Part shown: in pieces, positions 1 through 64,000 of the stretch
How positions within the stretch are numbered: the stretch's first letter is position 1
Layout of the letters: the number at the start of each line of letters is the position of its first letter
NCBI RefSeq assembly: GCF_017348835.2
Contig: NZ_CP071375.1
Source: Escherichia coli
GTDB lineage: Bacteria > Pseudomonadota > Gammaproteobacteria > Enterobacterales > Enterobacteriaceae
Direction: 5' to 3' (one strand)
Length of the DNA: 64,000 bases
Position numbers and translations under genes: made by a program
The notes under the pieces: generated by a model
The model's input: only the letters and a program-made list of their open reading frames with translations
Database searches by the model: none
What the model was told of the DNA's origin: nothing

Positions 1-821
1 TCGCGATTTGCCACTTCCAGCAGCGCTTTAATCCCTGGACGGCACTTTCCGGCACGGATGCGACTCATCCCCTGCCAGGTCAGAATGCGATTATTAGCGT
101 CCAGCGGCACGACGTCCGCTACTGTCCCCAGCGCTACCAGATCCAGCAGTTCTGCCAGGTTAGGAATTGCGATGCCGCGCTCATCAAACCAGCCCTGATC
201 GCGCAAAAAGGTGCGCAGCGCCAGCATCAGATAAAACGCCACACCCACGCCTGCCAGTGATTTCGACGGGAAATTACAGTCGCGCAAGTTAGGGTTAATG
301 ATCGCTTCCGCTGCGGGTAATGTTTCGCCCGGCAAATGGTGATCGGTAACAATAACCGGAATGCCCAACGAGCGAGCGTGTTCAACGCCCGCATGGGAGG
401 AAATACCGTTATCCACCGTGACAATTAACTGCGCGCCACGGGCATGGGCCTGATCGACTACTTCCGGGCTTAAGCCGTAACCGTCTTCGAAACGGTTTGG
501 TACCAGATAGTCGATATTGCTGCAACCAAGCGAGCGCATCGCCAGCACGCTTAGAGCCGTGCTGGTGGCGCCGTCGGCGTCAAAATCGCCGACCACAATA
601 ATCCGCGTTCCTTCGCGAAAAGCGTTGTAAAGGATCTCAACGGCCTTTTCGACGCCGCTCAGTTGCTGCCAGGGCAACATACCTTTAACACTGCGTTCCA
701 GTTCTTGCGCACTGCGCACGCCCCGGCTGGCGTATAAACGGCGCAGCAAGGGAGGCAATTCAGCGGGCAAGTCTGCCGTTTCATCGACTGCACGGCGACG
801 AAGTTGTATCTGTTGTTTCAC
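1..821 (-). CDS. recJ: ssDNA-specific exonuclease RecJ, N-terminal part (gene continues past window start)
   Basis: Reverse translation from GTG at 819-821 gives VKQQIQLRRRAVDETADLPAELPPLLRRLYASRG... with DHH-family motifs (VTVDNGISS, VTDHHLPG); no stop before position 1; absent from ORF track because truncated. Confidence 0.85.
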   Translation of the reverse strand, partial: MKQQIQLRRRAVDETADLPAELPPLLRRLYASRGVRSAQELERSVKGMLPWQQLSGVEKAVEILYNAFREGTRIIVVGDFDADGATSTALSVLAMRSLGCSNIDYLVPNRFEDGYGLSPEVVDQAHARGAQLIVTVDNGISSHAGVEHARSLGIPVIVTDHHLPGETLPAAEAIINPNLRDCNFPSKSLAGVGVAFYLMLALRTFLRDQGWFDERGIAIPNLAELLDLVALGTVADVVPLDANNRILTWQGMSRIRAGKCRPGIKALLEVANR

Positions 822-826
822 GCGAA

Positions 827-1537
827 TTATTTACCGCTGGTCATTTTTTGGTGTTCGTCGAGGAATTCTTTCATCTCTTTCGGCGGCTGGTAACCCGGAA
901 CAAGTGTGCCATTGCTCAGCACAACTGCCGGAGTACCGCTAACGCCAAGCTGGACGCCAAGTGCGTAATGGTCGGCAATATCCACGTCGCAGCTGGCTGG
1001 TGCGACGCTTTTACCTGCCATCACATCATCAAACGCTTTGTTTTTATCTTTCGCACACCAGATAGCTTTCATTTCTTTCTCTGCATCGCTGTCCAGCCCC
1101 TGGCGCGGGAAAGCAAGATAACGCACGGTGATCCCCAGCGCGTTATAGTCTGCCATTTGCTCATGCAGTTTGTGGCAGTAACCACAGGTAATATCAGTAA
1201 ACACGGTGATGACGTGTTTTTCCTGCGGCGCTTTATAAACGATCATCTCTTTTTCAAGCGCATTCAACTGCTTTAACAGCATCTTATTGGTGACATTGAC
1301 CGGAGCCGTGCCGCTAACGTCATACATTGGCCCCTGAATGATATGTTTACCATCATCGGTGATGTACAACACGCCGCTGTTAGTCAGAACTGTCTTCATG
1401 CCAGCTACGGGCGCGGGCTGAATATCGCTGCTTTTGATGCCCATTTTGGCTAACGTTTGTTGAATTGCCGCGTCATCGGCCTGAGCAAAGCCTGAAAACG
1501 CCGCTAACAAAGTAAACAACATAAAACCTTTCTTCAT
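827..1537 (-). CDS. dsbC: thiol:disulfide interchange protein DsbC
   Basis: 236 aa ORF, signal peptide, CGYC active site, matches remembered DsbC. Confidence 0.95.
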   Translation of the reverse strand: MKKGFMLFTLLAAFSGFAQADDAAIQQTLAKMGIKSSDIQPAPVAGMKTVLTNSGVLYITDDGKHIIQGPMYDVSGTAPVNVTNKMLLKQLNALEKEMIVYKAPQEKHVITVFTDITCGYCHKLHEQMADYNALGITVRYLAFPRQGLDSDAEKEMKAIWCAKDKNKAFDDVMAGKSVAPASCDVDIADHYALGVQLGVSGTPAVVLSNGTLVPGYQPPKEMKEFLDEHQKMTSGK

Positions 1538-1561
1538 AAATCTTCCCGTTCTTTTCAGACA

Positions 1562-2458
1562 TCACGCCCGCGGGTGATGCTGTTGATGAAGTTGCCGCAG
1601 ACGCTCGGTAGCGACATGCGTATAAATTTGCGTGGTGGAGAGATCGCTGTGGCCCAGTAGCATCTGCACCACGCGCAAATCCGCACCATGATTTAATAAG
1701 TGAGTGGCAAAAGCGTGACGCAACACATGCGGTGACAGCTTTTCGCTGTCGATACCCGCCAGCACGGCATAATGTTTAATGCGGTGCCAGAAGGTCTGTC
1801 GCGTCATCTGCTGCGCACGCTGGCTGGGAAACAACACGTCAATTGACACACCATTCAACAGCCACGGACGCCCATGTTCCAGATAGGTTTCCAGCCAGTA
1901 AACCGCCTCTTCACCTAACGGCACCAGGCGCTCTTTGTTGCCTTTACCAATGACCCGCACTACGCCCTGACGCAGGCTGATATCACTCATTGTCAGCCCG
2001 ACCAGTTCAGAGACACGCAGCCCGGTAGCATACAACACTTCAAGCATGGCTTTATCGCGTAGCTCCAGTGGCTGATCAATTAATGGTGCCTGTAATAAAC
2101 GTTCGACCTGCGCTTCGCTTAAATCTTTTGGCAAACGCTGGGGCAATTTCGGTGAAGCGAGATGCGCACTGGGATCATCTTCACGAAACTTTTCGCGATA
2201 AAGATACTGGAACAATCGGCGCACTGCACTCAGCAAACGCGCTGAGCTGGTGGCTTTATACCCGCCCTCCAGCCGTTCTGCCAGTAATGCCTGTAAATCG
2301 TCACTTTGCGCCGTCGCCAGCGTCAACCCGCGGTGATGCAACCACTCCACCATCATTGACAGATCGCGACGGTAAGCGTTCAACGTATTTTCAGCCAGAT
2401 TTTTTTCCAGCCACAGAGCATCAAGAAACTGCTCGATGCGTGCCAGATCCTGTTTCAC
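1562..2458 (-). CDS. xerD: site-specific tyrosine recombinase XerD
   Basis: 298 aa ORF, C-terminal RHAFATHLL...HSDLSTTQIYTH recombinase motifs. Confidence 0.95.
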   Translation of the reverse strand: MKQDLARIEQFLDALWLEKNLAENTLNAYRRDLSMMVEWLHHRGLTLATAQSDDLQALLAERLEGGYKATSSARLLSAVRRLFQYLYREKFREDDPSAHLASPKLPQRLPKDLSEAQVERLLQAPLIDQPLELRDKAMLEVLYATGLRVSELVGLTMSDISLRQGVVRVIGKGNKERLVPLGEEAVYWLETYLEHGRPWLLNGVSIDVLFPSQRAQQMTRQTFWHRIKHYAVLAGIDSEKLSPHVLRHAFATHLLNHGADLRVVQMLLGHSDLSTTQIYTHVATERLRQLHQQHHPRA

Positions 2459-2569
2459 TTGCGCCCCTTATGGTCACTCATTTGATCCATTATGCCTTAT
2501 TGTGCCGTGACTAAAGCGATTCTGATACACTAGCCGCAAAAGCCACAGCAGAATCGAGAAGCTTACGTT

Positions 2570-3091
2570 ATGAATATGGGTCTTTTTTACGGTTCCAGCA
2601 CCTGTTACACCGAAATGGCGGCAGAAAAAATCCGCGATATTATCGGCCCAGAACTGGTGACCTTACATAACCTCAAGGACGACTCCCCGAAATTAATGGA
2701 GCAGTACGATGTGCTCATTCTGGGTATCCCGACTTGGGATTTTGGCGAAATCCAGGAAGACTGGGAAGCCGTCTGGGATCAGCTCGACGACCTGAACCTC
2801 GAAGGTAAAATTGTTGCGCTGTATGGGCTTGGCGATCAACTGGGATACGGCGAGTGGTTCCTCGATGCGCTCGGTATGCTGCATGACAAACTCTCGACCA
2901 AAGGCGTAAAGTTCGTCGGCTACTGGCCAACGGAAGGATATGAATTTACCAGCCCGAAACCGGTGATTGCTGACGGGCAACTGTTCGTGGGTCTGGCGCT
3001 GGATGAAACTAACCAGTATGACCTTAGCGACGAGCGTATTCAGAGCTGGTGCGAGCAAATCCTCAACGAAATGGCAGAGCATTACGCCTGA
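2570..3091 (+). CDS. fldB: flavodoxin 2
   Basis: 173 aa ORF, flavodoxin fold ([12 protein letters not shown]). Confidence 0.95.
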
Positions 3092-3130
3092 TGTCACTGA
3101 CGGCTTAGCGCATCTGCTTTGCCGTCATCT

Positions 3131-3797
<667 letters not shown>

Positions 3798-4027
3798 TCA
3801 CGAAAATCCAGTACCAGGCTATTGTAACGTGTTTTTCGACTTCTTTTACGGGAATATCAGTAAACACAATCGCGATCGCGAAATTAATTCACAACAATTC
3901 AAGGGCTTCATTTTTTTGGAAGTCGCCTCGCAGAAGGCACAGATCGCGTAGTGAAAGCACTTGCATTGCCTCATAGCTCTTTTACCATTAGTTATTAATA
4001 CGCCGTTAAGCAACTCAGGACTCTATT

Positions 4028-5008
4028 ATGGCTTTTACACCTTTTCCTCCCCGTCAGCCTACGGCTTCTGCCCGTTTACCGCTGACGCTGATGACGCTTG
4101 ATGACTGGGCGCTTGCCACCATTACTGGCGCGGACAGCGAAAAATATATGCAGGGCCAGGTGACAGCAGATGTCAGCCAGATGACAGAAAATCAGCACCT
4201 GCTCGCCGCCCATTGCGACGCCAAAGGTAAAATGTGGAGCAATTTACGTCTGTTCCGCGACGGCGATGGCTTTGCGTGGATTGAACGGCGCAGCGTGCGT
4301 GAATCGCAGCTGATTGAACTGAAAAAATATGCGGTGTTCTCTAAAGTGACCATCGCGCCAGACGACGAGCGTGTGCTGCTTGGTGTTGCCGGTTTTCAGG
4401 CGCGCGCCGCGCTGGCCAATCTCTTTAGTGAACTGCCTTCGAAAGAAAAACAGGTAGTTAAAGAAGGCGCGACCACTTTGCTATGGTTTGAACACCCGGC
4501 AGAACGTTTCCTGATCGTAACCGATGAAGCTACTGCCAATATGCTGACCGATAAACTGCGCGGTGAAGCGGAACTGAACAATAGCCAACAGTGGCTGGCA
4601 TTAAACATTGAAGCGGGTTTCCCGGTGATTGATGCCGCCAACAGCGGGCAGTTTATCCCACAGGCGACCAATCTCCAGGCGCTGGGCGGTATCAGCTTTA
4701 AGAAAGGATGTTATACCGGACAAGAGATGGTGGCGCGAGCAAAATTCCGTGGTGCCAATAAACGTGCGCTCTGGTTGCTGGCAGGTAGCGCCAGCCGACT
4801 GCCGGAAGCTGGTGAAGACTTAGAGCTGAAAATGGGCGAGAACTGGCGTCGTACCGGTACGGTGCTGGCTGCGGTAAAACTGGAAGATGGTCAGGTCGTG
4901 GTACAGGTCGTCATGAATAACGATATGGAACCGGACAGCATCTTCCGCGTACGCGACGATGCGAATACACTGCATATCGAGCCGCTGCCGTATTCGCTCG
5001 AAGAGTAA
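4028..5008 (+). CDS. ygfZ: tRNA-modifying / Fe-S repair folate-binding protein YgfZ
   Basis: 326 aa ORF, GcvT-like fold sequence. Confidence 0.9.
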
Positions 5009-5017
5009 ATCTCTGTA

Positions 5018-5200
5018 TCGCATCAGGCATTTATCGCCTGATGCGACGCTGGCGCGTCTTATCATGTCTGGGATTTGATGCCTTTATCACAACAGGGACG
5101 AGGCCCGTAGATCGGATAAGGCGTTCACGCCGCATCCGGCGGTTGCGCTCCGATGCCTGATGCGACGCTGGCGCGTCTTATCAGGCCTACAAAGGCATAC
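5018..5200. repeat. REP/BIME cluster (several palindromic units, gcctgatgcgacgctggcgcgtcttatcaggcctac type)
   Basis: Imperfect palindromes with REP consensus repeated in alternating orientation between convergent ygfZ and yqfA. Confidence 0.75.
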
Positions 5201-5202
5201 CA

Positions 5203-5865
<663 letters not shown>

Positions 5866-6025
5866 TTACTCCGGAGAAACGTACACGCACATGTATACCT
5901 CTCCAGCGTAACTGAGAATAGTTCCAGTGAACACCTGTTAGCTAAAATAAATTCTGATTTGAGACTAATCTCCTAAAAATCATGAAATTAAATGCGAAAT
6001 TTCAACTAACAGGCGTGAGTTCAAT

Positions 6026-6337
6026 TTAAAGACATTTAAATTCAATCACATAAAACTGTGTCTGACCGGGATAGATGTCGGCAATGACCTTTTTCAGTTC
6101 AGTCAGGGTCATATTTTCCTGCTCTGCATGTTTTTCCGTCAGCGTATCCAGCGTTACGGTTGAGGTTGCGGTGACTTCAATCGTGCAAAAATAACCGTCA
6201 TCTTCAAAACGCCCGACACGAAGCACATCACCCGTTTTGAAGTGCGATTCAGACTCGTCGCGGATGGTGATGGTTTTACGCCCAGCCAGAATGTCATCCT
6301 GGAAACGTTGAAAAAAAGTGATGTCGTTTGGCTGCAT
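6026..6337 (-). CDS. yqfB: ASCH-domain protein YqfB
   Basis: 103 aa ORF. Confidence 0.9.
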
Positions 6338-6354
6338 GGTACTATTTCCTGTAA

Positions 6355-7815
<1,461 letters not shown>

Positions 7816-7936
7816 TTACCCGATGTGCCTGATGCGATACGCTCATCAGGCCTGGCACTCTTTTAATATATTGAGCTCGCAAGATTTTATATTACGCCTC
7901 AGCCGAAACACACAAAGCGCACTTTATTAACAAGCT

Positions 7937-7958
7937 AAAAAGGCGCCGAAGCGCCTTT
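7937..7958. terminator. GC hairpin aaaaaggcgccgaagcgccttt, likely bidirectional terminator (bglA / gcvP)
   Basis: Perfect stem ggcgc-cgaa-gcgcc flanked by A-run and T-run. Confidence 0.6.
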
Positions 7959-7980
7959 AGAAGATAGTCGAATCAGTGAA

Positions 7981-10854
7981 TTACTGGTATTCGCTAATCG
8001 GTACGCAGGAGCAGAACAGGTTACGGTCGCCGTAAACATCATCCAGACGTTTCACCGTCGGCCAGTATTTGTCTGCCACGCCTGCCGGGAATACCGCAAC
8101 TTCACGGCTGTACGGATGCGCCCACTCGGCGACCAGTTCGCTCTGAATGTGCGGCGCGTTCACCAGCGGGTTATCTTCCAGCGGCCAGACACCGGCTTTC
8201 ACCTGGTCAATTTCTGCGCGGATAGCCAGCATCGCGTCGATAAAGCGATCCAGTTCCACTTTGCTTTCAGATTCAGTCGGTTCAACCATCAGCGTACCCG
8301 CCACCGGGAACGACATCGTCGGCGCGTGGAAACCGTAGTCGATCAGGCGCTTGGCAATATCCAGCTCGCTGATGCCGGTTTCTTCTTTCAGCGGGCGAAT
8401 ATCGAGAATACATTCGTGCGCCACGCGACCGTCGCGACCGGTATACAGCACCGGGAAGGCATCCTGCAGGCGGCTTGCAATATAGTTGGCGTTGAGGATT
8501 GCCACCTGGCTTGCTTTTTTCAGCCCTTCTGCGCCCATCATGCGGATGTACATCCAGCTGATTGGCAGGATAGAGGCGCTACCGAACGGTGCCGCAGAAA
8601 CCGCGCCCTGACGGGTTAACATGCCTTCGATTTGCACCACGCTATGACCCGGTACAAACGGAGCCAGATGCGCTTTCACACCGATCGGTCCCATACCCGG
8701 CCCACCACCGCCGTGCGGAATGCAGAAAGTTTTATGTAGGTTAAGGTGTGAAACGTCCGCACCAATAAAGCCCGGCGAGGTGATGCCAACCTGGGCGTTC
8801 ATGTTCGCGCCATCAAGGTAAACCTGACCGCCGAACTGATGCACGACTTCACACACTTCACGGATCGTTTCTTCATACACGCCGTGGGTGGAAGGATAGG
8901 TCACCATGATACAGGAGAGGTTATCGCCCGCCTGTTCCGCTTTCGCGCGCAGATCAGCCAGATCGATGTTGCCGTTTTTATCACATGCCACAACCACCAC
9001 CTGCATTCCTGCCATATGTGCAGAAGCAGGGTTAGTGCCGTGCGCAGAAGCCGGGATCAGGCAGATATCGCGATGCCCTTCGTTGCGGCTTTCATGATAA
9101 TGACGAATCGCCAGCAGGCCCGCATATTCGCCCTGTGCGCCAGAGTTCGGCTGCATACAAACGGCGTCGTAACCGGTCAGTTTCACCAGCCAGTCAGCCA
9201 GCTGCGCAATCATCTGCTGATAACCTTCGGCCTGCTCCGGCGGGCAGAACGGGTGCAGTTCGGCAAATTCCGGCCAGGTGATCGGGATCATCTCGGCGGC
9301 GGCGTTCAGTTTCATGGTGCAGGAACCCAGCGGGATCATCGCCTGATTCAGCGCCAGATCTTTACGCTCCAGCGAGTGCATATAGCGCATCATTTCGGTT
9401 TCGCTGTGGTAGCGATTAAACACCGGATGGGTGAGGATTTCGTCGTCGCGCAGCATCGCAGGCTGGATAGAGCGGCTGTCGTGAGCCACGTCTTTGTCCA
9501 GCGTGTCGATGTCCAGCCCGTGGTTATCCCCCAGTAGTACGCTGAAAAGCTGCATCACGTTTTCGCGCGTGGTGGTTTCATCAAGGGTGATCCCAACCGC
9601 GTTCAGGATATCGCTACGCAGGTTGATTTCAGCCGCTTCGGCACGCGCCAGTACGCCCGCCTTGTCGGCCACTTCCACACACAGAGTGTCGAAATAGTGC
9701 GCATGGCGCAGTTTCAGACCTTTTTGTTGCAGGCCCGCCGCCAGAATATCGGTCAGACGGTGAATGCGGTTAGCGATACGTTTCAGGCCAACCGGGCCGT
9801 GATAAACGGCATACAGGCTGGCGATGTTTGCCAGCAGTACCTGGGAAGTACAAATGTTGGAGTTCGCTTTCTCACGGCGAATATGTTGCTCGCGAGTCTG
9901 CATCGCCATGCGCAGCGCGGTATTGCCAGCTGCATCTTTCGATACACCGATAATACGGCCTGGCATTGAGCGTTTGTATTCGTCTTTCGCCGCAAAGAAT
10001 GCCGCGTGTGGGCCACCGTAACCCATCGGTACGCCAAAGCGTTGCGCCGAACCAAAAACAATATCCGCGCCCTGTTTACCCGGCGCAGTTAACAGCACCA
10101 GCGCCATAATATCAGCGGCAACGCTGACCACAATTTTGCGTGATTTCAGTTCGCTGATAAGCGCAGTGTAGTCGTGAATTTCACCGGTAGTGCCGACCTG
10201 CTGTAACAGCACACCGAACACGTCCTGATGGTCGAGCACTTTTTGCGCGTCATCGACAATCACTTCAAAACCAAAGGTTTCTGCACGGGTGCGGACCACA
10301 TCCAGCGTTTGTGGATGCACGTCGGAAGCCACGAAGAAGCGGTTGGCATTTTTCAGTTTGCTGACGCGTTTCGCCATCGCCATTGCTTCGGCAGCAGCAG
10401 TGGCTTCGTCAAGAAGAGAAGCAGAGGCCATATCCAGCCCGGTTAAATCCAGCGTTACCTGCTGGAAGTTGAGCAGTGCTTCAAGGCGCCCCTGGGAGAC
10501 TTCAGGTTGATACGGAGTATACGCGGTATACCAACCTGGATTTTCCAGCATGTTACGCAGGATAACCGGCGGTAGCTGCACGGCGGTGTAACCCATGCCG
10601 ATGTAAGACGTGAAGCGTTTATTGCGACTGGCAATAGCCTTGAGTTCCGCCAGTGCGGCGTATTCGGTCGCCGGTGCGCCAACTTGCGGCGGGGTCGCAA
10701 GCTGAATATCTTTCGGCACAATCTGGCCGGTCAGCGCGTTTAACGATTGTGCACCAACGGCATTCAGCATTTCTTGCTGTTGCGCGGCGTCCGGTCCGAT
10801 ATGGCGTTCAATAAAAGCGCCGCTGTTTTCAAGCTGGCTTAACGTCTGTGTCAT
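7981..10854 (-). CDS. gcvP: glycine dehydrogenase (decarboxylating), P protein
   Basis: 957 aa from ATG 10854 ([20 protein letters not shown]...); ORF track 985 aa includes an upstream extension. Confidence 0.95.
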
Positions 10855-10972
10855 GAGCGATGGTTCCTGAAACGTGCAGTGAATTGTGAACCTCTCTCCT
10901 TGCGAAGAGAGTGAGGGTGAGGCGTGAATATTCCTCACCCCGATCCTCTCCCGCAGAAGAGGAATAAAGCCG

Positions 10973-11362
10973 TTACTCGTCTTCTAACAATGCTTCGTAT
11001 GCGGTTGCATCCAGCAGTGATTCCAGTTCGCTTTCATCGCTGGCTTTGATTTTAAAGATCCAGCCGCCTGCATACGGTTCGCTGTTTACCAGTTCCGGGG
11101 AATCGCTCAGTGCGTCGTTTACCGCCACGATTTCACCGCTTACTGGCGCATAAATGTCTGACGCCGCTTTTACTGATTCAGCAACCGCGCAGTCATCGCC
11201 CGCGCTAACCGTTGCGCCCACTTCCGGCAGGTCAACAAACACCATATCGCCTAACAACTCCTGAGCGTGTTCGGTGATGCCAACGGTATAAGTGCCGTCG
11301 GCTTCTTTACGCAGCCATTCGTGTTCTTTGCTGTATTTCAGTTCTGCTGGTACGTTGCTCAT
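10973..11362 (-). CDS. gcvH: glycine cleavage system H protein
   Basis: 129 aa from ATG 11362 ([16 protein letters not shown]...). Confidence 0.95.
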
Positions 11363-11385
11363 CAATCAATCTCCAAAAAAGTAAA

Positions 11386-12480
11386 TCACGCGACGGCTTT
11401 GCCGTTACGCACAAAAACAGGTTTCGTCACTTTAACCGGCATTTCACGGTTGCGAATTTGCACAATCGCTGTTTCACCAATACCTTCCGGCACGCGCGCC
11501 AGCGCAATGCTGTAACCCAGCGTCGGGGAGAAAGTCCCGCTGGTGATAATGCCTTCATGCTGGTTGCCCTGCGCATCGGTAAAACGTACCGGCAGTTCAT
11601 TACGCAGCACGCCTTTTTCGGTCATCACCAGACCAACCAGTTTTTCTGTGCCATGTTCACGCTGCGCTTCCAGAGCTTCACGACCGATAAAGTCACGATC
11701 TGCCGGTTCCCAGGCGATGGTCCAGCCCATGTTGGCGGCTAAAGGAGAGATGGTTTCGTCCATCTCCTGACTATACAAATTCATACCCGCTTCCAGACGC
11801 AGCGTGTCACGCGCGCCCAGGCCGCATGGCTTAACGCCCGCTTCCACCAGCGCGCGCCAGAAATCCGCCGCTTTTTCATTGGGCAGCGCAATTTCATAGC
11901 CCGCTTCACCGGTATAACCAGTGGTGGCAATAAACAGATCGCCCGCCTGCACGCCAAAGAACGGTTTCATCCCTTCCACCGCCTGACGCTGGGCGTCATT
12001 AAACAGTGTGGCAGCTTTTGCCTGCGCATTCGGCCCTTGCACGGCAATCATGGAAAGGTCATCACGAACGGTAATTTCGATGCCGAAAGGTTCAGCGTGT
12101 TGGGTAATCCAGGAGAGGTCTTTTTCGCGGGTGGCGGAGTTAACAACGAGGCGGAAGAAATCTTCAGTAAAGTAGTAGACGATGAGGTCATCTATCACAC
12201 CGCCAGAGGCATTCAACATCCCCGAGTAAAGGGCTTTGCCGCTTTTGGTGAGCTTCGCCACATCGTTCGCCAGCAGATAACGCAGAAACTCCCGGGTGCG
12301 GCTGCCGCGAAGATCGACGATGGTCATATGTGACACATCAAACATTCCGGCATCGGTACGTACCGCATGATGTTCGTCGATTTGCGAACCGTAATGCAGC
12401 GGCATCATCCAGCCGTGGAAATCCACCATGCGAGCGCCGCAAAGCGTGTGTTGTTCGTACAAAGGAGTCTGTTGTGCCAT
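11386..12480 (-). CDS. gcvT: aminomethyltransferase, T protein
   Basis: 364 aa ORF. Confidence 0.95.
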
Positions 12481-12926
12481 CTTGTCCTCATTGAATAAGC
12501 GGGGCTGACAACTTTTTCATGGTGAAATTATCACCACAAAACCCAGCATCGGAGCCACTCTCGGTCCCCAACGCAATCGTTCTCTTTTGCCTGAACTTAC
12601 CACCGAAACAGACTGTTAACCATAAGGTAAAATTGATCATCACATTAGCTTATGGTTAAAAATGCAAAAATCGCGACAGAATAAAAAACCAAAAAATACA
12701 CCAGTTTCTATACAAAGATGATGTGATGAGAAAGTCAATTTGAATAAGACAATATTAAGAGCTAAAAAAATGTCAAAAAACACTAAATCAAAAAATCATG
12801 ACATTAGAAAATATAATGCGAAAACGGAGGTGAAATTAGTTTATTTCAAATGAGGAAAATCTCCCGGCGAAAAAACCGGGAGATGAAAGTGTGATGGGTA
12901 TCAAATAAACAGCAGAAGAGAAATTT
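12481..12926 (-). promoter_or_regulatory. gcvTHP control region (long AT-rich upstream region; known target of GcvA, Lrp, PurR, CRP)
   Basis: About 445 bp non-coding, AT-rich; regulator assignment from established knowledge, individual sites not mapped. Confidence 0.5.
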
Positions 12927-14129
12927 TTAACGCAGCCATTCAGGCAAATCGTTTAATCCCATTGCCTGGCGGATAAGTTGTGGTTTAACGCCAGGAAGCG
13001 TGTCGGCCAGTTTCAAACCAATATCACGCAGCAGTTTTTTCGCCGGATTGGTACCGGAAAACAGATCGCGGAATCCCTGCATACCAGCCAGCATCAGCGC
13101 CGCACTGTGCTTGCGGCTACGCTCATAGCGACGCAGATAAATGTACTGCCCGATGTCTTTCCCCTGACGATGCAACCGTTTCAGTTCAGCAATCAGCTCT
13201 GCTGCATCCATAAAGCCGAGATTTACCCCCTGCCCCGCCAGTGGGTGAATGGTATGCGCGGCGTCGCCCACCAGCGCCAGACGATGCGCGGCAAACTGGC
13301 GCGCATAACGCCCCGTCAGTGGGAACACCTGACGCGCGCTCTCAACCTTGCATAAGCCAAGGCGATTATCAAAAGCGATATTTAACGCGCGATTAAATTC
13401 GTCTTCACTTGCCTGCTGCATCCGCTGCGCTTCCTCTGGCGACAGTGACCAGACAATCGAGCAAAGATGCGGATCGCTAAGCGGTAAAAAGGCCAGAATG
13501 CCTTCGCCATGGAAAACCTGCCGCGCCACCGCATCATGCGGTTCTTCCGTGCGTATGGTCGCTACCAGCGCGTGATGCTGATAATCCCAGAAAGTCAGCG
13601 GAATATCGGCTTTGTTGCGCAACCAGGAATTAGCGCCGTCCGCGCCAATCACCAGACGCGCCGTTAACATACTGCCATCTTTCAGCGTCAGGAAGGTTTC
13701 GTTTTCTCCCCAGGCGACCTGCTGTAATTCTGCGGGGGCCAACAGAGTGATATCTGACGACTGCTGCGCTTTGTTCCACAGCGCGTAGTGAATCACTGAG
13801 TTTTCAACGATATGCCCAAGATGGCTATAGCCCATGCTTTGATCGTCAAACGAAATGTGACCAAAACTGTCTTTGTCCCACACTTCCATACCGTGATAGC
13901 AACTGGCCCTACGAGAGAGAATGTCTTGCCAGACGCCAAGACGGGTGAGTAATTTTTCGCTGGCGGCATTGATAGCCGAAACGCGCAGTTGTGGTGGTGC
14001 ATCCGCCGCCAGAGGTTCCGGTACGCGCTGCTCCAGTACGGCAACGCGTAAGCCGCTCCCCTGTAAGCCGCAGGCAACCGCCAGCCCCACCATGCCGCCG
14101 CCAACAATGGCTACATCAACACTTTGCAT
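12927..14129 (-). CDS. ubiI: 2-octaprenylphenol hydroxylase UbiI (VisC)
   Basis: 400 aa ORF, N-terminal FAD motif VAIVGGGMVGLA. Confidence 0.9.
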   Translation of the reverse strand: MQSVDVAIVGGGMVGLAVACGLQGSGLRVAVLEQRVPEPLAADAPPQLRVSAINAASEKLLTRLGVWQDILSRRASCYHGMEVWDKDSFGHISFDDQSMGYSHLGHIVENSVIHYALWNKAQQSSDITLLAPAELQQVAWGENETFLTLKDGSMLTARLVIGADGANSWLRNKADIPLTFWDYQHHALVATIRTEEPHDAVARQVFHGEGILAFLPLSDPHLCSIVWSLSPEEAQRMQQASEDEFNRALNIAFDNRLGLCKVESARQVFPLTGRYARQFAAHRLALVGDAAHTIHPLAGQGVNLGFMDAAELIAELKRLHRQGKDIGQYIYLRRYERSRKHSAALMLAGMQGFRDLFSGTNPAKKLLRDIGLKLADTLPGVKPQLIRQAMGLNDLPEWLR

Positions 14130-14151
14130 TGTTTATTCCTTAAAACCGCCT

Positions 14152-15330
14152 TCAACGCGCCACCCAACCGAGGGTGCGCTGCGCCAGCACATCGCGTGCC
14201 GGGGTGAATAATTCCATCGTCATCAGCCCGATGTTGCGCCCGACAACCAATGGCGTCCAACGGTTGGCAAAAAGATGTACAAGGCTGTCCGTGACGCCAA
14301 TGGTTGCTTCGCGATCGCTCTGTCGACGCTGCTGATAACGACACAATACGCCGTAATCACCCATGTCTTCTCCGCGCTCCTGCGCCTGAGTCAGGGTTTC
14401 CGCAAGACTCATGACATCTCGCATACCGAGGTTGAACCCTTGCCCGGCAATCGGGTGCAGGGTTTGCGCCGCATTGCCCACCAGCACGGTACGATGGGTA
14501 ATAGATCTGGCGGCGTGGGTTAACGCCAGCGGATAAGCACTGCGTTTACCAGCGTGGGTAATTTTCCCAAGTCGCCAGCCAAAGGCCGACTGGAGTTCAC
14601 GGCAAAACTTCTCGTCGCTCCACGACAGCACCTCTTCGCGCCGTTCCAGTGGATGACACCAGACCAGCGAACAGCGTCCGTCAGACATCGGCAACATCGC
14701 CAGCGGGCCATGTTGCGTAAAGCGTTCAAAAGCGCGCCCTTCATGCGCAACGGAAGTCGCAACGTTGGCAATCACAGCCAGTTGTTCGTAAGGCTCCTGC
14801 TGCCAGTCAACGCCGCACACAGTGGCTAACGCTGAATGGGTGCCATCAGCGGCTACCAGCACGCGGCCCGTCAGCGTCTCGCCACACTGCAGCGTCACTT
14901 CAACATGACTCTGAGTACGGGCAACGTTAGCCACGCGATCCGGGCAATGCAGCGTTACGCCAGGTGCTTTGCGCAGCAATGCAAACAGCCGTTGCCCGAC
15001 ATTGTGCAATTCGACAACCTGCCCCAGCGCCGCCAGTTGGTAATCTTCTGCGGCGAGGGTGACGAATCCGGCATGACCACGATCGCTGACATGCACGGTA
15101 GTGATGGCGGTTGCGCAATCAGCCAGAGATTGCCAGACGCCGATGCGCGCCAGTTGCTGACAGGTCCCCGCCGCTAGCGCAATAGCTCGTCCATCAAAGC
15201 CCGGATGAGCATGTGACTCTGGCGCGGTCGCTTCAATCAAATGTACCGGCAGCGCTCCGTGACTTAACCGGGAAATAGCCAGCGCCAGCGTCGCGCCCGC
15301 CATGCCGCCACCGACGATGATTACGCTCAT
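14152..15330 (-). CDS. ubiH: 2-octaprenyl-6-methoxyphenol hydroxylase UbiH
   Basis: 392 aa ORF, FAD motif IIVGGGMAG. Confidence 0.9.
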   Translation of the reverse strand: MSVIIVGGGMAGATLALAISRLSHGALPVHLIEATAPESHAHPGFDGRAIALAAGTCQQLARIGVWQSLADCATAITTVHVSDRGHAGFVTLAAEDYQLAALGQVVELHNVGQRLFALLRKAPGVTLHCPDRVANVARTQSHVEVTLQCGETLTGRVLVAADGTHSALATVCGVDWQQEPYEQLAVIANVATSVAHEGRAFERFTQHGPLAMLPMSDGRCSLVWCHPLERREEVLSWSDEKFCRELQSAFGWRLGKITHAGKRSAYPLALTHAARSITHRTVLVGNAAQTLHPIAGQGFNLGMRDVMSLAETLTQAQERGEDMGDYGVLCRYQQRRQSDREATIGVTDSLVHLFANRWTPLVVGRNIGLMTMELFTPARDVLAQRTLGWVAR

Positions 15331-16652
15331 TGCTTTCTCGCAGCTGCCATCAACGCTTCGATTTCTTCCGGCTTTTTCACCACGCTGGCGGTGAGGTTTT
15401 CGTTACCGGTTTCGGTAATCACAATGTCGTCTTCAATACGAATGCCGATACCGCGATATTGTTCTGGCACTTCTGCATCCGGCGCAATATACAGCCCTGG
15501 CTCTACGGTCAGTACCATGCCCGGTTCCAGAATGCGCGAGCGATCCTGACCATAAACACCCACGTCATGGACATCCAGTCCTAACCAGTGGCTAAGGCCA
15601 TGCATAAAGAAAGGACGATGGGCGTTCTGAGCGATCAGTTCATCAACATCACCTTTCAGGATGCCGAGTTTTACCAGACCGCTAACCATGATGCGCACCA
15701 CTTCACCGGTGACTTCCTGAATGGAAGTTCCCGGACGATACAGGCGCAGGCTGGTTTCGAGAGACTCCAGCACAATGTCGTAGATTTCACGCTGAGCCTG
15801 AGTGAATTTGCCGTTGACCGGGAAGGTGCGGGTAATATCGCCAGCGTAACCTTTGTATTCGCAACCCGCGTCAATCAACACCAGATCGCCGTCGCGCAGT
15901 TCACACTCGTTTTCGGTGTAATGCAGAATGCAGCCGTTTTCACCGCTGCCGACAATGGTGTTATAGGAAGGATAGCGCGCGCCGTGGCGGTTAAATTCGT
16001 GGTGAATTTCGCCTTCCAGGTGGTACTCGAACATTCCCGGACGGCATTTTTCCATCGCCCGGGTATGCGCCAGGGCGGTGATTTCACCCGCGCGGCGAAG
16101 TACGGCAATCTCTTCCGGCGATTTGAACAGGCGCATTTCATGAACAATGGGACGCCAGTCGATCATCGTTGCCGGCGCGGTGAGATTTTGCCGCGAACCT
16201 TTACGCAGTTTTTCCAGCGCACTGTTCACGATTTCATCAGCATATGCATATTCGCCCTGGGCATGGTAAACCACATCCAGGCCGTTAAGTAGTTGATAAA
16301 GTTGCTGATTGATTTCGCTGAATGCCAGTGCGCGGTCAACGCCCAGTTTCTCTGGCGCGGCATCCTGGCCTAAGCGACGGCCAAACCAGATCTCCGCCGT
16401 CAGGTCGCGAACGCGGTTAAACAGAACGCTGTGGTTATGAGTGTCATCGCTTTTAATCAGCACCAGCACCGCTTCCGGTTCATTAAAGCCGGTGAAGTAC
16501 CAGAAGTCACTGTTCTGACGATAGGGGTATTCGCTGTCGGCGCTACGTGTTACTTCTGGTGCAGCAAAAATCAGCGCGGCGCTGCCGGGTTGCATTTGCT
16601 CCACCAGGGCCTGACGGCGACGCTGAAACTCTTGCCGGGATATCTCACTCAT
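15327..16652 (-). CDS. pepP: Xaa-Pro aminopeptidase
   Basis: 441 aa from ATG 16652 (MSEISRQEFQRRRQAL...); 4-nt overlap with ubiH. Confidence 0.9.
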   Translation of the reverse strand: MSEISRQEFQRRRQALVEQMQPGSAALIFAAPEVTRSADSEYPYRQNSDFWYFTGFNEPEAVLVLIKSDDTHNHSVLFNRVRDLTAEIWFGRRLGQDAAPEKLGVDRALAFSEINQQLYQLLNGLDVVYHAQGEYAYADEIVNSALEKLRKGSRQNLTAPATMIDWRPIVHEMRLFKSPEEIAVLRRAGEITALAHTRAMEKCRPGMFEYHLEGEIHHEFNRHGARYPSYNTIVGSGENGCILHYTENECELRDGDLVLIDAGCEYKGYAGDITRTFPVNGKFTQAQREIYDIVLESLETSLRLYRPGTSIQEVTGEVVRIMVSGLVKLGILKGDVDELIAQNAHRPFFMHGLSHWLGLDVHDVGVYGQDRSRILEPGMVLTVEPGLYIAPDAEVPEQYRGIGIRIEDDIVITETGNENLTASVVKKPEEIEALMAAARKQ

Positions 16653-16677
16653 AACACTCTCCTTACGTTTTTTGTTT

Positions 16678-17256
16678 TTAGTGTAGAGTCGGTTTTTGTA
16701 CTTCTGGCGCGGTCGGTTGCGGATGAGTAAAGGTGTCGTGGCATAACAGCGCGGCAACACGAACGTATTCGATGATCTCTTCAAGCGACATTTCAAGCTC
16801 TTCCTGATCTTCGTCTTCGTCGTAGCCCAGCTGCGCGATGTTACGCAGATCATCGATGGCTTCACCGGTTTCGCCGGTCACTTTGTCCAGCTTCGGTTGC
16901 GTAACGCCAAGACCAAGCAGGAAGTGATTGACCCAACCTGCCAGTGCATCAGCCCGATCGAAAACGCTGACATCATCGCCATCAGGCAGATAAAGCTGAA
17001 AAAGGAAGCCGTCATCCTGCAGGGCATCGCTGGTGGCAGAGTGCATTTTACGCAGTGCCTGTGCCAGCTCATGACCGAAAGCCATGCCTTCGTTCGTCAG
17101 GTCGTGAAGTAGCGGCAGCCATGAGCTGTCATCGTTACCGCCACATATCATCCCACTGATTAAACCATGCATCTCAGCAGGGGTCAGACCCGTCCCTTGT
17201 TGGTTCAGATACTGGTTCATTTCGTTGTAACCAGGCATTTCGTTCTGTATAGACAT
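16678..17256 (-). CDS. ygfB: UPF0149 protein YgfB
   Basis: 192 aa from ATG 17256 ([15 protein letters not shown]...). Confidence 0.85.
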
Positions 17257-17357
17257 AAGCATTCGTCGTCAAAGGGAGGAATATTCATGATATGCTACCA
17301 CTTTGGGCCCTGGTGGACCAGAAAAGGGCTTGTCTCTTCTCATCAGGGTAGCTATAG

Positions 17358-17753
<396 letters not shown>

Positions 17754-17794
17754 CACTTTTCGGTTTACTGTGGTAGAGTAACCGTGAAGACAAA

Positions 17795-17978
17795 ATTTCT
17801 CTGAGATGTTCGCAAGCGGGCCAGTCCCCTGAGCCGATATTTCATACCACAAGAATGTGGCGCTCCGCGGTTGGTGAGCATGCTCGGTCCGTCCGAGAAG
17901 CCTTAAAACTGCGACGACACATTCACCTTGAACCAAGGGTTCAAGGGTTACAGCCTGCGGCGGCATCTCGGAGATTCC
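17795..17978 (+). ncRNA. ssrS: 6S RNA
   Basis: Sequence atttctctgagatgttcgcaagcgggccagtcccctgagccgatatttcatacc...ggagattccc matches remembered 6S RNA over its full length; sits between zapA and ygfA. Confidence 0.9.
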
Positions 17979-17998
17979 CTTCTTATCTGGCACCAGCC

Positions 17999-18601
17999 AT
18001 GACGCAACTACCAGAACTCCCACTGACATTATCCCGACAAGAAATCCGCAAAATGATTCGGCAACGTCGTCGTGCGTTAACGCCGGAACAACAGCTGGAA
18101 ATGGGTCAACAAGCCGCTACCCGGATGATGACTTATCCCCCGGTGGTGATGGCACATACGGTCGCTGTATTCCTCTCTTTTGATGGAGAACTCGACACCC
18201 AGCCGCTTATAGAACAACTCTGGCGCGCCGGTAAGCGCGTATATCTTCCAGTTTTGCATCCCTTTAGTGCCGGTAATTTGCTGTTCCTGAATTACCATCC
18301 GCAAAGCGAACTGGTGATGAACAGGTTGAAGATCCATGAGCCAAAACTGGATGTGCGTGACGTGCTACCCCTTTCCCGATTAGACGTGTTGATCACACCG
18401 CTGGTCGCCTTTGATGAGTACGGTCAGCGCCTGGGAATGGGCGGTGGTTTTTATGATCGGACCTTACAAAACTGGCAGCACTATAAAATGCAACCGGTGG
18501 GTTATGCGCATGATTGTCAGTTGGTGGAAAAACTCCCCGTTGAAGAGTGGGATATCCCACTGCCTGCGGTGGTTACACCGTCGAAAGTCTGGGAGTGGTG
18601 A
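17999..18601 (+). CDS. ygfA: 5-formyltetrahydrofolate cyclo-ligase
   Basis: ORF track 17855-18601 begins inside ssrS; realistic start is ATG 17999 (MTQLPELPL..., 200 aa) or ATG 18053 (MIRQRRR..., 182 aa). Confidence 0.85.
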   Translation: MTQLPELPLTLSRQEIRKMIRQRRRALTPEQQLEMGQQAATRMMTYPPVVMAHTVAVFLSFDGELDTQPLIEQLWRAGKRVYLPVLHPFSAGNLLFLNYHPQSELVMNRLKIHEPKLDVRDVLPLSRLDVLITPLVAFDEYGQRLGMGGGFYDRTLQNWQHYKMQPVGYAHDCQLVEKLPVEEWDIPLPAVVTPSKVWEW

Positions 18602-18649
18602 GGGCGACACACCTGCATCGCCCTGATTGACATCGTTGATTCTTTGACC

Positions 18650-18800
18650 TAATTTAGTGAGTAAGGGTAAGGGAGGATGACTCCTCCCCTGAGACTGACT
18701 GTTAATAAGCTGGGAAACTTATGAGTAACAGTACAATCAGTATGATGACAAATCGCATCATAACCCTTCTCCTTTAAGCCCTCGCTTCGGTGAGGGCTTT
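18650..18800 (+). ncRNA. sibC: SibC antitoxin sRNA (boundaries approximate)
   Basis: Antisense to ibsC, ends in hairpin gccctcgcttcggtgagggc at 18778-18797; position between ygfA and serA as remembered for sibC. Confidence 0.55.
18702..18761 (-). CDS. ibsC: type I toxin IbsC (19 aa hydrophobic peptide)
   Basis: Reverse strand atg atg cga ttt gtc atc ata ctg att gta ctg tta ctc ata agt ttc cca gct tat taa = MMRFVIILIVLLLISFPAY; below the ORF-track size cutoff. Confidence 0.8.
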   Translation of the reverse strand: MMRFVIILIVLLLISFPAY

Positions 18801-18937
18801 ACCGTTACAGCCCTGTGCTGTCCCGCCATCGTAAATCCCCATTAAATAAACACAACGCATTGATCTGACTTTGATTTATTTTCTGGAGCAGACTCGCAAA
18901 GTAGAATGCGCAACGCGGCAACGGTGTGGAGAAGGGA

Positions 18938-18969
18938 TAAAAAAACGGGCAAGTCAGTGACCTGCCCGT
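18938..18969 (-). terminator. serA rho-independent terminator
   Basis: Hairpin acgggca...tgcccgt followed on the minus strand by a 7-T run, about 25 nt past the serA stop. Confidence 0.6.
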
Positions 18970-18989
18970 TGATTGTCAGAGAAGGGGAA

Positions 18990-20222
18990 TTAGTACAGCA
19001 GACGGGCGCGAATGGTACCCGGAATAGCTTTCATTGCCTGCAGCGCTTTTTCGGCAACGTCTTCGTCGGCTTCAATATCAATAACCACATAACCCATCTG
19101 GGCGGAAGTTTGTAGATATTGCGCGGCGATGTTGACGCCCTGCTCGGCGAAGATTTTGTTCAGCGCAGTTAGCACGCCCGGACGGTTTTCGTGGATGTGC
19201 ATCAGACGACGCCCACCGTGCAGTGGCAGCGAGACTTCCGGGAAGTTCACCGCAGAGAGCGTTGAGCCATTGTCAGAATACTTGATCAATTTACCCGCAA
19301 CTTCCAGGCCAATATTCTCCTGCGCTTCCTGAGTCGAACCGCCAATGTGTGGCGTCAGAAGGACGTTGTCGAATTCACACAGCGGAGAGGTAAATGGATC
19401 GCTATTGGTCGCCGGTTCCGTCGGGAATACGTCGATTGCCGCCCCCGCCAGATGTTTGCTCGCCAGCGCATCACACAGCGCCGGAATATCCACCACAGTA
19501 CCGCGCGAAGCATTAATCAGCAGCGAGCCGGGCTTCATTAGTGAAATTTCTTTCGCGCCCATCATATTTTTGGTGGACGGATTCTCTGGTACATGCAGAC
19601 TCACCACATCGCTCATATTCAGCAGGTCAGAAAGATGCTGTACCTGAGTGGCGTTGCCCAGCGGCAGTTTGTTTTCAATATCATAAAAGTAAACATACAT
19701 TCCCAGCGATTCAGCCAGAATGCCCAATTGCGTACCAATATGACCGTAGCCGATGATACCCAGCTTTTTGCCGCGCGCTTCAAAAGAACCCGCCGCCAGT
19801 TTGTTCCACACGCCACGGTGCGCTTTAGCATTGGCTTCCGGTACGCCGCGCAATAGCAGCAGCAGTTCGCCAATCACCAGCTCCGCAACAGAGCGCGTAT
19901 TTGAGAACGGGGCGTTAAATACCGGGATCCCGCGCTTTGCCGCCGCATCCAGATCAACCTGGTTTGTTCCTATACAGAAACAGCCAATAGCGACCAGCTT
20001 TTCTGCGGCGTTGATCACGTCTTCAGTCAGATGGGTACGGGATCGCAGGCCGATGAAGTGGGCATCGCGGATGGATTCTTTTAATTGTTCATCATCCAGC
20101 GCGCCTTTGTGAAATTCGATGTTGGTGTAACCAGCTGCACGAAGGCTTTCCAGCGCCTTTTGGTGCACGCCTTCTACCAGCAGAAACTTAATCTTGTCTT
20201 TCTCCAGCGATACCTTTGCCAT
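18990..20222 (-). CDS. serA: D-3-phosphoglycerate dehydrogenase
   Basis: 410 aa ORF, NAD-binding GIIGYGHIG motif. Confidence 0.95.
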   Translation of the reverse strand: MAKVSLEKDKIKFLLVEGVHQKALESLRAAGYTNIEFHKGALDDEQLKESIRDAHFIGLRSRTHLTEDVINAAEKLVAIGCFCIGTNQVDLDAAAKRGIPVFNAPFSNTRSVAELVIGELLLLLRGVPEANAKAHRGVWNKLAAGSFEARGKKLGIIGYGHIGTQLGILAESLGMYVYFYDIENKLPLGNATQVQHLSDLLNMSDVVSLHVPENPSTKNMMGAKEISLMKPGSLLINASRGTVVDIPALCDALASKHLAGAAIDVFPTEPATNSDPFTSPLCEFDNVLLTPHIGGSTQEAQENIGLEVAGKLIKYSDNGSTLSAVNFPEVSLPLHGGRRLMHIHENRPGVLTALNKIFAEQGVNIAAQYLQTSAQMGYVVIDIEADEDVAEKALQAMKAIPGTIRARLLY

Positions 20223-20477
20223 TTACCCAATCCTGTCTTTTGAAATGTTGTGTGCGGATTTGCGTCCGCCTTTCAACATATCAAAAAATAATATTGCGGC
20301 AATATGAACGTTTGCGTCGCGATGTTGAGGAAATATCACGCAAAGGTAATTCTTGGATGAATATGCTGGTTTAGAGGATTTATTTAGAGCAATCGACAAT
20401 AGCCAGGTAAAAACGTGACACATGTCACCAAATTTAATGAAGAGAATTTTTTTAACGGGGGAGGTTCCCCCGTCAGA

Positions 20478-21137
20478 TCATTTCACAATGGTTTTGACAC
20501 CGTCAGGTGTGCCAATCAGCGCAACGTCCGCGCCACGGTTAGCAAACAAGCCAACAGTCACCACGCCAGGAATCGCATTTATGGCGTTTTCCATCGCTAT
20601 CGGGTCAAGGATTTCCATGCCGTGGACGTCGAGGATCACGTTGCCATTATCGGTCACCACGCCCTGACGGTATTCCGGACGACCGCCCAGTTTCACCAGC
20701 TGGCGCGCCACTGCACTACGTGCCATCGGGATAACTTCTACTGGCAGCGGGAATTTACCCAGAATATCAACCTGCTTGGAAGCGTCTGCAATACAGATAA
20801 ATTTTTCTGCAACCGAAGCAATGATTTTTTCACGGGTCAGCGCCGCGCCGCCGCCTTTGATCATTTGCATGTGGCCGTTGATTTCATCTGCGCCATCAAC
20901 GTAGATGCCAAGGCTGTCGACTTCGTTGAGATCAAAAACGTGAATGCCGAGGCTTTTCAGTTTTTCAGTGGAAGCATCTGAACTGGAAACGGCCCCTTCA
21001 ATCTGGCCTTTCATTGTACCGAGCGCGTCAATAAAGTGTGCGGCGGTGGAACCTGTACCTACACCAACAATGGTGCCGGGCTGAACATACTGAAGTGCCG
21101 CCCATCCTACTGCTTTTTTCAATTCATCCTGCGTCAT
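20478..21137 (-). CDS. rpiA: ribose-5-phosphate isomerase A
   Basis: 219 aa from ATG 21137 ([15 protein letters not shown]...); ORF track has a 24-codon extension. Confidence 0.95.
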
Positions 21138-21192
21138 GATCGTTTCGCCTGTGGTATGAAATTTCACACGCATTATATACAAAAAAAGCGAT

Positions 21193-22089
21193 TCAGACCC
21201 CGTTGGCAAGCCGCGTGGTTAACTCATCCATAAAATATCGCGCAATGGCAGGCATCCCCTTTCGCCCCGCAAATAAAGCATACAACGGTCTGGGTATGCC
21301 GCTCCACGGTGCAAACAGGCGCACCAGTTCACCGTTCACAAGCCCCTGTTTACAGGCAAATTGAGGCAATAACGCCACGCCATTCCCACCAAGTACTGCC
21401 TGCAGCATGACGCGAAGGTTATTTGACTGCAAACGCGCCTCAGGCTGCAGCGTAATCTCCTGTTCGCCATTAATTAATTGCCACTGGCTCCCGCCATTGT
21501 TCGCCAGCCGAAGGATCCCGTCGACGTGGTTAAGATCTTCAATAGCTTTCACCTGCGGATGGCGGGCCAGCCACTGAGAACTGGCAACTAAAATATCAGC
21601 CTGGGTATGTAATTTTTTATAATGCAGCGTCGAGTCCGCAAGCGCGCCGGAAGCCGTAACCAGCGCAATATCAATGCCTTCAGCGACCATATCCACCGGG
21701 CGATTAATTGCCAGCAGTTGCACCTTCGCCAGGGGCCAACGGGCGATAAACTCACTGACAAACTCACCAAACCATGTTTCAGCCATAAATACCGGCGCGC
21801 TGACGCGCAGCATTCCCTGTGGGCTTTCCTGGGCGGCCATCACCACCGCTCTAGCCCGTTCCTCCTGCGCCATCAGCGCCCGACATTCGACAGCAAACTG
21901 TTCGCCTGCCGCCGTCAGGGCCAGACGCCGCGTAGTTCGCTGAATAAGCCGTACGCCAAGGCGCTCCTCCAGTGCAGCCATTCGTCGGCTTAATACCGAT
22001 TTCGACACGCCCGCACGCAGCGCCGCCTGACTGTAGCTGCCTTCATCGGCAATCAGGGCAAAGTAGTAATAATCATTCCAGTCGATCAT
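21193..22089 (-). CDS. LysR-family transcriptional regulator, intact (K-12 carries only a fragment annotated yqfE at this site, as far as I recall)
   Basis: 298 aa; N-terminal HTH ([35 protein letters not shown]) plus substrate-binding domain; divergent from the next gene. Confidence 0.8.
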
Positions 22090-22120
22090 GATTGTTCTAT
22101 TTTCACAACAATGAAGTTCA

Positions 22121-22136
22121 ATTATGTCTATTTAAT
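22121..22136. promoter_or_regulatory. candidate LTTR box attatgtctatttaat (ATTA-N8-TAAT dyad) in divergent promoter
   Basis: Dyad with T-N11-A architecture within the 100-bp gap between the LysR gene and the azoreductase-like gene. Confidence 0.3.
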
Positions 22137-22189
22137 CATCATGTCAACAACAGTTAAACTTCTCTCATCGCAGAAACGAGAGCAAGCCC

Positions 22190-22819
22190 ATGAAAATTCT
22201 CCATATCGACAGTAGCCCAATGCTTAAGCATTCAAGTTCGCGGAAATTAAGCCAGGCGCTGGTAGAAGCGCTTTGCCAACACTTTCCTCAAGCCACAATT
22301 ATTCATCGCGACGTTGGCCTGACGCCGCCGCCCCATTTGCGTGAAGAAACCTTTCTGGCGCTTTGCGGTAAAGAAGAGTGCAAGAACGCACAAATTCAGC
22401 AGGAGGTGAATGATATCCACGCCGCTATTGATGAACTGGCATCGTGCGATGTGCTCATTATTGGCGCGCCGATGATTAATCACAGCGTTTCATCTGGCCT
22501 CAAAACCTGGATAGATCAGGTGTGTCAGGCTGGTTTAACGTTTCGTTTTAGCTCTGCAGGCGCCGTTGGGTTACTGAAGGATAAACCGACGTTTATTGTC
22601 TCGACGCGCGGCGGTATCTATTGCGATGAAGCACATCTGGCGCTGGATCATCAGGAAAGTTATCTGCAAGCCACGCTGAAATTAATGGGCATTACCAATA
22701 CACATATTTTACGTGCAGAAGGTGTCGACAAAACCCAACCGGGACGCGAACTCGCCGAGCAAAATGCATTAGCGCAAATCCCTGATCTTATTACACAAGT
22801 ATTTAATCATTACGTTTAA
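22190..22819 (+). CDS. FMN-dependent NADH azoreductase / flavodoxin-like quinone reductase family protein
   Basis: 209 aa; same architecture as AzoR (MKILHIDSSP...DVLIIGAPMINHSVSSGLKTWIDQV...TFRFSSAGAVGLL...STRGGIY). Confidence 0.7.
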   Translation: MKILHIDSSPMLKHSSSRKLSQALVEALCQHFPQATIIHRDVGLTPPPHLREETFLALCGKEECKNAQIQQEVNDIHAAIDELASCDVLIIGAPMINHSVSSGLKTWIDQVCQAGLTFRFSSAGAVGLLKDKPTFIVSTRGGIYCDEAHLALDHQESYLQATLKLMGITNTHILRAEGVDKTQPGRELAEQNALAQIPDLITQVFNHYV

Positions 22820-22835
22820 TATAAAAGGAGTTATT

Positions 22836-23096
22836 ATGTCTATTAAGCAAAATTTATTTACCGCGTTATTTCTTTGCACTCTCACAGGACATGCATTTGC
22901 AGCAACCGAGATACACAAACCGGACAATAATCTTGAACAGTTATCAAAAGTGAGCATGTCTACACACAATAGCAACCCAGCGGGCGTTGAAAGCCAAATC
23001 AAAGAGAAAGCGGAAGAGTTACAAGCCAGCAATTACTACATCAGTTCTTTCTCCGGTAAAAATTATATCCACGCTACTGTGATTTTCTATAAATAA
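22836..23096 (+). CDS. small secreted DUF1471 (BhsA/McbA/YdgH-like) protein
   Basis: 86 aa, signal peptide ending HAFA, C-terminal ...IHATVIFYK typical of the family; GGAG Shine-Dalgarno-like sequence 8 nt upstream. Confidence 0.6.
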   Translation: MSIKQNLFTALFLCTLTGHAFAATEIHKPDNNLEQLSKVSMSTHNSNPAGVESQIKEKAEELQASNYYISSFSGKNYIHATVIFYK

Positions 23097-23158
23097 TCAC
23101 TCTATTTAATGGGAGCATGGAACTGTTCTATGCTCCGCTGCCAAAATGAAATAAAAAA

Positions 23159-24484
23159 ATGAAAAAAGCTAATCTTACAGGTACGTTGGTTTGCTTTGTC
23201 GCATGTATTATTTTTTTGTCATCCGGCGATATTTTTCGTGAAAAGCCAATCGCGCTAATATGGTTCATTCGACAAAACACACTCTTTTTTACGGGAACCC
23301 TTGCGTGGTGTCTGATGACGCTGACGATGTGCTTATCGTTGCGTTCATCATGGCTTAACAAGATGCTGGGCGGTCTGGATAAAGCATGGCGATTACATAA
23401 GTGGGCAGGAATATGCGCCATCGTTTTTTCTTTCGCCCACTGGCTGGATGAAAAATTACCCCAGTTATTTGTCGCCTTTGGCTGGCTTACTCACCCTGGT
23501 AAAATTGTTGATATTAACCTGACGCCAGTACAAGAAAATTGGCTTCATGTGGGACTGTTAGCGGGTGAATGTGCAATGTTTATTATGATAGCGATGGTTT
23601 GCGTGTCTCTTAGCAAAAGAGTTCCCTATCATTTATTTCATCTTGTTCACCGTTTGTTCCCTGTCTTTTATCTGGCAATTGCCTTTCATGTGTTTACTGC
23701 TTTGTTTAAATCATATTGGTGGGAAACTCCTGCTGCGTATTTATTAATTTTAATTACTATTCCGGGCGTCTTTGTGGCTTTCATTTCGCTGCTGAAGTTA
23801 AACGGTAATAAAAGCAAGCATCAGGCCACCGTTAAAAGCATTGTTAACCATCCGGGACAAATTACCGAAGTCATACTGGAGATGGAACATCCCATCGACT
23901 ATTGTCCGGGGCAGTTTGCATTCTTAACTTTCGCACACAGTAAAGAATCTCACCCTTTTACTATCGCTTCATATGTAAAAGAGAAGAACACGTTGCGCTT
24001 TGCCATCAAAAATTTAGGGGATTATACCTCGACTCTGGCATCCTCGATACAAATCGGCCAGTCCGCCCTCGTTGAAGGGCCATGGGGAAAGTTTGATTTT
24101 ACTCTCCCTTGCTCCCGCCAGGTCTGGATAGCAGGAGGCATCGGCATTACCCCTTTTATCGCCCAGCTTGAGTATCTGAACCAGCATGGCGCGTCCCCTG
24201 TTTCTGTGGATCTCTGGTATTGCATCAGCCGAAGCGAGGATGCATGGTATGTTGATAAACTTACCTCACTTTGTGCCCAGGCCAGTGTCACACTGCATCT
24301 GCTTGATGCGCATAAAGGTGAGCGCCTACAGTCGCACTATCTTACTGATAAAATAGCAAATAAAGGTGACACCCATTTCTGGTTTTGCGGCCCACAGAGT
24401 TTTGCCAAAGCGCTCAGCAAAGGGTTATATGAAAATGGGATTGCCAGCCAAAACTTCCATTACGACCGCTTTTGTATGCGTTAA
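23159..24484 (+). CDS. NOX/ferric-reductase-type flavocytochrome (6-TM bis-heme domain fused to FAD/NAD(P)H-binding domain)
   Basis: 441 aa; His80/His94 and His164/His177 with 14/13 spacing in TM helices, HPFT FAD motif, [11 protein letters not shown](P)H motif, C-terminal FCGP. Confidence 0.7.
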
Positions 24485-24554
24485 ATGCTCTGTACCCAAC
24501 GCAAAATTGTGTCATAGTGCAGGAAAAAGCATTTACCAGGAGCAGACAACAGCA

Positions 24555-25448
24555 ATGAAACGCCCGGACTACAGAACATTACAGGCACTGGATGCGGTGA
24601 TACGTGAACGAGGATTTGAGCGCGCGGCACAAAAGCTGTGCATTACACAATCAGCCGTCTCACAGCGCATTAAGCAACTGGAAAATATGTTCGGGCAGCC
24701 GCTGTTAGTGCGTACCGTACCGCCGCGCCCAACGGAACAAGGTCAAAAACTGCTGGCACTGCTGCGCCAGGTGGAGTTGCTGGAAGAAGAGTGGCTGGGC
24801 GATGAACAAACCGGTTCGACTCCGCTGCTACTTTCACTGGCGGTCAATGCCGACAGTCTGGCGACGTGGTTGCTTCCGGCACTGGCTCCTGTGTTGGCTG
24901 ATTCGCCTATCCGCCTCAACTTGCAGGTAGAAGATGAAACCCGCACTCAGGAACGTCTGCGTCGCGGCGAAGTGGTCGGCGCGGTGAGTATTCAACATCA
25001 GGCGCTGCCGAGTTGTCTTGTCGATAAACTTGGTGCGCTCGACTATCTGTTCGTCAGCTCAAAACCGTTTGCCGAAAAATATTTCCCTAACGGCGTAACG
25101 CGTTCGGCATTACTGAAAGCACCAGTGGTCGCGTTTGACCATCTTGACGATATGCACCAGGCCTTTTTGCAGCAAAACTTCGATCTGCCTCCTGGCAGCG
25201 TACCCTGCCATATCGTTAATTCTTCAGAAGCATTCGTACAACTTGCTCGCCAGGGCACCACCTGCTGTATGATCCCGCACCTGCAAATCGAGAAAGAGCT
25301 GGCCAGCGGTGAACTGATTGACTTAACGCCTGGGCTATTTCAACGACGGATGCTCTACTGGCACCGCTTTGCTCCTGAAAGCCGCATGATGCGTAAAGTC
25401 ACTGATGCGTTACTCGATTATGGTCACAAAGTCCTTCGTCAGGATTAA
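24555..25448 (+). CDS. argP: LysR-type regulator ArgP (IciA)
   Basis: 297 aa from ATG 24555 ([28 protein letters not shown]...). Confidence 0.9.
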
Positions 25449-25651
25449 TCCATCAAATAATGCCTGATAGCACATATCAGGCGTTGTCCTCACTTCTTTT
25501 TGTATTCCTTGAATCACATCACAAAATAGACAAATCTCAGGCGGCAAAAAACGACGTCTGAATGCATTTTTTTTGCTGGCGACAAACCCACGTAAAAAGC
25601 TCACCGTAGGCGCAAATACCCTCATTTTGATTGCGTTTTACGGAGCAAATA

Positions 25652-27796
25652 ATGTCTAACGTGCAGGAGTGGCAACAGCTTGCCAACAAGGAATTGAGCC
25701 GTCGGGAGAAAACTGTCGACTCGCTGGTTCAGCAAACCGCGGAAGGGATCGCCATCAAGCCGCTGTATACCGAAGCCGATCTCGATAATCTGGAGGTGAC
25801 AGGTACCCTTCCTGGTTTGCCGCCCTACGTTCGTGGCCCGCGTGCCACTATGTATACCGCCCAACCATGGACCATCCGTCAGTATGCTGGTTTTTCAACA
25901 GCAAAAGAGTCCAACGCTTTTTATCGTCGTAACCTGGCCGCCGGGCAAAAAGGTCTTTCCGTTGCGTTTGACCTTGCCACCCACCGAGGCTACGACTCCG
26001 ATAACCCGCGCGTGGCGGGCGACGTCGGCAAAGCGGGCGTCGCTATCGACACCGTGGAAGATATGAAAGTCCTGTTCGACCAGATCCCGCTGGATAAAAT
26101 GTCGGTTTCAATGACCATGAATGGCGCAGTGCTACCAGTACTGGAGTTTTATATCGTCGCCGCAGAAGAGCAAGGTGTTACACCTGATAAACTGACCGGC
26201 ACCATTCAAAACGATATCCTCAAAGAGTATCTTTGCCGCAACACCTATATTTACCCACCAAAACCGTCAATGCGCATTATCGCCGATATCATCGCCTGGT
26301 GTTCCGGCAACATGCCGCGATTTAATACCATCAGTATCAGCGGTTACCACATGGGTGAAGCGGGTGCCAACTGCGTGCAGCAGGTAGCATTTACGCTCGC
26401 TGATGGGATTGAGTACATCAAAGCAGCAATCTCTGCCGGACTGAAAATTGATGACTTCGCTCCTCGCCTGTCGTTCTTCTTCGGCATCGGCATGGATCTG
26501 TTTATGAACGTCGCCATGTTGCGTGCGGCACGTTATTTATGGAGCGAAGCGGTCAGTGGATTTGGCGCACAGGACCCGAAATCACTGGCGCTGCGTACCC
26601 ACTGCCAGACCTCAGGCTGGAGCCTGACTGAACAGGATCCGTATAACAACGTTATCCGCACCACCATTGAAGCACTGGCTGCGACGCTGGGCGGTACTCA
26701 GTCACTGCATACCAACGCCTTTGACGAAGCGCTTGGTTTGCCTACCGATTTCTCAGCACGCATTGCCCACAACACCCAGATCATCATCCAGGAAGAATCA
26801 GAACTCTGCCGCACCGTCGATCCACTGGCCGGATCCTATTACATTGAGTCGCTGACCGATCAAATCGTCAAACAAGCCAGAGCTATTATCCAACAGATCG
26901 ACGAAGCCGGTGGCATGGCGAAAGCGATCGAAGCAGGTCTGCCAAAACGAATGATCGAAGAGGCCTCAGCGCGCGAACAGTCGCTGATCGACCAGGGCAA
27001 GCGTGTCATCGTTGGTGTCAACAAGTACAAACTGGATCACGAAGACGAAACCGATGTACTTGAGATCGACAACGTGATGGTGCGTAACGAGCAAATTGCT
27101 TCGCTGGAACGCATTCGCGCCACCCGTGATGATGCCGCCGTAACCGCCGCGTTGAACGCCCTGACTCACGCCGCACAGCATAACGAAAACCTGCTGGCTG
27201 CCGCTGTTAATGCCGCTCGCGTTCGCGCCACCCTGGGTGAAATTTCCGATGCGCTGGAAGCCGCTTTCGACCGTTATCTGGTGCCAAGCCAGTGTGTTAC
27301 CGGCGTGATTGCGCAAAGCTATCATCAGTCTGAGAAATCGGCCTCCGAGTTCGATGCCATTGTTGCGCAAACGGAGCAGTTCCTTGCCGACAATGGTCGT
27401 CGCCCGCGCATTCTGATCGCCAAAATGGGCCAGGATGGGCACGATCGCGGCGCGAAAGTGATCGCCAGCGCCTATTCCGATCTCGGTTTCGACGTAGATT
27501 TAAGCCCGATGTTCTCTACACCTGAAGAGATCGCCCGCCTGGCAGTAGAAAATGACGTTCACGTAGTGGGCGCATCCTCACTGGCTGCCGGTCATAAAAC
27601 GCTGATCCCGGAACTGGTCGAAGCACTGAAAAAATGGGGACGCGAAGATATCTGCGTAGTCGCCGGTGGCGTCATTCCACCGCAGGATTACGCCTTCCTG
27701 CAAGAGCGCGGCGTGGCGGCGATTTATGGTCCAGGTACACCTATGCTCGACAGTGTGCGCGACGTACTGAATCTGATAAGCCAGCATCATGATTAA
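25652..27796 (+). CDS. scpA: methylmalonyl-CoA mutase (Sbm, sleeping beauty mutase)
   Basis: 714 aa from ATG 25652 ([14 protein letters not shown]...), B12-binding C-terminal domain. Confidence 0.95.
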
Positions 27797-28784
27797 TGAA
27801 GCCACGCTGGCAGAAAGTATTCGCCGCTTACGTCAGGGTGAGCGTGCCACACTCGCCCAGGCCATGACGCTGGTGGAAAGCCGTCACCCGCGTCATCAGG
27901 CGCTAAGTACGCAACTGCTTGATGCCATTATGCCGTACTGCGGTAACGCCCTGCGACTGGGCGTTACCGGCACACCCGGCGCGGGGAAAAGTACCTTTCT
28001 TGAAGCCTTTGGCATGTTGTTGATTCGTGATGGATTAAAGGTTGCGGTTATTGCGGTCGATCCCAGCAGTCCGGTCACTGGCGGTAGCATTCTCGGGGAT
28101 AAAACCCGCATGAATGACCTGGCGCGTGCCGAGACGGCGTTTATTCGCCCGGTACCATCCTCCGGTCATCTGGGCGGTGCCAGTCAGCGAGCGCGGGAAT
28201 TAATGCTGTTATGCGAAGCGGCGGGTTATGACGTAGTGATTGTCGAAACGGTTGGCGTCGGGCAGTCGGAAACGGAAGTCGCCCGTATGGTGGACTGTTT
28301 TATCTCGTTGCAAATTGCCGGTGGCGGCGATGATCTGCAGGGCATTAAAAAAGGGCTGATGGAAGTGGCTGATCTGATCGTTATCAACAAAGACGATGGC
28401 GATAACCATACCAATGTCGCCATTGCCCGGCATATGTACGAGAGTGCCCTGCATATTCTGCGACGTAAATACGACGAATGGCAGCCACGGGTTCTGACTT
28501 GTAGCGCACTGGAAAAACGTGGAATCGATGAGATCTGGCACGCCATCATCGACTTCAAAACCGCGCTAACTGCCAGTGGTCGTTTACAACAAGTGCGGCA
28601 ACAACAATCGGTGGAATGGCTGCGTAAGCAGACCGAAGAAGAAGTACTGAATCACCTGTTCGCGAATGAAGATTTCGATCGCTATTACCGCCAGACGCTT
28701 TTAGCGGTCAAAAACAATACGCTCTCACCGCGCACCGGCCTGCGGCAGCTCAGTGAATTTATCCAGACGCAATATTTTGATTAA
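27789..28784 (+). CDS. argK: methylmalonyl-CoA mutase-associated GTPase (MeaB/ArgK)
   Basis: 331 aa, P-loop GTPGAGKST; start overlaps scpA stop. Confidence 0.9.
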
Positions 28785-28794
28785 AGGAATTTTT

Positions 28795-29580
28795 ATGTCT
28801 TATCAGTATGTGAACGTTGCCACTATCAACAAAGTGGCGGTCATTGAGTTTAACTATGGCCGAAAACTTAATGCCTTAAGTAAAGTCTTTATTGATGATC
28901 TTATGCAGGCGTTAAGCGATCTCAACCGGTCGGAAATTCGCTGTATCATTTTGCGCGCGCCGAGTGGATCCAAAGTCTTCTCCGCAGGTCACGATATTCA
29001 CGAACTGCCGTCTGGCGGTCGCGATCCGCTCTCCTATGATGATCCATTGCGTCAAATCACCCGCATGATCCAAAAATTCCCGAAACCGATCATTTCGATG
29101 GTGGAAGGTAGTGTTTGGGGTGGCGCATTTGAAATGATCATGAGTTCCGATCTGATCATCGCCGCCAGTACCTCAACCTTCTCAATGACGCCTGTAAACC
29201 TCGGCGTCCCGTATAACCTGGTCGGCATTCACAACCTGACCCGCGACGCGGGCTTCCACATTGTCAAAGAGCTGATTTTTACCGCTTCGCCAATCACCGC
29301 CCAGCGCGCGCTGGCTGTCGGCATCCTCAACCATGTTGTGGAAGTGGAAGAACTGGAAGATTTCACCTTACAAATGGCGCACCACATCTCTGAGAAAGCG
29401 CCGTTAGCCATTGCCGTTATCAAAGAAGAGCTGCGTGTACTGGGCGAAGCACACACCATGAACTCCGATGAATTTGAACGTATTCAGGGGATGCGCCGCG
29501 CGGTTTATGACAGCGAAGATTACCAGGAAGGGATGAACGCTTTCCTCGAAAAACGTAAACCTAATTTCGTTGGTCATTAA
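28795..29580 (+). CDS. scpB: methylmalonyl-CoA decarboxylase (crotonase fold)
   Basis: 261 aa from ATG 28795 (MSYQYVNVATINKVAVIEFNYG...). Confidence 0.9.
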   Translation: MSYQYVNVATINKVAVIEFNYGRKLNALSKVFIDDLMQALSDLNRSEIRCIILRAPSGSKVFSAGHDIHELPSGGRDPLSYDDPLRQITRMIQKFPKPIISMVEGSVWGGAFEMIMSSDLIIAASTSTFSMTPVNLGVPYNLVGIHNLTRDAGFHIVKELIFTASPITAQRALAVGILNHVVEVEELEDFTLQMAHHISEKAPLAIAVIKEELRVLGEAHTMNSDEFERIQGMRRAVYDSEDYQEGMNAFLEKRKPNFVGH

Positions 29581-29603
29581 TCCCTGCGAACGAAGGAGTA
29601 AAA

Positions 29604-31082
29604 ATGGAAACTCAGTGGACAAGGATGACCGCCGATGAAGCGGCAGAAATTATCCAGCATAACGACATGGTGGCATTTAGCGGCTTTACCCCAGCGGGTT
29701 CGCCGAAAGCCCTACCCACCGCGATTGCCCGCAGAGCTAACGAACAGCATGAGGCCAAAAAGCCGTATCAAATTCGCCTGCTGACGGGGGCGTCAATCAG
29801 CGCCGCCGCTGACGATGTACTTTCTGACGCCGATGCTGTTTCCTGGCGTGCGCCATATCAAACATCGTCCGGTTTACGTAAAAAGATCAATCAGGGCGCG
29901 GTGAGTTTCGTTGACCTGCATTTGAGCGAAGTGGCGCAAATGGTCAATTACGGTTTCTTCGGCGACATTGATGTTGCCGTCATTGAAGCATCGGCACTGG
30001 CACCAGATGGTCGAGTCTGGTTAACCAGCGGGATCGGTAATGCGCCGACCTGGCTGCTGCGAGCGAAGAAAGTGATCATTGAACTCAATCACTATCACGA
30101 TCCGCGCGTTGCAGAACTGGCGGATATTGTGATTCCTGGCGCGCCACCGCGGCGCAATAGCGTGTCGATCTTCCATGCAATGGATCGCGTCGGTACCCGC
30201 TATGTGCAAATCGATCCGAAAAAGATTGTCGCCGTCGTGGAAACCAACTTGCCCGACGCCGGTAATATGCTGGATAAGCAAAATCCCATGTGCCAGCAGA
30301 TTGCCGATAACGTGGTCACGTTCTTATTGCAGGAAATGGCACATGGGCGTATTCCGCCGGAATTTCTGCCGCTGCAAAGTGGCGTGGGCAATATCAATAA
30401 TGCGGTAATGGCGCGTCTGGGGGAAAACCCGGAAATTCCTCCGTTTATGATGTATTCGGAAGTGCTACAGGAATCGGTGGTGCATTTACTGGAAACCGGC
30501 AAAATCAGCGGGGCCAGCACCTCCAGCCTGACAATCTCGGCCGATTCCCTGCGCAAGATTTACGACAATATGGATTACTTTGCCAGTCGCATTGTGTTGC
30601 GTCCGCAGGAGATTTCCAATAACCCGGAAATCATCCGTCGTCTGGGCGTCATCGCTCTGAACGTCGGCCTGGAGTTTGATATTTACGGGCATGCCAACTC
30701 AACGCACGTAGCCGGGGTCGATCTGATGAACGGCATCGGCGGCAGCGGTGATTTTGAACGCAACGCGTATCTGTCGATCTTTATGGCCCCGTCGATTGCT
30801 AAAGAAGGCAAGATCTCAACCGTCGTGCCAATGTGCAGCCATGTTGATCACAGCGAACACAGCGTCAAAGTGATCATCACCGAACAAGGGATCGCCGATC
30901 TGCGCGGTCTTTACCCGCTTCAACGCGCCCGCACTATCATTGATAATTGTGCACATCCTATGTATCGGGATTATCTGCATCGCTATCTGGAAAATGCGCC
31001 TGGCGGACATATTCACCACGATCTTAGCCACGTCTTCGACTTACACCGTAATTTAATTGCAACCGGCTCGATGCTGGGTTAA
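29604..31082 (+). CDS. scpC: propionyl-CoA:succinate CoA transferase
   Basis: 492 aa ORF. Confidence 0.9.
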   Translation: METQWTRMTADEAAEIIQHNDMVAFSGFTPAGSPKALPTAIARRANEQHEAKKPYQIRLLTGASISAAADDVLSDADAVSWRAPYQTSSGLRKKINQGAVSFVDLHLSEVAQMVNYGFFGDIDVAVIEASALAPDGRVWLTSGIGNAPTWLLRAKKVIIELNHYHDPRVAELADIVIPGAPPRRNSVSIFHAMDRVGTRYVQIDPKKIVAVVETNLPDAGNMLDKQNPMCQQIADNVVTFLLQEMAHGRIPPEFLPLQSGVGNINNAVMARLGENPEIPPFMMYSEVLQESVVHLLETGKISGASTSSLTISADSLRKIYDNMDYFASRIVLRPQEISNNPEIIRRLGVIALNVGLEFDIYGHANSTHVAGVDLMNGIGGSGDFERNAYLSIFMAPSIAKEGKISTVVPMCSHVDHSEHSVKVIITEQGIADLRGLYPLQRARTIIDNCAHPMYRDYLHRYLENAPGGHIHHDLSHVFDLHRNLIATGSMLG

Positions 31083-31975
31083 TGACTCGTCCCGTCACGA
31101 TCTTCAGCAATATGCTGAAGCATCGTGGCGGTATAACGATGATTTCTGATTGAATAAAGATATTCCTGCATATACATCGGCCTGTGCGGTGCATCAAAAT
31201 ATTTCAGCGTTGCCGGATTCACCAGTCGCCAGGCAAAATGCGGGATCACCGTCAGAAAATGTCCGCGCTCCACGGCGCTGATTTTGGCCATAAAACTGTA
31301 GGGACGATAAATAATGGTTGGATTGATCCCACAAGGTCGCATATTCGCATCAATCATTGCTTCGAAGTTGGCCCGGTTCTGAAAGCGCATTTGTAGCCAG
31401 GGCAGCTCCTGAAGCAGCTCTTGCTCTTGACGCTCTTCATAACGGCGAGAAACGAGAAAGCCTAATCGCAGCGGTGGTAGTTCACTGATAGTCAGGTTTT
31501 CCAGTTCCTGAACTCGTGCAGATACATGCTGTGGGGAGATAATAAAATCTAACTGACGGTCAAAAAGATTATCGATAACGCCGTTTTCGCTGAACTCAAC
31601 TGGCTGGGCGGTCACGCCTTCATACTTATCTCCGAGACTAATCAACTGATCGAAAATAATTGTCGGATAAGTATTATCTATGCCAATCACAATTTCTCGT
31701 GAACGACGCCCTGAGTTATGGATTTCATTATCAATCGCAGAAAGCCGTTGATAAACCGGGAACAGTTTTTGATACAGTTCCTGTCCGGCTTTATTGAGAC
31801 TGATATTATTATCTTTACGGGTAAATAGCGTATAGCCAATTTGTTCTTCCAGCGCGGCAATGCTTTTACCAAATGGCGAAGCCGTCATATGGATTTTTTC
31901 TGCCGCCCGGGCAATATTATTGGTTTGCGCTAATAAAATGAAATTGCGCATCTTTTTCGAATTAAAAATGTCCAT
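31079..31975 (-). CDS. ygfI: LysR-family transcriptional regulator YgfI
   Basis: 298 aa from ATG 31975 (MDIFNSKKMRNFILLAQTNNIARAAEKIHMTASPF...); convergent 4-nt overlap with scpC. Confidence 0.85.
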   Translation of the reverse strand: MDIFNSKKMRNFILLAQTNNIARAAEKIHMTASPFGKSIAALEEQIGYTLFTRKDNNISLNKAGQELYQKLFPVYQRLSAIDNEIHNSGRRSREIVIGIDNTYPTIIFDQLISLGDKYEGVTAQPVEFSENGVIDNLFDRQLDFIISPQHVSARVQELENLTISELPPLRLGFLVSRRYEERQEQELLQELPWLQMRFQNRANFEAMIDANMRPCGINPTIIYRPYSFMAKISAVERGHFLTVIPHFAWRLVNPATLKYFDAPHRPMYMQEYLYSIRNHRYTATMLQHIAEDRDGTSH

Positions 31976-32141
31976 CCCCCTCCCCCGCATCCTTGTCCGC
32001 TTAACCGTTTCAGTCAGCCTATCCTTGATGAAACCGCGAGCAAAGATAGGTGATTACGTCATGGTTTTACAGAAAATTACAGAAAAAGGAGGCAATATCG
32101 GGTAAAGGCATTAGCCCGACGAATACGTCGGGCTACAAGTA

Positions 32142-32882
32142 TTATTGTGCTGCAGGTGTTTTAGCGGGTTGTTGATCCACAGGTTCTAACTGGAAGACCA
32201 CATCGACCTGATCATCAAACTGAATAGCGGCCTGCTCGTAAGTTTCCTGGGCGGACACCGGCGCGGCATCGGCTTTCATCATCCGCACCATTGGGCTGGG
32301 CTGATAGTTGGAAACATGGTAGCGCACGCTATATACCGGCCCCAGTTTACGATGAAAGCCGTTCGCCAGTTCCTGCGCCTGATGAATCGCGTTATCAATC
32401 GCTGCCTTACGCGCTTTGTCTTTATAGGCATCTGGCTGCGCCACGCCCAGCGACACAGAACGAATTTCGTTAAGACCCGCCTTCAGCGCGCCATCCAGCA
32501 AGAAATTCAGTTTGTCTAACTGACGGAGCGTGACTTCCACCGTTCTCACAGCGCGGTAGCCTTTCAGGATACTTTTACCATCCTGATAATCATAATCTGG
32601 CTGGGTACGTAAGTTCGCTGAGCTGATATCTTTTTTCGCGATCTGATTGAGTTCAAGGAAGGAAATGTATTGTGCGACGCGCTCATCTGCCTGTTTCTTG
32701 GCAGTAGCGGCATCCTTCGCGGCCACGTTGACTTCAATCGCAAGAGTGGCAATGTCTGGCACCGCATCCACGCTTGCCGTACCGGAGGTGACAATATGCG
32801 GTCCATCCGGCAATTCGTTAGCCTGCGCTGCCATCCCGCTAATACCCATTAATGCCGCCAGGGCGATAACTTTGAACTTCAC
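32142..32882 (-). CDS. yggE: periplasmic DUF541 (SIMPL-like) protein YggE
   Basis: 246 aa, signal peptide. Confidence 0.85.
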   Translation of the reverse strand: MKFKVIALAALMGISGMAAQANELPDGPHIVTSGTASVDAVPDIATLAIEVNVAAKDAATAKKQADERVAQYISFLELNQIAKKDISSANLRTQPDYDYQDGKSILKGYRAVRTVEVTLRQLDKLNFLLDGALKAGLNEIRSVSLGVAQPDAYKDKARKAAIDNAIHQAQELANGFHRKLGPVYSVRYHVSNYQPSPMVRMMKADAAPVSAQETYEQAAIQFDDQVDVVFQLEPVDQQPAKTPAAQ

Positions 32883-32974
32883 GTTAGTCTCTCCGTGTTA
32901 ATTGACTTGCCCAAAATTCAGGACCTCTGGAGGCAAGCTTAGCGCCTCTGTTTTATTTTTCCATCAGATAGCGC

Positions 32975-33610
32975 CTAACTGAACAAGGCTTGTGCATGAG
33001 CAATGCCATCTCTCGCCAGCTGCAAGGCAATAAACCACATAACACATCCCACTACCAGATTGATAATGCGCTGTGATTTTGCCGTGCGCAGGCGCGGTGC
33101 CAGCCAGGCTGCAAGAATAGCCAGACCAAAGAACCACAGGAAAGAGGCGCTAATTGTCCCGAGCGCAAACCAACGTTTTGGTTCCACATCAAGTTGCCCG
33201 CCGAGGCTGCCCAGTACAACAAAAGTATCCAGGTAAACATGCGGATTCAGCCAGGTCACTGCCAACATGGTGGCGATAATTTTCCATCTTCCTTGCTTCA
33301 GGACTTCGGCACTGGCTAACTCAATATTACTGCTCATCGCTGTTTTAAAAGCGCCAAAACCATACCAGAGCAAGAAGGCTACGCCGCCCCAGGTGACCAG
33401 CGCCAGCAACCACTGCGACTGCATCAATAACGCGCTGCCACCAAAAATCCCGGCGCAAATCAGGACCAAATCGCTGATAGCGCAAAGTAAGGCAATCATA
33501 ATGTGGTACTGACGACGAATGCCCTGATTCATCACAAAAGCATTTTGTGGACCGAGCGGTAGGATCATAGCTGCGCCAAGCGCAAGACCTTGAAAGTAAT
33601 AAGATATCAC
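32975..33610 (-). CDS. argO: arginine exporter ArgO (LysE family)
   Basis: 211 aa membrane ORF. Confidence 0.9.
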
Positions 33611-33813
33611 GTAATTTATTCCGAGCTAATTATCTGATTTGCAGACTATAGCGTGTGAGCATCATTAGAGGAAATGGATATTTTTAATAGCATATTAAAA
33701 ATATTAATAAGAAAACGAACAGTCAGGATGCGTGGCTATTTTTTGGATAACAATATCGCTCACAGGAATCGTGCTACGGCCATTACGGCCTCGCTTTATA
33801 AAGGACTCACACA

Positions 33814-34743
33814 ATGCATGCTTATGATCTTACCCTCTTGCCCCATCCTATCCGCGAAAATATGCCGCGCCAACAAGGTTGGTGCTTTGGCCTACCGCCA
33901 GGCATAACGCCCGAACAGTGGCCGCTGGATCCAAATAATGGTTTCCCATTGAATCATGGATTTACCCTGCTGTTGCCGGAAGATTATCGGATTTATGGGC
34001 CAGAGATTGTCGCGTTATCTTTCTTTGCTGTTGCGCCCGAGCACAACGATGGCGGAACACCATGTACAGAAGAATTATTGGATGTGTTTGAGAATTTTGA
34101 GTCCGGCATACCCCCCGAAGATCCAGACCTTTATGTTTTCTGGCTGGCAGAAAAGCAACGACATCCACGGCTATTTCGGATGGAAGATATATTAGGTTGT
34201 TCTTATGCGGTGATTTTACTCACCCAGCAAGAGTTCAACGGCCCATTTTGTGAACCGCCTGAACTTATACCTAATCACTATCGCAACCAGCAAGATACAC
34301 CAGAATGGATGACCACCGACAGTGCGTTTAGTTATTTTCAGGCAAGCGTCAGACCAAAAGATACGCCTGAAAGCAATTTTGTATACCGTAAAATGGGCAC
34401 CATTCCTGAGCAGTCGCTGGCTTTCAATCTGGCGATTTCATGTAAGCCGCGCGCTTTTGATCCTAATGCGGGAATTAGCCCCACAGAAAGAAATAATACG
34501 GAATATCAGTCCATTCGTTATTTTTCTAAAGATGCAGAGGGAAAGAGTAAATGTGAAACTCACCAGTGGCATAGTGCACATCAACCCGATCATCTCGGTG
34601 GTTCAATGGTTCCATTGCAATCTATACCAGATGGAATGTCACCTTTTTATATTGAATTTGAAGAATACTTCGGCGGGTATAATTTTGGTACTGGCAATGC
34701 GTGGCTGGACTTTAAAAATATGAAGTTCGATTTTAGTTGTTAA
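33814..34743 (+). CDS. cytoplasmic protein of unknown function, tentatively DUF1963 (YwqG-like)
   Basis: 309 aa, no signal peptide; segment GWCFGLPPGITPEQWPLDPNNGFPLNHGFTLLLPED...VALSFF resembles the YwqG skeleton as I remember it (FGG.P.LP..WP...G.PL.F....G.L.FF); AAAGGA Shine-Dalgarno-like sequence upstream. Confidence 0.45.
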   Translation: MHAYDLTLLPHPIRENMPRQQGWCFGLPPGITPEQWPLDPNNGFPLNHGFTLLLPEDYRIYGPEIVALSFFAVAPEHNDGGTPCTEELLDVFENFESGIPPEDPDLYVFWLAEKQRHPRLFRMEDILGCSYAVILLTQQEFNGPFCEPPELIPNHYRNQQDTPEWMTTDSAFSYFQASVRPKDTPESNFVYRKMGTIPEQSLAFNLAISCKPRAFDPNAGISPTERNNTEYQSIRYFSKDAEGKSKCETHQWHSAHQPDHLGGSMVPLQSIPDGMSPFYIEFEEYFGGYNFGTGNAWLDFKNMKFDFSC

Positions 34744-34797
34744 AGTTCACGGCTTTTAATATTAATGACGACCAATAAAATTACAGATGGAACTGAG

Positions 34798-35841
34798 ATG
34801 ACATTCAAACACTTTTTACTTTCTCTGGTATCAGGATTACTTCTGATATCTTCCCACAACGTTGCCGCTGAAAAAATTCTTCGTTATACAGACCATGAAC
34901 CCTACGGGGGAATGCGTACACAAATAATTAAAGAGATATTTTTTGCAGAAATTGAAAAAGAGTCGCAGGGGCGTTTGAAAATCGAACCACACTGGAACGG
35001 TGAAACCGCCATCAGCTATGACGCTCTGACGACAATAAGTGATGGTAGCAAAGCTGATATGGGTATAGTGGTACCGGAATACACAGCGAAACAATTACCG
35101 CTTCATCAAATCTTCAAGAGCTTTGCTATTGGCCCGGATCATGGAGCCAGTCAGGTAGAATTCTTTCGTCGCTTATATGCGGAAATTCCCGAATTTAACG
35201 CTGAACTTGAGCGTAACAATATCGTGAATTTACAGTTTTTCCTTGGCTACCCGGTAGGCTTTTTCTCTACCAGGCCCATTGATAAATTGACTGCACTTCA
35301 GGGAACCACCTGGCGAACAGCCAGTTTCTGGCATCGGGCTTATTTAACTCATACGGGGGCAAAAACCGTAACCTTACCGTGGAATGAGCAAATTACGACA
35401 GCACTCCGCGACGGACAACTCGATGGCTTAATGGTCAATCTTGATAGCGGATATGACATCCATGCTGAACGTGCTGCGCCGAATGTGTTGCTCTCCCCTT
35501 CGCTCTGGCTTGGTCATGTTTATCTGTTGGTAATGAATAAACAAACGTGGGAAAACCTTGATAACAGAGATCGTGAGGCTATTCAACAAGCGGCCATTAC
35601 AACCGAGAAAGCGCTGGGCAAGGCATTAGATAACAACCTGATCAGCATGGTAAAAACGCTTGAGCAGGAAGGTGCACAGGTTCGCTATTTGAAAAAATCA
35701 GAGCTGGACGCCTGGCAGAAAGCGATTGGTTATCAGCAAGAGCAAACGCAGTGGGTAGAACAGCAAAAAACTGAAGGCGTGGATAATGCCGGGGAAGTCA
35801 TGCAAAAAGTTGCCAATATACTTGATGAAACAATGCGTTAA
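34798..35841 (+). CDS. TRAP-type periplasmic solute-binding protein, DctP family (orphan: no DctQ/DctM nearby)
   Basis: Signal peptide MTFKHFLLSLVSGLLLISSHNVAA then DctP-like blocks (EIEKESQGRLKIEPHW; LQGTTWRTAS...GAKTVTLPWNEQITTALRDGQLDG); ORF track start 34765 adds 11 unlikely residues. Confidence 0.65.
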   Translation: MTFKHFLLSLVSGLLLISSHNVAAEKILRYTDHEPYGGMRTQIIKEIFFAEIEKESQGRLKIEPHWNGETAISYDALTTISDGSKADMGIVVPEYTAKQLPLHQIFKSFAIGPDHGASQVEFFRRLYAEIPEFNAELERNNIVNLQFFLGYPVGFFSTRPIDKLTALQGTTWRTASFWHRAYLTHTGAKTVTLPWNEQITTALRDGQLDGLMVNLDSGYDIHAERAAPNVLLSPSLWLGHVYLLVMNKQTWENLDNRDREAIQQAAITTEKALGKALDNNLISMVKTLEQEGAQVRYLKKSELDAWQKAIGYQQEQTQWVEQQKTEGVDNAGEVMQKVANILDETMR

Positions 35842-35882
35842 ATTGGTAGTGCGCCCATGAATTTCATGGGCGCTTCACATGA

Positions 35883-36758
<876 letters not shown>

Positions 36759-36939
36759 TCAATATTCCTTTTCAACTGACTCAAAATGGAGAAATACACT
36801 CCGCCGCCTTATGACGGGCAGTCTGACAAGGGTAAACAATAAAGCATAATTTTGCCAAATAGATCACAGATTTCTCATCTGCATCACCTTGCTTTTGGCG
36901 AAAAAAAGACCCGCAGAGCGGGGCTCAGACAGATATCAA

Positions 36940-37055
36940 TGTGCGCTTTGTCATGCCGGATGCGGCGTGAACGCCTTATCCGGCCTACAAAAACCTGCGA
37001 ATTCAATATATTGCAGGATACGTGTAGGCCTGATAAGCGTAGCGCATCAGGCAAT
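36940..37055. repeat. REP/BIME elements
   Basis: gccggatgcggcgtgaacgccttatccggcctac and gtaggcctgataagcgtagcgcatcaggc palindromic units. Confidence 0.65.
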
Positions 37056-37057
37056 TT

Positions 37058-37092
37058 TTCTTTTGGCAAAAAAAAGACCCGCAGAGCGGGCC
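37058..37092 (-). terminator. fbaA rho-independent terminator (a second near-identical copy lies at 36892-36925)
   Basis: Minus strand cccgctctgcggg hairpin followed by 8 T, about 25 nt past the fbaA stop. Confidence 0.55.
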
Positions 37093-37116
37093 TTGAGATA
37101 AGCAGAAAGGAATGAC

Positions 37117-38196
37117 TTACAGAACGTCGATCGCGTTCAGTTCCTGGAATGCTTTTTCCAGACGAGCGATCATCGAAGTCTGACCGGCACGCAGCCATAC
37201 GCGCGGATCGTAGTATTTCTTGTTCGGCTGATCTTCGCCTTTCGGGTTGCCCAGCTGGCCCTGCAGGTAAGCTTCGTTCGCTTTGTAGTAGTTCAGAACG
37301 CCTTCCCAGGTTGCCCATTGGGTATCGGTATCGATGTTCATTTTCACTACGCCGTAGCTTACGGAGTCTTTGATTTCCTGAGCAGTAGAACCGGAACCAC
37401 CGTGGAATACGAAGTTCAGGCTGTTGTGCGGCAGGTTGTGTTTCTTAGAAACATATTCCTGAGAATCACGCAGGATGGTCGGAGTCAGAACCACGTTACC
37501 CGGCTTGTAAACACCGTGTACGTTACCGAAGGAAGCTGCGATGGTGAAACGCGGGCTGATTTTGCTCAGCTCGGTGTATGCGTAATCAACGTCTTCCGGC
37601 TGGGTGTACAGTGCGGAAGCGTCCATGTGGCTGTTGTCCACGCCGTCTTCTTCACCACCGGTGCAACCCAGTTCGATTTCCAGAGTCATGCCGATTTTGG
37701 ACATACGCTCCAGGTATTTAGAGCAGATTTCGATGTTCTCTTGCAGAGATTCTTCAGACAGGTCGATCATGTGAGAAGAGAACAGCGGCTTGCCGGTAGC
37801 AGCGAAGTGTTTTTCACCCGCGTCCAGCAGACCGTCGATCCACGGCAGCAGTTTCTTCGCGCAGTGGTCAGTGTGCAGGATAACCGGAACACCATAATGT
37901 TCAGCCATCTGGTGAACGTGATGCGCACCAGAGATCGCGCCCAGGATAGCAGCACCCTGCGGAACGTCAGATTTCACGCCTTTACCAGCGATAAAAGAAG
38001 CACCACCGTTGGAGAACTGAACGATAACCGGCGCTTTAACTTTAGCAGCGGTTTCCAGTACGGCGTTGATGGAGTCAGTACCGACGCAGTTTACTGCTGG
38101 CAGTGCGAAGTTGTTTTCTTTTGCTACCTGGAAAACTTTCTGTACGTCATCACCAGTGATTACGCCAGGTTTTACGAAATCAAAAATCTTAGACAT
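37117..38196 (-). CDS. fbaA: fructose-bisphosphate aldolase class II
   Basis: 359 aa from ATG 38196 (MSKIFDFVKPGVITGDD...). Confidence 0.95.
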   Translation of the reverse strand: MSKIFDFVKPGVITGDDVQKVFQVAKENNFALPAVNCVGTDSINAVLETAAKVKAPVIVQFSNGGASFIAGKGVKSDVPQGAAILGAISGAHHVHQMAEHYGVPVILHTDHCAKKLLPWIDGLLDAGEKHFAATGKPLFSSHMIDLSEESLQENIEICSKYLERMSKIGMTLEIELGCTGGEEDGVDNSHMDASALYTQPEDVDYAYTELSKISPRFTIAASFGNVHGVYKPGNVVLTPTILRDSQEYVSKKHNLPHNSLNFVFHGGSGSTAQEIKDSVSYGVVKMNIDTDTQWATWEGVLNYYKANEAYLQGQLGNPKGEDQPNKKYYDPRVWLRAGQTSMIARLEKAFQELNAIDVL

Positions 38197-38410
38197 GTCT
38201 CTTGTCCTGTATCGTCGGGCCTTATACTCGTCATACTTCAAGTTGCATGTGCTGCGTCTGCGTTCGCTCACCCCAGTCACTTACTTATGTAAGCTCCTGG
38301 GGATTCACTCTCTTGTCGCCTTCCTGCAACTCGAATTATTTAGAGTATGAAAAAATGCGTGCTCTAAAAGCGCGCTGAAACAAGGGCAGGTTTCCCTGCC
38401 CTGTGATTTT

Positions 38411-39574
38411 TTACTTCTTAGCGCGCTCTTCGAGCATCGCTACTGCAGGCAGTACTTTACCTTCCACGAATTCGAGGAATGCGCCGCCGCCAGTGGAGAT
38501 GTAGGAGATTTTGTCAGCAATGCCGAACAGGTCGATTGCTGCCAGAGTGTCGCCGCCGCCAGCGATGGAGAACGCTTCGCTGTCTGCGATAGCGTTAGCC
38601 ACGATTTCAGTACCTTTGCGGAAGTTCGGGAATTCGAACACGCCAACCGGACCGTTCCACAGAATAGTTTTCGCATTCTTCAGGATTTCAGCCAGTTCCT
38701 GAGCGGAAGCATCACCGATATCCAGGATCTGCTCGTCAGCTTTCACATCGTTAACAGATTTCAGGGTAGCCGGTGCAGTTTCAGAGAACTCGGTTGCTAC
38801 GCGAACATCAGACGGAACCGGGATGTTGCAAGTGGTCAGCAGACGTTTTGCTTCGTCAACCAGGTCAGCTTCGTACAGGGATTTACCCACATCGTGGCCT
38901 TGTGCCGCGATAAAGGTGTTAGCGATACCACCACCAACAATCAGCTGGTCAGCGATTTTAGACAGGGAGTCCAGAACGGTCAGTTTGGTAGATACTTTAG
39001 AACCACCAACGATAGCCACCATCGGGCGAGCAGGTTCTTTCAGTGCTTTACCCAGCGCGTCCAGTTCAGCTGCCAGCAGCGGGCCTGCGCACGCAACGTC
39101 AGCGAATTTACCGATACCGTGAGTAGAAGCCTGCGCGCGGTGAGCAGTACCGAATGCGTCCATTACGAACACGTCACACAGTGCAGCGTATTTTTTGGAC
39201 AGGGTTTCGTCGTCTTTCTTCTCGCCTTTGTTGAAGCGAACGTTTTCCAGAACAACCAGTTCACCTTCAGCAACGTCAACGCCGTCGAGGTAATCTTTAA
39301 CCAGACGAACCGGGTTAGACAGTTTGTCTTTCAGGTAGTTAACAACCGGCAGCAGAGAGAATTCTTCGTTGTACTCGCCTTCGGTAGGACGACCCAGGTG
39401 GGAAGTTACCATCACTTTTGCGCCTTGTTTCAGGGCCAGTTCGATGGTCGGCAGAGAAGCACGGATACGCGCGTCGCTGGTTACTTTCCCGTCTTTTACT
39501 GGTACGTTCAGATCCGCACGGATAAATACACGTTTCCCAGCAAGATCCAGATCGGTCATCTTAATTACAGACAT
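38411..39574 (-). CDS. pgk: phosphoglycerate kinase
   Basis: 387 aa from ATG 39574 ([17 protein letters not shown]...). Confidence 0.95.
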
Positions 39575-39623
39575 GGTGAATCCTCTCGTTGATTCTAAAA
39601 GTTTTGCAGACGCTGCTTGCGTC

Positions 39624-40643
39624 TTACCTGAAAGCAACAGTAGCCATAGCTAACGTCGTGTCGAGCATTCGGTTAGCAAAGCCCCATTCGTTATCGCACC
39701 AGACCAACGTTTTGATCAGGTGTGCGCCACTGACCCGGGTTTGGGTGCCATCGACAATGGCACTGTGCGGATCGTGGTTAAAATCTACAGAGACCAACGG
39801 CAATTCCGTATAGTCAACTATACCATGAAATGCACCTTGTGCTGCTTTTTGCAGCAACAGGTTGACTTCATTGGCTTTTACAGGTTTCTTCACCGTCACG
39901 CTTAAATCGATTGCCGTCACATTTATGGTTGGCACACGTACCGCAATCGCTTCAAAGCGATCGTTAAATTGCGGAAAAAATCGTGTGATACCGGCGGCCA
40001 GTTTAGTATCGACTGGAATGATCGACTGGCTGGCTGCCCGAGTGCGACGCAGGTCAGGATGGTATGCATCAATAACCTGTTGATCGTGCATGGCGGAGTG
40101 AATTGTGGTCACAGTGCCGGACTCAATACCGTACGCATCATCTAACAATTTGATGACGGGAATTATGCAATTCGTGGTACAGGAAGCGTTAGAAACGATG
40201 CGGTGTTCCGCACGAAGTTGATCCTGATTGACGCCGTAAACAACGGTCGCGTCGAGATCGTTACTGCCAGGATGTGAAAAGAGCACTTTTTTGGCCCCGG
40301 CGGCAATATGCGCTTCGCCATGCTCGCGGGAGCCATATACGCCGGTGCAGTCGAGGACTACATCAACGCCAAGTTCACGCCAGGGGAGCGATTGCAGTGA
40401 ACGTTCATGCAATACGCGGATGGCGTCATCACCAACAAAAAGTTGATCGCGTTCCTGTCGTACTTCCCATGCAAAACGGCCATGGCTGGTGTCATATTTC
40501 AACAAATGCGCCATGCCCGCAGCATCCGCCAGTTCGTTGATTGCCACCACGGTAATTTCCGCCCGGCGTCCGGATTCATACAAAGCACGAACCACATTAC
40601 GCCCGATGCGACCGAAGCCATTTATCGCTACGCGTACGGTCAT
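39624..40643 (-). CDS. epd: D-erythrose-4-phosphate dehydrogenase
   Basis: 339 aa from ATG 40643 ([15 protein letters not shown]...); ORF track start 40727 is a TTG-initiated extension. Confidence 0.95.
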
Positions 40644-40764
40644 AGATCTCCTGCAAGATTTTCCCTGAGCAAATTTGCCAGACAGAGTAATCCAGCAAAT
40701 CGTCCGGGGAAACCTTACCTGTCGCAAACTGCGACTGATTGGTTAATTGTCGAACATTTAATCG

Positions 40765-40780
40765 ACTGAAACGCTTCAGC
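40765..40780. promoter_or_regulatory. Cra (FruR) operator upstream of epd
   Basis: actgaaacgcttcagc, near-perfect palindrome matching the Cra consensus (GCTGAAACGTTTCAGC type). Confidence 0.5.
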
Positions 40781-41014
40781 TAGGATAAGCGAAACGTGGA
40801 ATAAAAGGAATGATTGTCCAGTCAAAGAAAACAAATATCTGACTTACGTCACGTTTTCAGCCCCGCCCCTGTGGAATTTATTCCACTTTGCAGAATCACG
40901 AATAAGCGTAGCAAAATCTTTTCGTTGTGCCGTCACAAACCCTGACTTATATCAGAATATGACTGATGCAGCGTCGATATTATCTGCAATACGTCCGAGT
41001 TTCGGAGTACTCCA

Positions 41015-41446
41015 ATGATGACATTGCCCTACCCATATTCTTCCTCCGCACGCTTTTACGCACTGCGCCTCCTCCCCGGGCAGGAAGTTTTTTCCCAGCT
41101 ACACGCTTTTGCACACCAGCAGCAACTTCATGCCGCCTGGATTGCAGGCTGTACCGGTAGCCTGACTGACATCGCCTTGCGCTATGCCGGGCAAGAAGGC
41201 ACCACGCTCCTGAACGGTACATTCGAAGTGATCTCACTAAACGGCACGTTGGAACAGAGTGGTGAGCATCTTCATCTCTGCGTTTCCGATCCACACGGCA
41301 CGATGCTTGGCGGTCATATGATGCCCGGCTGTACCGTGCGGACCACGCTTGAACTGGTGATCGGTAGCCTTGAGGAACTGGCGTTTAGCCGCCAACCTTG
41401 CGCGCTTTCTGGTTACGACGAGTTGCATATTTCCCCCGTTAAATAA
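41015..41446 (+). CDS. PPC (DUF296) domain protein, putative DNA-binding/accessory protein
   Basis: 143 aa; PPC-like pattern RLLPGQEV...GSL...FEVISLNGTL...HLHL...GGHMMPGCTV...LELVIGSL. Confidence 0.55.
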   Translation: MMTLPYPYSSSARFYALRLLPGQEVFSQLHAFAHQQQLHAAWIAGCTGSLTDIALRYAGQEGTTLLNGTFEVISLNGTLEQSGEHLHLCVSDPHGTMLGGHMMPGCTVRTTLELVIGSLEELAFSRQPCALSGYDELHISPVK

Positions 41447-41468
41447 CTACTTTCAGAGAGGTTTTCTT

Positions 41469-42047
41469 ATGGCGCGTCGCCACTTTTCCAGTCAGGCGCT
41501 GGTGTTAATCGTTATATCTATCGCCATCAATATGATCGGCGGGCAACTGGCCAGCATGGTCAAATTACCTATATTTCTCGACTCCATCGGCACACTTATT
41601 AGCGCGGTACTGCTTGGTCCGGTGATCGGAATGCTGACCGGCTTACTGACCAATTTACTCTGGGGATTGCTGACCGACCCGATCGCCGCCGCATTTGCAC
41701 CCGTCGCGATGGTCATCGGCCTGGTCGCCGGTTGGCTGGCGCGAGCGGGTTGGTTTCGCACCCTACCAAAAGTCGTTGTCAGCGGCGTGATTATTACGCT
41801 TGCGGTAACGGTCGTCGCTGTACCGCTGCGTACTGCGCTGTTCGGCGGTGTCACCGGTAGCGGAGCCGATTTGTTCGTTGCCTGGATGCACTCGATGGGG
41901 CAAAACCTGGTGGAGTCGGTGGCGATTACGGTGATAGGCGCGAACCTGGTCGATAAAACTCTTACAGCGGTGATTGTCTGGCTTTTACTGCGCCAGCTGC
42001 CGATTCGCACCACGCGCCATTTTCCGGCAATGGCTGCCGTGCGCTAA
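41469..42047 (+). CDS. ECF transporter substrate-specific (S) component, specificity unknown
   Basis: 192 aa from ATG 41469 (GAGAGG Shine-Dalgarno-like sequence 8 nt upstream), about 6 TM helices; stop abuts next start. Confidence 0.55.
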   Translation: MARRHFSSQALVLIVISIAINMIGGQLASMVKLPIFLDSIGTLISAVLLGPVIGMLTGLLTNLLWGLLTDPIAAAFAPVAMVIGLVAGWLARAGWFRTLPKVVVSGVIITLAVTVVAVPLRTALFGGVTGSGADLFVAWMHSMGQNLVESVAITVIGANLVDKTLTAVIVWLLLRQLPIRTTRHFPAMAAVR

Positions 42048-42755
42048 ATGCATCCATTTACCTCATTAACACTGTGGGCATTGGCGGCCTGCACCACGCT
42101 TATCCTGCCCGCGCAGACCATTTTGCCGATCTATAGCGCGGCGACCTTTTTTTGCCTTATTGCGCTAAAGGCCACGCGGCGGCGGGCAAAATATGTCGTC
42201 TGGCTGATGTTCTCGCTGGGAGCCGGGCTGTGGCTGGTACACGGTGGCTGGCTAACAGAATGGCTAAGCGGCACGCCGCGTTCGCCGGAGCGTTGGACGC
42301 ATGCTATTACGCTCTGGTTGCGGATTCTGGCGATTGTTTCAACCTCACAGTTGTGGATGCAGTACGTCCCCGTGCAATGTTTTATCCGCGCTCTGTTTGC
42401 TTCTCGCCTGCCGCCAGGCGTCGCTTATCTGTTTGCCGGGCCGTTATTGGTCGTTGAGCAGTTAAAACGGCAATTAGCGATTATTCATGAAGCGCAGCGT
42501 GCCCGCGGCGTGCCGCTGGATGAGGGCTGGTATCAGCGTTTACGTGCGATGCCCGCGTTAATTATTCCGCTAACACACAATGCGCTAAACGATCTTGCTG
42601 TCCGTGGTGCGGCGCTGGATATGCGGGCATTTCGGATCCACAACCGACGAACAACGTTGTGGGCACCAGCCGATAGCACCCTACAACGCGTAGCGCGTTA
42701 CACCATGATCTTGCTGATGCTGACAGAATTCGGAGCGTGGATATGGTTACGTTAG
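42048..42755 (+). CDS. ECF transporter transmembrane (T) component, EcfT/CbiQ family
   Basis: 235 aa membrane protein with coupling-helix motif HEAQRARGV. Confidence 0.65.
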   Translation: MHPFTSLTLWALAACTTLILPAQTILPIYSAATFFCLIALKATRRRAKYVVWLMFSLGAGLWLVHGGWLTEWLSGTPRSPERWTHAITLWLRILAIVSTSQLWMQYVPVQCFIRALFASRLPPGVAYLFAGPLLVVEQLKRQLAIIHEAQRARGVPLDEGWYQRLRAMPALIIPLTHNALNDLAVRGAALDMRAFRIHNRRTTLWAPADSTLQRVARYTMILLMLTEFGAWIWLR

Positions 42756-43420
42756 AACAGTTCCGTTATTGCCCGACACACTCAACGCATCCTCCGTTCT
42801 GTTATGACTTTCACTATGTCAAACCGGGGATGGTCGCCATCTTTGGTGACAACGGCAGTGGCAAAAGTACGCTGGCACAGCTGATGGCGGGCTGGTATCC
42901 GGACTTTCTGCCAGGAGAGATAACAGGCACGGGGACGCTCCTCGGTACGCCCATTGGGCATCTCCCGCTTAATGAACAATCCGCCACCATCCAGCTCGTC
43001 CAGCAATCGCCCTATTTGCAGCTCTCCGGCTGTACCTTTAGCGTGGAAGAAGAAGTTGCCTTTGGGCCAGAAAATCTGTGTCTTGCTGAAGCAGAGATTA
43101 TGGCGCGGATTGATGCCGCCCTGACTCTGACCGAGTGCCAGCCGTTGCGCCATCGTCACCCGGCAACACTCTCCGGTGGAGAGACACAGCGCGTGGTCAT
43201 CGCCTGCGCCATCGCGATGCAGCCAAAGCTATTAATTCTTGATGAAGCCTTTAGCCGCCTGACGCCGCAGGCCAGCGAAATGCTGTTGCAGCGCTTACAA
43301 CACTGGGCGTTTGAACGTGGTTCGCTGATTATTCTTTTTGAACGTCATCGCACACCTTTCCTGAACTACTGCCAGCAAGCGTGGCAATTGCAAAACGGAG
43401 CACTCCAGCCACTATGTTAA
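42743..43420 (+). CDS. ECF/ABC transporter ATPase (A component)
   Basis: Walker A GDNGSGKST, signature LSGGETQRV, Walker B LLILDEA; overlaps T-component stop. Confidence 0.8.
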   Translation: MVTLEQFRYCPTHSTHPPFCYDFHYVKPGMVAIFGDNGSGKSTLAQLMAGWYPDFLPGEITGTGTLLGTPIGHLPLNEQSATIQLVQQSPYLQLSGCTFSVEEEVAFGPENLCLAEAEIMARIDAALTLTECQPLRHRHPATLSGGETQRVVIACAIAMQPKLLILDEAFSRLTPQASEMLLQRLQHWAFERGSLIILFERHRTPFLNYCQQAWQLQNGALQPLC

Positions 43421-44091
43421 CGTTAAATCAGATATCTTATCGCTGGCCTGGCGCTGCAACGGATTGTCTTTGCGACATTTCTCTGCAACTCAAACAAGGT
43501 GAATGGTTGGCGCTGACCGGTGACAATGGCGCAGGGAAATCGACGCTGTTACGAGTAATGGCAGGTCTTCTTACGCCCACAGCCGGTACGGTTATGCTGC
43601 AACAACAGGCGATGAAAAACCTGAAAAACCGCCAGCGCGCGGCAAAGATTGGCGTACTGTTTCAGGAAGCGGAAAACCAACTTTTTCACAGCACCGTCGC
43701 TGACGAGATCGCATTTGGTTTGAAACTGCAAAAATGCCCGGCGGATGAAATCACTCAACGTACCCATGCTGCCCTGCAATGTTGTCAGTTAGCAGACACT
43801 GCCAGCGCGCACCCGTTGGATCTGCATAGTGCGCAGCGACGGATGGTCGCCGTCGCCTGCCTGGAAGCACTCTCTCCGCCACTATTGCTGCTGGACGAGC
43901 CGAGTCGGGATTTTGACGAAAATTGGTTGAGCGTGTTTGAAAGCTGGCTGGAGAAGTGCCGCCAGCGAGGCACGAGCGTCGTAGCAATCAGTCATGACGC
44001 CGCATTTACCCGGCGTCATTTCTCTCGTGTGGTGCGACTGGAAGATGGTCTAATCAGGAACGTTAATCCACCAGAAGATATTCACCCGTAG
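43414..44091 (+). CDS. ECF/ABC transporter ATPase, second copy with degenerate signature motif
   Basis: Walker A GDNGAGKST, Walker B LLLLDEPSRD, signature reduced to LHSAQRR; ATG overlaps previous stop (atgttaa). Confidence 0.8.
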   Translation: MLTLNQISYRWPGAATDCLCDISLQLKQGEWLALTGDNGAGKSTLLRVMAGLLTPTAGTVMLQQQAMKNLKNRQRAAKIGVLFQEAENQLFHSTVADEIAFGLKLQKCPADEITQRTHAALQCCQLADTASAHPLDLHSAQRRMVAVACLEALSPPLLLLDEPSRDFDENWLSVFESWLEKCRQRGTSVVAISHDAAFTRRHFSRVVRLEDGLIRNVNPPEDIHP

Positions 44092-44776
44092 CGGTCATCA
44101 TTAAGGTCAAATTTGCAGGCAGACTCTCTTCCAGCACCCGGCGAACATTCGGCCCGTCGGTACGGTCATAAAAAGCTTCTGCGTCTGCCAGCGATACCCC
44201 TCCCGCCAGCTTGCGCCCTACCAGTCGTTCCCGCAACGCAGTAGCTGGCGCGTTGATAAAGATCGAGAAATCACAAAATTGCGCAAGCTGGCACCACTTC
44301 TCGTCGTCCAGCAACAACCAGTTTCCTTCGACGATGACGAGTGGTGCGGTAACGTGCAACGCATCTTCAACAGGATCATGCTTTTGTCGATCGTACTGCG
44401 GCCACGTACAATCCCCTTCCACGACATGGCGCAGATTTTCCGCCAGTTTCGCAACGTCAAATGTCTCTGGTGCGCCTTTGAAGGGGCGCAATTGATGCGC
44501 ATCCAGCCAGCTATTGTAATGGTGAAAACCATCCATCGGGAGCGTCTGAATAGCGGGCAGTTCCGGGTCTTGTTGCGCGAGATATTCCCAGAATGTGGTT
44601 AGGGTAGATTTACCCGTCCCCGGCGGAGCGCAAAGAAAAACCACCGTACGCCGCTGCGGATTTACCGTCTGTAAGGCCGCCAGCATACGCAGCAACGGTT
44701 TATGCACGCGTTTAATCTCTTCATCATGGTACTGCGCTTGCACGTTCAGCCCATTCACCGTTAATTCAATTTTCAC
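44063..44776 (-). CDS. yggC: P-loop nucleoside/pantothenate-kinase-like protein YggC
   Basis: 237 aa from GTG, Walker A CAPPGTGKST. Confidence 0.85.
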   Translation of the reverse strand: MKIELTVNGLNVQAQYHDEEIKRVHKPLLRMLAALQTVNPQRRTVVFLCAPPGTGKSTLTTFWEYLAQQDPELPAIQTLPMDGFHHYNSWLDAHQLRPFKGAPETFDVAKLAENLRHVVEGDCTWPQYDRQKHDPVEDALHVTAPLVIVEGNWLLLDDEKWCQLAQFCDFSIFINAPATALRERLVGRKLAGGVSLADAEAFYDRTDGPNVRRVLEESLPANLTLMMTATGEYLLVD

Positions 44777-45281
44777 GGCGTTAATTCCTTTAAGGTGGTC
44801 GTTACTGCCAGCGTCAGCGCCGTTTTGACCATTCCGCTAAAACGCGCATCTGACCAGACGGCGAAATCGGCGAACTTCATCGCTTTCAACGCGTCATAGA
44901 GCGTCGCATTGCAGGTTATGCTATGACGTTGCTGATAAAATCCCAGGTCATGTCATCGGCAAATCCGGGCGTTTCATCCTGTTCGTTCAGGTAATGCCAG
45001 AACTGGGAAAAATGCGTGATATCGGCGTACAGCCATTTATCCATTTTCCCCAGCGCATAAATCAAACGCAGTGCAACATCAATGTCGTCAAGCGGGCCGC
45101 TTTGGGCGAGTAACGGCTTCACTGCATATTCGACGATCTCTTCATCGTTATCGACAAACAGCGACGGCAGAAACTGGCGTATCCCCTGGAGCAAAATAGA
45201 ATGCGCAGTTTTCATAAATGAAAATAAATTGTCCTGTGCATCCAGTTGCTCAAGCACATCATCTTCTGTCAGCGTCGCCAT
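44773..45281 (-). pseudogene. yggD: yggD (MtlR-like regulator) interrupted by an apparent 1-nt frameshift
   Basis: Frame A reads 121 aa then stops (...DFISNVIA*); a second frame continues ...SITCNATLYDALKAMKF...KELTP and ends in a TGA overlapping the yggC GTG; combined length would be 169 codons. Confidence 0.5.
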
Positions 45282-45302
45282 TGGTCTTCCGATAGATCAC
45301 CA

Positions 45303-46268
45303 TCAATGCAGGGAGTCTATTATATTACACGTTTGGTCCGCGCCGCCGATCAGTAATGTCTGCGTCCGCACCCCATTCGCCGTCTGTTGGATACCGTTCA
45401 CCAACTCGCCGCCCGTGACGCCCGTAGCGCTAAAGAGGATATCGTTCCCCCTTACCAGTTCATCGAGCGAGTACACACGGTTAACGTCAACGCCCATTGC
45501 CTTGCAACGCTTGCGCTCCTGCTCTGCAATCTGCCGATTTTCCGTGTAATCCCCTTTGGCCTGACAAAAGTCAATCAGCTCGGCCTGCATATTCCCGCCT
45601 AATGCTTTAACGGCACAGGCAGAAATCACGCCTTCCGGCGCGCCGCCGATGGTGTACATCACATCGTAAGGATTATCCTGCCAGCAGGTCAGCACGCTGG
45701 CGGCGACATCGCCATCCGGCAGGGCAAAAACCTTCACGCCCAGCTGTGTTGCTTCTTCAATCGCGGCACTCAGACGCGGTTTATCCAGCGTAACCATGCG
45801 CAGCTTGTCCAGCGGTTTACCTAACGCCCGCGCCACGTTACGCAAGTTGTCCGCCAGAGGCAAAGACAGATCAATCGCCCCGGCAGCCAGTCGATTAACA
45901 ACCAGCTTTTTCATATACATATCGGGCGCATGTAACAGGCTATCTCGAGGGGCGAAAGCCATGACCGCCAGCGCATTGCTCTGCCCCATCGCCACCATTC
46001 GCGTGCCTTCGATCGGGTCAACCGCGATATCGACTTCTGGCCCATCGCCTTTGCCCACCTCTTCGCCAATCCACAGCATCGGCGCATGGTCAATTTCTCC
46101 TTCGCCGATAACCACTCGTCCACGAAAAGCGACGTCGTTTAATGCCTGGCGCATCGCGGTGACCGCCAGGCTATCAATTTTATTTTTGTCGCCACATCCG
46201 GTTTGCGGCCAGGCAGCCAACGCTGCCTGTTCCGTAACGCGAAATAATGGCCACGCCAGGGACATCAT
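45303..46268 (-). CDS. yggF: fructose-1,6-bisphosphatase class II (GlpX-like)
   Basis: 321 aa ORF. Confidence 0.9.
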   Translation of the reverse strand: MMSLAWPLFRVTEQAALAAWPQTGCGDKNKIDSLAVTAMRQALNDVAFRGRVVIGEGEIDHAPMLWIGEEVGKGDGPEVDIAVDPIEGTRMVAMGQSNALAVMAFAPRDSLLHAPDMYMKKLVVNRLAAGAIDLSLPLADNLRNVARALGKPLDKLRMVTLDKPRLSAAIEEATQLGVKVFALPDGDVAASVLTCWQDNPYDVMYTIGGAPEGVISACAVKALGGNMQAELIDFCQAKGDYTENRQIAEQERKRCKAMGVDVNRVYSLDELVRGNDILFSATGVTGGELVNGIQQTANGVRTQTLLIGGADQTCNIIDSLH

Positions 46269-47542
46269 TGCGCGGCCTCCCCGATATCAACGCCAAATTG
46301 TGCCAGCAGATATTTCTCGGCCTGTTCATTCCAGATGCCGTGCGTTTCCTCAACCAGCCGCGCCAACTCTTTAAACAGCGGATCGGTTTTGCCTTTTTCG
46401 GCAAAATCGGCAATGGCAGTGAGCGGCATGGTCACGCCGTTATAAATGAGTTTTTTACCGCCAGGGATATCCGGCAGATTGAGCACGGTTTCTGGCACCG
46501 CATCCAGGCCACCGATATGGGTCACCATAAACGACGGCTGTAACTGCCCAGTGGCGCTAAGGGCAATCGCCTCTTTCATGTCGTCCGTTGAACCGCCGGA
46601 TGTACCGACGACGTGCGTGCTGTTGTAATGAACGTTGTAGAAATTAAACGGCACTTTGAAGTTTTTATCCGTCGGCCCGGCAAAGAAGTTCAGACAGCCA
46701 TCTTCCGCCAGTAATTCATCAGCCATCTCAACGACAGCAGGCACCGCCGCATAAACAAAAATGTCATCGAACCCGGCATCTCCTGTTAGTCCCCGCAGCA
46801 TCTGTACCGGATCGCTCATCCCTTTGGTATTCACATACACCAGCTCAATGCCTTTACTGGCCGCCAGTTCCACCGGCAGCAGCTTCTGTACCTGCGCCAG
46901 ACGTTTGTCGTCGATATCGACCACCACCACCCGCGACGGTTGTATGCCGCCGTTAATGGCGTAATCGATAGCGCCAATGCCCATCGGACCTGCACACGCC
47001 AGCAGTGCAATATTGCCGCCAGGTTTGACGCCCATGCGATGCTCATAAACATATTGCGTGGTGTGATAATTGGCATGATAAGCACCAATAATGCAGCACA
47101 TAGGCTCTGCCAGCGACGCCGCAGCAAAATAAGAGCCGTGATACGGTAATACGCAGCCCAAATTAATGGCGATTTCGGGAATAATCATATAAGTGGCATT
47201 GCCGCCAAAATATTCGTAGCTGTAGCCCGCTGAATATCCGCTTGGTAACCCCATCGCCGGTTGCAATACAAAACGCTGGCCTTTTTTATATTTGCCAGTG
47301 AGATTTTTACCCACTTCGACAATAACCCCGGCACATTCATGCCCGGTAATGACCGGATGATTTTCTAAATCGTCGGGTACGCGTTTATGTTCACTACCGA
47401 GTAACGCCGCTTTCCAGGTGGATAAACAGACGCTGTCAGAAATCACACTCACCAGTAATTCATTATCGGTAATTTCTGGCAGTTCAAATTCGCGCAGACG
47501 GACATCCCGCTTGCCATAAATAGCAGCAACTTTGGTTTTCAT
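46265..47542 (-). CDS. yggP: zinc-type polyol dehydrogenase-like protein YggP
   Basis: 425 aa ORF, 4-nt overlap with yggF. Confidence 0.85.
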   Translation of the reverse strand: MKTKVAAIYGKRDVRLREFELPEITDNELLVSVISDSVCLSTWKAALLGSEHKRVPDDLENHPVITGHECAGVIVEVGKNLTGKYKKGQRFVLQPAMGLPSGYSAGYSYEYFGGNATYMIIPEIAINLGCVLPYHGSYFAAASLAEPMCCIIGAYHANYHTTQYVYEHRMGVKPGGNIALLACAGPMGIGAIDYAINGGIQPSRVVVVDIDDKRLAQVQKLLPVELAASKGIELVYVNTKGMSDPVQMLRGLTGDAGFDDIFVYAAVPAVVEMADELLAEDGCLNFFAGPTDKNFKVPFNFYNVHYNSTHVVGTSGGSTDDMKEAIALSATGQLQPSFMVTHIGGLDAVPETVLNLPDIPGGKKLIYNGVTMPLTAIADFAEKGKTDPLFKELARLVEETHGIWNEQAEKYLLAQFGVDIGEAAQ

Positions 47543-47556
47543 TTTTACCTCTGTAA

Positions 47557-48945
47557 TCAGTGTTTATGTTCGGCGGTTAATTGATTAAATAAAGTGTCGA
47601 GTTTTGGATCGCCAATATAGTTATTAATCAATATCAGTGGTTTATCCGTCACACGTTTCACGCGCCCTTCCAGACTGGCATGAGTAACGACGATATCCGC
47701 ATCCGCAGGCACGTTTTCTATGGCGTAATGTTTTACTTCAATTGCCAGCCCCGCTTTTTCCAGGCGTTTACGGAAGGTGGTCGCGCCCATCGCACTGGAG
47801 CCCATCCCCGCATCGCAAACAAAGGCGATACGCTTAACCCTGCTTAACGAGAATGCACCCTCTTGTTTCATCGCCTTAACCGCATTGGCTGACTGAGCAA
47901 ACTCATCTTCGCTCTCCGTTTCCACCGTTTTTTCCATCTTCAGTATCAGCGAAGTGATAGCAAAGGACACCAGGGTACCTACCGTAACACCGGCAATTGT
48001 CGCCAGGAACGAACATTTCGGCGTCAGCGCCAGGTAAGCAAAGATAGACCCCGGACTTGGGCCAGCCACCAGACCACCGTCCAGTAAGTTAAACATCCAG
48101 GTGCCAGACATACCGCCCGCAATCATGGCAATAATAGTCAGCGGCTTCATCAGCACATATGGGAAATACAGTTCGTGGATCCCACCGAGGAAGTGAATAA
48201 TCATCGCCCCGGGCGCAGAACGTTTACTCATCCCTTTACCAAACAAGGTAAACGCCAGCAGCAGCCCCAGGCCCGGACCTGGGTTAGAGGCCACCATAAA
48301 GAAGATGGATTTACCGTTAACCGAAGCCTGTTGCATTCCCAGCGGATAATAGACGCCCTGATCGATCGCATTATTAAGGAAAAGCACTTTCGCCGGTTCA
48401 TTGATGACTGACAGCAGAGGCAGATAACCCGCATGTACCAGCGCCTCAATACACTCTTTGACGAAAGTATTGGCAATTAACACCGCCGGGCCGATCACTT
48501 CAAAACCCAGCAGACAAAGGAGCATCCCCGCGATACCTAATGAGAAGTTATTGATAACCATCTCAAAACCGGCAGGTATGCGTTTTTCCAGTGCCTTATC
48601 AACATATTTTATGACCAGCCCACCGAGCGGCCCCATAATCATTGAGCCAAGGAACATCGGGATCTCTGCGCCGACGATCACACCAATAGTACCTATTCCG
48701 CCCATGACCGCGCCGCGTTTACCGCCGACCAGATGACCACCGGTAGAACCAATCATCACGGGCAATAAATAGGTAATCATCGGGCCGACAATTTTGGCGA
48801 AATGTTCGTTAGGCAGCCAACCGGTGGGAATAAATAACGCAGTAATAAAACCCCAGGCAATAAAAGCACCAATATTGGGGATGACCATTGCAGTCAAAAA
48901 GCCCCCAAAAGCCTGGACCTTTGCACGAGCAGACTTGTTTTCCAT
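47557..48945 (-). CDS. cmtA: cryptic mannitol-type PTS EIICB component
   Basis: 462 aa polytopic ORF with C-terminal IIB domain. Confidence 0.9.
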   Translation of the reverse strand: MENKSARAKVQAFGGFLTAMVIPNIGAFIAWGFITALFIPTGWLPNEHFAKIVGPMITYLLPVMIGSTGGHLVGGKRGAVMGGIGTIGVIVGAEIPMFLGSMIMGPLGGLVIKYVDKALEKRIPAGFEMVINNFSLGIAGMLLCLLGFEVIGPAVLIANTFVKECIEALVHAGYLPLLSVINEPAKVLFLNNAIDQGVYYPLGMQQASVNGKSIFFMVASNPGPGLGLLLAFTLFGKGMSKRSAPGAMIIHFLGGIHELYFPYVLMKPLTIIAMIAGGMSGTWMFNLLDGGLVAGPSPGSIFAYLALTPKCSFLATIAGVTVGTLVSFAITSLILKMEKTVETESEDEFAQSANAVKAMKQEGAFSLSRVKRIAFVCDAGMGSSAMGATTFRKRLEKAGLAIEVKHYAIENVPADADIVVTHASLEGRVKRVTDKPLILINNYIGDPKLDTLFNQLTAEHKH

Positions 48946-48972
48946 AATATTATCCTGTAGAGGAGAGAGTAA

Positions 48973-49416
48973 TTATCCGCGGCTGATAATGTCCGCTAAT
49001 TGTTTTTCTGATGATGCTGTTAAGAGTTGTTCGAGTATTTTTTCTTCGCACAGTAATTCACTTAACGCCTGAATAGCGCCAATGTGCGAATCGGCATCGG
49101 CAGCAGAGAGTCCGATGAGTAATTTAATTGGTTCGTCATTCCCCGGAAAATAAACACCTTGTTCAAGTAATGTCAAAGACATCCCGGTTTTAAGCGCCCC
49201 ACATTCCGGTCGCGCATGAGGCATTGCCACGCCTGGTGCGAGAATATAATAAGGGCCATTGTTAATGGTGGAATCTTTAATTGCCTGAATGTAATTCTCG
49301 CTGATATAGTTTTTATCCAGCAATGATACCATCGAGAAATCGATAGCTTCCTGCCAATCTTTTGCTGAATGTATAACTGAGATTGATGATTGTGGAAAAT
49401 AATCACTAAGCCGCAT
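48973..49416 (-). CDS. cmtB: cryptic mannitol-type PTS EIIA component
   Basis: 147 aa ORF. Confidence 0.9.
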   Translation of the reverse strand: MRLSDYFPQSSISVIHSAKDWQEAIDFSMVSLLDKNYISENYIQAIKDSTINNGPYYILAPGVAMPHARPECGALKTGMSLTLLEQGVYFPGNDEPIKLLIGLSAADADSHIGAIQALSELLCEEKILEQLLTASSEKQLADIISRG

Positions 49417-49687
49417 AAATTATCCTTATTTTATTTTTAGGGTACCGTCCGGCGGTAAAAATAAAATACTCGTGCGGTTTAATGAAAGCAATTGAGCAGG
49501 GAAACCGGTGTTTTGAAAACAGTGAATTATTAATTTCTTATATAACATTGAGTTATAGATATAACAACAAATGTCAACACGCATATCGTGATGCATATTA
49601 CATAATTGATATTTATTGCATATAAATATTTGTGATCTACAACACGCTTTATCTATTGCTTGTCCGAAAACGGACATGTCAAGGTAA

Positions 49688-49717
49688 TAAAAAAGGTCGC
49701 CGAAGCGACCTTTTTAC
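49688..49717. terminator. bidirectional terminator hairpin downstream of tktA
   Basis: aaaaaggtcgccgaagcgaccttttt, perfect stem flanked by A and T runs. Confidence 0.65.
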
Positions 49718-49729
49718 CCAAAATGCTAA

Positions 49730-51721
49730 TTACAGCAGTTCTTTTGCTTTCGCAACAACGTTGTCAACGGTGAAGCCGAACTCTTCAAAGAGTTGCTCTG
49801 CCGGAGCAGATTCACCGAAGGTGGTCATACCGACGATAGCACCGTTCAGGCCAACATACTTGTACCAGTAGTCAGCAATACCCGCTTCCACCGCAACGCG
49901 TGCAGTAACCGCTTTCGGCAGGACAGACTCACGGTAAGCCGCGTCCTGCTTGTCGAATGCGTCGGTAGACGGCATGGAAACCACGCGCGCTTTCACGCCT
50001 TCGGCAGTCAGTTTTTCGTATGCAGCGACAGCCAGTTCAACTTCAGAACCAGTAGCGATGAAGATCAGTTCCGGCTGGCCGGCACAGTCTTTCAGCACAT
50101 AACCACCGCGCGCGATGTTTGCCAGTTGCTCTTCAGTACGCTCCTGCTGCGCCAGGTTCTGACGGGAGAGGATCAGCGCGGTCGGACCGTCCTGACGCTC
50201 AACACCGTATTTCCACGCTACTGCGGATTCAACCTGGTCACACGGACGCCATGTCGACATGTTCGGGGTCACGCGCAGAGAAGCCACTTGCTCTACCGGC
50301 TGGTGAGTCGGGCCATCTTCGCCCAGACCGATGGAGTCGTGGGTGTAAACCATCACCTGACGTTGTTTCATCAGCGCAGCCATACGTACGGCGTTACGTG
50401 CGTATTCCACAAACATCAGGAAGGTGGAGGTGTACGGCAGGAAACCACCGTGCAGGGAGATACCGTTAGCAATCGCGGTCATACCGAACTCGCGAACACC
50501 GTAATGGATGTAGTTACCCGCAGCATCTTCGTTGATTGCTTTAGAACCAGACCACAGAGTCAGGTTAGACGGTGCCAGGTCAGCAGAGCCGCCGAGGAAT
50601 TCCGGCAACAGCGGGCCGAACGCTTCAATAGCATTCTGAGACGCTTTACGGCTGGCGATTTTCGCCGGATTAGCCTGCAGTTTAGCAATGAACTCTTTCG
50701 CTTTCGCGTCGAAATCAGACGGCATTTCGCCTTTCATACGGCGGGTAAATTCAGCGGCTTCCTGCGGATAAGCTTTGGCGTAAGCAGCGAATTTCTCGTT
50801 CCATGCGGATTCTTTCGCCTGGCCTGCTTCTTTCGCATCCCACTGCGCATAGATTTCAGACGGGATTTCGAACGGCGCGTATTTCCAGCCCAGCTGTTCG
50901 CGGGTCAGGGCAATTTCAGCGTCGCCCAGCGGCGCACCGTGGGAGTCGTGGGTACCGGCTTTGTTCGGGGAACCGAAACCGATGATGGTTTTGCACATCA
51001 GCAGGGACGGTTTGTCAGTCACTGCACGCGCTTCTTCAACTGCGCGTTTGATAGATGTCGCGTCATGGCCGTCGATGTCGCGAATAACGTGCCAGCCGTA
51101 AGCCTCGAAACGCATTGCGGTGTCGTCGGTGAACCAGCCTTCAACGTGACCATCGATAGAAATACCGTTGTCATCGTAGAATGCAATCAGTTTACCCAGC
51201 TTCAGCGTACCCGCCAGAGAGCAAACTTCGTGGGAGATGCCTTCCATCATGCAGCCGTCGCCCATGAAGGCGTAGGTGTAGTGGTCGACAATGTCGTGGC
51301 CCGGACGGTTAAACTGCGCCGCCAGCGTTTTTTCTGCAATCGCCATACCGACTGCGTTGGCAATACCCTGACCCAGCGGACCGGTGGTGGTTTCCACACC
51401 AGCGGTGTAACCCACTTCCGGGTGGCCCGGAGTTTTAGAGTGCAGCTGACGGAAGTTTTTCAGTTCTTCCATCGGCAGATCGTAACCGGTGAGGTGCAGC
51501 AGGCTGTAGATCAGCATGGAGCCGTGGCCGTTGGACAGCACGAAGCGGTCACGGTCAGCCCAGGACGGATTCTGCGGGTTGTGTTTCAGGAAATCACGCC
51601 ACAGGACTTCGGCAATGTCAGCCATACCCATAGGGGCACCCGGATGACCGGATTTGGCTTTCTGTACTGCGTCCATGCTCAGCGCACGAATAGCATTGGC
51701 AAGCTCTTTACGTGAGGACAT
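49730..51721 (-). CDS. tktA: transketolase 1
   Basis: 663 aa from ATG 51721 ([20 protein letters not shown]...). Confidence 0.95.
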
Positions 51722-51998
51722 TTTGACTCCAGATCGGATGATGAAGGGCACGCCCTTAACGACTTGACGACAGCGCGTTTTGGGCTACGCCGGAAAATTT
51801 GCCAACAATTTACCGCAAGCCGCGCGTCATGTACATGGAACATCCTTTTGCCGCTTCAGAAATCTCTGGATCATGCTCGCATGTTGCGCAATCTACTCGC
51901 CCGTCCGCTGCGCTTTTCCTTATACTGAGACTGAGCGTCGGTTCACCTGCAAACGGCGCATTTTTAGAATAATCCTGACCTTGTGCGGAAGAAAAAAC

Positions 51999-52757
51999 AT
52001 GAAAATTCGCGCCTTATTGGTAGCAATGAGCGTGGCAACGGTACTGACTGGTTGCCAGAATATGGACTCCAACGGACTGCTCTCATCAGGAGCGGAAGCT
52101 TTTCAGGCTTACAGTTTGAGTGATGCGCAGGTGAAAACCCTGAGCGATCAGGCATGTCAGGAGATGGACAGCAAGGCGACGATTGCGCCAGCCAATAGCG
52201 AATACGCTAAACGTCTGACAACTATTGCCAATGCGCTAGGCAACAATATCAACGGTCAGCCGGTGAATTACAAAGTGTATATGGCGAAGGATGTGAACGC
52301 CTTTGCAATGGCTAACGGCTGTATCCGCGTCTATAGCGGGCTGATGGATATGATGACGGATAACGAAGTCGAAGCGGTGATCGGTCACGAAATGGGGCAC
52401 GTGGCGTTAGGCCATGTGAAGAAAGGGATGCAGGTGGCACTTGGTACAAATGCCGTGCGAGTAGCTGCGGCCTCTGCGGGCGGGATTGTCGGAAGTTTAT
52501 CTCAATCACAACTTGGTGATCTGGGCGAGAAATTAGTCAATTCGCAATTCTCCCAGCGCCAGGAAGCAGAAGCCGATGATTATTCTTACGATCTTCTGCG
52601 CCAACGCGGCATCAGTCCGGCAGGTCTTGCCACCAGCTTTGAAAAACTGGCAAAACTGGAAGAAGGTCGCCAAAGCTCAATGTTTGACGACCATCCAGCA
52701 TCCGCCGAACGCGCCCAGCATATTCGCGATCGCATGAGCGCGGATGGGATTAAGTAA
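51999..52757 (+). CDS. loiP: outer-membrane metalloprotease LoiP (YggG)
   Basis: 252 aa from ATG 51999 (MKIRALLVAMSVATVLTGC lipobox, HEMGH zinc motif); ORF track start 51780 is an artefactual extension. Confidence 0.9.
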   Translation: MKIRALLVAMSVATVLTGCQNMDSNGLLSSGAEAFQAYSLSDAQVKTLSDQACQEMDSKATIAPANSEYAKRLTTIANALGNNINGQPVNYKVYMAKDVNAFAMANGCIRVYSGLMDMMTDNEVEAVIGHEMGHVALGHVKKGMQVALGTNAVRVAAASAGGIVGSLSQSQLGDLGEKLVNSQFSQRQEAEADDYSYDLLRQRGISPAGLATSFEKLAKLEEGRQSSMFDDHPASAERAQHIRDRMSADGIK

Positions 52758-52764
52758 AGCCTGG

Positions 52765-52960
<196 letters not shown>

Positions 52961-52962
52961 GC

Positions 52963-53883
52963 TTACTCGCCCTTTTTCGCCGCCTGAATATACAGCATCT
53001 CCAACGCCAGCGTCGCTGCTGCCAGAGCGGTGATTTCCGACTGATCGTATGCCGGAGCCACTTCCACTACGTCCATCCCAACGATGTTGAGATCTTTCAG
53101 GCCGCGTACCAGTTTAATGGCGCGATCGGAGGTCAGACCGCCAATTACCGGCGTACCGGTTCCCGGCGCAAATGCAGGATCCAGGCAGTCGATATCAAAG
53201 GTCAGGTAAACCGGCATATCACCCACAATTTGTTTCACCTGGGCGATAACGTCATCCACGCTGCGATCGTTCACCTGGCAGGCGTCCAGCACGGTAAAGC
53301 CGTTGTCTTTATCAAATTCGGTACGAATACCAATCTGCACGGAATGATTCGGGTCGATCAGACCTTCTTTCGGCGCGGTATAGAACATGGTGCCGTGGTC
53401 AAATTCACAACCGTTAGCGTAGGTATCGGTGTGGGCATCAAAGTGTACCAGCGCCATTTTGCCGAAATGCTTCGCATGTGCACGCAGCAGCGGCAACGTA
53501 ACAAAGTGGTCACCACCGAAGGAGAGCATACGCTTACCGGCAGCCAGCAGCTTCTCGGCGTGTGCCTGCAGTTTTTCGCTCATCTCACGGGCATCGCCGA
53601 AGGCATATACCAGATCGCCGCAGTCCACCACGTTCAGACGCTCGCGCATGTCGAAATTCCACGGGAAGCGGTTGTGTTCCCAGGCCAGGTTAGTCGAAAC
53701 CTGGCGAATCGCCGCCGGGCCGTGACGACCACCGGCACGGCCAGAGGTGGCCATGTCGAACGGCACGCCGGTGATCACCCAGTCGGCATCGCTGTCATAC
53801 GGCTGGAAGTTCATCGGCAGGCGTAAAAAACCAAAGGCGTTGGAAACCAGTGAGTTATCGTATTGATGACCTAAGGTGCTCAT
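52963..53883 (-). CDS. speB: agmatinase
   Basis: 306 aa ORF. Confidence 0.95.
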
Positions 53884-53910
53884 GGATGGACTCCTATTAC
53901 AAAGTCGATA

Positions 53911-53951
53911 TAAAAAAACCCTTCCGCGTCGTTAGGCCCGACGAGGAAGGG
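53911..53951 (-). terminator. rho-independent terminator downstream of the lipoprotein gene
   Basis: Minus strand hairpin cccttcctcgtcgggcctaacgacgcggaaggg followed by a 7-T run. Confidence 0.55.
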
Positions 53952-54018
53952 TTGGATTTGCGAAACACAAGTTTGTGCTAATTATCGCCTTAAATGGGCG
54001 AGGCATCAAGCGAGGTTG

Positions 54019-54750
54019 CTATTTCCGACACGGTGGCGGCGCATAGCCATTGTTGTCCGCCGGAAACGCTTGTCCAGAGCACGGCGGCAGCGCGTTTTGC
54101 GCCTGGCCTTGTAATTCAAAGGCGGCAAAGCCGATTACACCGGTATTACGCACATCGCCTTGCGCCGAATTGGCTGCGTAGGAATCAGCAACGTTGGCGA
54201 ACTGAAAAGCCGCTTCGGTATGTTTATCTTTGCGGAATCCTTTAATCGCTAACGAATCTCCGGCATTCACAATATAGCCGTTGTTATTCAGCGAACCTTG
54301 CTTGCCGTTCAGCACATCCAGGCCATCAACCGTAGCAACGATCTCGTAGTTGGTGTTACGACTGTAATTACGAACATATAATTGATAATTCATTCCGACT
54401 CTGGCATGGACAATATAGCGTGGTTCATTATTTGATGAATCATAAACCCGCGTAATAGGTAGAGAATTAAAATTACCATCGCGAATAGCATATTCCAGTT
54501 CGTTAATACGAATGCTATAAACGCGGTCGTAGCCGGAAGGAACATTAGTCGAATAACTAATAACGATCATCTCTGCAGGATCGCGCCAGGCTCGTTCAGC
54601 AGATACGCCCTGAACCGATGAGTGCACATCCCCACCCCAGGCGGTGCCGACATTGCCCGATGCACTGCTATTATACTGCGCATTACTGGAACAACCGGCC
54701 AGCAGCACGACTAATGCTATCAACGCGCTACGTACTTTCCATTTTTTCAT
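54019..54750 (-). CDS. lipoprotein of unknown function (not in K-12 at this site as far as I recall)
   Basis: 243 aa; signal peptide with lipobox LLAGC; Asn/Tyr/Ser-rich mature domain, Pro/Cys-rich tail PPCSGQAFPADNNGYAPPPCRK. Confidence 0.6.
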   Translation of the reverse strand: MKKWKVRSALIALVVLLAGCSSNAQYNSSASGNVGTAWGGDVHSSVQGVSAERAWRDPAEMIVISYSTNVPSGYDRVYSIRINELEYAIRDGNFNSLPITRVYDSSNNEPRYIVHARVGMNYQLYVRNYSRNTNYEIVATVDGLDVLNGKQGSLNNNGYIVNAGDSLAIKGFRKDKHTEAAFQFANVADSYAANSAQGDVRNTGVIGFAAFELQGQAQNALPPCSGQAFPADNNGYAPPPCRK

Positions 54751-54834
54751 AACCGTTCCCTCTGCATTTAATTAATGCAGCGATTGTAGGGAGATTATTT
54801 AATAAGAAAAGCAGCTAGATTATTTTTAAGAATA

Positions 54835-54878
54835 TATAAAAAGAAAGCGGGCCGATTTACGTAAATAAATCGACCCGC
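54835..54878 (-). terminator. speA terminator hairpin
   Basis: gcgggccgattt...aaatcgacccgc imperfect palindrome just past the speA stop, T-rich tail on the minus strand. Confidence 0.45.
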
Positions 54879-54895
54879 CAGCAGAATAATCTCAA

Positions 54896-56872
54896 TTATT
54901 CATCTTCAAGATAGGTATAACCGTACAAACCTGCCTCGAACTCTTCAAGGAACTGTTGTTGCAGTTCAGCATCAAGATCGGTTTTCTTCACTTGATCACG
55001 GAACTGAGTTAACAGCGTTTTCGGATCGAGCTGTACATATTGCAGCATGTCCGCCACGGTATCGCCTTCGTCAGACAGTTCCACTTCTACACTACCGTCA
55101 GGGAAGACGAACACGTCAACCGCTTCGGTATCACCGAACAGGTTGTGCATGTTGCCGAGGATCTCCTGATATGCGCCGACCATAAAGAAACCGAGCATCG
55201 GCGGATTCTCTGGATCGTACTCCGGCATAGGCATTGTCGTGGCAATACCATCACCATCGATATAGTGGTCGATAGCACCGTCGGAGTCACAGGTAATATC
55301 CAGCAGCACAGCGCGGCGTTCCGGCACTTGATCTAACCCTTCCAGCGGCAGAACCGGGAACAACTGGTCGATCCCCCACGCATCCGGCATCGACTGGAAC
55401 AGCGAGAAGTTGACGTACATTTTGTCCGCCATACGTTCCTGCAGCTCGTCGATAATCGGACGATGAGCACGGTTTTGCGGATCCAGCTGCTTTTGCACTT
55501 CATGGCACATGCTCAAATAAAGCTGCTCAGCCCATGCGCGTTCTTGCAGGCTAAAGATGCCGGAAGAGTAGCCGATATGAATGTCGTGCAGATCCATCTG
55601 ACTGTCGTGTAACCATTCACGCAGAGAACGGCGAGTTCCCGGTTCGTGCATCTCCTGCCAGGTTTCCCACATGCTTTGCAGCGCGCGCGGCGCATCTTCT
55701 GCAGGCGCGGTCGGCACCGTGTATTCGTTACGTTCCACGCCGATGATATTAGACACCAGCACGGTGTGATGCGCAGTCACTGCACGACCCGATTCAGTGA
55801 TTACCGTCGGATGCGGCAGACCGTTTTCTTCACACGCATCACCAATCGCCCAGATGATGTTGTTGGCATATTCATTGAGGCCGTAGTTCACCGAACAGTC
55901 GGACTGCGAACGAGTACCTTCATAATCCACGCCCAGACCGCCGCCGACGTCGAAGCACTGAATATTGACGCCCAGCTTGTGCAGTTCCACATAGAAACGC
56001 GCCGATTCACGAACGCCCGTGGCGATATCGCGAATATTCGCCATCTGCGAACCGAGGTGGAAGTGCAGTAGTTGCAGGCTGTCGAGACGCCCGGCTTCAC
56101 GCAGGGTTTCAACCAGTTGCAGTACCTGAGTCGCAGCCAGGCCGAACTTCGATTTTTCCCCGCCGGAGGACTGCCATTTACCCGAGCCCTGCGAAGCCAG
56201 ACGTGCACGCACGCCCAGACGAGGAACGACATTCAGACGTTCTGCTTCATCCAGCACAATGGCGATTTCTGACATCTTTTCAATGACCAGATAGACCTTG
56301 TGGCCCATCTTCTCGCCAATTAATGCCAGGCGGATATATTCGCGGTCTTTATAACCGTTGCAGACGATGACGCTACGGGTCATGCCAGCATGTGCCAGCA
56401 CTGCCATCAACTCGGCTTTGGAACCGGCTTCCAGACCCAGCGGTTCGCCCGAATGAATCAGGGACTCAATCACGCGACGGTGCTGGTTAACTTTGATCGG
56501 ATAAACAAGGAAGTAATCGCCGTTATAGCCGTAGGATTCCCGCGCACGTTTGAACGCGGCGTTAATGGAACGCAAACGGTGCTGCAGGATCTGTGGGAAA
56601 CAGAACAGTGCAGGCAGACGCTGACCCTGTGCTTCACGAGTTTTCACTAACTGCGCGAGATCGACGCGAGCTTCCGGGACGTCCGGGTCCGGGCACACGC
56701 TGATGTGGCCCAGCTCGTTAACGTCATAGTAGTTATTGCCCCACCAGGCAATATTGTAAGTACGCAGCATCTTGCTGGCTTCCTGGGAGCTCATTGCAAC
56801 CTCCTGCATGGAGCGTAGTACACCGTGTTCGCCCGCTGACGAAGGCAAACCCATAGACATGTCGTCAGACAT
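54896..56872 (-). CDS. speA: biosynthetic arginine decarboxylase
   Basis: 658 aa from ATG 56872 ([45 protein letters not shown]...). Confidence 0.95.
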
Positions 56873-56907
56873 AGCGAACCTCAAATTATTTTATTAAGTG
56901 TAAAACA

Positions 56908-57012
56908 GTTAACGACTATCGCAGCCTGGAACTGCGATAACAACCCATAAGCACATGGATTTTCCAGCAGTGAATGCTGACGCTCCAACTGCGCAACCGG
57001 TTTCTTTTTCAT
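56908..57012 (-). CDS. yqgB: small ORF at the yqgB position (34 codons as read here)
   Basis: ATG 57012 then MKKKPVAQLERQHSLLENPCAYGLVIAVPGCDSR*; below ORF-track cutoff; length differs from the 43 aa I recall for YqgB. Confidence 0.35.
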
Positions 57013-57147
57013 AACATTATTAAGCACATAACCGAACGTAAGTGTGACAGTTCGGCGAAACCACGAGAAAACTCTTGTTTTTACAAGAGCGCCCTTGTTC
57101 AGTCCTCAGTAACTGTAACCAGCTCTTGAATCCTGAGAAGCGCCGAG

Positions 57148-57363
57148 ATGGGTATAACATCGGCAGGTATGCAAAGCAGAGATGCAGAGTGCGGGGAACG
57201 AATCTTCACCAGAACGGTGAGACAGGTTAAGCAGCAGACAACGGTTCATTATTTCGTATCACCTCCACGGCCGCCTGTTAAGACGAACCCACAAGCCAAA
57301 ACTCTGATTTCAACCCGGCTGGAAGTGGCAACACGAAAGAAACGTCGTGTGCTTTTTATTTAA
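57148..57363 (+). CDS. yqgC: small ORF at the yqgC position (71 aa, doubtful gene)
   Basis: 71 aa ORF in the metK upstream region; K-12 annotates a 71-aa yqgC here as far as I recall. Confidence 0.3.
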
Positions 57364-57626
57364 GCCGCGCGCCGCGTTTTATACCCCACAATGGCAGAAA
57401 ATTGCAAAAGATAAATACGCAGAATGCCGGCATTGTCAGGAAAAATTTCCAGCCACGTTTTTAACAGAATGAGACACGATTCAAAAAAAAGTGGAAATCG
57501 GGTTAAGAATTGACCTAAAATAGCCATCCAGATGTTAATCCATCCATACCGATTAACACTCAGACTGCCAGTGTTTTTAACCTGCAGAGTCGTGGTAGGA
57601 TCCGCTACCACAGAAAATCCACACAA
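57360..57626 (-). CDS. yqgD: small ORF at the yqgD position (doubtful gene)
   Basis: 88 aa ORF antisense to the metK leader. Confidence 0.25.
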
Positions 57627-57666
57627 CAGTTTGAGCTAACCAAATTCTCTTTAGGTGATATTAAAT

Positions 57667-64000: not shown

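Follow-up and report, generated by a model that had tools for sequence, protein, structure and literature searches.

The locus considered here lies in a 64-kb stretch of DNA (hereinafter the window), in a region that is 100% identical to that of the pig isolate Escherichia coli PE164. The genes bglA and gcvP, both intact, converge on a spacer of exactly 165 bp (7816–7980), which is bounded on its right by the minus-strand stop codon of gcvP (7981–7983). In the left flank, bglA shows 97.4% nucleotide identity to its counterpart in K-12 MG1655 (99.2% at the protein level) and, as in K-12, is preceded by yqfB, trhA and ygfZ. The first-pass annotation had placed a REP-like palindrome and a terminator hairpin between two genes 165 bp apart; both elements are present, and they are listed with the other features of the junction in Table 1. 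An Rfam search of positions 7600–8200, even at E ≤ 1, recovered no RNA family, indicating that no sRNA or riboswitch is hidden there. Elsewhere in the window, matches above the Rfam gathering threshold comprise 6S RNA (ssrS, 17795–17978), a Sib antitoxin RNA adjoining ibsC as in strain IAI39 (18627–18777), the REP-derived naRNA4 in the ygfZ–trhA spacer (5110–5187) and the ES036 sRNA (36989–37031).

Table 1. Features of the bglA–gcvP junction; coordinates are those of the window, except in the last row, where they belong to the loci named
Feature	Coordinates	Strand	Basis
bglA (6-phospho-β-glucosidase), intact, left flank of the variable slot	6382..7815	+	NCBIfam PRK15014, 1148.8 bits; RefSeq annotation of PE164
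Putative left deletion junction, TTACCCGATGT	7816..7826		Alignments with transporter alleles; identical in both compact variants (window, O145), near-identical in E. coli C
REP-type palindrome, GCCTGATGCG-ATACG-CTCATCAGGC	7827..7851		Palindrome pattern, head motif, fold, E. albertii counterpart
Putative AT-rich remnant (~83 bp) of the deleted transporter cassette, from its far-upstream part	7852..7934		24-nt identity at 7911–7934 and collinear AATATATTGA...TAAGA block
Intrinsic terminator of the gcvTHP operon, UUCG loop, U5	7935..7960 (stem 7939–7946/7951–7958)	-	Fold and conservation
gcvP (glycine decarboxylase), intact, right flank of the variable slot	7981..10854	-	TIGR00461, 1840 bits; RefSeq annotation of PE164
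Unrelated 3–4 kb cargo at the junction in other genera	L011 6432–10075; L021 7213–10450; L019 6432–10571		

The hairpin proximal to gcvP has the properties of an intrinsic terminator, with a GC-rich stem-loop and a U-run 21 nt past the gcvP stop. Read on the minus strand, GGCGC-UUCG-GCGCC followed by U5 folds at −13.8 kcal/mol with a z-score of −2.6 (hairpin at about 7937–7958), and the structure is kept in every allele of the junction as well as in Citrobacter, Kluyvera, Phytobacter and Salmonella. A promoter/terminator pattern scan returned zero calls, this hairpin included; the scanner probably missed it because it extends the stem into the adjoining A/T tracts, and as both the folding and the conservation are clear, we rejected the null result as evidence against the terminator. 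In the reverse reading, where only UUU follows, the hairpin probably doubles as a weak stop for bglA, thus acting in both directions. By analogy with established REP biology, the REP together with this reverse reading would presumably end or stabilize the bglA message.

The other structured element in the spacer, the palindrome GCCTGATGCGATACGCTCATCAGGC, is the sole match to its pattern in the window, against an expectation of 0.00. It combines a REP head with an imperfect palindrome (GCCTGATGCG...CATCAGGC), lies 12 bp past the bglA stop in the extragenic space between the two genes, and folds into a hairpin with a centroid energy of −12.9 kcal/mol (z −2.1). In all, the window has 10 copies of the REP head motif GCCKGATGCG as against 0.5 expected, in keeping with a dispersed multi-copy family, and the spacer REP shares a 15-nt exact match with the REP in the ygfZ–trhA spacer. 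The naRNA4 model, which does match 5110–5187, does not match the spacer element. REP elements of E. coli were reportedly described by Stern in 1984, and their classification, together with that of the BIMEs, is said to go back to Gilson and Bachellier. The spacer REP resembles these in its extragenic position between convergent genes, its GCC(G/T)GATGCG head, its imperfect palindrome and its many copies, but differs in being a lone short unit with a 5-nt loop and a stem of 8–9 bp.

In K-12 MG1655, the corresponding order is bglA (b2901), ygfF (b2902, minus strand) and gcvP (b2903), so that the statement in the first-pass annotation that a ygfF gene separates the two genes in K-12 is borne out; a K-12 junction as compact as that of the window would have removed the contrast, which thus stands. 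In a pairwise alignment, homology to K-12 is perfect up to the TAA of bglA, is then lost, and returns only at the gcvP terminator CTAAAAAGGCGCC (window position 7935). Between the bglA stop and the terminator, K-12 has about 1,020 bp and the window 120 bp, and the two segments are mutually unalignable; hence, the difference is a replacement rather than a clean indel. Likewise, MAFFT and BLAST comparisons of the spacer with the K-12 insert found no homology, and tblastn and blastn searches for ygfF across the 64-kb window found no remnant (best E = 5.1). Together with the alignment gap, this upholds the claim that the strain lacks ygfF, and the window does not belong to the K-12-type allele. 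The two loci share the flanking genes, their orientation and the gcvP terminator hairpin, whereas K-12 has a Y-type REP, ygfF and two GC-rich hairpin repeats, none of which occur in the window junction. The two repeats of the K-12 ygfF–gcvP spacer are the hairpin/G-quadruplex elements HPGQ 32/33 (PMC5100583). A 35-nt match (83%) to this GC-rich repeat is found in the window at 10921–10952, in the gcvH–gcvP spacer; thus, a copy of the K-12 hairpin-repeat family is present nearby, though the ygfF-linked copies are absent.

To place the two arrangements in the species, we counted alleles over 5,426 complete E. coli genomes. Of these, 3,057 (56%) have ygfF and the compact spacer is found (121-bp query) in 2,343 (43%), while a third state, an insert coding for a 297-aa Phenol_MetA_deg protein, occurs in just 18. 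The three classes are near-complementary, summing to 5,418 of the 5,426 genomes. Among the compact-spacer matches, 1,915 of 2,343 are at ≥95% identity, and 417 form a variant of ~87% identity, exemplified by O145 RM12367. The compact junction is an ordinary, very common gene-content allele and is not specific to this strain. It is visible in the existing RefSeq annotation and the class of variation is thoroughly known; literature searches on ygfF and on bglA with gcvP returned no paper describing a bglA–gcvP polymorphism. Strains with the compact allele include O157:H7, O55:H7, UPEC 536, O25b:H4, IAI39 and E. coli C, and those with ygfF include K-12, O111:H8 and O121. We take the former to represent phylogroups E, B2 and F plus a single A strain, and the latter phylogroups A and B1. 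Such a distribution of the compact allele over E, B2, F and A implies exchange between lineages. E. coli C and K-12, both presumably of phylogroup A, yet carry different alleles, which points to exchange within the species. As a separate observation, in the IAI39 locus (L098, 2213–6405), barA, which lies beside rlmD and gudD, is interrupted by an IS1397 element of the IS3 family and annotated as two pseudogene fragments.

The third state of the junction is best seen in E. albertii and in a divergent 'E. coli' species representative (L005), which carry a minus-strand ORF of 297–298 aa between bglA and gcvP, preceded by about 450 bp of AT-rich upstream DNA; ORF and upstream DNA together make up what we term the transporter cassette. 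Its product matches Pfam PF13557 (Phenol_MetA_deg), is labeled 'transporter' in RefSeq, and belongs to a 90% cluster of 2,745 members that come mostly from Salmonella enterica. The gene occupies the bglA–gcvP site without ygfF in 4 of 4 S. enterica genomes sampled and in E. albertii, and the transporter allele is thus known from S. enterica and E. albertii as well as from a cryptic Escherichia lineage and the above 18 E. coli genomes. An expectation that ygfF occupies this site in Salmonella LT2 was set aside; the Salmonella genomes examined carry the transporter gene. Compositionally, the cassette stands apart from its neighbors, with a GC content of 45% in the ORF and 30% in the upstream part as against 51–56%.

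The ORF of the 18 E. coli carriers shows 96.2% nucleotide identity to that of Salmonella, as compared to ~87% for bglA and gcvP (L085, 1494–2444, and L084 against L088, 6001–6894), and the raised identity is confined to the insert. An insert at 96.2% inside flanks at ~87% indicates that the cassette was exchanged laterally between Salmonella and E. coli. The E. albertii copy, for its part, is 88–89% identical to all others. Loci with both ygfF and the transporter gene, as a two-gene ancestor with differential loss would have had, were sought, and none was found among 98 loci. Two further loci merit separate mention. In E. coli WB61 from a roadside hawk (L087, NZ_CP020025.1 3672457–3675445), gcvP has been joined by a deletion to a 3′ fragment of the transporter gene and is annotated in RefSeq as a pseudogene that lacks its C-terminus; this strain may be a natural gcvP-defective E. 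coli. In the Salmonella genome LR133909.1 (L091), gcvP, trhA, sdhE and xerD are all broken up, each over several short ORFs, more likely reflecting a frameshift-rich assembly than real pseudogenization.

Alignments show that the 120 unique bases of the window spacer are collinear with the gcvP-proximal end of this transporter allele. The 24 nt at 7911–7934, which extend past the K-12 homology boundary, are identical at all positions (24/24) to the transporter alleles of E. coli LD67-1 and Salmonella. The AATATATTGA...TAAGA block is likewise collinear (z 3.4, 5/500 shuffles), and a complete REP stands in the transporter allele of E. albertii at the place that corresponds to the REP of the window (z 6.9, 0/500 shuffles). 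Shuffle tests against three ygfF-allele spacers were not significant (z −1.3 to 2.1), and the longer ygfF–gcvP spacers of strain N96 and of a cryptic Escherichia (L092), used as a control, show no homology to the window spacer. Thus, as expected of a deletion derivative, the homology of the spacer is to the transporter alleles only (24/24 nt; z 3.4–6.9, versus 0.8–2.1 for the ygfF alleles). No coding remnant of the Phenol_MetA_deg ORF was found in the 64-kb window, and the spacer is accordingly filed as a derivative rather than a member of the transporter lineage. Compared with the transporter allele, the window shares about 130 collinear bp at the gcvP-proximal end, with the full REP of E. 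albertii at the same place, but is without the 297-aa ORF, its terminator and most of the AT-rich upstream DNA; the spacer is 165 bp as against 1,396 bp, a net loss of 1,231 bp.

Hence, we propose, with a probability of roughly 0.78, that the compact spacer would be a transporter allele minus about 1.23 kb, and not a K-12-type locus from which ygfF was excised. The identical left junction in both compact variants points to a single deletion event. Going by 7 nt only, TTACCCG at that junction may represent the left half of a hairpin, TTACCCGCCAGTCGGCGGGTAA, that forms the bglA/transporter terminator in the transporter allele. We infer the polarity of the deletion by parsimony and from the distribution in Salmonella and E. 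albertii rather than from a diagnostic scar: the transporter allele is shared by several genera and is as diverged between them as genera are, some source is required for the 120 bp, and half of a hairpin may have stayed behind. Certain observations count against this proposal. The two compact variants differ by ~13% over the 120 bp, a large distance if the deletion is young, and outside the terminal 24 nt and the REP, the spacer is only ~65–70% similar to the transporter alleles (z 2.4–3.4). Moreover, as REPs are mobile, the match with the E. albertii REP could be a convergent insertion rather than positional homology.

The same alignments might be read with the opposite polarity, whereby the compact spacer came first and the cassette was inserted right after the bglA stop, thereafter spreading to Salmonella and E. 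albertii. What homology is retained is all to one side of the cassette, a structure that also fits an insertion; in its AT-richness, the cassette resembles acquired DNA, and it has clearly moved between genera, as the contrast between insert and flanks in E. coli and Salmonella attests (96.2% versus 87%). We nevertheless consider this order of events unlikely. It would need an unexplained origin for the 120 bp replacing ygfF; the transporter allele is as diverged as genera are, the E. albertii copy being 88–89% identical to all others; the gene is present in all four sampled S. enterica, in which species the exact protein is widely indexed; the compact allele has been seen only in E. coli; and the possible half-hairpin TTACCCG is left at the junction.

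As for ygfF itself, the outgroup scan used one genome per species with BglA, followed by tblastn, and E. fergusonii, E. marmotae, E. ruysiae and most cryptic clades lay outside this sample. The order bglA–ygfF–gcvP was found in at least eleven other genera or species of Enterobacterales: Citrobacter werkmanii, Citrobacter sp. FP75, Pseudocitrobacter, Kluyvera, 'Escherichia sp. ESNIH1', Enterobacter sp. ENT03, Siccibacter, Pluralibacter, Phytobacter, Erwinia psidii and Pantoea. Its occurrence at the same site across these genera indicates that ygfF is ancestral there. K-12 YgfF is 78–85% identical to the outgroup proteins, the same range as that between pairs of outgroups, and in a search of 5.8 billion proteins, the Escherichia/Shigella versions fall at ≥90% and all others at ≤85%, with a clean gap between them. 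Within the genus, the ygfF genes of K-12, N96 and the cryptic clade (L092) are 91.5–93.8% identical, those of N96 and L092 being 6–8% diverged from K-12, as compared to 95–98% for the flanks; on this contrast, the gene is an old resident. These comparisons argue that ygfF has long resided in Escherichia and do not support its recent gain by K-12. Its product, a short-chain dehydrogenase/reductase (SDR), has measured glucose 1-dehydrogenase activity in vitro (PMC10645960), an assignment accepted in a further study (PMC12506659). N96 (L096, 4245–4477) and the cryptic Escherichia (L092, 4596–5000) also represent a second structural type of the ygfF allele: where K-12 has the GC-rich hairpin repeats, their ygfF–gcvP spacer has a BIME-like REP pair and a duplicated copy of the gcvP terminator, the latter tandemly repeated twice in L092.

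Given the ancestral status of ygfF at this site in the family, one might suppose that the compact junction arose by simple deletion of the gene from a K-12-like bglA–ygfF–gcvP locus. Independent decay outside Escherichia lends this some plausibility: a soil metagenome-assembled genome (L012, 6485–6952) keeps only residues 99–247 of YgfF, and Enterobacter sp. Bisph1 (L014, 6435–6724) has a 290-bp gap with no ygfF. However, the 120 bp of the window match the transporter alleles, whereas no homology could be detected with ygfF alleles, be it that of K-12, N96 or L092; besides, had ygfF simply been cut out, K-12-type spacer sequence such as its REP or the GC-rich hairpin repeats should remain, and none is present. 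A simple loss is thus quite improbable.

A still more doubtful proposal is that the compact junction is original and that the A/B1 lineage acquired ygfF by insertion or import. The named strains with the compact allele presumably belong to the early-branching phylogroups B2, F and E, and ygfF was seen in A and B1 strains, a pattern by which ygfF might have been brought back through recombination with another lineage of Escherichia. Against it stand the occurrence of ygfF at the same position in many genera, the lack of any close foreign donor, the deep divergence of the Escherichia alleles (91.5–93.8%), one of them in a cryptic clade, and the K-12 allele itself, which is without the compact spacer sequence and is therefore not an insertion into it. 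Consequently, of the two options in the first-pass annotation, that this strain lacks ygfF or that K-12 gained it, the absence holds; the gain by K-12 is not supported, given the outgroup positions, the genus-typical divergence and the lack of a close non-Escherichia donor, and the simple excision of ygfF that the first option implied fails as well, because the 120 bp match a third allele. An assembly or sequencing artefact collapsing the region has a negligible chance of accounting for the junction, the same architecture being found in 2,343 independently finished genomes, reference strains included, with both flanking genes intact.

Returning to the derivation from the transporter allele, the history of the slot may be envisaged as follows. 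Its ancestral enterobacterial content would have been ygfF, as kept by K-12, with the AT-rich transporter cassette in place of ygfF as a second old allele. One deletion of about 1.23 kb, running from a few bases past the bglA stop to just before the REP, would then have produced the compact allele, leaving the REP, about 83 bp from what was once the upstream region and the conserved terminator of gcvP. What remains would act as a passive terminator region between convergent genes, in which the hairpin is predicted to end gcvTHP, and the REP with the hairpin to end the bglA transcript. Homologous recombination in the conserved flanking genes might have shuffled the alleles among lineages.

One could go further and suggest that the slot is a long-lived trans-species polymorphism, comprising ygfF, an outer-membrane-channel-like gene and an empty state, that is kept in Escherichia by selection rather than drift, and that the channel cassette has passed between Salmonella and E. 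coli (96% inside 87% flanks). We regard this as rather doubtful; if true, it would be a small natural case of balancing selection on sugar/aromatic-glucoside accessory functions beside bglA. In practical terms, the strain of the window has neither YgfF nor the putative channel. More generally, ygfF is not a core gene of E. coli: 44% of finished genomes are without it, including O157:H7, ST131-type O25b:H4, UPEC 536 and IAI39, and functional claims on ygfF based on K-12 thus do not transfer to these lineages. The locus also illustrates that the absence of a gene relative to K-12 need not mean its deletion, as the empty site would descend from a different allele. PCR across the three-state junction might offer an inexpensive marker of lineage; the bearing of the locus on biology at large is little.

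Other genera have further unrelated content at the bglA/ygfF/gcvP junction. Enterobacter cloacae DSM 26481 has a DsbD/DsbA/redoxin cluster, Enterobacter sp. BIGb0383 an SDR together with MFS and LysR proteins, and Enterobacter sp. Ag1 a two-component system (histidine kinase/response regulator) with a cytochrome b561 and a molybdopterin oxidoreductase. The bglA–gcvP slot is a recurrent insertion/recombination hotspot between two core genes and is multi-allelic in Escherichia. The concept of gene-content hotspots between core genes in E. coli and Enterobacteriaceae was reportedly set out by Touchon et al. in 2009. The slot differs from such hotspots in its small scale (0.1–4 kb) and in having no associated integrase, tRNA or IS, but resembles them in that unrelated cargo is found at one and the same core-gene junction across lineages.

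What the first reader, a model, noticed from the sequence alone, without database searches (positions are those of the whole stretch)
17795..18601. ORF-track artefact: the 248-aa ygfA ORF begins inside 6S RNA
The first 48 codons of the longest ORF lie within ssrS; the real ygfA start is downstream (17999 or 18053), consistent with the known ssrS-ygfA co-transcript.
Basis: partly seen in the sequence, partly recalled or inferred. Interest (0 to 1): 0.15.

Follow-up and report, generated by a model that had tools for sequence, protein, structure and literature searches.

The report
Spurious long ORF running through 6S RNA
The 248-codon reading frame is an accident: its first part is the well-known 6S RNA gene (ssrS), and the real folate enzyme gene ygfA/fau starts 21 bases after the RNA ends, at 17999. 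This is ordinary, already-known E. coli biology.

Summary
The finding is correct and ordinary. Rfam places a full-length 6S RNA (ssrS) at 17795-17978 on the + strand (139.8 bits, cut-off 46.4). The longest ORF is 17855-18601 (248 aa), and its ATG lies inside ssrS.

- The ORF starts at 17855. 17795 is the 5' end of 6S.
- Of the 48 extra codons, 41 lie in ssrS. The other 7 cover the last base of ssrS and the 20-nt spacer.

The extension exists only in Escherichia. One base of 6S, C17912, reads CGA there, while all 57 non-Escherichia loci read TGA. The 6S-to-ygfA spacer length falls in all three frames across genera.

The true start is 17999 (200 aa), not 18053 (182 aa):
- Met1 is invariant in 64 of 64 Enterobacteriaceae loci, and R13, Q14, I16 and R17 upstream of residue 19 are conserved with synonymous variation. 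Residue 19 is Met in only 15 of 64.
- Pfam, TIGRFAM, NCBIfam and four solved homologues align from residues 4-14.
- NCBI's PGAP annotation pipeline uses 17999.
- Published tetracycline ribosome profiling mapped K-12 initiation to ATG -54, which is 17999.

K-12 RefSeq and UniProt still list 182 aa.

None of the three ATGs has a Shine-Dalgarno sequence. The first ~75 nt after 6S are C-rich and G-poor in every locus, which fits the published Rho-dependent termination inside ygfA. Everything here is already known, so interest is low.

The parts
17750..17779 (+). Promoter-like site for ssrS, in the position of the known proximal promoter P1: ATGACA, 18-nt spacer, TG-extended TAGAGT
   Evidence: The consensus scan gives 9 of 12 matches with TG before the -10 hexamer. 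The in-frame stop TAG 17774 that bounds the long frame lies inside this -10 hexamer. Calling it P1 rests on my knowledge of the K-12 locus and was not tested here.
17795..17978 (+). ssrS, 6S RNA
   Evidence: Rfam RF00013 full-length hit, 139.8 bits, E=2e-29. It is 100% identical over 184 nt to K-12 ssrS (L003). It is annotated as the ncRNA ssrS in RefSeq genomes.
17855..18601 (+). Longest ORF (248 aa). Its 5' 144 nt (17855-17998) are an artefactual extension
   Evidence: Pfam and NCBIfam find no match before residues 52-61 of this ORF. The extension is closed by stops in every non-Escherichia genus. This exact 248-aa sequence appears in public collections only on two short Logan contigs.
17912..17912 (+). 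The single 6S base (C) that keeps the frame open in Escherichia. The codon is CGA here and TGA in all other genera
   Evidence: In one search all 57 non-Escherichia loci have TGA at this position and 6 of 6 Escherichia sequences have CGA. In the minimum-free-energy fold, C118 pairs with G73, so U or C are both compatible with the helix.
17979..17998 (+). 20-nt pyrimidine-rich spacer between the 6S 3' end and the ygfA start, with no Shine-Dalgarno sequence
   Evidence: Sequence CTTCTTATCTGGCACCAGCC. Anti-SD duplex energy is -1.5 kcal/mol, against a null median of -2.0 and -7.8 for zapA. Spacer length is 14-24 nt in 61 of 64 loci, with length mod 3 spread 23/22/19.
17999..18601 (+). fau (ygfA), 5-formyltetrahydrofolate cyclo-ligase, 200 aa: the best-supported coding sequence
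   Evidence: PGAP CDS WP_050938835.1. NF007661 equivalog scores 445.7 bits over residues 4-200; TIGR02727 and PF01812 start at residue 13. Met1 is invariant in 64 of 64 loci. TetRP maps a new start at ATG -54 in K-12.
18053..18055 (+). Internal ATG (Met19): the start used by the K-12 MG1655 and UniProt annotation (182 aa), probably not the main start
   Evidence: K-12 b2912 runs 3056241-3056789. Residue 19 is Met in 15 of 64 loci, Leu in 28, and I, V, T, Q or other residues in the rest. The 182-aa form loses Pfam profile positions 1-7.
17979..18064 (+). C-rich, G-poor, weakly structured stretch covering the spacer and codons 1-22, with the composition of a Rho-loading (rut) site
   Evidence: 60-nt windows give C 0.38 / G 0.12 at 17975-18034 and C 0.32 / G 0.13 at 18005-18064, against C/G of about 1 elsewhere. 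The bias holds in all 64 loci: median C/G 2.5, minimum 1.83, against 0.96 later in the CDS. The 60-nt window around 17999 is among the least structured 9%. No intrinsic terminator lies after 6S.

Best explanation
17795-17978 is ssrS, the gene for 6S RNA. The gene for 5-formyltetrahydrofolate cyclo-ligase (fau/ygfA) follows on the same strand and starts at ATG 17999, 21 nt after the 6S 3' end, giving a 200-aa protein. The 248-aa ORF is a mechanical artefact. In the ygfA frame the 6S sequence happens to contain an ATG (17855) and, in Escherichia only, no stop codon, because 6S position 118 (17912) is C (CGA) rather than the U (TGA) found in other genera. How the locus works (shown in published work, not here): ssrS and ygfA are transcribed as one unit, most transcripts end by Rho-dependent termination inside the 5' part of ygfA and are trimmed back to mature 6S, and read-through transcripts carry ygfA. 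Inferred here: ygfA is translated from an unstructured, C-rich leader without a Shine-Dalgarno sequence. That same stretch has the composition of a Rho-loading site, so weak initiation at 17999 and Rho loading probably compete.
For: 6S: full-length Rfam hit, 100% identity to K-12 ssrS, and RefSeq annotation. Artefact: no family model covers ORF residues 1-51. In 57 non-Escherichia loci the frame is closed at -49, -66 or -74 nt relative to the 6S 3' end, or by stops inside the long spacers of three Klebsiella-type loci. A single C/T difference at 17912 accounts for the open frame. Spacer lengths fall in all three frames, 23/22/19. A stop-free run this long occurs in about 5% of shuffles. Start at 17999: M1 64/64, T2 63/64, R13 64/64, Q14 63/64, I16 63/64 and R17 64/64, with variation concentrated at third positions (entropy for codons 12-18 is 0.49/0.12/1.10 bits). 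Escherichia differs from the other genera by a 2-codon in-frame indel in this stretch. M19 is Met in only 15 of 64 loci. Alignments to four solved homologues begin at residues 12-14, which correspond to residue 3 of B. subtilis YqgN and Aquifex MTHFS and to residue 9 of human MTHFS (E. coli R13 and R17 align with human K10 and R14). NF007661 is a 198-position model matching residues 4-200. PGAP calls 17999. TetRP Table S2 row 100 lists ygfA ATG -54, class '1. new site', with read depth 150.5/4.68/0.62 against 0/1.75/0.33 at the annotated site (PMC4909307). [quoted passage not shown] 2011. Co-transcription and conserved linkage are stated in PMC2848244 and PMC7641849. The C-rich, G-poor composition is conserved and there is no intrinsic terminator after 6S. 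The same layout (6S, then 12-15 nt, then ATG) occurs in Pasteurellaceae.
Against: ATG 17999 has no Shine-Dalgarno sequence, which is probably why the shorter form was once annotated, although 18053 has none either. TetRP counts for ygfA are low in two of three samples (ratios 3.8 and 1.7), and no N-terminal peptide was found. The curated K-12 record and UniProt 5FCL_ECOLI still use 18053. I could not read Chae et al. 2011 or Trotochaud & Wassarman 2004, so the position of the Rho stop and the identity of the start mutated in their M2 construct are second-hand or unknown. The proposed competition between Rho loading and translation is inference from composition only.
Confidence: 0.85

Rival explanations
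1. ygfA starts at ATG 18053 (182 aa), as in the K-12 MG1655 and UniProt annotation, and 17999-18052 is untranslated leader.
For: The curated K-12 record uses this start. The 182-aa form is widespread in databases. It still scores 153.6 bits against PF01812. ATG 17999 lacks a Shine-Dalgarno sequence.
Against: Met19 is absent in 49 of 64 Enterobacteriaceae loci, and those loci have no other in-frame start until about residue 35-43. Codons 12-18 show a coding-type substitution pattern and invariant R13 and R17. Family models and solved homologues align upstream of M19. TetRP signal lies mainly at -54. ATG 18053 has no Shine-Dalgarno sequence either.
Confidence: 0.05
2. In Escherichia and the few other lineages that have Met19, both 17999 and 18053 are used, giving a 200-aa and a minor 182-aa isoform.
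For: TetRP shows small non-zero counts at the annotated site in two of three samples (1.75 and 0.33). The same paper reports many genes with dual initiation. Met19 recurs in Escherichia, Pseudocitrobacter, the C. amalonaticus group and S. arizonae.
Against: The authors class ygfA as '1. new site', meaning signal mainly at the new site. Residue 19 varies freely among hydrophobic residues (L, M, I, V) as expected for a helix position, not for a start codon. The short form would lack the conserved R13 and R17.
Confidence: 0.12
3. The 248-aa ORF is really translated in Escherichia from unprocessed ssrS-ygfA precursor, giving an N-terminally extended enzyme.
For: The frame is open and has an ATG in all Escherichia species sampled. 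A gene caller produced the 248-aa product on two short contigs.
Against: ATG 17855 has no Shine-Dalgarno sequence (+0.3 kcal/mol) and sits in the paired body of 6S. The extension matches no family. It is conserved only because it is 6S sequence, and it is closed by TGA in every other genus. TetRP lists ygfA only at -54 in the supplement passages retrieved, with no -198 entry among them. PGAP and K-12 curators do not call it.
Confidence: 0.01

Closest known systems
E. coli K-12 ssrS-ygfA (fau) dual-function transcription unit (b2911-b2912)
   Same: 6S is 100% identical. The gene order ygfB / zapA-ssrS-fau-sibC/ibsC-serA is the same. The two in-frame ATGs are the same. The protein differs from K-12 at a few residues, for example L33 against Q and M174 against T (one search compared with the K-12 sequence).
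   Different: Nothing structural. The only difference is in annotation: K-12 and UniProt start the protein at Met19 (182 aa), whereas PGAP and the evidence here favour Met1 (200 aa).
6S RNA family (Rfam RF00013)
   Same: Full-length, high-scoring match with the closing stem, central bubble and terminal stem aligned.
   Different: None. Escherichia carries C instead of U at position 118, which pairs with G73 in the MFE fold.
5-formyltetrahydrofolate cyclo-ligase / MTHFS family (PF01812, TIGR02727, NF007661; solved structures 1YDM, 1SOU, 2JCB, 3HXT)
   Same: The whole domain is present from profile position 1. The N-terminal [K/R]-x-x-[I/L]-R helix aligns with the N-termini of the solved bacterial enzymes.
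   Different: The enterobacterial proteins carry a variable extra N-terminal peptide of 9-11 residues (MTQLPELPLTL here) encoded by the C-rich stretch.
Other spurious ORFs over structured RNA genes (a general gene-calling artefact)
   Same: A stop-free frame running through a conserved non-coding RNA is merged with a real downstream CDS. The antisense 108-aa ORF 17703-18029 over ssrS is a second example in this window, and Aggregatibacter segnis shows the same effect at its own 6S-ygfA junction.
   Different: Here the artefact extends a real gene in frame rather than creating a free-standing false gene.

Membership tests
6S RNA (Rfam RF00013) | Covariance-model score at or above the curated gathering score, over the full model | tested here: met
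   139.8 bits against 46.4, model positions 1-187 of 187, E=2e-29.
6S RNA (Rfam RF00013) | Long closing stem formed by the 5' and 3' ends, with an internal central region, as in the consensus structure | tested here: met
   The cmscan structure line shows both ends paired with only two non-canonical pairs. The MFE fold pairs positions 4-15 with the 3' end, at -80.5 kcal/mol.
6S RNA (Rfam RF00013) | Identity and synteny with the experimentally characterised E. coli ssrS (zapA upstream, ygfA downstream) | tested here: met
   100% identity over 184 nt to K-12; the neighbouring genes are the same.
6S RNA (Rfam RF00013) | Binds sigma-70 RNA polymerase holoenzyme and templates product RNA (pRNA) synthesis | not testable with these tools
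   Known for the identical K-12 RNA (PMC3299989).
5-formyltetrahydrofolate cyclo-ligase (PF01812 / TIGR02727 / NF007661) | Score above the curated cut-off of the equivalog models, over the full length | tested here: met
   NF007661 445.7 bits (cut-off 343), residues 4-200. TIGR02727 177.1 bits (cut-off 84.9), residues 13-194. PF01812 161.9 bits, profile positions 1-186.
5-formyltetrahydrofolate cyclo-ligase (PF01812 / TIGR02727 / NF007661) | Complete N-terminal helix carrying the [K/R]xx[I/L]R motif, present only if translation starts at or before codon 13 | tested here: met
   The motif is present in the 200-aa form as R13-Q-E-I-R17, invariant in 64 of 64 loci and aligned to human K10 and R14 and to the Aquifex and B. 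subtilis N-termini. It is absent from the 182-aa form. A role of these residues in ATP binding is my recollection and was not verified here (searches found nothing).
5-formyltetrahydrofolate cyclo-ligase (PF01812 / TIGR02727 / NF007661) | ATP-dependent conversion of 5-formyl-THF to 5,10-methenyl-THF | not testable with these tools
   This is an enzyme assay. The papers read here mostly describe the E. coli enzyme as predicted or putative.
ssrS-ygfA co-transcription unit with Rho-dependent 3' end formation | Same strand, short gap, and no intrinsic terminator between the RNA gene and the CDS | tested here: met
   The gap is 20 nt. The only terminator-like site in 17300-18900 is at 18428, deep inside the CDS.
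ssrS-ygfA co-transcription unit with Rho-dependent 3' end formation | C-rich, G-poor, weakly structured RNA downstream of 6S (rut-like composition) | tested here: met
   C/G is 3.3 at 17975-18034. The bias is conserved in 64 of 64 loci. The region is in the least structured 9% of windows. This is composition only, not proof of Rho binding.
ssrS-ygfA co-transcription unit with Rho-dependent 3' end formation | Demonstrated dicistronic transcript and Rho-dependent termination within ygfA | not testable with these tools
   Taken from the literature: PMC3299989 citing Chae et al. 2011, PMC2848244 and PMC7641849. The primary paper was not available.

The most novel reading that the evidence does not exclude
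The conserved leader (C-rich, no Shine-Dalgarno sequence) plus the variable first ~11 codons of ygfA act as one dual-purpose element. It would be both the Rho-loading site that makes the 6S 3' end and the ribosome-entry site for ygfA. Ribosome loading at 17999, flush against the 6S closing helix, would then decide case by case whether a transcript becomes 6S only or 6S plus enzyme. The layout is kept from Enterobacteriaceae to Pasteurellaceae (a 12-24 nt gap in 65 of the 68 loci measured), while the C-rich composition was measured only in the 64 Enterobacteriaceae loci. As a corollary, the K-12 reference protein (182 aa) lacks 18 real residues, including two invariant arginines.
Probability: 0.4. 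Interest if true: 0.3.

Novelty: already known. Interest (0 to 1): 0.08.

Why it matters
It matters mainly as annotation hygiene. A naive longest-ORF track, and at least one automated gene call on short contigs, fuse part of a regulatory RNA gene onto an enzyme. Three different N-termini (248, 200 and 182 aa) circulate in public databases for the same E. coli gene. The comparative data here, together with published initiation profiling, say that the 200-aa form is the real one. The widely used K-12 and UniProt model is therefore probably 18 residues short, missing two invariant arginines of the first helix. That is relevant to anyone expressing or modelling the enzyme. No new biology is implied.

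Tried and rejected
- I tried to read Chae et al. 2011 (by DOI and as PMC3012964), Kim & Lee 2004 (PMC534622) and Trotochaud & Wassarman 2004 (PMC451630). None is held. The exact Rho stop site and which ATG their 'M2' start-site mutant hit therefore remain unverified.
- I looked for independent initiation-profiling evidence. The Ribo-RET preprint does not mention ygfA in its text and no supplements are held. The supplements of Giess et al. 2017 do not list ygfA. A full-text search for ygfA with 'start codon' and 'ribosome profiling' found nothing.
- I tried to confirm from the literature that human MTHFS K10 and R14 are ATP-site residues. The search only returned Arg145 papers, so that point is left as unverified recollection.
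- I considered the GGAG at 17970-17973, in the 6S 3' strand, as a Shine-Dalgarno sequence for 17999. I rejected it because it lies 25 nt upstream (19-29 nt across genera) and is paired in the 6S closing stem.
- I considered that the 2588-member cluster represented by the 248-aa protein P0001 meant the artefact is called thousands of times. The exact look-up rejected this: the members read are mostly 200-aa forms, and the 248-aa sequence is on two short Logan contigs only.
- Colwellia (L063) gave no 6S hit at the gathering threshold. I did not pursue it.

Full report
**Observation**

The ORF list gives one long + strand ORF at 17855..18601 (248 aa, ATG). Its frame is open back to TAG 17774-17776. 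Rfam's 6S model (RF00013) matches 17795-17978 on the + strand over the whole model, at 139.8 bits against a gathering score of 46.4 (E=2e-29). So the ORF's ATG lies 60 nt inside a full-length 6S RNA gene.

Two details need correcting. The finding's start coordinate, 17795, is the 5' end of 6S and not of the ORF. And 48 codons do precede the next in-frame ATG at 17999, but only 124 nt (41 codons plus 1 nt) of them lie in ssrS. The last 20 nt (17979-17998) are the spacer.

**Identity of the locus**

A 1-kb query matches 5,425 of 5,426 complete E. coli genomes at 95% identity or more, and it is 100% identical to strain PE164.

- In PE164, NCBI's PGAP annotation pipeline annotates zapA, then ssrS (window 17795-17978), fau (window 17999-18601, 200 aa, WP_050938835.1), an Ibs toxin, and serA.
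- O157 strain TR01 and strain 2015C-3163 have the same ssrS and fau calls.
- The curated K-12 MG1655 record instead starts fau (b2912) at the equivalent of 18053, giving 182 aa.

An exact-sequence look-up shows that all three N-termini exist in public collections:

| Form | Where it is found |
|---|---|
| 248 aa | Two short Logan contigs only |
| 200 aa | NCBI/PGAP, 233 contigs |
| 182 aa | A K-12-like 182-aa sequence named 5FCL_ECOLI in UniRef is on 571 contigs; the window's own 182-aa sequence is in Logan only, on 2 contigs |

**Why the 248-aa ORF is an artefact**

- No family model covers its first 51 residues. PF01812 starts at ORF residue 61 and NF007661 at residue 52.
- I fetched 68 loci from species-representative genomes and located 6S and the ygfA frame in each. 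Only Escherichia has the frame open into 6S. Elsewhere it is closed by stops at -49, -66 or -74 nt from the 6S 3' end, depending on the frame, or by stops inside the long spacers of three Klebsiella-type loci.
- The 6S-to-ATG spacer is 14-24 nt in 61 of 64 loci, and its length mod 3 is spread 23/22/19. No reading frame is maintained across the junction.
- Among genera that share E. coli's frame, one base makes the difference. 6S position 118 (17912) is C in Escherichia (CGA) and T in all 57 other loci (TGA).
- In the folded RNA this base pairs with G73, so C or U both preserve the helix. The change is neutral for the RNA and removes a 'stop codon' by accident.
- Shuffling shows that 4.7% of sequences of this composition would have 74 stop-free codons by chance, which is unremarkable.
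- ATG 17855 has no Shine-Dalgarno sequence (+0.3 kcal/mol).

**Which start is real**

The evidence for 17999 comes from four independent directions.

- *Conservation.* In an alignment of 64 Enterobacteriaceae sequences, Met1 (17999) is invariant, T2 is 63/64, and R13, Q14, I16 and R17 are 63-64 of 64. All of these lie upstream of residue 19. Their variation is concentrated at third codon positions (codons 12-18 have entropy 0.49/0.12/1.10 bits at positions 1/2/3). Escherichia differs from the other genera by an in-frame 2-codon indel in this stretch (198 aa against 200 aa). Residue 19 (18053) is Met in only 15 of 64 loci; it is Leu in 28 and Ile, Val or other residues in the remainder. Genera without Met19 have no other in-frame start before about residue 35-43.
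- *Family models and structures.* PF01812 and TIGR02727 begin at residue 13 of the 200-aa form, and the 182-aa form loses Pfam profile positions 1-7. The enterobacterial equivalog NF007661 is 198 positions long and matches residues 4-200. Alignments to solved homologues begin at residues 12-14, which correspond to residue 3 of B. subtilis YqgN (1YDM) and Aquifex MTHFS (1SOU) and to residue 9 of human MTHFS (3HXT). E. coli R13 and R17 align with human K10 and R14.
- *Annotation.* PGAP uses 17999.
- *Experiment.* Tetracycline-inhibited ribosome profiling of K-12 (Nakahigashi et al. 2016, PMC4909307) lists ygfA with a new initiation site at ATG -54 and gives the sequence MTQLPELPLTLSRQEIRKMIRQ... 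It is classed '1. new site', with read depth 150.5/4.68/0.62 at the new site against 0/1.75/0.33 at the annotated one. ATG -54 is the equivalent of 17999.

There are caveats. The read counts are low in two of the three samples, and no N-terminal peptide was recovered. A minor contribution from Met19 in Escherichia therefore cannot be excluded.

**How the locus works**

*From the literature (not shown here).* ssrS and ygfA are co-transcribed, and the arrangement is conserved across gamma-proteobacteria and beyond (PMC2848244; PMC7641849). [quoted passage not shown] 2011). I could not obtain the primary paper.

*Shown here.*

- A promoter-like ATGACA-18-(TG)TAGAGT sits at 17750-17779.
- No intrinsic terminator follows 6S.
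- None of the candidate starts has a Shine-Dalgarno sequence: -1.5, -0.7 and +0.3 kcal/mol, against -7.8 for zapA.
- The first 60-90 nt after 6S are distinctively C-rich and G-poor (C 0.38, G 0.12; C/G 3.3). This property holds in all 64 loci, with a median C/G of 2.5 against 0.96 later in the gene.
- The same region is among the least structured 9% of 60-nt windows.
- Pasteurellaceae loci show the same layout of 6S, a 12-15 nt gap with no obvious purine-rich Shine-Dalgarno motif (judged by eye; no duplex energy was computed), then ATG.

*Inferred.* This stretch serves both as the Rho-loading site and as an unstructured ribosome-entry site without a Shine-Dalgarno sequence. Inefficient initiation at 17999 would leave most transcripts to Rho, yielding 6S only, while occasional translation would protect read-through into ygfA.

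**Comparison with what is known, and verdict**

Everything here corresponds to the characterised E. coli ssrS-ygfA unit. The RNA is identical to K-12 6S, and the protein meets the equivalog models for 5-formyltetrahydrofolate cyclo-ligase. The long ORF is a known type of gene-calling artefact over a structured RNA gene. An antisense 108-aa ORF over ssrS (17703-18029) is a second example, and Aggregatibacter segnis shows the same effect.

The finding is correct, ordinary and already known. Its only practical by-product is that the K-12 and UniProt 182-aa model is probably 18 residues too short. This was already reported by initiation profiling in 2016 and is already adopted by PGAP.

Noticed in passing
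window 18627-18777 (+) and 18702-18761 (-): A type I toxin-antitoxin pair lies between fau and serA. The Sib antitoxin RNA (Rfam SIB_RNA, 137.2 bits) is antisense to a 19-aa Ibs toxin ORF, MMRFVIILIVLLLISFPAY (PGAP call). The toxin ORF is too short for the ORF list.
   Followed up: partly
L072 1303-1754 (E. coli 2015C-3163); hits H9-H11; L002 (O157 TR01): The copy number of the ibs/sib module between fau and serA varies among E. coli strains. Some strains carry two Ibs toxin genes, with about 392 bp extra. The O157 strain has none annotated, and the match ends at query base 934.
   Followed up: partly
window 17703-18029 (-): A 108-aa ATG ORF on the opposite strand spans the whole of ssrS. It is a second ORF-track artefact over the same RNA gene.
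   Followed up: no
L031 1399-1500, L037 1376-1500, L050 55-153: Three loci (Klebsiella spallanzanii, 'Enterobacter sp. 10-1' and an uncultured Klebsiella) have 99-125 nt between 6S and the ygfA ATG instead of about 20. They share a TGTATTA[A/C]ACT motif that looks like a -10 element, so ygfA may have its own promoter there.
   Followed up: no
L003 (K-12 MG1655) 1242-1790 compared with window 17999-18601: The K-12 reference record (b2912, NP_417387.3) and UniProt 5FCL_ECOLI keep the 182-aa start. PGAP, the conservation data and TetRP support the 200-aa start.
   Followed up: yes
L066 1324-1500 (Aggregatibacter segnis): The ygfA frame is also open into this species' own 6S gene, with an in-frame ATG (MISTNSLEP...). 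The same artefact therefore arises independently in a distant lineage.
   Followed up: partly
cluster 1 (P0134): A 200-aa E. coli-type YgfA is recorded in NCBI under Staphylococcus aureus (WP_113608265.1). This is probably a contaminated assembly.
   Followed up: no

What the first reader, a model, noticed from the sequence alone, without database searches (positions are those of the whole stretch)
18650..18800. Type I toxin-antitoxin pair ibsC/sibC, missed by the ORF track
A 19-codon hydrophobic ORF (MMRFVIILIVLLLISFPAY) on the minus strand is fully overlapped by a plus-strand region ending in a terminator-like hairpin, in the ygfA-serA spacer where the Ibs/Sib family member is expected. Small toxic peptides fall below ORF-finder cutoffs.
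Basis: partly seen in the sequence, partly recalled or inferred. Interest (0 to 1): 0.4.

Follow-up and report, generated by a model that had tools for sequence, protein, structure and literature searches.

The report
Known E. coli ibsC/sibC toxin-antitoxin
This is the well-known E. coli ibsC/sibC locus, a 19-residue membrane-toxin gene fully overlapped by its antisense RNA antitoxin; it sits in its usual place between fau (ygfA) and serA and is ordinary apart from being a minority allele.

Summary
The observation and the interpretation both hold. The minus-strand ORF 18761..18702 translates to MMRFVIILIVLLLISFPAY. Rfam SIB_RNA (RF00113) matches 18627-18777 (+) at 137.2 bits (gathering score 56, E 3.5e-28), and Pfam Ibs_toxin matches the peptide end to end (44.9 bits, cut-off 27).

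The window is E. coli, 99.997% identical to strain PE164, with gene order zapA-ssrS-fau-[ibs/sib]-serA-rpiA as in K-12. An ungapped alignment with K-12 places SibC at 18663-18803 (+) and ibsC at 18702-18761 (-).

SibC differs from K-12 at 7 of 141 nt. All seven lie in loops or single-stranded segments, and two of them change the peptide (L4F, S17P). Pro17 is common among E. coli alleles. Phe4 and U113 mark a minority lineage: 52 of 5,426 complete genomes, including ATCC 8739. RefSeq already annotates this exact peptide (WP_071528466.1) as an Ibs family toxin.

SibC's target-recognition domains stay distinct from SibD and SibE of the same genome, so no altered cross-talk is predicted. Expression, repression and toxicity are inferred from K-12 experiments and were not tested here.

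Verdict: a real feature, already known, of low interest.

The parts
18627..18655 (+). sibC promoter: -35 TTGACA (18627-18632), 17-nt spacer, -10 TAATTT (18650-18655)
   Evidence: Read from the sequence. It is identical to K-12 over these columns, and the K-12 sibC 5' end maps 8 nt after the -10. The Rfam model begins at this TTGACA. The generic promoter scan did not call it because the -10 matches only 3 of 6. Transcription was not tested here.
18663..18803 (+). SibC antitoxin sRNA, 141 nt, orthologue of K-12 b4446
   Evidence: Coordinates transferred from K-12 sibC through an ungapped alignment; 134 of 141 nt identical. RF00113 scores 137.2 bits. MFE -55.6 kcal/mol, z -6.06 against shuffles. 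9 of 43 consensus pairs show compensatory change among the paralogs.
18708..18730 (+). TRD1 (SibC nt 46-68, P5 loop), which pairs within the ibsC ORF; carries UGG at nt 49-51 where K-12 has GCU
   Evidence: Domain limits from Han et al. 2010, PMC2943612, mapped through. Compared with the paralogs.
18761..18777 (+). TRD2 (SibC nt 99-115, 3' side of P1 plus single-stranded J1/7), complementary to the ibsC translation initiation region; U113 where K-12 has C
   Evidence: Domain limits from PMC2943612. nt 107-113 are unpaired in the MFE fold. The substitution is seen.
18776..18800 (+). SibC intrinsic terminator: stem GCCCTCGC/GTGAGGGC (18778-18797) with a UUCG loop, extended by two A-U pairs, then UUU
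   Evidence: The stem shows compensatory changes among the paralogs. It is identical to K-12.
18702..18761 (-). ibsC toxin CDS: 19 codons plus stop, MMRFVIILIVLLLISFPAY
   Evidence: Translation. Pfam PF13956 Ibs_toxin scores 44.9 bits against a cut-off of 27, profile positions 1-19 of 19 (the query was padded with the in-frame upstream Val codon to reach the tool's 20-aa minimum). PGAP CDS WP_071528466.1 lies at the same position in PE164.
18769..18774 (-). ibsC Shine-Dalgarno AAGGAG, 7 nt upstream of the ATG
   Evidence: Read from the minus-strand sequence. It lies inside the TRD2 target.
18663..18821 (-). ibsC mRNA, about 159 nt: 5' end at 18821 by homology with the K-12 mapped start, 3' end taken at SibC +1
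   Evidence: The Han et al. primers ERI-T7-ibsC and ibsC+159 and their primer-extension description, mapped through alignment A1. Fold -62.7 kcal/mol, z -5.56. The 3' end is approximate even in K-12.
18828..18855 (-). Inferred ibsC promoter: -35 TTGTGT (18855..18850), 16-nt spacer, -10 TACGAT (18833..18828)
   Evidence: My own reading of the minus strand, at the right distance from the K-12 mapped +1. It is identical in K-12. The paper's Figure 4B was not available to confirm which hexamers the authors marked.

Best explanation
This is the chromosomal type I toxin-antitoxin pair ibsC/sibC of E. coli.

The minus strand gives an mRNA of about 160 nt, starting near 18821, that encodes the 19-residue hydrophobic peptide IbsC. 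The plus strand gives the 141-nt SibC RNA (18663-18803) from its own promoter. SibC is perfectly complementary to the whole functional part of that mRNA.

SibC first contacts the mRNA through two independent domains. TRD1 is the P5 loop and pairs inside the ORF. TRD2 is the single-stranded J1/7 segment, presented by the P1 stem, and pairs over the Shine-Dalgarno sequence and start codon. Pairing then spreads. Translation is blocked and the mRNA is degraded, so the toxin is normally not made. If IbsC is made, it inserts into the inner membrane as a helix, depolarises the membrane and stops growth.

Shown here: the sequence, structure, synteny and family membership of both genes, and that every difference from K-12 SibC falls in unpaired segments.

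Inferred from K-12 experiments: transcription of both strands, repression, mRNA degradation and toxicity.
For: - RF00113 matches at 137.2 bits against a gathering score of 56.
- PF13956 matches at 44.9 bits against a cut-off of 27, over the full profile.
- The alignment with the K-12 fau-serA spacer is ungapped (14 differences in 388 bp), with annotated sibC and ibsC.
- Gene order matches K-12: zapA-ssrS-fau-ibs-serA-rpiA.
- The spacer is found in 5,425 of 5,426 complete E. coli genomes, nearly always with an Ibs CDS annotated.
- The SibC fold has z -6.06, and all 7 substitutions lie in the P2, P5 and P6 loops and J1/7.
- 9 of 43 base pairs show compensatory change among the six Sib sequences.
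- The promoter hexamers, Shine-Dalgarno sequence and terminator are identical to K-12.
- The mechanism comes from Han et al. 2010, PMC2943612 and the review PMC8309996.
- Sigma-S RNA polymerase binds at the sibC promoter, with the TSS at the position corresponding to 18663, per PMC4447067.
Against: Nothing contradicts it. Three limits apply.
- No expression or toxicity data exist for this allele.
- The peptide differs from the tested K-12 IbsC at L4F and S17P, and the review says residues 6-19 matter for toxicity. However, Pro17 is native to IbsB, IbsE and the common IbsC allele.
- NCBIfam has no HMM that hits the peptide.
Confidence: 0.95

Rival explanations
1. The locus is an orthologue but a functionally weakened allele. 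L4F and S17P would attenuate the toxin, or the G90A change (P6 loop GUCG to AUCG) and C113U change (next to the Shine-Dalgarno sequence) would alter expression or recognition, leaving a decaying remnant in this lineage.
For: The exact 141-nt allele is rare: 3 genomes are identical and 52 are within one mismatch, out of 5,426. Han et al. report that the GUCG of the P6 loop helps TRD2-only SibC derivatives work. C-terminal residues are needed for toxicity. The locus is dispensable: O157:H7 TR01 has lost it entirely.
Against: The ORF is intact, and the start codon, Shine-Dalgarno sequence, both promoters and the terminator are identical to K-12. Phe for Leu is a conservative hydrophobic change, and N-terminal residues other than V5 are reported dispensable. 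Pro17 is the residue in IbsB, IbsE and the widespread IbsC allele WP_071525914.1. Because the pair is cis-encoded, every change keeps perfect complementarity. Full-length SibC still has an intact TRD1, which is sufficient on its own.
Confidence: 0.05
2. The allele changes partner specificity: with UGG at nt 49-51, close to SibD's UGC, this SibC cross-represses ibsD or ibsE, or SibD represses this ibsC.
For: nt 49-51 is the triplet Han et al. swapped (GCU to UGC) to redirect TRD1 towards ibsD. The window's TRD1 has 2 mismatches to SibD where K-12 has 4.
Against: UGG is not special to this lineage; it occurs in many E. coli alleles. Against the same genome's SibD and SibE, the longest uninterrupted identity over TRD1 is 14 and 10 nt, and TRD2 has 8 mismatches. 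The engineered switches formed 22- and 25-bp helices.
Confidence: 0.04
3. A chance short ORF and a chance hairpin in an intergenic spacer, with no gene there.
For: Any 64-kb window holds hundreds of ORFs of 15-30 codons (293 here).
Against: Covariance-model E 3.5e-28. Pfam E 1e-11. The locus is conserved in 5,424-5,425 of 5,426 genomes. The ORF is the most hydrophobic of the 293.
Confidence: 0

Closest known systems
E. coli K-12 sibC (b4446) / ibsC (b4665), also called RygC, QUAD1c
   Same: Same chromosomal site (fau-serA spacer), same lengths (141-nt RNA, 19-codon ORF), same strand arrangement. Promoter hexamers, Shine-Dalgarno sequence, all stems and the terminator are identical. The RNA is 134/141 nt identical and the peptide 17/19.
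   Different: Seven substitutions in SibC, all in unpaired regions: nt 17-18 (P2 loop), 49-51 (TRD1), 90 (P6 loop) and 113 (TRD2, J1/7). The peptide carries L4F and S17P. The ibsC +1 base is A rather than G.
ibsC allele of E. coli ATCC 8739 and pig ETEC strains (RefSeq WP_071528466.1)
   Same: Identical peptide. SibC differs by one synonymous base (window 18732).
   Different: Essentially nothing; this is the same allele lineage, already in RefSeq as 'type I toxin-antitoxin system Ibs family toxin'.
Paralogues sibD/ibsD and sibE/ibsE (yqiK-hldE spacer), and sibA/ibsA and sibB/ibsB (yegL-mdtA spacer)
   Same: Same family (RF00113 at 141-148 bits in the same genome), same architecture, peptides 68-79% identical.
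   Different: 60-76% nucleotide identity. TRD1 and TRD2 differ (2-7 and 7-10 mismatches), which is the basis of cognate-only repression. They sit at different loci and in tandem pairs, whereas sibC is solitary.
Other type I toxin-antitoxin pairs (hok/sok, ldr/rdl, tisB/istR-1, shoB/ohsC)
   Same: A small hydrophobic membrane toxin whose mRNA is silenced by an antisense RNA.
   Different: In Ibs/Sib the antitoxin spans the entire ORF and translation initiation region of the toxin mRNA. There is no sequence relationship to the others.

Membership tests
Sib RNA (Rfam RF00113) | Covariance-model score at or above the curated gathering score | tested here: met
   137.2 bits against 56, E 3.5e-28, model positions 1-147 of 147, window 18627-18777 (+)
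Sib RNA (Rfam RF00113) | An RNA of about 140 nt with the conserved stems (P1 closing stem, P2, P5, P6) and a terminator hairpin (P7) | tested here: met
   The MFE fold reproduces these helices, -55.6 kcal/mol, z -6.06. The consensus fold of six Sib sequences has 43 pairs, 9 with compensatory change.
Sib RNA (Rfam RF00113) | Encoded antisense to an ibs ORF and overlapping both the ORF and its translation initiation region completely | tested here: met
   SibC at 18663-18803 (+) contains the ibsC CDS at 18702-18761 (-) and the Shine-Dalgarno sequence at 18769-18774
Sib RNA (Rfam RF00113) | Own promoter; the RNA is abundantly transcribed | not testable with these tools
   TTGACA-17-TAATTT is present and identical to K-12. 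Transcription itself needs RNA data. In K-12, sigma-S RNA polymerase binding and northern blots are reported.
SibC orthologue specifically (as opposed to SibA, B, D or E) | Position in the fau (ygfA)-serA spacer and highest identity to K-12 SibC | tested here: met
   Gene order zapA-ssrS-fau-ibs-serA-rpiA. 95% identity to SibC against 60-76% to the others.
SibC orthologue specifically (as opposed to SibA, B, D or E) | TRD1 and TRD2 sequences distinct from the non-cognate paralogues in the same genome | tested here: met
   Against PE164 SibD and SibE: TRD1 has 2 and 4 mismatches (longest runs 14 and 10 nt), TRD2 has 8 mismatches. SibA and SibB were taken from K-12 only.
Ibs toxin (Pfam PF13956) | Profile score at or above the gathering score over the full 19-position model | tested here: met
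   44.9 bits against 27, E 1e-11, profile 1-19 on residues 2-20 of a query padded with one upstream in-frame codon
Ibs toxin (Pfam PF13956) | An 18-19 residue, highly hydrophobic peptide with conserved MM(K/R)...SFxxY | tested here: met
   MMRFVIILIVLLLISFPAY: 15 of 19 residues hydrophobic, GRAVY 2.35, and all nine positions invariant among the paralogues are kept
Ibs toxin (NCBIfam) | A hit to an NCBIfam HMM | tested here: inconclusive
   No NCBIfam model matched, yet PGAP names the identical protein WP_071528466.1 an Ibs family toxin. The naming presumably does not rest on an HMM in that library.
Type I toxin-antitoxin system | Overproducing the peptide is toxic (membrane depolarisation, growth arrest) | not testable with these tools
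   Reported for K-12 IbsC. Not tested for the F4/P17 variant.
Type I toxin-antitoxin system | The RNA antitoxin represses toxin synthesis by base-pairing with the toxin mRNA | not testable with these tools
   Complementarity is perfect by construction. Repression and mRNA degradation are shown for K-12 SibC/ibsC.

The most novel reading that the evidence does not exclude
The minority allele (Phe4 in the toxin; A90 in the P6 loop and U113 next to the Shine-Dalgarno sequence in SibC/ibsC) is not neutral. It would tune toxin potency, ibsC translation efficiency or SibC-ibsC pairing kinetics in the ATCC 8739 / porcine ETEC lineage, as a natural example of allele-specific tuning of a type I toxin-antitoxin pair.
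Probability: 0.08. Interest if true: 0.2.

Novelty: already known. Interest (0 to 1): 0.07.

Why it matters
It matters little beyond completeness of annotation. ibsC/sibC has been characterised experimentally in K-12, and the exact peptide here is already in RefSeq.

There are two practical points. ORF lists with a length floor of 20 aa or more will always miss Ibs toxins. And PGAP records outside K-12 annotate the toxin CDS but not the SibC RNA, so a covariance-model scan is needed to annotate the pair.

The allele comparison gives a small piece of natural-variation support for the published SibC structure and function model: the variation sits only in loops and recognition domains, and the stems are untouched.

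Tried and rejected
- **NCBIfam:** the scan gave no hit.
- **Generic motif scans:** the promoter and terminator scans found neither the sibC promoter nor its terminator. The -10 TAATTT matches only 3 of 6 and the T run is short. Both elements were placed by homology with K-12 instead.
- **Primary papers:** Fozo et al. 2008 and Mok et al. 2010 are not held. Their findings are cited only as relayed by PMC2943612 and PMC8309996. The peptide-design paper PMC12199084 says nothing about positions 4 or 17.
- **A lineage-specific specificity switch:** I first suspected that the 3-nt change at SibC nt 49-51 (the triplet Han et al. used to switch specificity to ibsD) was specific to this lineage. I rejected that. 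UGG/Pro17 is shared by many E. coli alleles named IbsC, and the domain still mismatches SibD and SibE of the same genome.
- **Further copies in the window:** none found. There is one Rfam hit, one Ibs motif, and no secondary blastn-short match longer than 11 nt.
- **Not done:** the sibA/sibB locus of PE164 was not located, so K-12 copies were used as stand-ins.

Full report
**1. Checking the observation**

The mechanical ORF list, which has a floor of 20 aa, does not contain it.

A 19-codon ORF alone means nothing: the window holds 293 ATG-initiated ORFs of 15-30 codons. This one, however, is the most hydrophobic of them (GRAVY 2.35; the next is 1.83). It is also the only six-frame match to an Ibs-like MM(K/R)...SFxxY motif.

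On the plus strand, a scan of the whole window against Rfam at gathering thresholds gives a full-length SIB_RNA (RF00113) match at 18627-18777. It scores 137.2 bits against a gathering score of 56, E 3.5e-28. Directly after it lies the hairpin GCCCTCGC-UUCG-GUGAGGGC followed by UUU (18778-18800).

**2. Where the window comes from, and the exact anatomy**

The fau-serA spacer (18602-18989) is found in 5,425 of 5,426 complete E. coli genomes and is 100% identical to strain PE164. The whole 64-kb window is 99.997% identical to PE164 790523-854522, reverse complement, with two mismatches. The gene order is zapA, ssrS (6S RNA), fau (= ygfA), Ibs toxin, serA, rpiA, the same as in K-12 MG1655.

The alignment of the spacer with K-12 has no gaps and 14 differences in 388 columns, so K-12's annotated boundaries transfer directly:

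- sibC (b4446, 141 nt) maps to window 18663-18803 (+).
- ibsC (b4665) maps to window 18702-18761 (-).

The Rfam model starts at the -35 hexamer and stops before the terminator, which is why its coordinates are shifted relative to the RNA.

The sibC promoter reads TTGACA (18627-18632), a 17-nt spacer, then TAATTT (18650-18655), with the K-12 5' end 8 nt downstream. The generic promoter scan did not call it because the -10 matches only 3 of 6. The K-12 start site listed in a sigma-S ChIP-seq study corresponds to the same position (PMC4447067).

On the toxin side, the primers and primer-extension description of Han et al. 2010 (PMC2943612) place the K-12 ibsC +1 at the position equivalent to window 18821, and the 3' end of their 159-nt transcript at SibC +1 (18663). 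Upstream I read TTGTGT-16 nt-TACGAT (18855..18828, minus strand). A Shine-Dalgarno AAGGAG lies at 18774..18769, 7 nt before the ATG. These elements are identical in K-12. The promoter hexamers are my own inference, because the paper's figure was not available.

**3. Family tests**

The peptide matches Pfam Ibs_toxin (PF13956) over the whole 19-position profile at 44.9 bits against a cut-off of 27. The query had to be padded with the in-frame upstream Val codon to reach the tool's 20-aa minimum, and the match covers only the real 19 residues. NCBIfam has no model that hits it. [quoted passage not shown]

As RNA, SibC folds to -55.6 kcal/mol, z -6.06 against dinucleotide shuffles. The fold has the closing stem, three internal hairpins and a terminator described for K-12 SibC. 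A consensus fold of the window's SibC with the five K-12 Sib RNAs has 43 pairs, 9 of which keep pairing through changes on both sides. The ibsC mRNA also folds well (z -5.56), with the start codons inside a hairpin.

**4. How this allele differs from K-12**

SibC differs from K-12 at 7 of 141 nt:

| SibC nt | Change (K-12 to window) | Structural element |
|---|---|---|
| 17-18 | UG to GA | P2 loop |
| 49-51 | GCU to UGG | P5 loop, inside TRD1 |
| 90 | G to A | P6 loop (the GUCG motif) |
| 113 | C to U | single-stranded J1/7, inside TRD2, next to the Shine-Dalgarno complement |

No stem position is changed. On the other strand, two of these changes alter the peptide: L4F and S17P.

Because nt 49-51 is the triplet Han et al. 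mutated to redirect SibC towards ibsD, I tested whether this was a specificity change. It is not special to this lineage. UGG/Pro17 occurs in alleles from O145:H28, KTa008 and O2:K2:H1 that PGAP names IbsC (WP_071525914.1), and one further allele has CGG, also Pro. What marks this lineage is A at 18752 (Phe4) and T at 18775.

The exact 141-nt allele occurs in 3 of 5,426 genomes. Another 49, including ATCC 8739 and many pig ETEC strains, differ by one base. In ATCC 8739 that base is a synonymous change.

PE164 also carries SibD/IbsD and SibE/IbsE between yqiK and hldE. Against those two, the window's SibC has:

- 2 and 4 mismatches in TRD1, with longest uninterrupted identity of 14 and 10 nt;
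- 8 mismatches in TRD2.

The engineered switches formed 22- and 25-bp helices. Cognate-only recognition is therefore expected to be kept.

Phe for Leu at position 4 is a conservative change in a part of the peptide reported as dispensable apart from V5. Pro17 is native to IbsB and IbsE. I therefore expect a functional toxin, but this is an inference.

**5. Mechanism**

This follows K-12 work. SibC is made continuously. It contacts the ibsC mRNA through TRD1 (inside the ORF) and TRD2 (over the translation initiation region). Pairing then spreads, translation is blocked and the mRNA is degraded. If IbsC escapes repression, it inserts into the inner membrane as a helix, depolarises the membrane and stops growth.

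None of these steps was tested for this allele. What is shown here is that every sequence element needed for them is present and conserved.

**6. Rivals**

- *Weakened allele:* not excluded but unsupported (about 0.05).
- *Altered partner specificity:* argued against (about 0.04).
- *Chance:* excluded.

**7. Verdict**

The finding is real and correctly interpreted, and it is already known. The locus is the textbook ibsC/sibC pair, and this very peptide is in RefSeq. Interest is low.

Noticed in passing
window 17795-17978 (+): 6S RNA (ssrS), Rfam 139.8 bits. The mechanical 248-aa ORF at 17855-18601 runs through it. PGAP starts fau at 17999 (200 aa), whereas K-12 annotates a 182-aa protein, so the fau start codon is annotated inconsistently between records.
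   Followed up: partly
L011 (E. coli O157:H7 strain TR01, NZ_CP033605.1), fau-serA spacer at locus 1470-1676: This strain's spacer is 207 bp instead of 388 and lacks the whole sibC/ibsC pair. Rfam finds 6S there but no SIB_RNA. Only 2 of 5,426 complete genomes lack a sibC match, so loss of toxin and antitoxin together is tolerated but rare.
   Followed up: partly
window about 21193-24484: Four genes lie between rpiA and argP: a LysR-type regulator, an FMN-dependent NADH-azoreductase, a DUF1471 protein and a ferric-reductase-like membrane protein. K-12 has only the 231-bp yqfE pseudogene remnant there, which looks like a K-12 deletion rather than an insertion here.
   Followed up: partly
window 5110-5187 (+) and 36989-37031 (+): Rfam hits to naRNA4 (CssrE; REP-derived, 72.2 bits), between trhA and ygfZ, and to ES036 (CssrF; 42.5 bits, just above its gathering score of 37.6).
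   Followed up: no
window 3131-3785 (-): The sdhE-ygfX pair. From my own knowledge, this pair has been described as the CptB/CptA toxin-antitoxin-like module, which would make it a second small toxin-related locus in the window.
   Followed up: no
window about 44773-45281: fumE is annotated as a frameshifted pseudogene in the near-identical PE164 record.
   Followed up: no
window 12770-12853 (+): A 27-aa 'hypothetical protein' CDS (WP_122986162.1) is annotated by PGAP between ubiI and gcvT. I did not examine it.
   Followed up: no
L014 and L015 (PE164 670-750 kb, outside the window): The pitB...parE...hldE...rpoD segment runs in the opposite direction to what K-12 gene order would predict relative to the window's segment, and an IS3 element sits at 670 kb. 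This suggests a chromosomal inversion in PE164 relative to K-12.
   Followed up: no

Follow-up and report, generated by a model that had tools for sequence, protein, structure and literature searches.

SpNOX of S. pneumoniae (PDB 8QQ7, 8QT6) is a bacterial NADPH oxidase (NOX)-like protein consisting of one polypeptide with six transmembrane (TM) helices and no accessory domains. It contains two bis-His haem sites (H-x13-H in TM3, H-x12-H in TM5), motifs for FAD (HPFT) and NAD(P)H (GIGITP) and, at its C-terminus, a gating Phe, and is devoid of the canonical O2-reduction centre. SpNOX passes electrons directly to O2, cytochrome c and SOD; its outer haem is exposed and a protein acceptor is possible (PMC11564096). 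MsrPQ (YedYZ) of E. coli, together with Fre, is a two-component NOX-like system and also includes a di-haem ferric-reductase-domain membrane protein, through which electrons pass from the cytoplasmic face into the periplasm. It can be fed by a soluble flavin reductase and serves to repair the envelope following oxidant stress. In the rclR-rclABC system of E. coli (resistance to reactive chlorine and hypothiocyanite), a dedicated, divergently encoded regulator adjoins the genes of an NAD(P)H flavoprotein reductase of the cytoplasm, a small DUF1471 protein of the periplasm and a protein of the inner membrane. RclB and RclC were proposed to reduce envelope permeability (PMC12096828). The AzoR proteins (E. 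coli AzoR, P. putida PpAzoR, P. aeruginosa AzoR1-3) are flavodoxin-like FMN reductases of about 200 aa. AzoR shields E. coli from electrophilic quinones, and the azoR paralogues of B. subtilis are under quinone-sensing regulators.

The window analysed here, a stretch of 64,000 nucleotides of E. coli DNA, carried a four-gene module between rpiA (upstream, ORF end 20478) and argP (downstream, start about 24555). Its features were as follows.

21193–22089, minus strand: LysR-type regulator gene (298 aa), divergent from the operon
22090–22189, no strand: divergent control region (100 bp)
22091–22112, no strand: candidate LysR operator, the dyad ATTGTT-N10-AACAAT, an inverted repeat beside the LysR start codon
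22190–22819, plus strand: azoreductase-like gene (AzoR-family paralogue; 209 aa, cytoplasmic)
22836–23096, plus strand: DUF1471 gene (86 aa, secreted; YhcN/BhsA/RclB family)
23159–24484, plus strand: NOX-like flavocytochrome gene (441 aa)
23159–23803, plus strand: TM ferric-reductase domain of the NOX-like protein, residues 1–215 (six helices; Pfam Ferric_reduct, 3.9e-14)
23804–24484, plus strand: dehydrogenase domain of the NOX-like protein, residues 216–441 (cytoplasmic; predicted FAD and NAD(P)H binding)

The initial annotation of this DNA had described four ORFs with a tight three-gene unit among them, and both points held. All four ORFs were intact at these positions, and the same four genes were annotated by RefSeq on an identical stretch of strain PE164. 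The divergent gap measured 100 bp and the gaps within the operon 16 and 62 bp, and a terminator scan between the operon genes gave nothing above chance. Promoter and terminator consensus scans of the module were at chance level, and an Rfam scan of 21000–24700 revealed no credible RNA element. The AT-richness ascribed to the region applied to the azoreductase-like (47.6% GC), DUF1471 (38.3%) and NOX-like (44.3%) genes in comparison with rpiA and argP (52–53.5%), but not to the LysR gene, which at 55.7% GC was GC-richer than these flanking genes. The four proteins had been assigned to the LysR regulators, the FMN-dependent NADH-azoreductase family, the secreted DUF1471 stress-type proteins and the NOX-type membrane flavocytochromes; profile, solved-structure and fold searches supported each assignment, and each protein is an ordinary representative of a known family. 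A role in anti-phage defence was rejected, with PADLOC matching none of the four proteins.

In layout the module matched rclR-rclABC. However, only the DUF1471 component was shared, the module protein matching the RclB model at 2.7e-6. The module regulator was LysR-type, not AraC-type like RclR; its flavoprotein had the flavodoxin-like AzoR fold, unlike the pyridine-nucleotide disulfide reductase RclA; and its membrane protein was a haem/FAD flavocytochrome (Ferric_reduct and FNR domains) rather than an RclC. The resemblance is thus an architectural analogy, not system homology.

The 441-aa protein resembled SpNOX in its single-polypeptide architecture, six TM helices, haem, FAD and NAD(P)H motifs and C-terminal Phe, and likewise had neither accessory domains nor the canonical O2-reduction centre. 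Its haem ligands occurred in the motifs H80-x13-H94 and H164-x12-H177, assigned as an inner pair (H80 and H164) and an outer pair (H94 and H177), with H80/H94 aligning with SpNOX H69/H83. All four His were invariant across 20 homologues with identities down to 36%. In the same homologues the FAD motif (HPFTI at 265) was conserved with H265 nearly invariant and P266 invariant, and the NAD(P)H motif (GIGITP at 327) with G326, G327, I328, P332 and F333 invariant. A CGP motif was found at 410, and the C-terminal aromatic F438 was invariant. Besides Ferric_reduct, the Pfam domains expected from the initial annotation were FAD_binding_8, which was recovered (8.7e-8), and NAD_binding_6, which was not (E 0.86), NAD_binding_1 (1e-6) being found instead; FAD_binding_6 also matched. 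SpNOX was the closest solved relative by sequence (6e-28; dehydrogenase domain 3.8e-23). An AF2 model (pLDDT 84.6) had six long helices within residues 2–211 and showed the NOX fold, in which the ferric-reductase TM domain packs against a dehydrogenase domain of FNR type. When used as a Foldseek query against the PDB, it retrieved SpNOX first (8qt6, 8qq7; E 7e-25, TM-score 0.69–0.78, or 0.85 when normalised to the SpNOX dehydrogenase domain), followed by NOX5, NOX2 and DUOX1. Loop charges fitted an orientation with both the N-terminus and the dehydrogenase domain in the cytoplasm. The protein passed all four NOX motif filters of Hajjar et al. 2017 (PMC5676040), which include the FAD pattern H[PSA]F[TS][LIMV] and, for haem, two His-X12/14-His motifs at least 20 residues apart in TM helices, with 3–7 predicted helices.

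The two proteins differed in overall sequence (about 22% identity) and in setting. The E. coli host is Gram-negative, so that the outer haem would face the periplasm, and the E. coli gene shares a putatively LysR-controlled operon with genes for an azoreductase-like and a DUF1471 protein. In contrast to MsrPQ, the dehydrogenase domain was fused to the membrane domain, the module locus held no gene for a molybdopterin partner like MsrP, and the periplasmic product was the cofactor-less DUF1471 protein.

The azoreductase-like protein matched Pfam Flavodoxin_2 (PF02525) over its full length (residues 1–192, 3.8e-41). Its best solved relatives were P. putida AzoR (4c0w; 1e-30, full length) and E. 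coli AzoR (1v4b; 7e-21). It scored well under the NCBIfam azoreductase cut-off (NF010075, 73 bits vs 188) and is a divergent paralogue and not an AzoR equivalog, additional to and separate from the housekeeping azoR. The DUF1471 protein carried the PF07338 domain (YdgH_BhsA-like, 2.5e-9, residues 34–86) behind a Sec signal peptide (residues 1–22, 22836–22901) with cleavage after AFA (MSIKQNLFTALFLCTLTGHAFA|AT). It matched the NCBIfam models of BhsA (6.6e-14), YhcN (1e-9) and RclB, all below their cut-offs (52/90, 38.5/125 and 27.5/100 bits, respectively), and was by these cut-offs not equivalent to any named member (BhsA, YhcN, RclB, McbA, YbiJ). Its mature part was free of cysteine and of a conserved S/T-G-A-S/T-type motif (Salmonella sequence compared), and a role as a redox or flavinylation target was therefore rejected.

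The regulator had the LysR-type arrangement of an N-terminal HTH_1 (residues 4–63, 1.2e-19) and a C-terminal LysR_substrate domain (residues 88–294, 1.2e-32), encoded divergently from the operon. Its NCBIfam matches were all under the equivalog cut-offs (top PRK14997, 169 bits vs 380). Since the regulator, the azoreductase-like protein and the DUF1471 protein all fell below such cut-offs, no function can be transferred from named orthologues. The regulator was 71% identical to that of a Salmonella cassette and 38–55% identical to regulators located beside azoreductase-like and/or NOX-like genes elsewhere. The 60 bp of the control region nearest the LysR gene were 83% identical between E. coli and Salmonella, in contrast to 57–67% for the flanking coding DNA, which indicates constraint on the cis-regulatory sequence. 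The arms of the dyad in this part were identical in E. coli, Salmonella (L003) and two further loci (L098, L095), and its spacer was variable.

On balance, we consider that the module probably serves inducible redox-stress defence, as an ancestral Escherichia operon that varies between strains and has a dedicated LysR-type regulator. We infer its regulation, its enzyme activities and the direction of electron flow as follows. The regulator would bind the dyad by its own start codon and, upon sensing a co-inducer, activate the divergent three-gene operon. In the cytoplasm, the azoreductase-like FMN enzyme would catalyse the NAD(P)H-driven two-electron reduction of quinones and related electrophiles. 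The DUF1471 protein would be exported via Sec and act in the envelope, like its stress-induced paralogues BhsA, YhcN and RclB. The NOX-like protein would accept hydride from cytoplasmic NAD(P)H on its FAD and pass the electrons singly via the b-haems, first H80/H164 and then H94/H177. In this way they would cross the inner membrane and reach an acceptor on its periplasmic side. As a tentative refinement, the inducer and substrates might be quinones, other redox-active electrophiles or host or plant oxidants, reduced both in the cytoplasm and at the periplasmic face, with superoxide formation from O2 a mere side reaction. It is a long shot that the cassette constitutes a complete trans-envelope electron export to a periplasmic target, in which the DUF1471 protein would be a specific partner docking on or gating the outer haem and a periplasmic host or plant oxidant or quinone would be detoxified. 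If so, a physiological function would for the first time be known for a NOX-like protein of bacteria, and a molecular role for a DUF1471 protein.

The initial annotation had suggested an NAD(P)H-driven electron-transfer or reactive-oxygen module. Of this, the reactive-oxygen part is one possibility only. In its strict form the NOX-like protein would be a dedicated superoxide generator, a true NADPH oxidase converting O2 to superoxide in the periplasm for signalling, competition or iron chemistry, with the azoreductase and the DUF1471 protein protecting the producer. The kinship with SpNOX by sequence and fold and the passage of all four motif filters agree with this, as does the consumption of O2 by SpNOX with NAD(P)H in vitro (PMC11564096). 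Eukaryotic and cyanobacterial NOX enzymes are distinguished by their O2-reduction centre. This comprises a His four residues past the outer haem ligand and an Arg at the outer end of TM2 (H119 and R54 in NOX2). In a test by sequence position, not structural superposition, this centre was absent from the E. coli protein, in which the position +4 from H94 was E98 (W-L-D-E-K) and no Arg occurred at the outer end of TM2 (TLFFTGT). SpNOX is also without the centre, and its authors noted that O2 may not be its physiological acceptor (PMC11564096). Related family members were found in operons with periplasmic c-type cytochromes, and co-regulation with a detoxifying two-electron quinone reductase suits defence better than an output of reactive oxygen species. 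We therefore regard a dedicated superoxide generator as unlikely, and favour inducible redox-stress defence.

The module also occurred outside E. coli. The same cassette was located between rpiA and argP in a genome with 85% DNA identity to E. coli (15% diverged), and a Salmonella cassette had the same gene order, with 38–71% protein identity, in a different context beside tRNA-Phe. The ATTGTT-N10-AACAAT dyad was kept in both. Orthologous LysR genes accompanied both an azoreductase-like and a NOX-like gene in L095 and L008, a NOX-like gene alone in L007 and L010, and an azoreductase-like gene alone in a Hafnia-like locus (L096) and in Rahnella (L097). The azoreductase-like paralogue always adjoined the orthologous LysR gene in the loci compared. 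The pairing of the regulator with either enzyme alone implies that both answer to the same type of regulator and that neither needs the other; an obligate azoreductase/NOX complex was rejected on the same grounds. In 80 loci from other species, no general link of the NOX-like family to azoreductase, DUF1471 or LysR genes was found. Since NOX-like genes of the wider family mostly had different neighbours, inference from gene context is limited to the enterobacterial subclade. As a separate observation, the Salmonella cassette sits in a tRNA-Phe island.

Within E. coli, all that K-12 retained of the module was the final 255 bp of the LysR gene together with some 60 bp of the azoreductase-like gene. 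The fragment of a LysR gene (yqfE) that the initial annotation had placed at rpiA-argP in K-12 corresponded to a single 231-bp C-terminal CDS between these genes in W3110. The K-12 sequence matched the window through 21385, resumed at 22732–22793 (90% identity) and matched again from 24499, upstream of argP, which left two segments missing.

21386–22731, no strand: segment 1, missing in K-12 and most E. coli (5' two-thirds of the LysR gene, control region, most of the azoreductase-like gene)
22794–24498, no strand: segment 2, missing in K-12 (3' tip of the azoreductase-like gene, DUF1471 gene, NOX-like gene)

In place of segment 2, K-12 contained about 62–65 bp of unmatched filler that was absent from every allele tested. 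The module was kept in about 232 of 5,426 complete E. coli genomes (absent from about 96%), and a 61-bp remnant was present in 3,895 of them. About 3,660 genomes share the remnant as a mark of the deletion, for which we assumed a single event. Because K-12 holds two internal remnants, the module was ancestral and deleted rather than inserted; these remnants and the same-site module in the 15% diverged genome also led us to reject a recent horizontal insertion in this strain. The deletion accounts for the origin of the K-12 pseudogene yqfE. Most E. coli have thus lost this ancestral Escherichia operon, and in some carriers it is decaying. Among the 60 genomes that matched best, at least 12 had a frameshift in the NOX-like gene, and IS1 interrupted this gene in some carriers. 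The NOX-like gene also evolved faster (dN/dS 0.40; 50% identity to Salmonella vs 71% for its neighbours), and its contribution may be dispensable.

Such decay and the rarity of the module would be expected of an evolutionary relic without a current role in E. coli, persisting in a few lineages pending deletion. However, all four ORFs were intact here, in SMS-3-5 and in Santai, and dN/dS was 0.05–0.12 for the regulator (0.10 vs SMS-3-5), azoreductase-like (0.12) and DUF1471 genes, indicating purifying selection; for the NOX-like gene, too, it stayed below 1. Both cassette and operator were moreover conserved across genomes with saturated synonymous divergence, and we consider a relic quite improbable.

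A scan of the control region with the 19-bp Fur consensus gave a best match of 12/19, a score reached about 100 times in the window, and Fur control with iron uptake was set aside as the principal interpretation. That the flavocytochrome is an assimilatory reductase of ferric or cupric ions, supplying reduced metal for uptake, is very doubtful: the Pfam name Ferric_reduct, the database names 'iron reductase' and 'ferric reductase-like', an architecture common to yeast FRE enzymes and the ties of some MsrQ-like clusters to iron transporters (PMC8238504) are outweighed by the lack of a convincing Fur box in the control region, by the presence of a LysR regulator, by the absence of metal transporter genes from the cassette and its immediate surroundings in E. 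coli, Salmonella and L095, and by the very poor ferric reductase activity of SpNOX (kcat 0.05 per second; PMC11564096).

With inducible redox-stress defence as the favoured reading, the cassette offers practical access to what bacterial NOX-like proteins do in the cell, a question that has stood since 2017. To the structures and kinetics of SpNOX, the best-studied member, it adds a dedicated regulator with a recognisable operator, and partner genes under what is probably the same control. As clean deletions, K-12 and most E. coli provide natural nulls beside the carriers in the highly tractable E. coli and Salmonella, and the identity of the LysR inducer would probably reveal the class of substrate. 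The locus is also a clear case of an ancestral Escherichia operon lost from most E. coli and still decaying in the remainder.

The module had been called uncharacterised in E. coli. No experimentally documented function for it was found in the searchable literature, but its NOX-like protein has probably been handled before: 'EcNOX' from E. coli (UniProt L2VL28), one of the proteins cloned in the study of Hajjar et al. 2017 (PMC5676040), gave only a weak haem spectrum on over-expression and was dropped. 'EcNOX' is probably the 441-aa protein of the module, because the only other NOX-like paralogue in E. coli was rare (plasmid-borne, in 3 of 5,426 genomes) and its HPYT motif fails the published FAD filter.

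The module comprised four intact open reading frames between rpiA and argP, at exactly the positions given in the initial annotation:

21193-22089, minus strand: LysR-type regulator gene (298 aa)
22190-22819, plus strand: azoreductase-like gene (209 aa)
22836-23096, plus strand: DUF1471 gene (86 aa)
23159-24484, plus strand: NOX-like flavocytochrome gene (441 aa)

The stretch was 100% identical to that of E. coli PE164, a pig isolate whose RefSeq annotation holds the same four genes, named by homology. A gap of 100 bp separated the divergent regulator and azoreductase-like genes. The three co-directional genes formed the tight unit originally described, with gaps of 16 bp and 62 bp and no terminators above chance between them in a consensus scan. 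The region had also been called AT-richer than rpiA and argP (52-53.5% GC). This was true of the azoreductase-like (47.6%), DUF1471 (38.3%) and NOX-like (44.3%) genes, but not of the LysR gene (55.7%), so the description applies to the operon only. Outside the module, matches at the Rfam gathering threshold were expected K-12-like features:

window 5110-5187: naRNA4
window 17795-17978: 6S RNA
window 18627-18777: SIB (Sib antitoxin) RNA, directly upstream of serA
window 36989-37031: ES036

The 441-aa protein contained Ferric_reduct, FAD_binding_8/6 and NAD_binding_1 domains (Pfam) and passed all sequence filters for bacterial NOX-like proteins (HPFTI, GIGITP, H-x13-H and H-x12-H) of Hajjar et al. 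2017 (PMC5676040). The cofactor sites were conserved: among 20 homologues, the most distant 36% identical, little or no variation was seen at the four histidines that bind haem, the flavin and nucleotide motifs, CGP or the C-terminal F438. The top solved relative by sequence was the Streptococcus pneumoniae flavocytochrome SpNOX (6e-28). A structure search with the AlphaFold model (pLDDT 84.6) also ranked SpNOX at the top (TM-score 0.69-0.78), ahead of human NOX5, NOX2 and DUOX1. Domains, motifs and the SpNOX sequence and fold matches thus supported the call of a NOX-type membrane flavocytochrome, and the protein belongs to the bacterial NOX-like family that Hajjar et al. defined. Judged by loop charges, its N-terminus and dehydrogenase domain are cytoplasmic, and the H94/H177 haem lies at the predicted periplasmic face. 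The O2-reduction centre of eukaryotic NOX was missing at the relevant sequence positions, as it is in SpNOX: E98 occupies the position of the extra histidine, and the outer end of TM2 has no arginine.

An E. coli protein, ‘EcNOX’ (UniProt L2VL28, strain KTE10), was cloned by Hajjar et al.; its haem spectrum was weaker than that of SpNOX and it was taken no further (PMC5676040). The one other E. coli NOX-like paralogue found was plasmid-borne, occurred in 3 of 5,426 genomes and carried HPYT, a variant that the published FAD-motif filter excludes. Since this sole other paralogue is rare and fails the filter, we infer that EcNOX is very probably an allele of the 441-aa protein. The plasmid paralogue (L006 5001-6308; on NZ_CP148350.1, NZ_CP047380.1 and NZ_CP148340.1) was 38% identical and lay in an unrelated context, adjoining IS66 genes. 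Full-text literature searches found no paper on the operon. The claim that the module had not been characterised in E. coli therefore stood for the operon, but the NOX-like protein had very probably been cloned already.

Domain searches also bore out the other family assignments. The 298-aa regulator had HTH_1 and LysR_substrate domains (Pfam), and no curated LysR equivalog in NCBIfam scored above its cut-off. The 209-aa protein was a full-length flavodoxin-like FMN reductase (PF02525, 3.8e-41) with the AzoR proteins of P. putida (1e-30) and E. coli (7e-21) as nearest solved relatives; because its score fell short of the NCBIfam threshold for azoreductases, it counts as a separate paralogue within the AzoR family. 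The 86-aa protein had a signal peptide ending AFA|A followed by a DUF1471 domain, with no cysteine in the mature sequence, and was like BhsA, YhcN and RclB, yet equivalent to none of them in NCBIfam. The operon is real, uncharacterised and made of ordinary members of known families, and the overall reading of the locus in the initial annotation was correct.

The module is ancestral in Escherichia and has mostly been deleted. K-12 aligned to the window through 21385, covering the final 255 bp of the LysR gene, which confirmed the fragment (pseudogene yqfE) described at this site. This was followed by approximately 55-61 bp with 90-93% identity to the 3' end of the azoreductase-like gene. Between this remnant and the argP promoter lay a scar of approximately 62-65 bp (1546-1607 of the K-12 locus, L002), which matched neither the intact alleles nor the Salmonella cassette, and the alignment resumed at 24499, upstream of argP. 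Because LysR and azoreductase remnants persist, the K-12 state is a deletion product. At least 80% of the island missing from K-12 was retained in approximately 232 of 5,426 complete E. coli genomes, including SMS-3-5, PCN033 and O157:H16 Santai. Some part of it was matched in 3,895, approximately 3,660 of which kept a 61-bp remnant only; in the remaining genomes this remnant was gone too. The exact window allele occurred only in PE164 and F2_81, other alleles being 95-98.5% identical. Of the 60 genomes that matched best, at least 12 had the NOX-like gene split by a frameshift, and in further genomes it carried IS1. Relative to the SMS-3-5 allele, the genes had dN/dS values of 0.10 (regulator), 0.12 (azoreductase-like), 0.05 (DUF1471) and 0.40 (NOX-like). 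An Escherichia-like genome (L098, a Logan assembly; 85% DNA identity across serA-argP) had all four genes at this same site, encoding proteins 88-95% identical, and the module is therefore older than the diversification of E. coli. L098 was also without the block between argP and yggE, which in the window starts with scpA (methylmalonyl-CoA mutase); the alignment jumped from window 25652 to 32180 (L098 7513-7605).

Some Salmonella enterica strains carried the same cassette in the same gene order, with protein identities to the window of 71% (regulator), 71% (azoreductase-like), 38% (DUF1471) and 50% (NOX-like). Its chromosomal setting differed from that in E. coli: on one contig (L003 2271-6320) it directly followed a tRNA-Phe gene, with yqgA (DUF554) and a gene for ornithine decarboxylase alongside, and on a second (L004 141-4003) it adjoined an integrase arm-binding fragment. 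This context indicates at least one horizontal move of the cassette. The 60 bp of the control region nearest the LysR gene were 83% identical between Escherichia and Salmonella, compared with 57-67% for coding DNA. They contained the dyad ATTGTT-N10-AACAAT, whose arms were invariant and whose spacer varied in four cassette versions, the signature expected of a regulator binding site; we consider it a candidate operator. Orthologous regulators elsewhere (38-55% identity, far above generic LysR paralogues) accompanied both the azoreductase-like and NOX-like genes without DUF1471 (L095, L008), the NOX-like gene only (L007 and an Azonexus MAG) or the azoreductase-like gene only (Hafnia-like and Rahnella genomes). 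Since each pairs with the regulator alone, the two genes represent one regulon type and no obligate complex. The DUF1471 gene joined the cassette late, and only in Escherichia and Salmonella. Immediately next to the orthologous LysR/azoreductase-like pair of Rahnella sikkimica lay a gene for an ApbE flavin transferase (L097 2421-3470), perhaps by coincidence; elsewhere, MsrQ-like electron-export systems have been linked to flavinylation by ApbE (PMC8238504).

The most likely reading of the locus is as an inducible redox-stress operon. Its regulator would sense a small molecule and activate the operon, the AzoR-like enzyme would reduce quinones or related electrophiles by two electrons in the cytoplasm, and the DUF1471 protein would work in the envelope, like its stress-induced paralogues. 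Electrons in the flavocytochrome would pass from NAD(P)H through FAD and then the inner and outer haems to an acceptor on the periplasmic side. The data above show the cofactor sites, the fold, the topology and the conservation of the operon; it is the regulation, the enzyme activities and, above all, this acceptor that we infer. The known biology of AzoR enzymes and the shared regulator led us to hypothesize, tentatively, a defence against quinones and electrophiles, or against oxidants in two compartments.

In SpNOX the outer haem is exposed, and the enzyme directly reduces O2, cytochrome c and SOD; the authors of that work noted that the physiological acceptor may be something other than O2 and that there may be a protein acceptor (PMC11564096). 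A dedicated superoxide generator is unlikely, given the missing O2 centre and the detoxifying operon partner. It is slightly harder still to regard the module as a functionless relic, considering its intact reading frames, purifying selection and the conservation of cassette and operator across genera. Least probable is a ferric or cupric reductase serving metal uptake, as the control region scan found no convincing Fur box, the module has no transporter gene, control is LysR-type and SpNOX itself reduces ferric iron poorly (PMC11564096). The module resembles rclR-rclABC, which has the same four-gene layout (regulator, cytoplasmic flavoprotein reductase, periplasmic DUF1471 protein and inner-membrane protein) and whose RclB and RclC are proposed to lower envelope permeability (PMC12096828). 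The layout also recalls MsrPQ/Fre. The module lacks the defining features of both rclR-rclABC and MsrPQ, and the likeness is one of architectural analogy. Tractable hosts and natural nulls, together with the regulator and partner genes, make the operon a practical route to the role of bacterial NOX-like proteins.

None of the 80 listed loci from other species (L010-L089; 34-43% identity) had the LysR, azoreductase-like or DUF1471 partners near the NOX-like gene. This wider family was found mostly in Beta- and Gammaproteobacteria, with the gene usually last in an operon. In 29-36 of the 80 loci (for example L053 800-6220, a Rhodoferax MAG), it was preceded by genes for a DUF1924 c-type cytochrome (Pfam 8.5e-36), a two-CxxCH protein and a PepSY-like protein, with an OmpR-type response regulator and sensor kinase encoded divergently alongside, an arrangement that points to periplasmic cytochromes as the electron acceptors there.

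Follow-up and report, generated by a model that had tools for sequence, protein, structure and literature searches.

In the Escherichia coli window studied here (the whole stretch of 64,000 nucleotides that was analyzed), a LysR-family regulator gene is separated from an azoreductase-like gene by a gap of 100 bp that is probably a compact LysR-type divergent control region. In this reading, to which we assign a probability of roughly 0.7, the regulator would bind a dyad and a promoter-proximal block in the gap, and the gap would thereby couple the regulator to the adjacent redox genes. We favor a divergent LysR-type region because the synteny of the two genes is conserved, conservation within the gap lies far above that at synonymous sites, and the layout matches the LysR paradigm. 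Literature searches found no paper on the regulator or its operator, which would belong to a known kind, the ordinary LysR-type divergent region.

The locus comprises four genes (Table 1), and the gap at 22090-22189 measures exactly 100 bp between the start of the LysR gene on the minus strand (22089) and that of the azoreductase-like gene on the plus strand (22190), as the original prediction had stated. The gene order on the E. coli chromosome is serA, rpiA, the four-gene insert, argP, and scpA, and of 5426 complete E. coli genomes, 232 have the whole insert (21193-24484). A K-12-like genome retains no more between rpiA and argP than a 231-bp piece from the 3′ end of the LysR gene, presumably the pseudogene known as yqfE, and in an O157:H7 genome no gene is annotated at the insert site between rpiA and argP. 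Literature searches on yqfE, on a LysR regulator beside azoR, and on the operator pattern returned nothing on this locus. Separately, in the identical record of strain PE164 (NZ_CP114128.1), an Ibs-family type I toxin is annotated at window positions ~18702-18761 (603-662 of its locus, L005), located between serA and the 5-formyltetrahydrofolate cyclo-ligase gene and bearing no relation to the LysR gap.

The product of 21193-22089 carries both of the parts by which an LTTR is recognized, an N-terminal LysR-type HTH (Pfam HTH_1, residues 4-63, 7e-20) and a C-terminal substrate-binding domain (LysR_substrate, residues 88-294, 1e-32). It scored under every NCBIfam equivalog cut-off, and the sources give it generic names only. 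Its nearest solved chains were 3szp/3t1b (6.7e-36) and 3hhg (3.8e-28), labeled as LysR-family regulators in the table of matches; we take the first two to be AphB of Vibrio cholerae, which would make it the closest solved full-length LysR-type regulator by sequence, and 3hhg to be CrgA. The azoreductase-like protein was nearest to chain 4c0w, FMN-dependent NADH-azoreductase 1 (1e-30), and the gene is annotated in strain PE164 as an FMN-dependent NADH-azoreductase. The DUF1471 protein showed NCBIfam similarity to BhsA and YhcN, below cut-off. Finally, the NOX-like protein had the Pfam domains Ferric_reduct, FAD_binding_8, and NAD_binding_1, and its nearest solved chain was 8qq7 (6e-28), labeled as a FAD-binding FR-type domain protein, which we take to be the S. 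pneumoniae NOX (NADPH oxidase) of PMC11031084. An E. coli NOX candidate, 'EcNOX', has been listed from strain KTE10 (UniProt L2VL28; PMC5676040). Because the gaps between the azoreductase-like, DUF1471, and NOX-like genes are short (16 and 62 bp), no plus-strand terminator was predicted between the three, and they frequently co-occur, they presumably form one operon.

We next considered orthologous loci. The regulator orthologues formed a sharply bounded group, with at least 51% identity followed by a drop to 38% or less. Using the LysR protein as query, four loci were recovered from genome contigs (three other Escherichia species and Pseudocitrobacter), and further loci came from Salmonella, Citrobacter portucalensis, and six other lineages, one of which (P0019/L038) was left out since it has a truncated regulator with no usable upstream region. 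A DNA-pattern scan of metagenomes gave 20 matches, comprising 11 near-identical Escherichia/Citrobacter copies and nine chance matches, and was useful for polymorphism analysis only. The LysR gene lay head-to-head with the azoreductase-like gene or with a remnant of its operon at all the orthologous loci recovered, which come from Escherichia, Salmonella, Citrobacter, Pseudocitrobacter, and five further lineages. The flanks varied, comprising rpiA/argP, DUF554 with an ornithine-decarboxylase-like gene, fimbrial genes, an RHS toxin, or a porin, and the gap was ~98-102 bp wide at all loci with an intact azoreductase-like gene. The divergent arrangement that marks an LTTR region was present in the orthologous loci and in distant homologues alike.

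Operon content differed among these loci. Citrobacter and two further loci (L010 and L014) had the azoreductase-like gene only, of the three, and another (L013) was without the DUF1471 gene. At the Pseudocitrobacter locus (L003, positions 3566-4000) and at L011 (positions 3779-4000), the azoreductase-like gene was not called, and from reading the sequence it appears lost or disrupted; the promoter region was retained at both, and the downstream DUF1471 and NOX-like genes were also still present. L011 has a start-proximal azoreductase-like remnant with a stop codon, as read by eye.

Conservation within the gap was assessed in an alignment of 10 independent lineages, the LysR proteins of which are 56-73% identical to that of the E. 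coli window. Across the 70 positions from 22091 to 22160 there were no indels, and 34 of the 70 were invariant in the 10 lineages. As a neutral yardstick, we used codons of invariant residues among the first 100 LysR codons, at which two of 47 synonymous third positions and none of 17 fourfold sites were invariant. Additionally, a further set, made up of 14 Escherichia copies of which 10 are distinct, had 10 polymorphic sites within 22091-22160, and all of these fell outside the invariant columns (Fisher p = 0.001). By these comparisons, purifying selection on the segment is strong and the spacing is held constant. The 7-mer TCTATTT is present twice as an exact direct repeat (22096-22102 and 22127-22133, 31 bp apart), with one copy in each conserved block; it was only partly conserved in other lineages.

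Table 1. Genes of the locus, proposed regulatory elements, and position-by-position conservation of the gap, in window coordinates.
Feature	Position	Strand	Remark
LysR-family regulator gene, 298 aa	21193-22089	-	HTH_1 and LysR_substrate domains
Azoreductase-like FMN-dependent NADH:quinone oxidoreductase gene, 209 aa	22190-22819	+	Pfam Flavodoxin_2, 3e-41
Small DUF1471 (YdgH/BhsA/McbA-like) gene	22836-23096	+	Pfam PF07338, 1.8e-9
NOX-like gene, 441 aa	23159-24484	+	Ferric-reductase-like TM and FAD/NAD-binding parts (Pfam)
Extended dyad ATTGTT-N10-AACAAT	22091-22112	.	Sole perfect 6-bp-arm dyad in gap
Proposed recognition-site core GTTCT-N6-ACAAC	22094-22109		Inside extended dyad; centre ~-65.5 from predicted operon start
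Second conserved block GT.C..T......TATTTAA...	22116-22138	.	Proposed promoter-proximal (ABS-like) zone
-10-like CATAAT	22121-22126	-	LysR gene's own promoter, weaker call; coincides with left arm of 16-mer
-35-like TAATCA	22133-22138	+	Predicted operon promoter, weak (3/6); cross-lineage promoter scan
-10 hexamer TAAACT (consensus TAnACT)	22155-22160	+	Predicted operon promoter
Inverted repeat CTCTC-N11-GAGAG	22162-22182	+	Between -10 and start codon
Gap columns, ATTGTTCT	22091-22098		Invariant, 10 lineages
Gap columns, 7 bp	22099-22105		Variable
Gap columns, CAACA	22106-22110		Invariant
Gap columns, TGA	22112-22114		Invariant
Gap columns, GT	22116-22117		Invariant
Gap columns, C and T	22119, 22122		Invariant
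Gap columns, 5 bp	22123-22127		Variable
Gap column, C	22128		9/10 lineages
Gap columns, TATTTAA	22129-22135		Invariant
Gap columns, C and A	22137, 22138		9/10 lineages each
Gap columns, 10 bp	22139-22148		Variable; 22140 and 22141 partly kept (8/10)
Gap columns, AAC	22149-22151		Invariant
Gap columns, TTA	22154-22156		Invariant
Gap columns, AC	22158-22159		9/10 lineages
Gap column, T	22160		Invariant
Leader	22161 onward		Sequence and length both variable

The best candidate recognition site in the gap, judged from these sequences, is the core GTTCT-N6-ACAAC. The extended dyad around it was found independently by a repeat finder (as inverted repeat I1) and lies 1-23 nt upstream of the LysR start codon. 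The invariance of the 8-mer ATTGTTCT and of CAACA in all 10 lineages, while the 7-bp spacer between them varies, is the pattern expected of a dyad recognized by a protein; some dyad with 6-bp arms arose in 33% of gap shuffles, so that the dyad on its own is non-significant in the window. Its half-site centres are 11 bp apart, matching the distance of one helical turn that separates the recognition helices when two LysR DNA-binding domains pair, as described for CrgA (PMC2724274). Symmetric T/A pairs occur in the core as T-N10-A (22096/22107) and T-N12-A (22095/22108), with no centred T-N11-A, and the invariant T-N11-A pairs of the gap (22095/22107, 22096/22108, 22098/22110, and 22122/22134) are off-centre or have no conserved arms. 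On the protein side, recognition-helix residues S29, K30, S31, S34, and R35 were invariant in the regulator orthologues, and the DNA-binding domain was 54% identical to those of distant homologues, compared with 36-38% for the whole protein. A search of the 64-kb window for ATTGTT-N10-AACAAT with up to two mismatches gave 11 matches, versus 3.7 ± 1.9 in shuffles, and only that at 22091-22112 was exact.

A second line of evidence came from beta-, gamma-, and alphaproteobacteria, in which eight distant homologues with 34-38% identity were compared. The Aquitalea and Pseudomonas sp. S25 copies are divergent from a Flavodoxin_2 gene, the Cupriavidus copy from an isochorismatase gene, and those of Bosea, Rhizobium, Sphingobium, Chimaeribacter, and P. 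aeruginosa, which are plasmid or chromid copies, from SDR genes. Aeromonas, Proteus, and Photobacterium were left out, given that their records have no annotation and their start codons are uncertain. In each of the nine promoters (the window and the eight others), the best intergenic match to GTTC-N8-GAAC, a pattern defined after the first distant loci had been seen, lay 4-14 nt away from the start codon of the regulator gene and scored 6-8 of 8, with four perfect matches. Shuffle P values were ≤0.002 in four promoters and 0.025-0.044 in three, including the window, where GTTCTATTTTCACAAC matched 7 of 8 (P = 0.025), while the two 6-of-8 matches were individually non-significant (P 0.35-0.42). 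Across the sequences compared, a dyad adjoining the regulator start codon is common to the whole regulator clade. In the three alphaproteobacterial loci L042, L044, and L045, the left half-site was also seen by eye to recur (as CATCGTTCT or CAGCGTTCT) ~31-40 nt past the core, possibly as their second binding site. GACTA occurs 20-24 nt past the core in the same three loci, as well as in Pseudomonas sp. S25.

In the case of the promoters, a standard sigma-70 scan of the gap gave no promoter at threshold, and our calls come from a relaxed cross-lineage scan used in its place. TAnACT fell in the same columns of the alignment in all 10 lineages; its T, A, and last T were invariant, A22158 and C22159 were kept in nine of 10, and the third position was free. 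Judged by eye, the homologue promoters of Pseudomonas and Aquitalea have a counterpart of the weak -35-like hexamer, TAATCA or TAGTCA, in the corresponding position. The distance between the clade-wide dyad and a -10-like hexamer was also fixed: in each of the six beta- and gammaproteobacterial lineages TAnnnT followed the dyad core by 44-45 nt, and it was absent at the expected distance from three alphaproteobacterial promoters. With the -10 hexamer where it is, transcription of the azoreductase operon is predicted to start near 22167, which puts the dyad centre at -65.5. Block 3 (TATTTAAT) was considered as the operon -10 and rejected, because every reading of it misses a key -10 base (the second-position A or the closing T), and also because TAnACT is invariant at both bases and at a fixed distance from the dyad.

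The second conserved block, whose invariant bases are G22116, T22117, C22119, T22122, and 22129-22135, would extend from about -51 to -29 relative to the predicted start, with its centre near -39; no symmetric dyad within it was conserved across the 10 lineages. In the LysR paradigm, a T-N11-A recognition site is joined by an activation site near -35, with a footprint of 50-60 bp (PMC2724274), and divergent promoters may overlap at LysR-type regions (PMC5002191). Measured from the predicted start, the window has a candidate recognition site near -65 and a second conserved site near -35, the two blocks together spanning 48 bp. For the LysR gene itself, a minus-strand -10-like hexamer starting at 22126 or 22125 was present in 10 of 10 lineages, with a partner -35-like TTGTTG (minus strand, 22150-22145) at an 18-bp spacer; the TT of this -35-like hexamer could correspond to the invariant A22149 and A22150. 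The evidence for this promoter is the weaker, because the stretch is AT-rich and variable.

Downstream of the operon -10, the right arm of the CTCTC-N11-GAGAG repeat overlaps the purine-rich ribosome-binding stretch. Comparable repeats of 5-7 bp with differing sequences were present in eight of nine lineages (individual z-scores -0.4 to -3.3), and in several of these the right arm again lay over the purine-rich ribosome-binding stretch. Acting as RNA, the repeat would mask the ribosome-binding site. The left arm is upstream of the start predicted from the -10, which means that the predicted start is misplaced or that the repeat does not belong to the RNA; it makes sense as RNA only if transcription begins further upstream than ~22167.

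The original prediction had located a candidate LysR-type box elsewhere in the gap, at the 16-mer attatgtctatttaat (22121-22136), read as a T-N11-A dyad and taken as support for LysR control of the three adjacent genes. The string is there, as ATTA (22121-22124)-N8-TAAT (22133-22136), and contains two T-N11-A pairs (22122/22134 and 22123/22135), but neither its occurrence nor its left arm sets it apart. With an A+T content of 65%, the gap has 15 T-N11-A pairs (9.5 ± 2.2 in shuffles), so T-N11-A alone, particularly when chosen by eye in such AT-rich DNA, is uninformative. Perfect dyads with 4-bp arms and 5-9 bp spacers numbered four in the gap, against a mean of 2.35 per dinucleotide-preserving shuffle, at least one being present in 86% of shuffles. 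In the alignment, as read by eye, ATTA-N8-TAAT was fully intact in two of 10 lineages (the window and L014); A22124 was kept in three and T22123 in six, and three Escherichia polymorphic sites (22121, 22123, and 22124) hit the left arm. Another T-N11-A dyad, TTCA-N6-TGAA (22102-22115), intact in Pseudocitrobacter, was rejected in that its left arm is unconserved in other lineages.

That this 16-mer is nonetheless the regulator's primary recognition dyad is improbable. The right half, within TATTTAA (22129-22135), and T22122 were invariant in 10 of 10 lineages, and therefore the pair T22122...A22134 is itself conserved; moreover, the crgA-mdaB intergenic region has two T-N11-A sites, of which the 16-mer could be a counterpart of one. 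Set against this are the chance expectation and variable left arm described above, and the distant homologues, which do not retain ATTA-N8-TAAT and keep the GTTC-N8-GAAC-like dyad instead. The regulator's main binding dyad is most likely ~25 bp to the left of the 16-mer. Since the dyad at 22094-22109 sits near -65 of the predicted promoter, the 16-mer falls in the promoter-proximal zone and more likely marks that zone, overlapping the operon -35 region and the -10-like hexamer of the LysR gene. The proposed control of the adjacent genes by the LysR protein has good comparative support, with the box most likely having been misassigned.

Two further readings dispense with LysR binding at the dyad or throughout the gap. 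The conserved blocks might be core promoter elements or be bound by a different factor, for example a global regulator of redox or iron responses, with the LysR protein not controlling the operon. TAnACT does behave as a -10 element, 10 positions of the 19-bp Fur consensus are matched by eye at 22125-22143, and one gene of the operon is ferric-reductase-like. A 10/19 match in AT-rich DNA is weak, however, and by eye no CRP, FNR, or marbox-type pattern was seen in the conserved columns; we rejected the Fur, CRP, FNR, and marbox readings of the blocks as weak or unconserved. The dyad tracks the LysR clade and not the target, being found beside homologues paired with Flavodoxin_2, isochorismatase, or SDR genes, and the invariant 8-mer abuts the regulator start codon, a point to which no core promoter of the operon could plausibly extend. 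We regard this alternative as quite improbable. Still less credence goes to the idea that ATTGTT...AACAAT acts in the LysR mRNA, as a leader hairpin before the AUG that controls translation or stability. The dyad comes shortly before the start codon, a LysR promoter at 22121-22150 would place it within the transcript, and no good Shine-Dalgarno sequence for the LysR gene was visible on direct reading of the sequence. Yet the arms were invariant with no compensatory change (where the right arm was AACAGT, the left was still ATTGTT), which suggests base-specific recognition rather than pairing, and distant homologues keep GTTC/GAAC half-sites with 11-bp centres, the geometry of a LysR DNA-binding domain pair; a search of 21950-22350 against Rfam gave no family match. 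The conserved 8-mer beside the start codon could have a role in translation of the LysR mRNA as well.

Returning to a LysR-type divergent control region as the preferred reading, we infer regulator binding, operon activation, and self-repression from the sequence comparisons as follows. The LysR protein would bind as a multimer, with one pair of DNA-binding domains on GTTCT-N6-ACAAC, at about -65, and a second pair on the block at 22116-22138, at about -39, overlapping the weak -35. When an inducer is present, for which a quinone or an electrophile is plausible, the protein would switch on transcription of the azoreductase-like, DUF1471, and NOX-like genes. Bound in this way, it would also cover the -10-like hexamer of the LysR gene and the early transcribed region of that gene, leading to autorepression, which the location of the dyad at ~+13 from the predicted LysR start would suit.

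The closest described analogue is crgA-mdaB, in that both systems pair a LysR-type regulator with a divergent gene for a flavodoxin-fold quinone reductase. CrgA of N. meningitidis is a LysR-type autorepressor and activator, divergent from mdaB, which encodes a flavodoxin-like-fold NAD(P)H quinone reductase, and the crgA-mdaB intergenic region holds two adjacent T-N11-A-containing sites near the target -35 (PMC2724274). The window target is of the kind expected in a CrgA/MdaB-type module, with its Flavodoxin_2 domain and FMN-dependent NADH-azoreductases as nearest chains. However, it is AzoR-type and not MdaB, DUF1471 and NOX-like genes follow it, and the operator sequence differs from that of CrgA; the regulator itself is not a CrgA orthologue, having family-level similarity only. 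AphB, for all its proximity by sequence, shares neither target nor gene context with the window regulator.

In terms of layout, ilvY-ilvC and metR-metE of E. coli/Salmonella have overlapping divergent promoters with two tandem inverted-repeat operators, and IlvY O1 is at +17, downstream of the regulator's own start, while the other operator overlaps core promoter elements (PMC5002191). The predicted layout of the window is akin to these, with interdigitated promoters and a dyad just downstream of the predicted LysR start, although IlvY and MetR belong to other regulator clades with other operator sequences and effectors, and the starts in the window are predicted ones. AzoR (Smlt3089) of Stenotrophomonas maltophilia is a LysR-type regulator with an azoreductase-derived name and a link to redox or drug stress (PMC12189255), and may be related to the window regulator.

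On its own, the gap is a routine LysR-type promoter, and the value of the finding is practical. It provides a precise candidate operator (22094-22109) and a promoter model for an unstudied regulator, and it places the NOX-like enzyme of an accessory redox island, carried by 232 of the 5426 complete E. coli genomes, under this regulator's putative control. The clade-wide dyad could, in addition, help predict the targets of many related LysR regulators. A wider reading, which we hold to be possible and on balance somewhat doubtful, is that the regulator and its GTTC-N8-GAAC-type operator represent a widespread LysR clade devoted to small cytoplasmic oxidoreductases (azoreductase-like, SDR, and isochorismatase-like), which in a minority of E. 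coli switches on an accessory redox module. If true, that module, a NOX-like membrane flavocytochrome among its parts, would be an inducible system for exporting electrons or generating reactive oxygen, and of it K-12-like strains keep only the 231-bp fragment of the regulator.

Follow-up and report, generated by a model that had tools for sequence, protein, structure and literature searches.

Organization of the cassette between rpiA and argP

The locus described here lies within a 64,000-nucleotide stretch of Escherichia coli DNA (the window; contig NZ_CP071375.1 of assembly GCF_017348835.2), in which a four-gene cassette is found between rpiA and argP. The cassette consists of a divergent regulator gene and three genes on the plus strand, the last of which encodes a NOX-like flavocytochrome and is the subject of this analysis. 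This gene is an intact open reading frame with an ATG start that encodes 441 amino acids, and its GC content is 44%, versus 51% for the window. RefSeq names the identical protein, WP_072169412.1, a 'ferric reductase-like transmembrane domain-containing protein'. The features of the locus are as follows.

21193..22089, minus strand: divergent LysR-family regulator, the presumed regulator of the cassette (NCBIfam, RefSeq; the Salmonella counterpart is 71% identical)
22091..22112, strand not applicable: inverted repeat ATTGTT-N10-AACAAT, a candidate LysR-type binding box read from the sequence of the 100-bp divergent intergenic region
22190..22819, plus strand: first gene, a 209-residue Flavodoxin_2/FMN-dependent NADH-azoreductase-like (AzoR-like) cytoplasmic flavoreductase (NCBIfam 73 bits against a cut-off of 188; RefSeq; Pfam PF02525 in the Salmonella ortholog)
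22836..23096, plus strand: second gene, an 86-residue small secreted DUF1471 protein (YdgH/BhsA/McbA family) with a Sec signal peptide (NCBIfam BhsA 52 bits against a cut-off of 90; sequence; conserved in Salmonella)
23112..23136, plus strand: RNA hairpin before the NOX-like gene, with an 11-bp stem and no T-run (-16.5 kcal/mol, z -3.76)
23159..24484, plus strand: NOX-like gene, with a predicted six-TM bis-heme domain (about residues 1-215) and a predicted FNR-like FAD/NAD(P)H dehydrogenase domain (about residues 220-441) (open reading frame, Pfam, PDB sequence search, AlphaFold2, Foldseek)

The intergenic gaps are short (16 bp between the AzoR-like and DUF1471 genes and 62 bp between the DUF1471 and NOX-like genes), which suggests one operon, and co-transcription is assumed here from this spacing. 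The hairpin at 23112-23136 is a possible attenuator or mRNA-stability element; in Salmonella, a hairpin of unrelated sequence occupies the same gap before the NOX-like gene. The Shine-Dalgarno region of the NOX-like gene is weak. Consensus scans for promoters and terminators across positions 21900-24700 returned no more sites than expected from shuffled sequences.

Domain architecture and conserved motifs

The NOX-like protein combines a ferric reductase-type membrane domain with the elements of a flavin-dependent dehydrogenase. Searches against Pfam-A place Ferric_reduct (PF01794) at residues 45-174 (E 3.9e-14), FAD_binding_8 at residues 227-298 (E 8.7e-08), with FAD_binding_6 also found, and NAD_binding_1 at residues 324-420 (E 1e-06). 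The NOX-type NADPH domain NAD_binding_6 is not significant in Pfam (E 0.86). In NCBIfam, the C-terminal half scores only below threshold to FNR-type reductases (BenC, AntC and Hmp), and the search returned no curated equivalog for the protein. Pfam and the AlphaFold2 model account for all 441 residues, with regulatory modules and extra domains absent. The residues and motifs expected to carry the redox chemistry are listed below.

23396..23398, plus strand: His80 codon, predicted inner (cytoplasmic-side) heme ligand in TM3, equivalent to SpNOX H69 (alignment; invariant in 49/49 homologs)
23438..23440, plus strand: His94 codon, predicted outer (periplasmic-side) heme ligand in TM3, equivalent to SpNOX H83 (alignment; invariant)
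23648..23650, plus strand: His164 codon, predicted inner heme ligand in TM5, equivalent to SpNOX H129 (alignment, register counted from chain position 99; invariant)
23687..23689, plus strand: His177 codon, predicted outer heme ligand in TM5, equivalent to SpNOX H142 (alignment; invariant)
23951..23962, plus strand: HPFT, residues 265-268, predicted FAD-binding motif (H265 and P266 invariant; fits the motif H[PSA]F[TS][LIMV] of Hajjar et al., PMC5676040)
24134..24157, plus strand: GGIGITPF, residues 326-333, predicted NAD(P)H-binding glycine motif (G327, G329, P332 and F333 invariant; SpNOX has an identical AGGIGITPF)
24383..24394, plus strand: FCGP, residues 409-412, a motif conserved in the FNR family and close to the nicotinamide site (C410 and G411 invariant)
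24470..24472, plus strand: Phe438 codon, equivalent to SpNOX F397 (profile alignment with a one-residue chain-numbering offset; invariant)

In an alignment of 49 homologs that are 33-88% identical to the query, all four histidines are invariant, as are H265, P266, G327, G329, P332, C410, G411 and F438. The combined pattern of motifs, Pfam domains and conservation is far beyond chance. An earlier note on this DNA, made from the translation alone, had named the two histidine pairs (His80/His94 and His164/His177), HPFT, GGIGITPF and FCGP; a script run on the translation returned the same histidine positions, with spacings of 14 (80/94) and 13 (164/177), and placed HPFT at 265, GGIGITPF at 326 and FCGP at 409.

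Structural similarity to SpNOX and eukaryotic NOX proteins

The best solved relative of the NOX-like protein is the Streptococcus pneumoniae NOX, SpNOX (8qq7, 8qt6 and 8qta), with an E-value of ~6e-28 in a single-sequence search of the PDB; the available SpNOX structures include the F397A and F397W variants (entries 8qta and 8qq1). A profile built from the 49 homologs again ranks SpNOX first (1.5e-61), followed by NOX5 (1e-19), DUOX1 (1e-18) and the NOX2 heavy chain (4e-18), all three of which stand above most soluble FNR-family proteins. A single-sequence PDB search with the TM domain alone (residues 1-216) gave no significant match (SpNOX E 1.3), so the assignment of this domain draws on Pfam, profile and fold evidence. 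In the alignment to 8qq7_A, His80 and His94 coincide with H69 and H83, while His164 and His177, counted from chain position 99, coincide with H129 and H142. Because the SpNOX double mutants H69A-H129A and H83A-H142A abolish activity (PMC5676040), His80 and His164 should ligate the inner heme, and His94 and His177 the outer heme.

An AlphaFold2 model computed on the 49-homolog alignment (mean pLDDT 89.9, pTM 0.87) contains helices at residues 2-20, 33-59, 73-106, 123-152, 157-184 and 191-211, after which comes a beta/alpha domain. His80 and His94 fall in helix 73-106 and His164 and His177 in helix 157-184, briefly interrupted at 165-166; these positions place the histidines in TM3 and TM5. Foldseek searches of the PDB return full-length SpNOX first (8qt6, E 2e-26, TM-score 0.75/0.83, the second value normalised to the target), then human NOX5, DUOX1 and NOX2 with TM-scores of 0.54-0.68. 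The dehydrogenase domain matches SpNOX 8qq1 with a target-normalised TM-score of 0.86 and an rmsd of 2.3 A.

Together, the Pfam assignments, PDB sequence match, AlphaFold2 model and Foldseek hits support the prediction that one polypeptide chain joins a bis-histidyl membrane domain of the ferric-reductase type to an FAD/NAD(P)H domain of the FNR type. The earlier note had proposed this architecture and suggested that histidines outside the TM helices, or a C-terminal half without a dehydrogenase fold, would count against it. The six-helix model puts all four histidines in TM3 and TM5, and the C-terminal half is modelled as a beta/alpha domain with a close match in the SpNOX dehydrogenase. The comparison with SpNOX and human NOX2 and NOX5 that the same note called for also bears out its reading, with the four histidines matching the SpNOX heme ligands and both NOX5 and NOX2 significant in the profile search. 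Motifs, homology and fold likewise indicate that the protein probably binds the heme, FAD and NAD(P)H cofactors.

Relationship to characterized electron-transfer systems

SpNOX (PDB 8QQ7, 8QT6; PMC5676040, PMC11564096) resembles the NOX-like protein in its six-TM bis-heme and FNR-like domains, its histidine spacings, its HPF[TS] and AGGIGITPF motifs, its F397 counterpart of Phe438 and its lack of regulatory domains. Nonetheless, the two proteins share only ~22% identity over the structure alignment, and the NOX-like protein is ~40 residues longer, with a longer periplasmic loop between TM3 and TM4 (residues 107-122). SpNOX also lacks R38, W95, E98 and E137, which are conserved in the clade of the NOX-like protein near the outer heme, and has an asparagine in place of R38 and N84 in place of W95. 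Unlike that of SpNOX, the host is Gram-negative and has a periplasm, and the gene context is different. Separately, SpNOX may be connected with the SifR quinone regulon through SPD_0527, which is no more than a lead: NOX is not named in the regulon paper (PMC9218516), and no locus tag appears in the SpNOX paper (PMC11564096).

NOX2, NOX5 and DUOX1 share the catalytic core and heme-ligand geometry, as reflected in the profile E-values (1e-19 to 4e-18) and the significant Foldseek matches. The NOX-like protein differs from them in having a glutamate (Glu98) rather than a histidine four residues after the outer TM3 ligand, in lacking EF-hands, a peroxidase domain and a p22phox-type partner, and in fitting the generic NAD_binding_1 family rather than NAD_binding_6.

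The E. coli MsrQ (YedZ) system, which acts with Fre and MsrP, offers a further parallel, since MsrQ, too, is a ferric reductase-type (FRD) membrane protein with two hemes from which electrons reach the periplasm, and it illustrates that the acceptor can be a protein instead of O2 (PMC5676040). MsrQ is heme-only, however, and needs a separate flavin reductase or quinol, whereas Pfam assigns the NOX-like protein its own fused dehydrogenase domain; the distinction from MsrQ/YedZ drawn in the earlier note therefore stands. No molybdoenzyme (msrP-type) gene adjoins the NOX-like gene among the window open reading frames or in RefSeq.

Flavinylation-associated FRD-NAD systems show the same fusion of FRD and NAD-binding domains, and their proposed role is the reduction of extracytosolic partners with NAD(P)H (PMC8238504), and some distant homologs of the NOX-like protein are encoded beside DUF2271 and PepSY_TM genes. 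Neither the E. coli nor the Salmonella cassette contains apbE or an FMN-binding, DUF2271 or DUF3570 substrate with the [S/T]GA[S/T] motif.

Membership of the bacterial NOX family and prior knowledge

Hajjar et al. (2017) described a bacterial NOX family and the sequence features that define it (PMC5676040). Their FAD motif, H[PSA]F[TS][LIMV], is present as HPFTI at residues 265-269, and their NADPH motif as GIGITP at residues 327-332. The bis-histidyl signature, defined as two His-X12/14-His motifs on TM3 and TM5 with a separation of at least 20 residues, is found as H80-x13-H94 (helix 73-106) and H164-x12-H177 (helix 157-184), and the expected six TM helices with a C-terminal FNR-like domain are seen in the AlphaFold2 model. 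On sequence and predicted topology, the NOX-like protein thus has every feature by which these authors recognize a bacterial NOX.

The same study included and cloned an E. coli member, 'EcNOX' (UniProt L2VL28, from strain KTE10), which when overexpressed gave weaker heme spectra than SpNOX or PaNOX; no further characterisation or genomic context was given (PMC5676040). EcNOX passed the same filters for the FAD and NADPH motifs, the two bis-histidyl motifs and predicted TM helices that the NOX-like protein would pass. The only other E. coli paralog found (P0078) is 38% identical, adjoins IS66 and carries HPYT, and would therefore fail the FAD filter of Hajjar et al. For this reason, EcNOX is probably an ortholog or allele of the NOX-like gene, an argument made from the filters. 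L2VL28 was not among the returns of exact-sequence look-ups with six NOX-like alleles.

The molecular identity of the protein is already known, because the family was published in 2017 with an E. coli entry, FRD-NAD fusions were described as NAD(P)H-driven transmembrane electron carriers by Meheust et al. in 2021 (PMC8238504), and RefSeq annotates the gene routinely; the motifs and structure of the family have likewise been published. For the conserved cassette, the K-12 yqfE deletion scar and the proteobacterial cytochrome c/PepSY contexts, we found no published description (a literature search for yqfE together with pseudogene returned no papers), and these are modest additions. The NOX-like gene itself, though real, is an ordinary part of the E. 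coli accessory genome.

Genomic contexts of the wider family

A protein search recovered 5665 relatives at E <=1e-5 among 8000 candidates scored, and a genome scan confirmed at least 588 loci, mostly in Beta- and Gammaproteobacteria among the matches listed. Neighbourhoods were compared across 83 homolog loci (80 kept from the genome scan, together with L003-L005), with partners identified by targeted tblastn and Pfam scans. Many of these loci carry a divergent two-component system along with DUF1924, diheme cytochrome c (DHC) and PepSY_2 genes upstream of the NOX-like gene. DUF1924, a c-type heme protein, DHC and the periplasmic PepSY_2 were recognized with Pfam E-values of 4e-35, 4e-38 and 8e-16, respectively; each occurs in 28-32 of the 83 loci, and all three occur together in 20. 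In Neptuniibacter and Vreelandella, genes for PepSY_2, DUF2271 and a PepSY_TM-flavodoxin-FNR fusion lie downstream of the NOX-like gene, and DUF2271 is known as an extracytosolic domain that becomes flavinylated (PMC8238504). More distant homologs in enterobacteria (38-43% identity) are solitary or adjoin mobile elements. These contexts suggest that, in much of the family, the electron acceptors are periplasmic redox partners and not O2.

Proposed mechanism and electron acceptor

The reading that best joins these observations, and which we consider highly likely, is that the protein is a self-contained transmembrane electron conduit of the SpNOX type; we read it as part of a regulated envelope redox/electrophile-stress module. 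Cytoplasmic NAD(P)H would bind the NOX-like protein and give hydride to FAD bound at HPFT, with Phe438 the counterpart of SpNOX F397. Single electrons would then pass from FAD to the inner heme b (His80/His164) and from there to the outer heme b (His94/His177), on the periplasmic side, where the outer heme would reduce a periplasmic acceptor (O2, a quinone or metal, or a protein). In the form that we propose, electrons from NAD(P)H may be delivered to periplasmic oxidants such as quinones, metal chelates or a protein, and superoxide formed from O2 would be an expected in vitro and side activity rather than the purpose of the enzyme. We infer the cofactor loading, the direction of electron flow, the co-regulation of the operon and the nature of the acceptor. 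It is the gene context that leads us to favour a role in envelope redox or electrophile stress, because the cassette combines apparent LysR control, a cytoplasmic quinone/azo-reductase-like partner and a periplasmic protein of a stress family.

The residues around the outer heme bear directly on whether O2 is the acceptor. In NOX2, the outer TM3 ligand is H115, and H119, four residues later, is the histidine of the eukaryotic O2-reducing centre. NOX2 R54, an arginine on the outer part of TM2, also belongs to the O2-reducing centre. In the NOX-like family, position 98 (four residues after the outer TM3 histidine) is glutamate in 34 of the 49 homologs, lysine in seven and aspartate in three, and is histidine in none. 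R38, which is arginine in 41 of the 49, lies at the periplasmic start of TM2 in the AlphaFold2 model and is a candidate counterpart of NOX2 R54.

In a rival reading, the protein is a true NADPH oxidase, with O2 as its physiological acceptor and periplasmic or extracellular superoxide made for signalling or competition. SpNOX, the closest characterised relative, makes superoxide constitutively in vitro (PMC5676040), and the core architecture common to NOX2, NOX5 and DUOX, seen in both the profile and Foldseek searches, would suit such a function. Yet Glu98 takes the place of the O2-centre histidine, and numerous homologs have genes for periplasmic c-type cytochromes or flavinylated proteins as neighbours. 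SpNOX itself reduces cytochrome c directly, and its authors doubt that bacterial homologs have O2 as their physiological acceptor (PMC11564096). Nor is there an obvious gain for an enteric bacterium in making superoxide on purpose in its periplasm. We consider an oxidase role unlikely.

We think it quite unlikely that the protein is instead an FRE-like assimilatory ferric reductase that would serve iron uptake by reducing Fe(III) chelates in the periplasm. The names given by GenBank and UniRef submitters ('iron reductase' or 'predicted ferric reductase') and the placement of the TM domain in Pfam Ferric_reduct lean this way, as do the link of related bacterial FRD and PepSY systems to iron reduction (PMC8238504) and the presence of an S. 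pneumoniae FRD protein in a catechol-iron regulon (PMC9218516). The locus has little of the character of an iron-uptake gene, however: a Fur-box scan of the promoter region reached at most 10/19, which does not exceed the scores of shuffled sequence, regulation appears to be by the LysR protein, and no iron transporter gene is present among the neighbours (LysR, AzoR-like, DUF1471, rpiA and argP). Moreover, SpNOX shows ferric reductase activity that is very weak (kcat 0.05 per s) and was judged not physiologically relevant (PMC11564096).

Within the preferred reading of an electron conduit for envelope stress, a more specific proposal can be made for the cassette as a whole. The E. coli rclABC operon, with its layout of flavoprotein, DUF1471 protein and membrane protein, is parallel to it. 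Speculatively, the four genes may form a previously unrecognised enterobacterial envelope-protection system, in which the NOX-like protein would pass electrons to a periplasmic acceptor other than O2, the DUF1471 protein would be its adaptor or partner, and the AzoR-like enzyme would deal with the same stressor on the cytoplasmic side; we consider this version unlikely. By inspection, CxxC, CxxCH and the [S/T]GA[S/T] flavinylation motif are all missing from the DUF1471 protein, and with no recognisable redox motif a direct electron-acceptor role for it is unsupported. If correct, the proposal would provide the first physiological role for a bacterial NOX homolog and a biochemical role for a DUF1471 protein, and would parallel the cytochrome c and PepSY partners encoded beside betaproteobacterial homologs. 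The SpNOX structural paper calls for further assays of the physiological function of bacterial NOX homologs (PMC11564096).

Distribution, selection and the K-12 deletion scar

Matches to the NOX-like gene occur in 247 of 5426 complete E. coli genomes (~4.5%), always on the chromosome, and some alleles are split by IS1 or truncated. The gene is therefore dispensable, being absent from ~95% of complete genomes and disrupted in some that carry it. At this position, K-12 has only yqfE, a pseudogene. The K-12 sequence keeps the 3' end of the LysR gene (window positions 21193-21385) and a 58-bp azoR-like relic (22732-22789) and resumes at 24499; in the alignment, the retained LysR end and azoR-like relic identify the K-12 state as a deletion scar. 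Cassette-bearing E. coli and near-isogenic strains that have lost the cassette would form a tractable system for finding the acceptor and inducer of a bacterial NOX.

Beyond E. coli, the cassette is found in Salmonella enterica at a different chromosomal site, with a NOX-like protein 50% identical and LysR and AzoR-like proteins 71% identical to those described here. An Escherichia-like contig carries the cassette in the same slot, with an 88% identical NOX-like protein and without the scpA operon. When AzoR-like, DUF1471 and LysR partners were sought in the 83 distant-homolog loci, the cassette was recovered in two Salmonella loci only, and another locus, L006, matched the LysR partner alone. 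The cassette is thus specific to the Escherichia/Salmonella clade among these loci.

When E. coli alleles are compared in pairs, the NOX-like gene gives dN/dS values of 0.15-0.26; in the informative comparison, the LysR, AzoR-like and DUF1471 genes give 0.03-0.10. Selection on the NOX-like gene is purifying but somewhat relaxed. That the gene is a decaying accessory gene without current function in this strain, as its rarity (247 of 5426 complete genomes, with K-12 and most strains showing deletion scars), its several IS1-interrupted or truncated alleles, its dN/dS above that of its neighbours and its weak Shine-Dalgarno region might suggest, is highly improbable, given that the reading frame here is intact with every family-invariant residue kept, that dN/dS is well below 1, and that the four-gene cassette has remained intact across Escherichia and Salmonella though the NOX-like proteins are only 50% identical. 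Positions 21000-24600 of the window are 100% identical to the sequence of E. coli strain PE164.

Cassette remnants and composition

The rpiA-argP intergenic region of E. coli K-12 is a deletion scar left by the four-gene cassette. This follows from two remnants: the K-12 pseudogene yqfE is the leftover 3' part of the cassette LysR gene, and 58 bp of the azoR-like gene also survive there as a relic.

Stretches matching between the window and K-12:
Window 21193-21385, 22732-22789 and 24499 onward
K-12 locus (L002) 1882-2197

The cassette is heterogeneous in composition, since the DUF1471 and NOX-like genes (window 22836-24484) have GC contents of 38% and 44%, respectively, both well under the window average of 51%, whereas the LysR gene reaches 56%.

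Candidate regulatory elements

Two intergenic regions of the cassette carry potential regulatory features, and the second has a counterpart in Salmonella that differs in sequence.

Window 22091-22112, ATTGTT-N10-AACAAT, an inverted repeat that lies within the divergent promoter region directly upstream of the LysR start codon
Window 23112-23136, stable hairpin between the DUF1471 and NOX-like genes (-16.5 kcal/mol, z -3.8)
Salmonella locus (L003) about 4956-4982, hairpin in the same gap

The inverted repeat is a candidate binding site for the LysR-type regulator. Neither hairpin, in the E. coli window or in Salmonella, is followed by a T-run, and the element may therefore act as an attenuator or in mRNA stability.

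Disrupted alleles and a second paralog

Several E. coli strains carry an IS1 insertion within the cassette (strain PKF11, locus L088; matches H22, H23, H26 and H43). The azoR-like gene is truncated in these strains and the NOX-like gene is reduced to its dehydrogenase half, and this half carries its own annotation as a 'FAD-binding oxidoreductase'. A rare second NOX-like paralog, P0078, also occurs in E. coli; it has HPYT in place of HPFT, and its gene adjoins IS66 elements with no cassette nearby.

L005 (contig DBITNA010000026.1) 5001-6308, gene for P0078, 38% identical

Neighbours of distant homologs

In Rhodocyclales and Burkholderiales loci, the NOX-like gene is preceded by genes for a DUF1924 c-type heme protein, a diheme cytochrome c (DHC) and a PepSY_2 protein, which adjoin a divergent two-component system. 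Searches of 83 loci found the full trio in 20, and this neighbourhood suggests c-type cytochromes as periplasmic acceptors. A different set lies downstream in Neptuniibacter and Vreelandella, including DUF2271, a flavinylated periplasmic domain.

Some 1.5 kb 5' of the NOX-like gene in L016, L024, L053 and further loci: DUF1924, DHC and PepSY_2 genes
L038, L062 and L083, 3' of the NOX-like gene: PepSY_2, DUF2271 and a PepSY_TM-flavodoxin-FNR fusion

The argP boundary

The 90%-identity protein cluster that holds the NOX-like protein, with P0001 and P0002, also contains ArgP proteins from many genera. This co-clustering is a database artefact without biological meaning: the NOX-like and ArgP proteins are linked by the 371-aa representative P0002, whose reading frame presumably extends from the NOX-like gene into argP. 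A mechanical ORF in the window (24366-25448) also runs over the 3' end of the NOX-like gene, whereas argP is annotated as starting at 24555.
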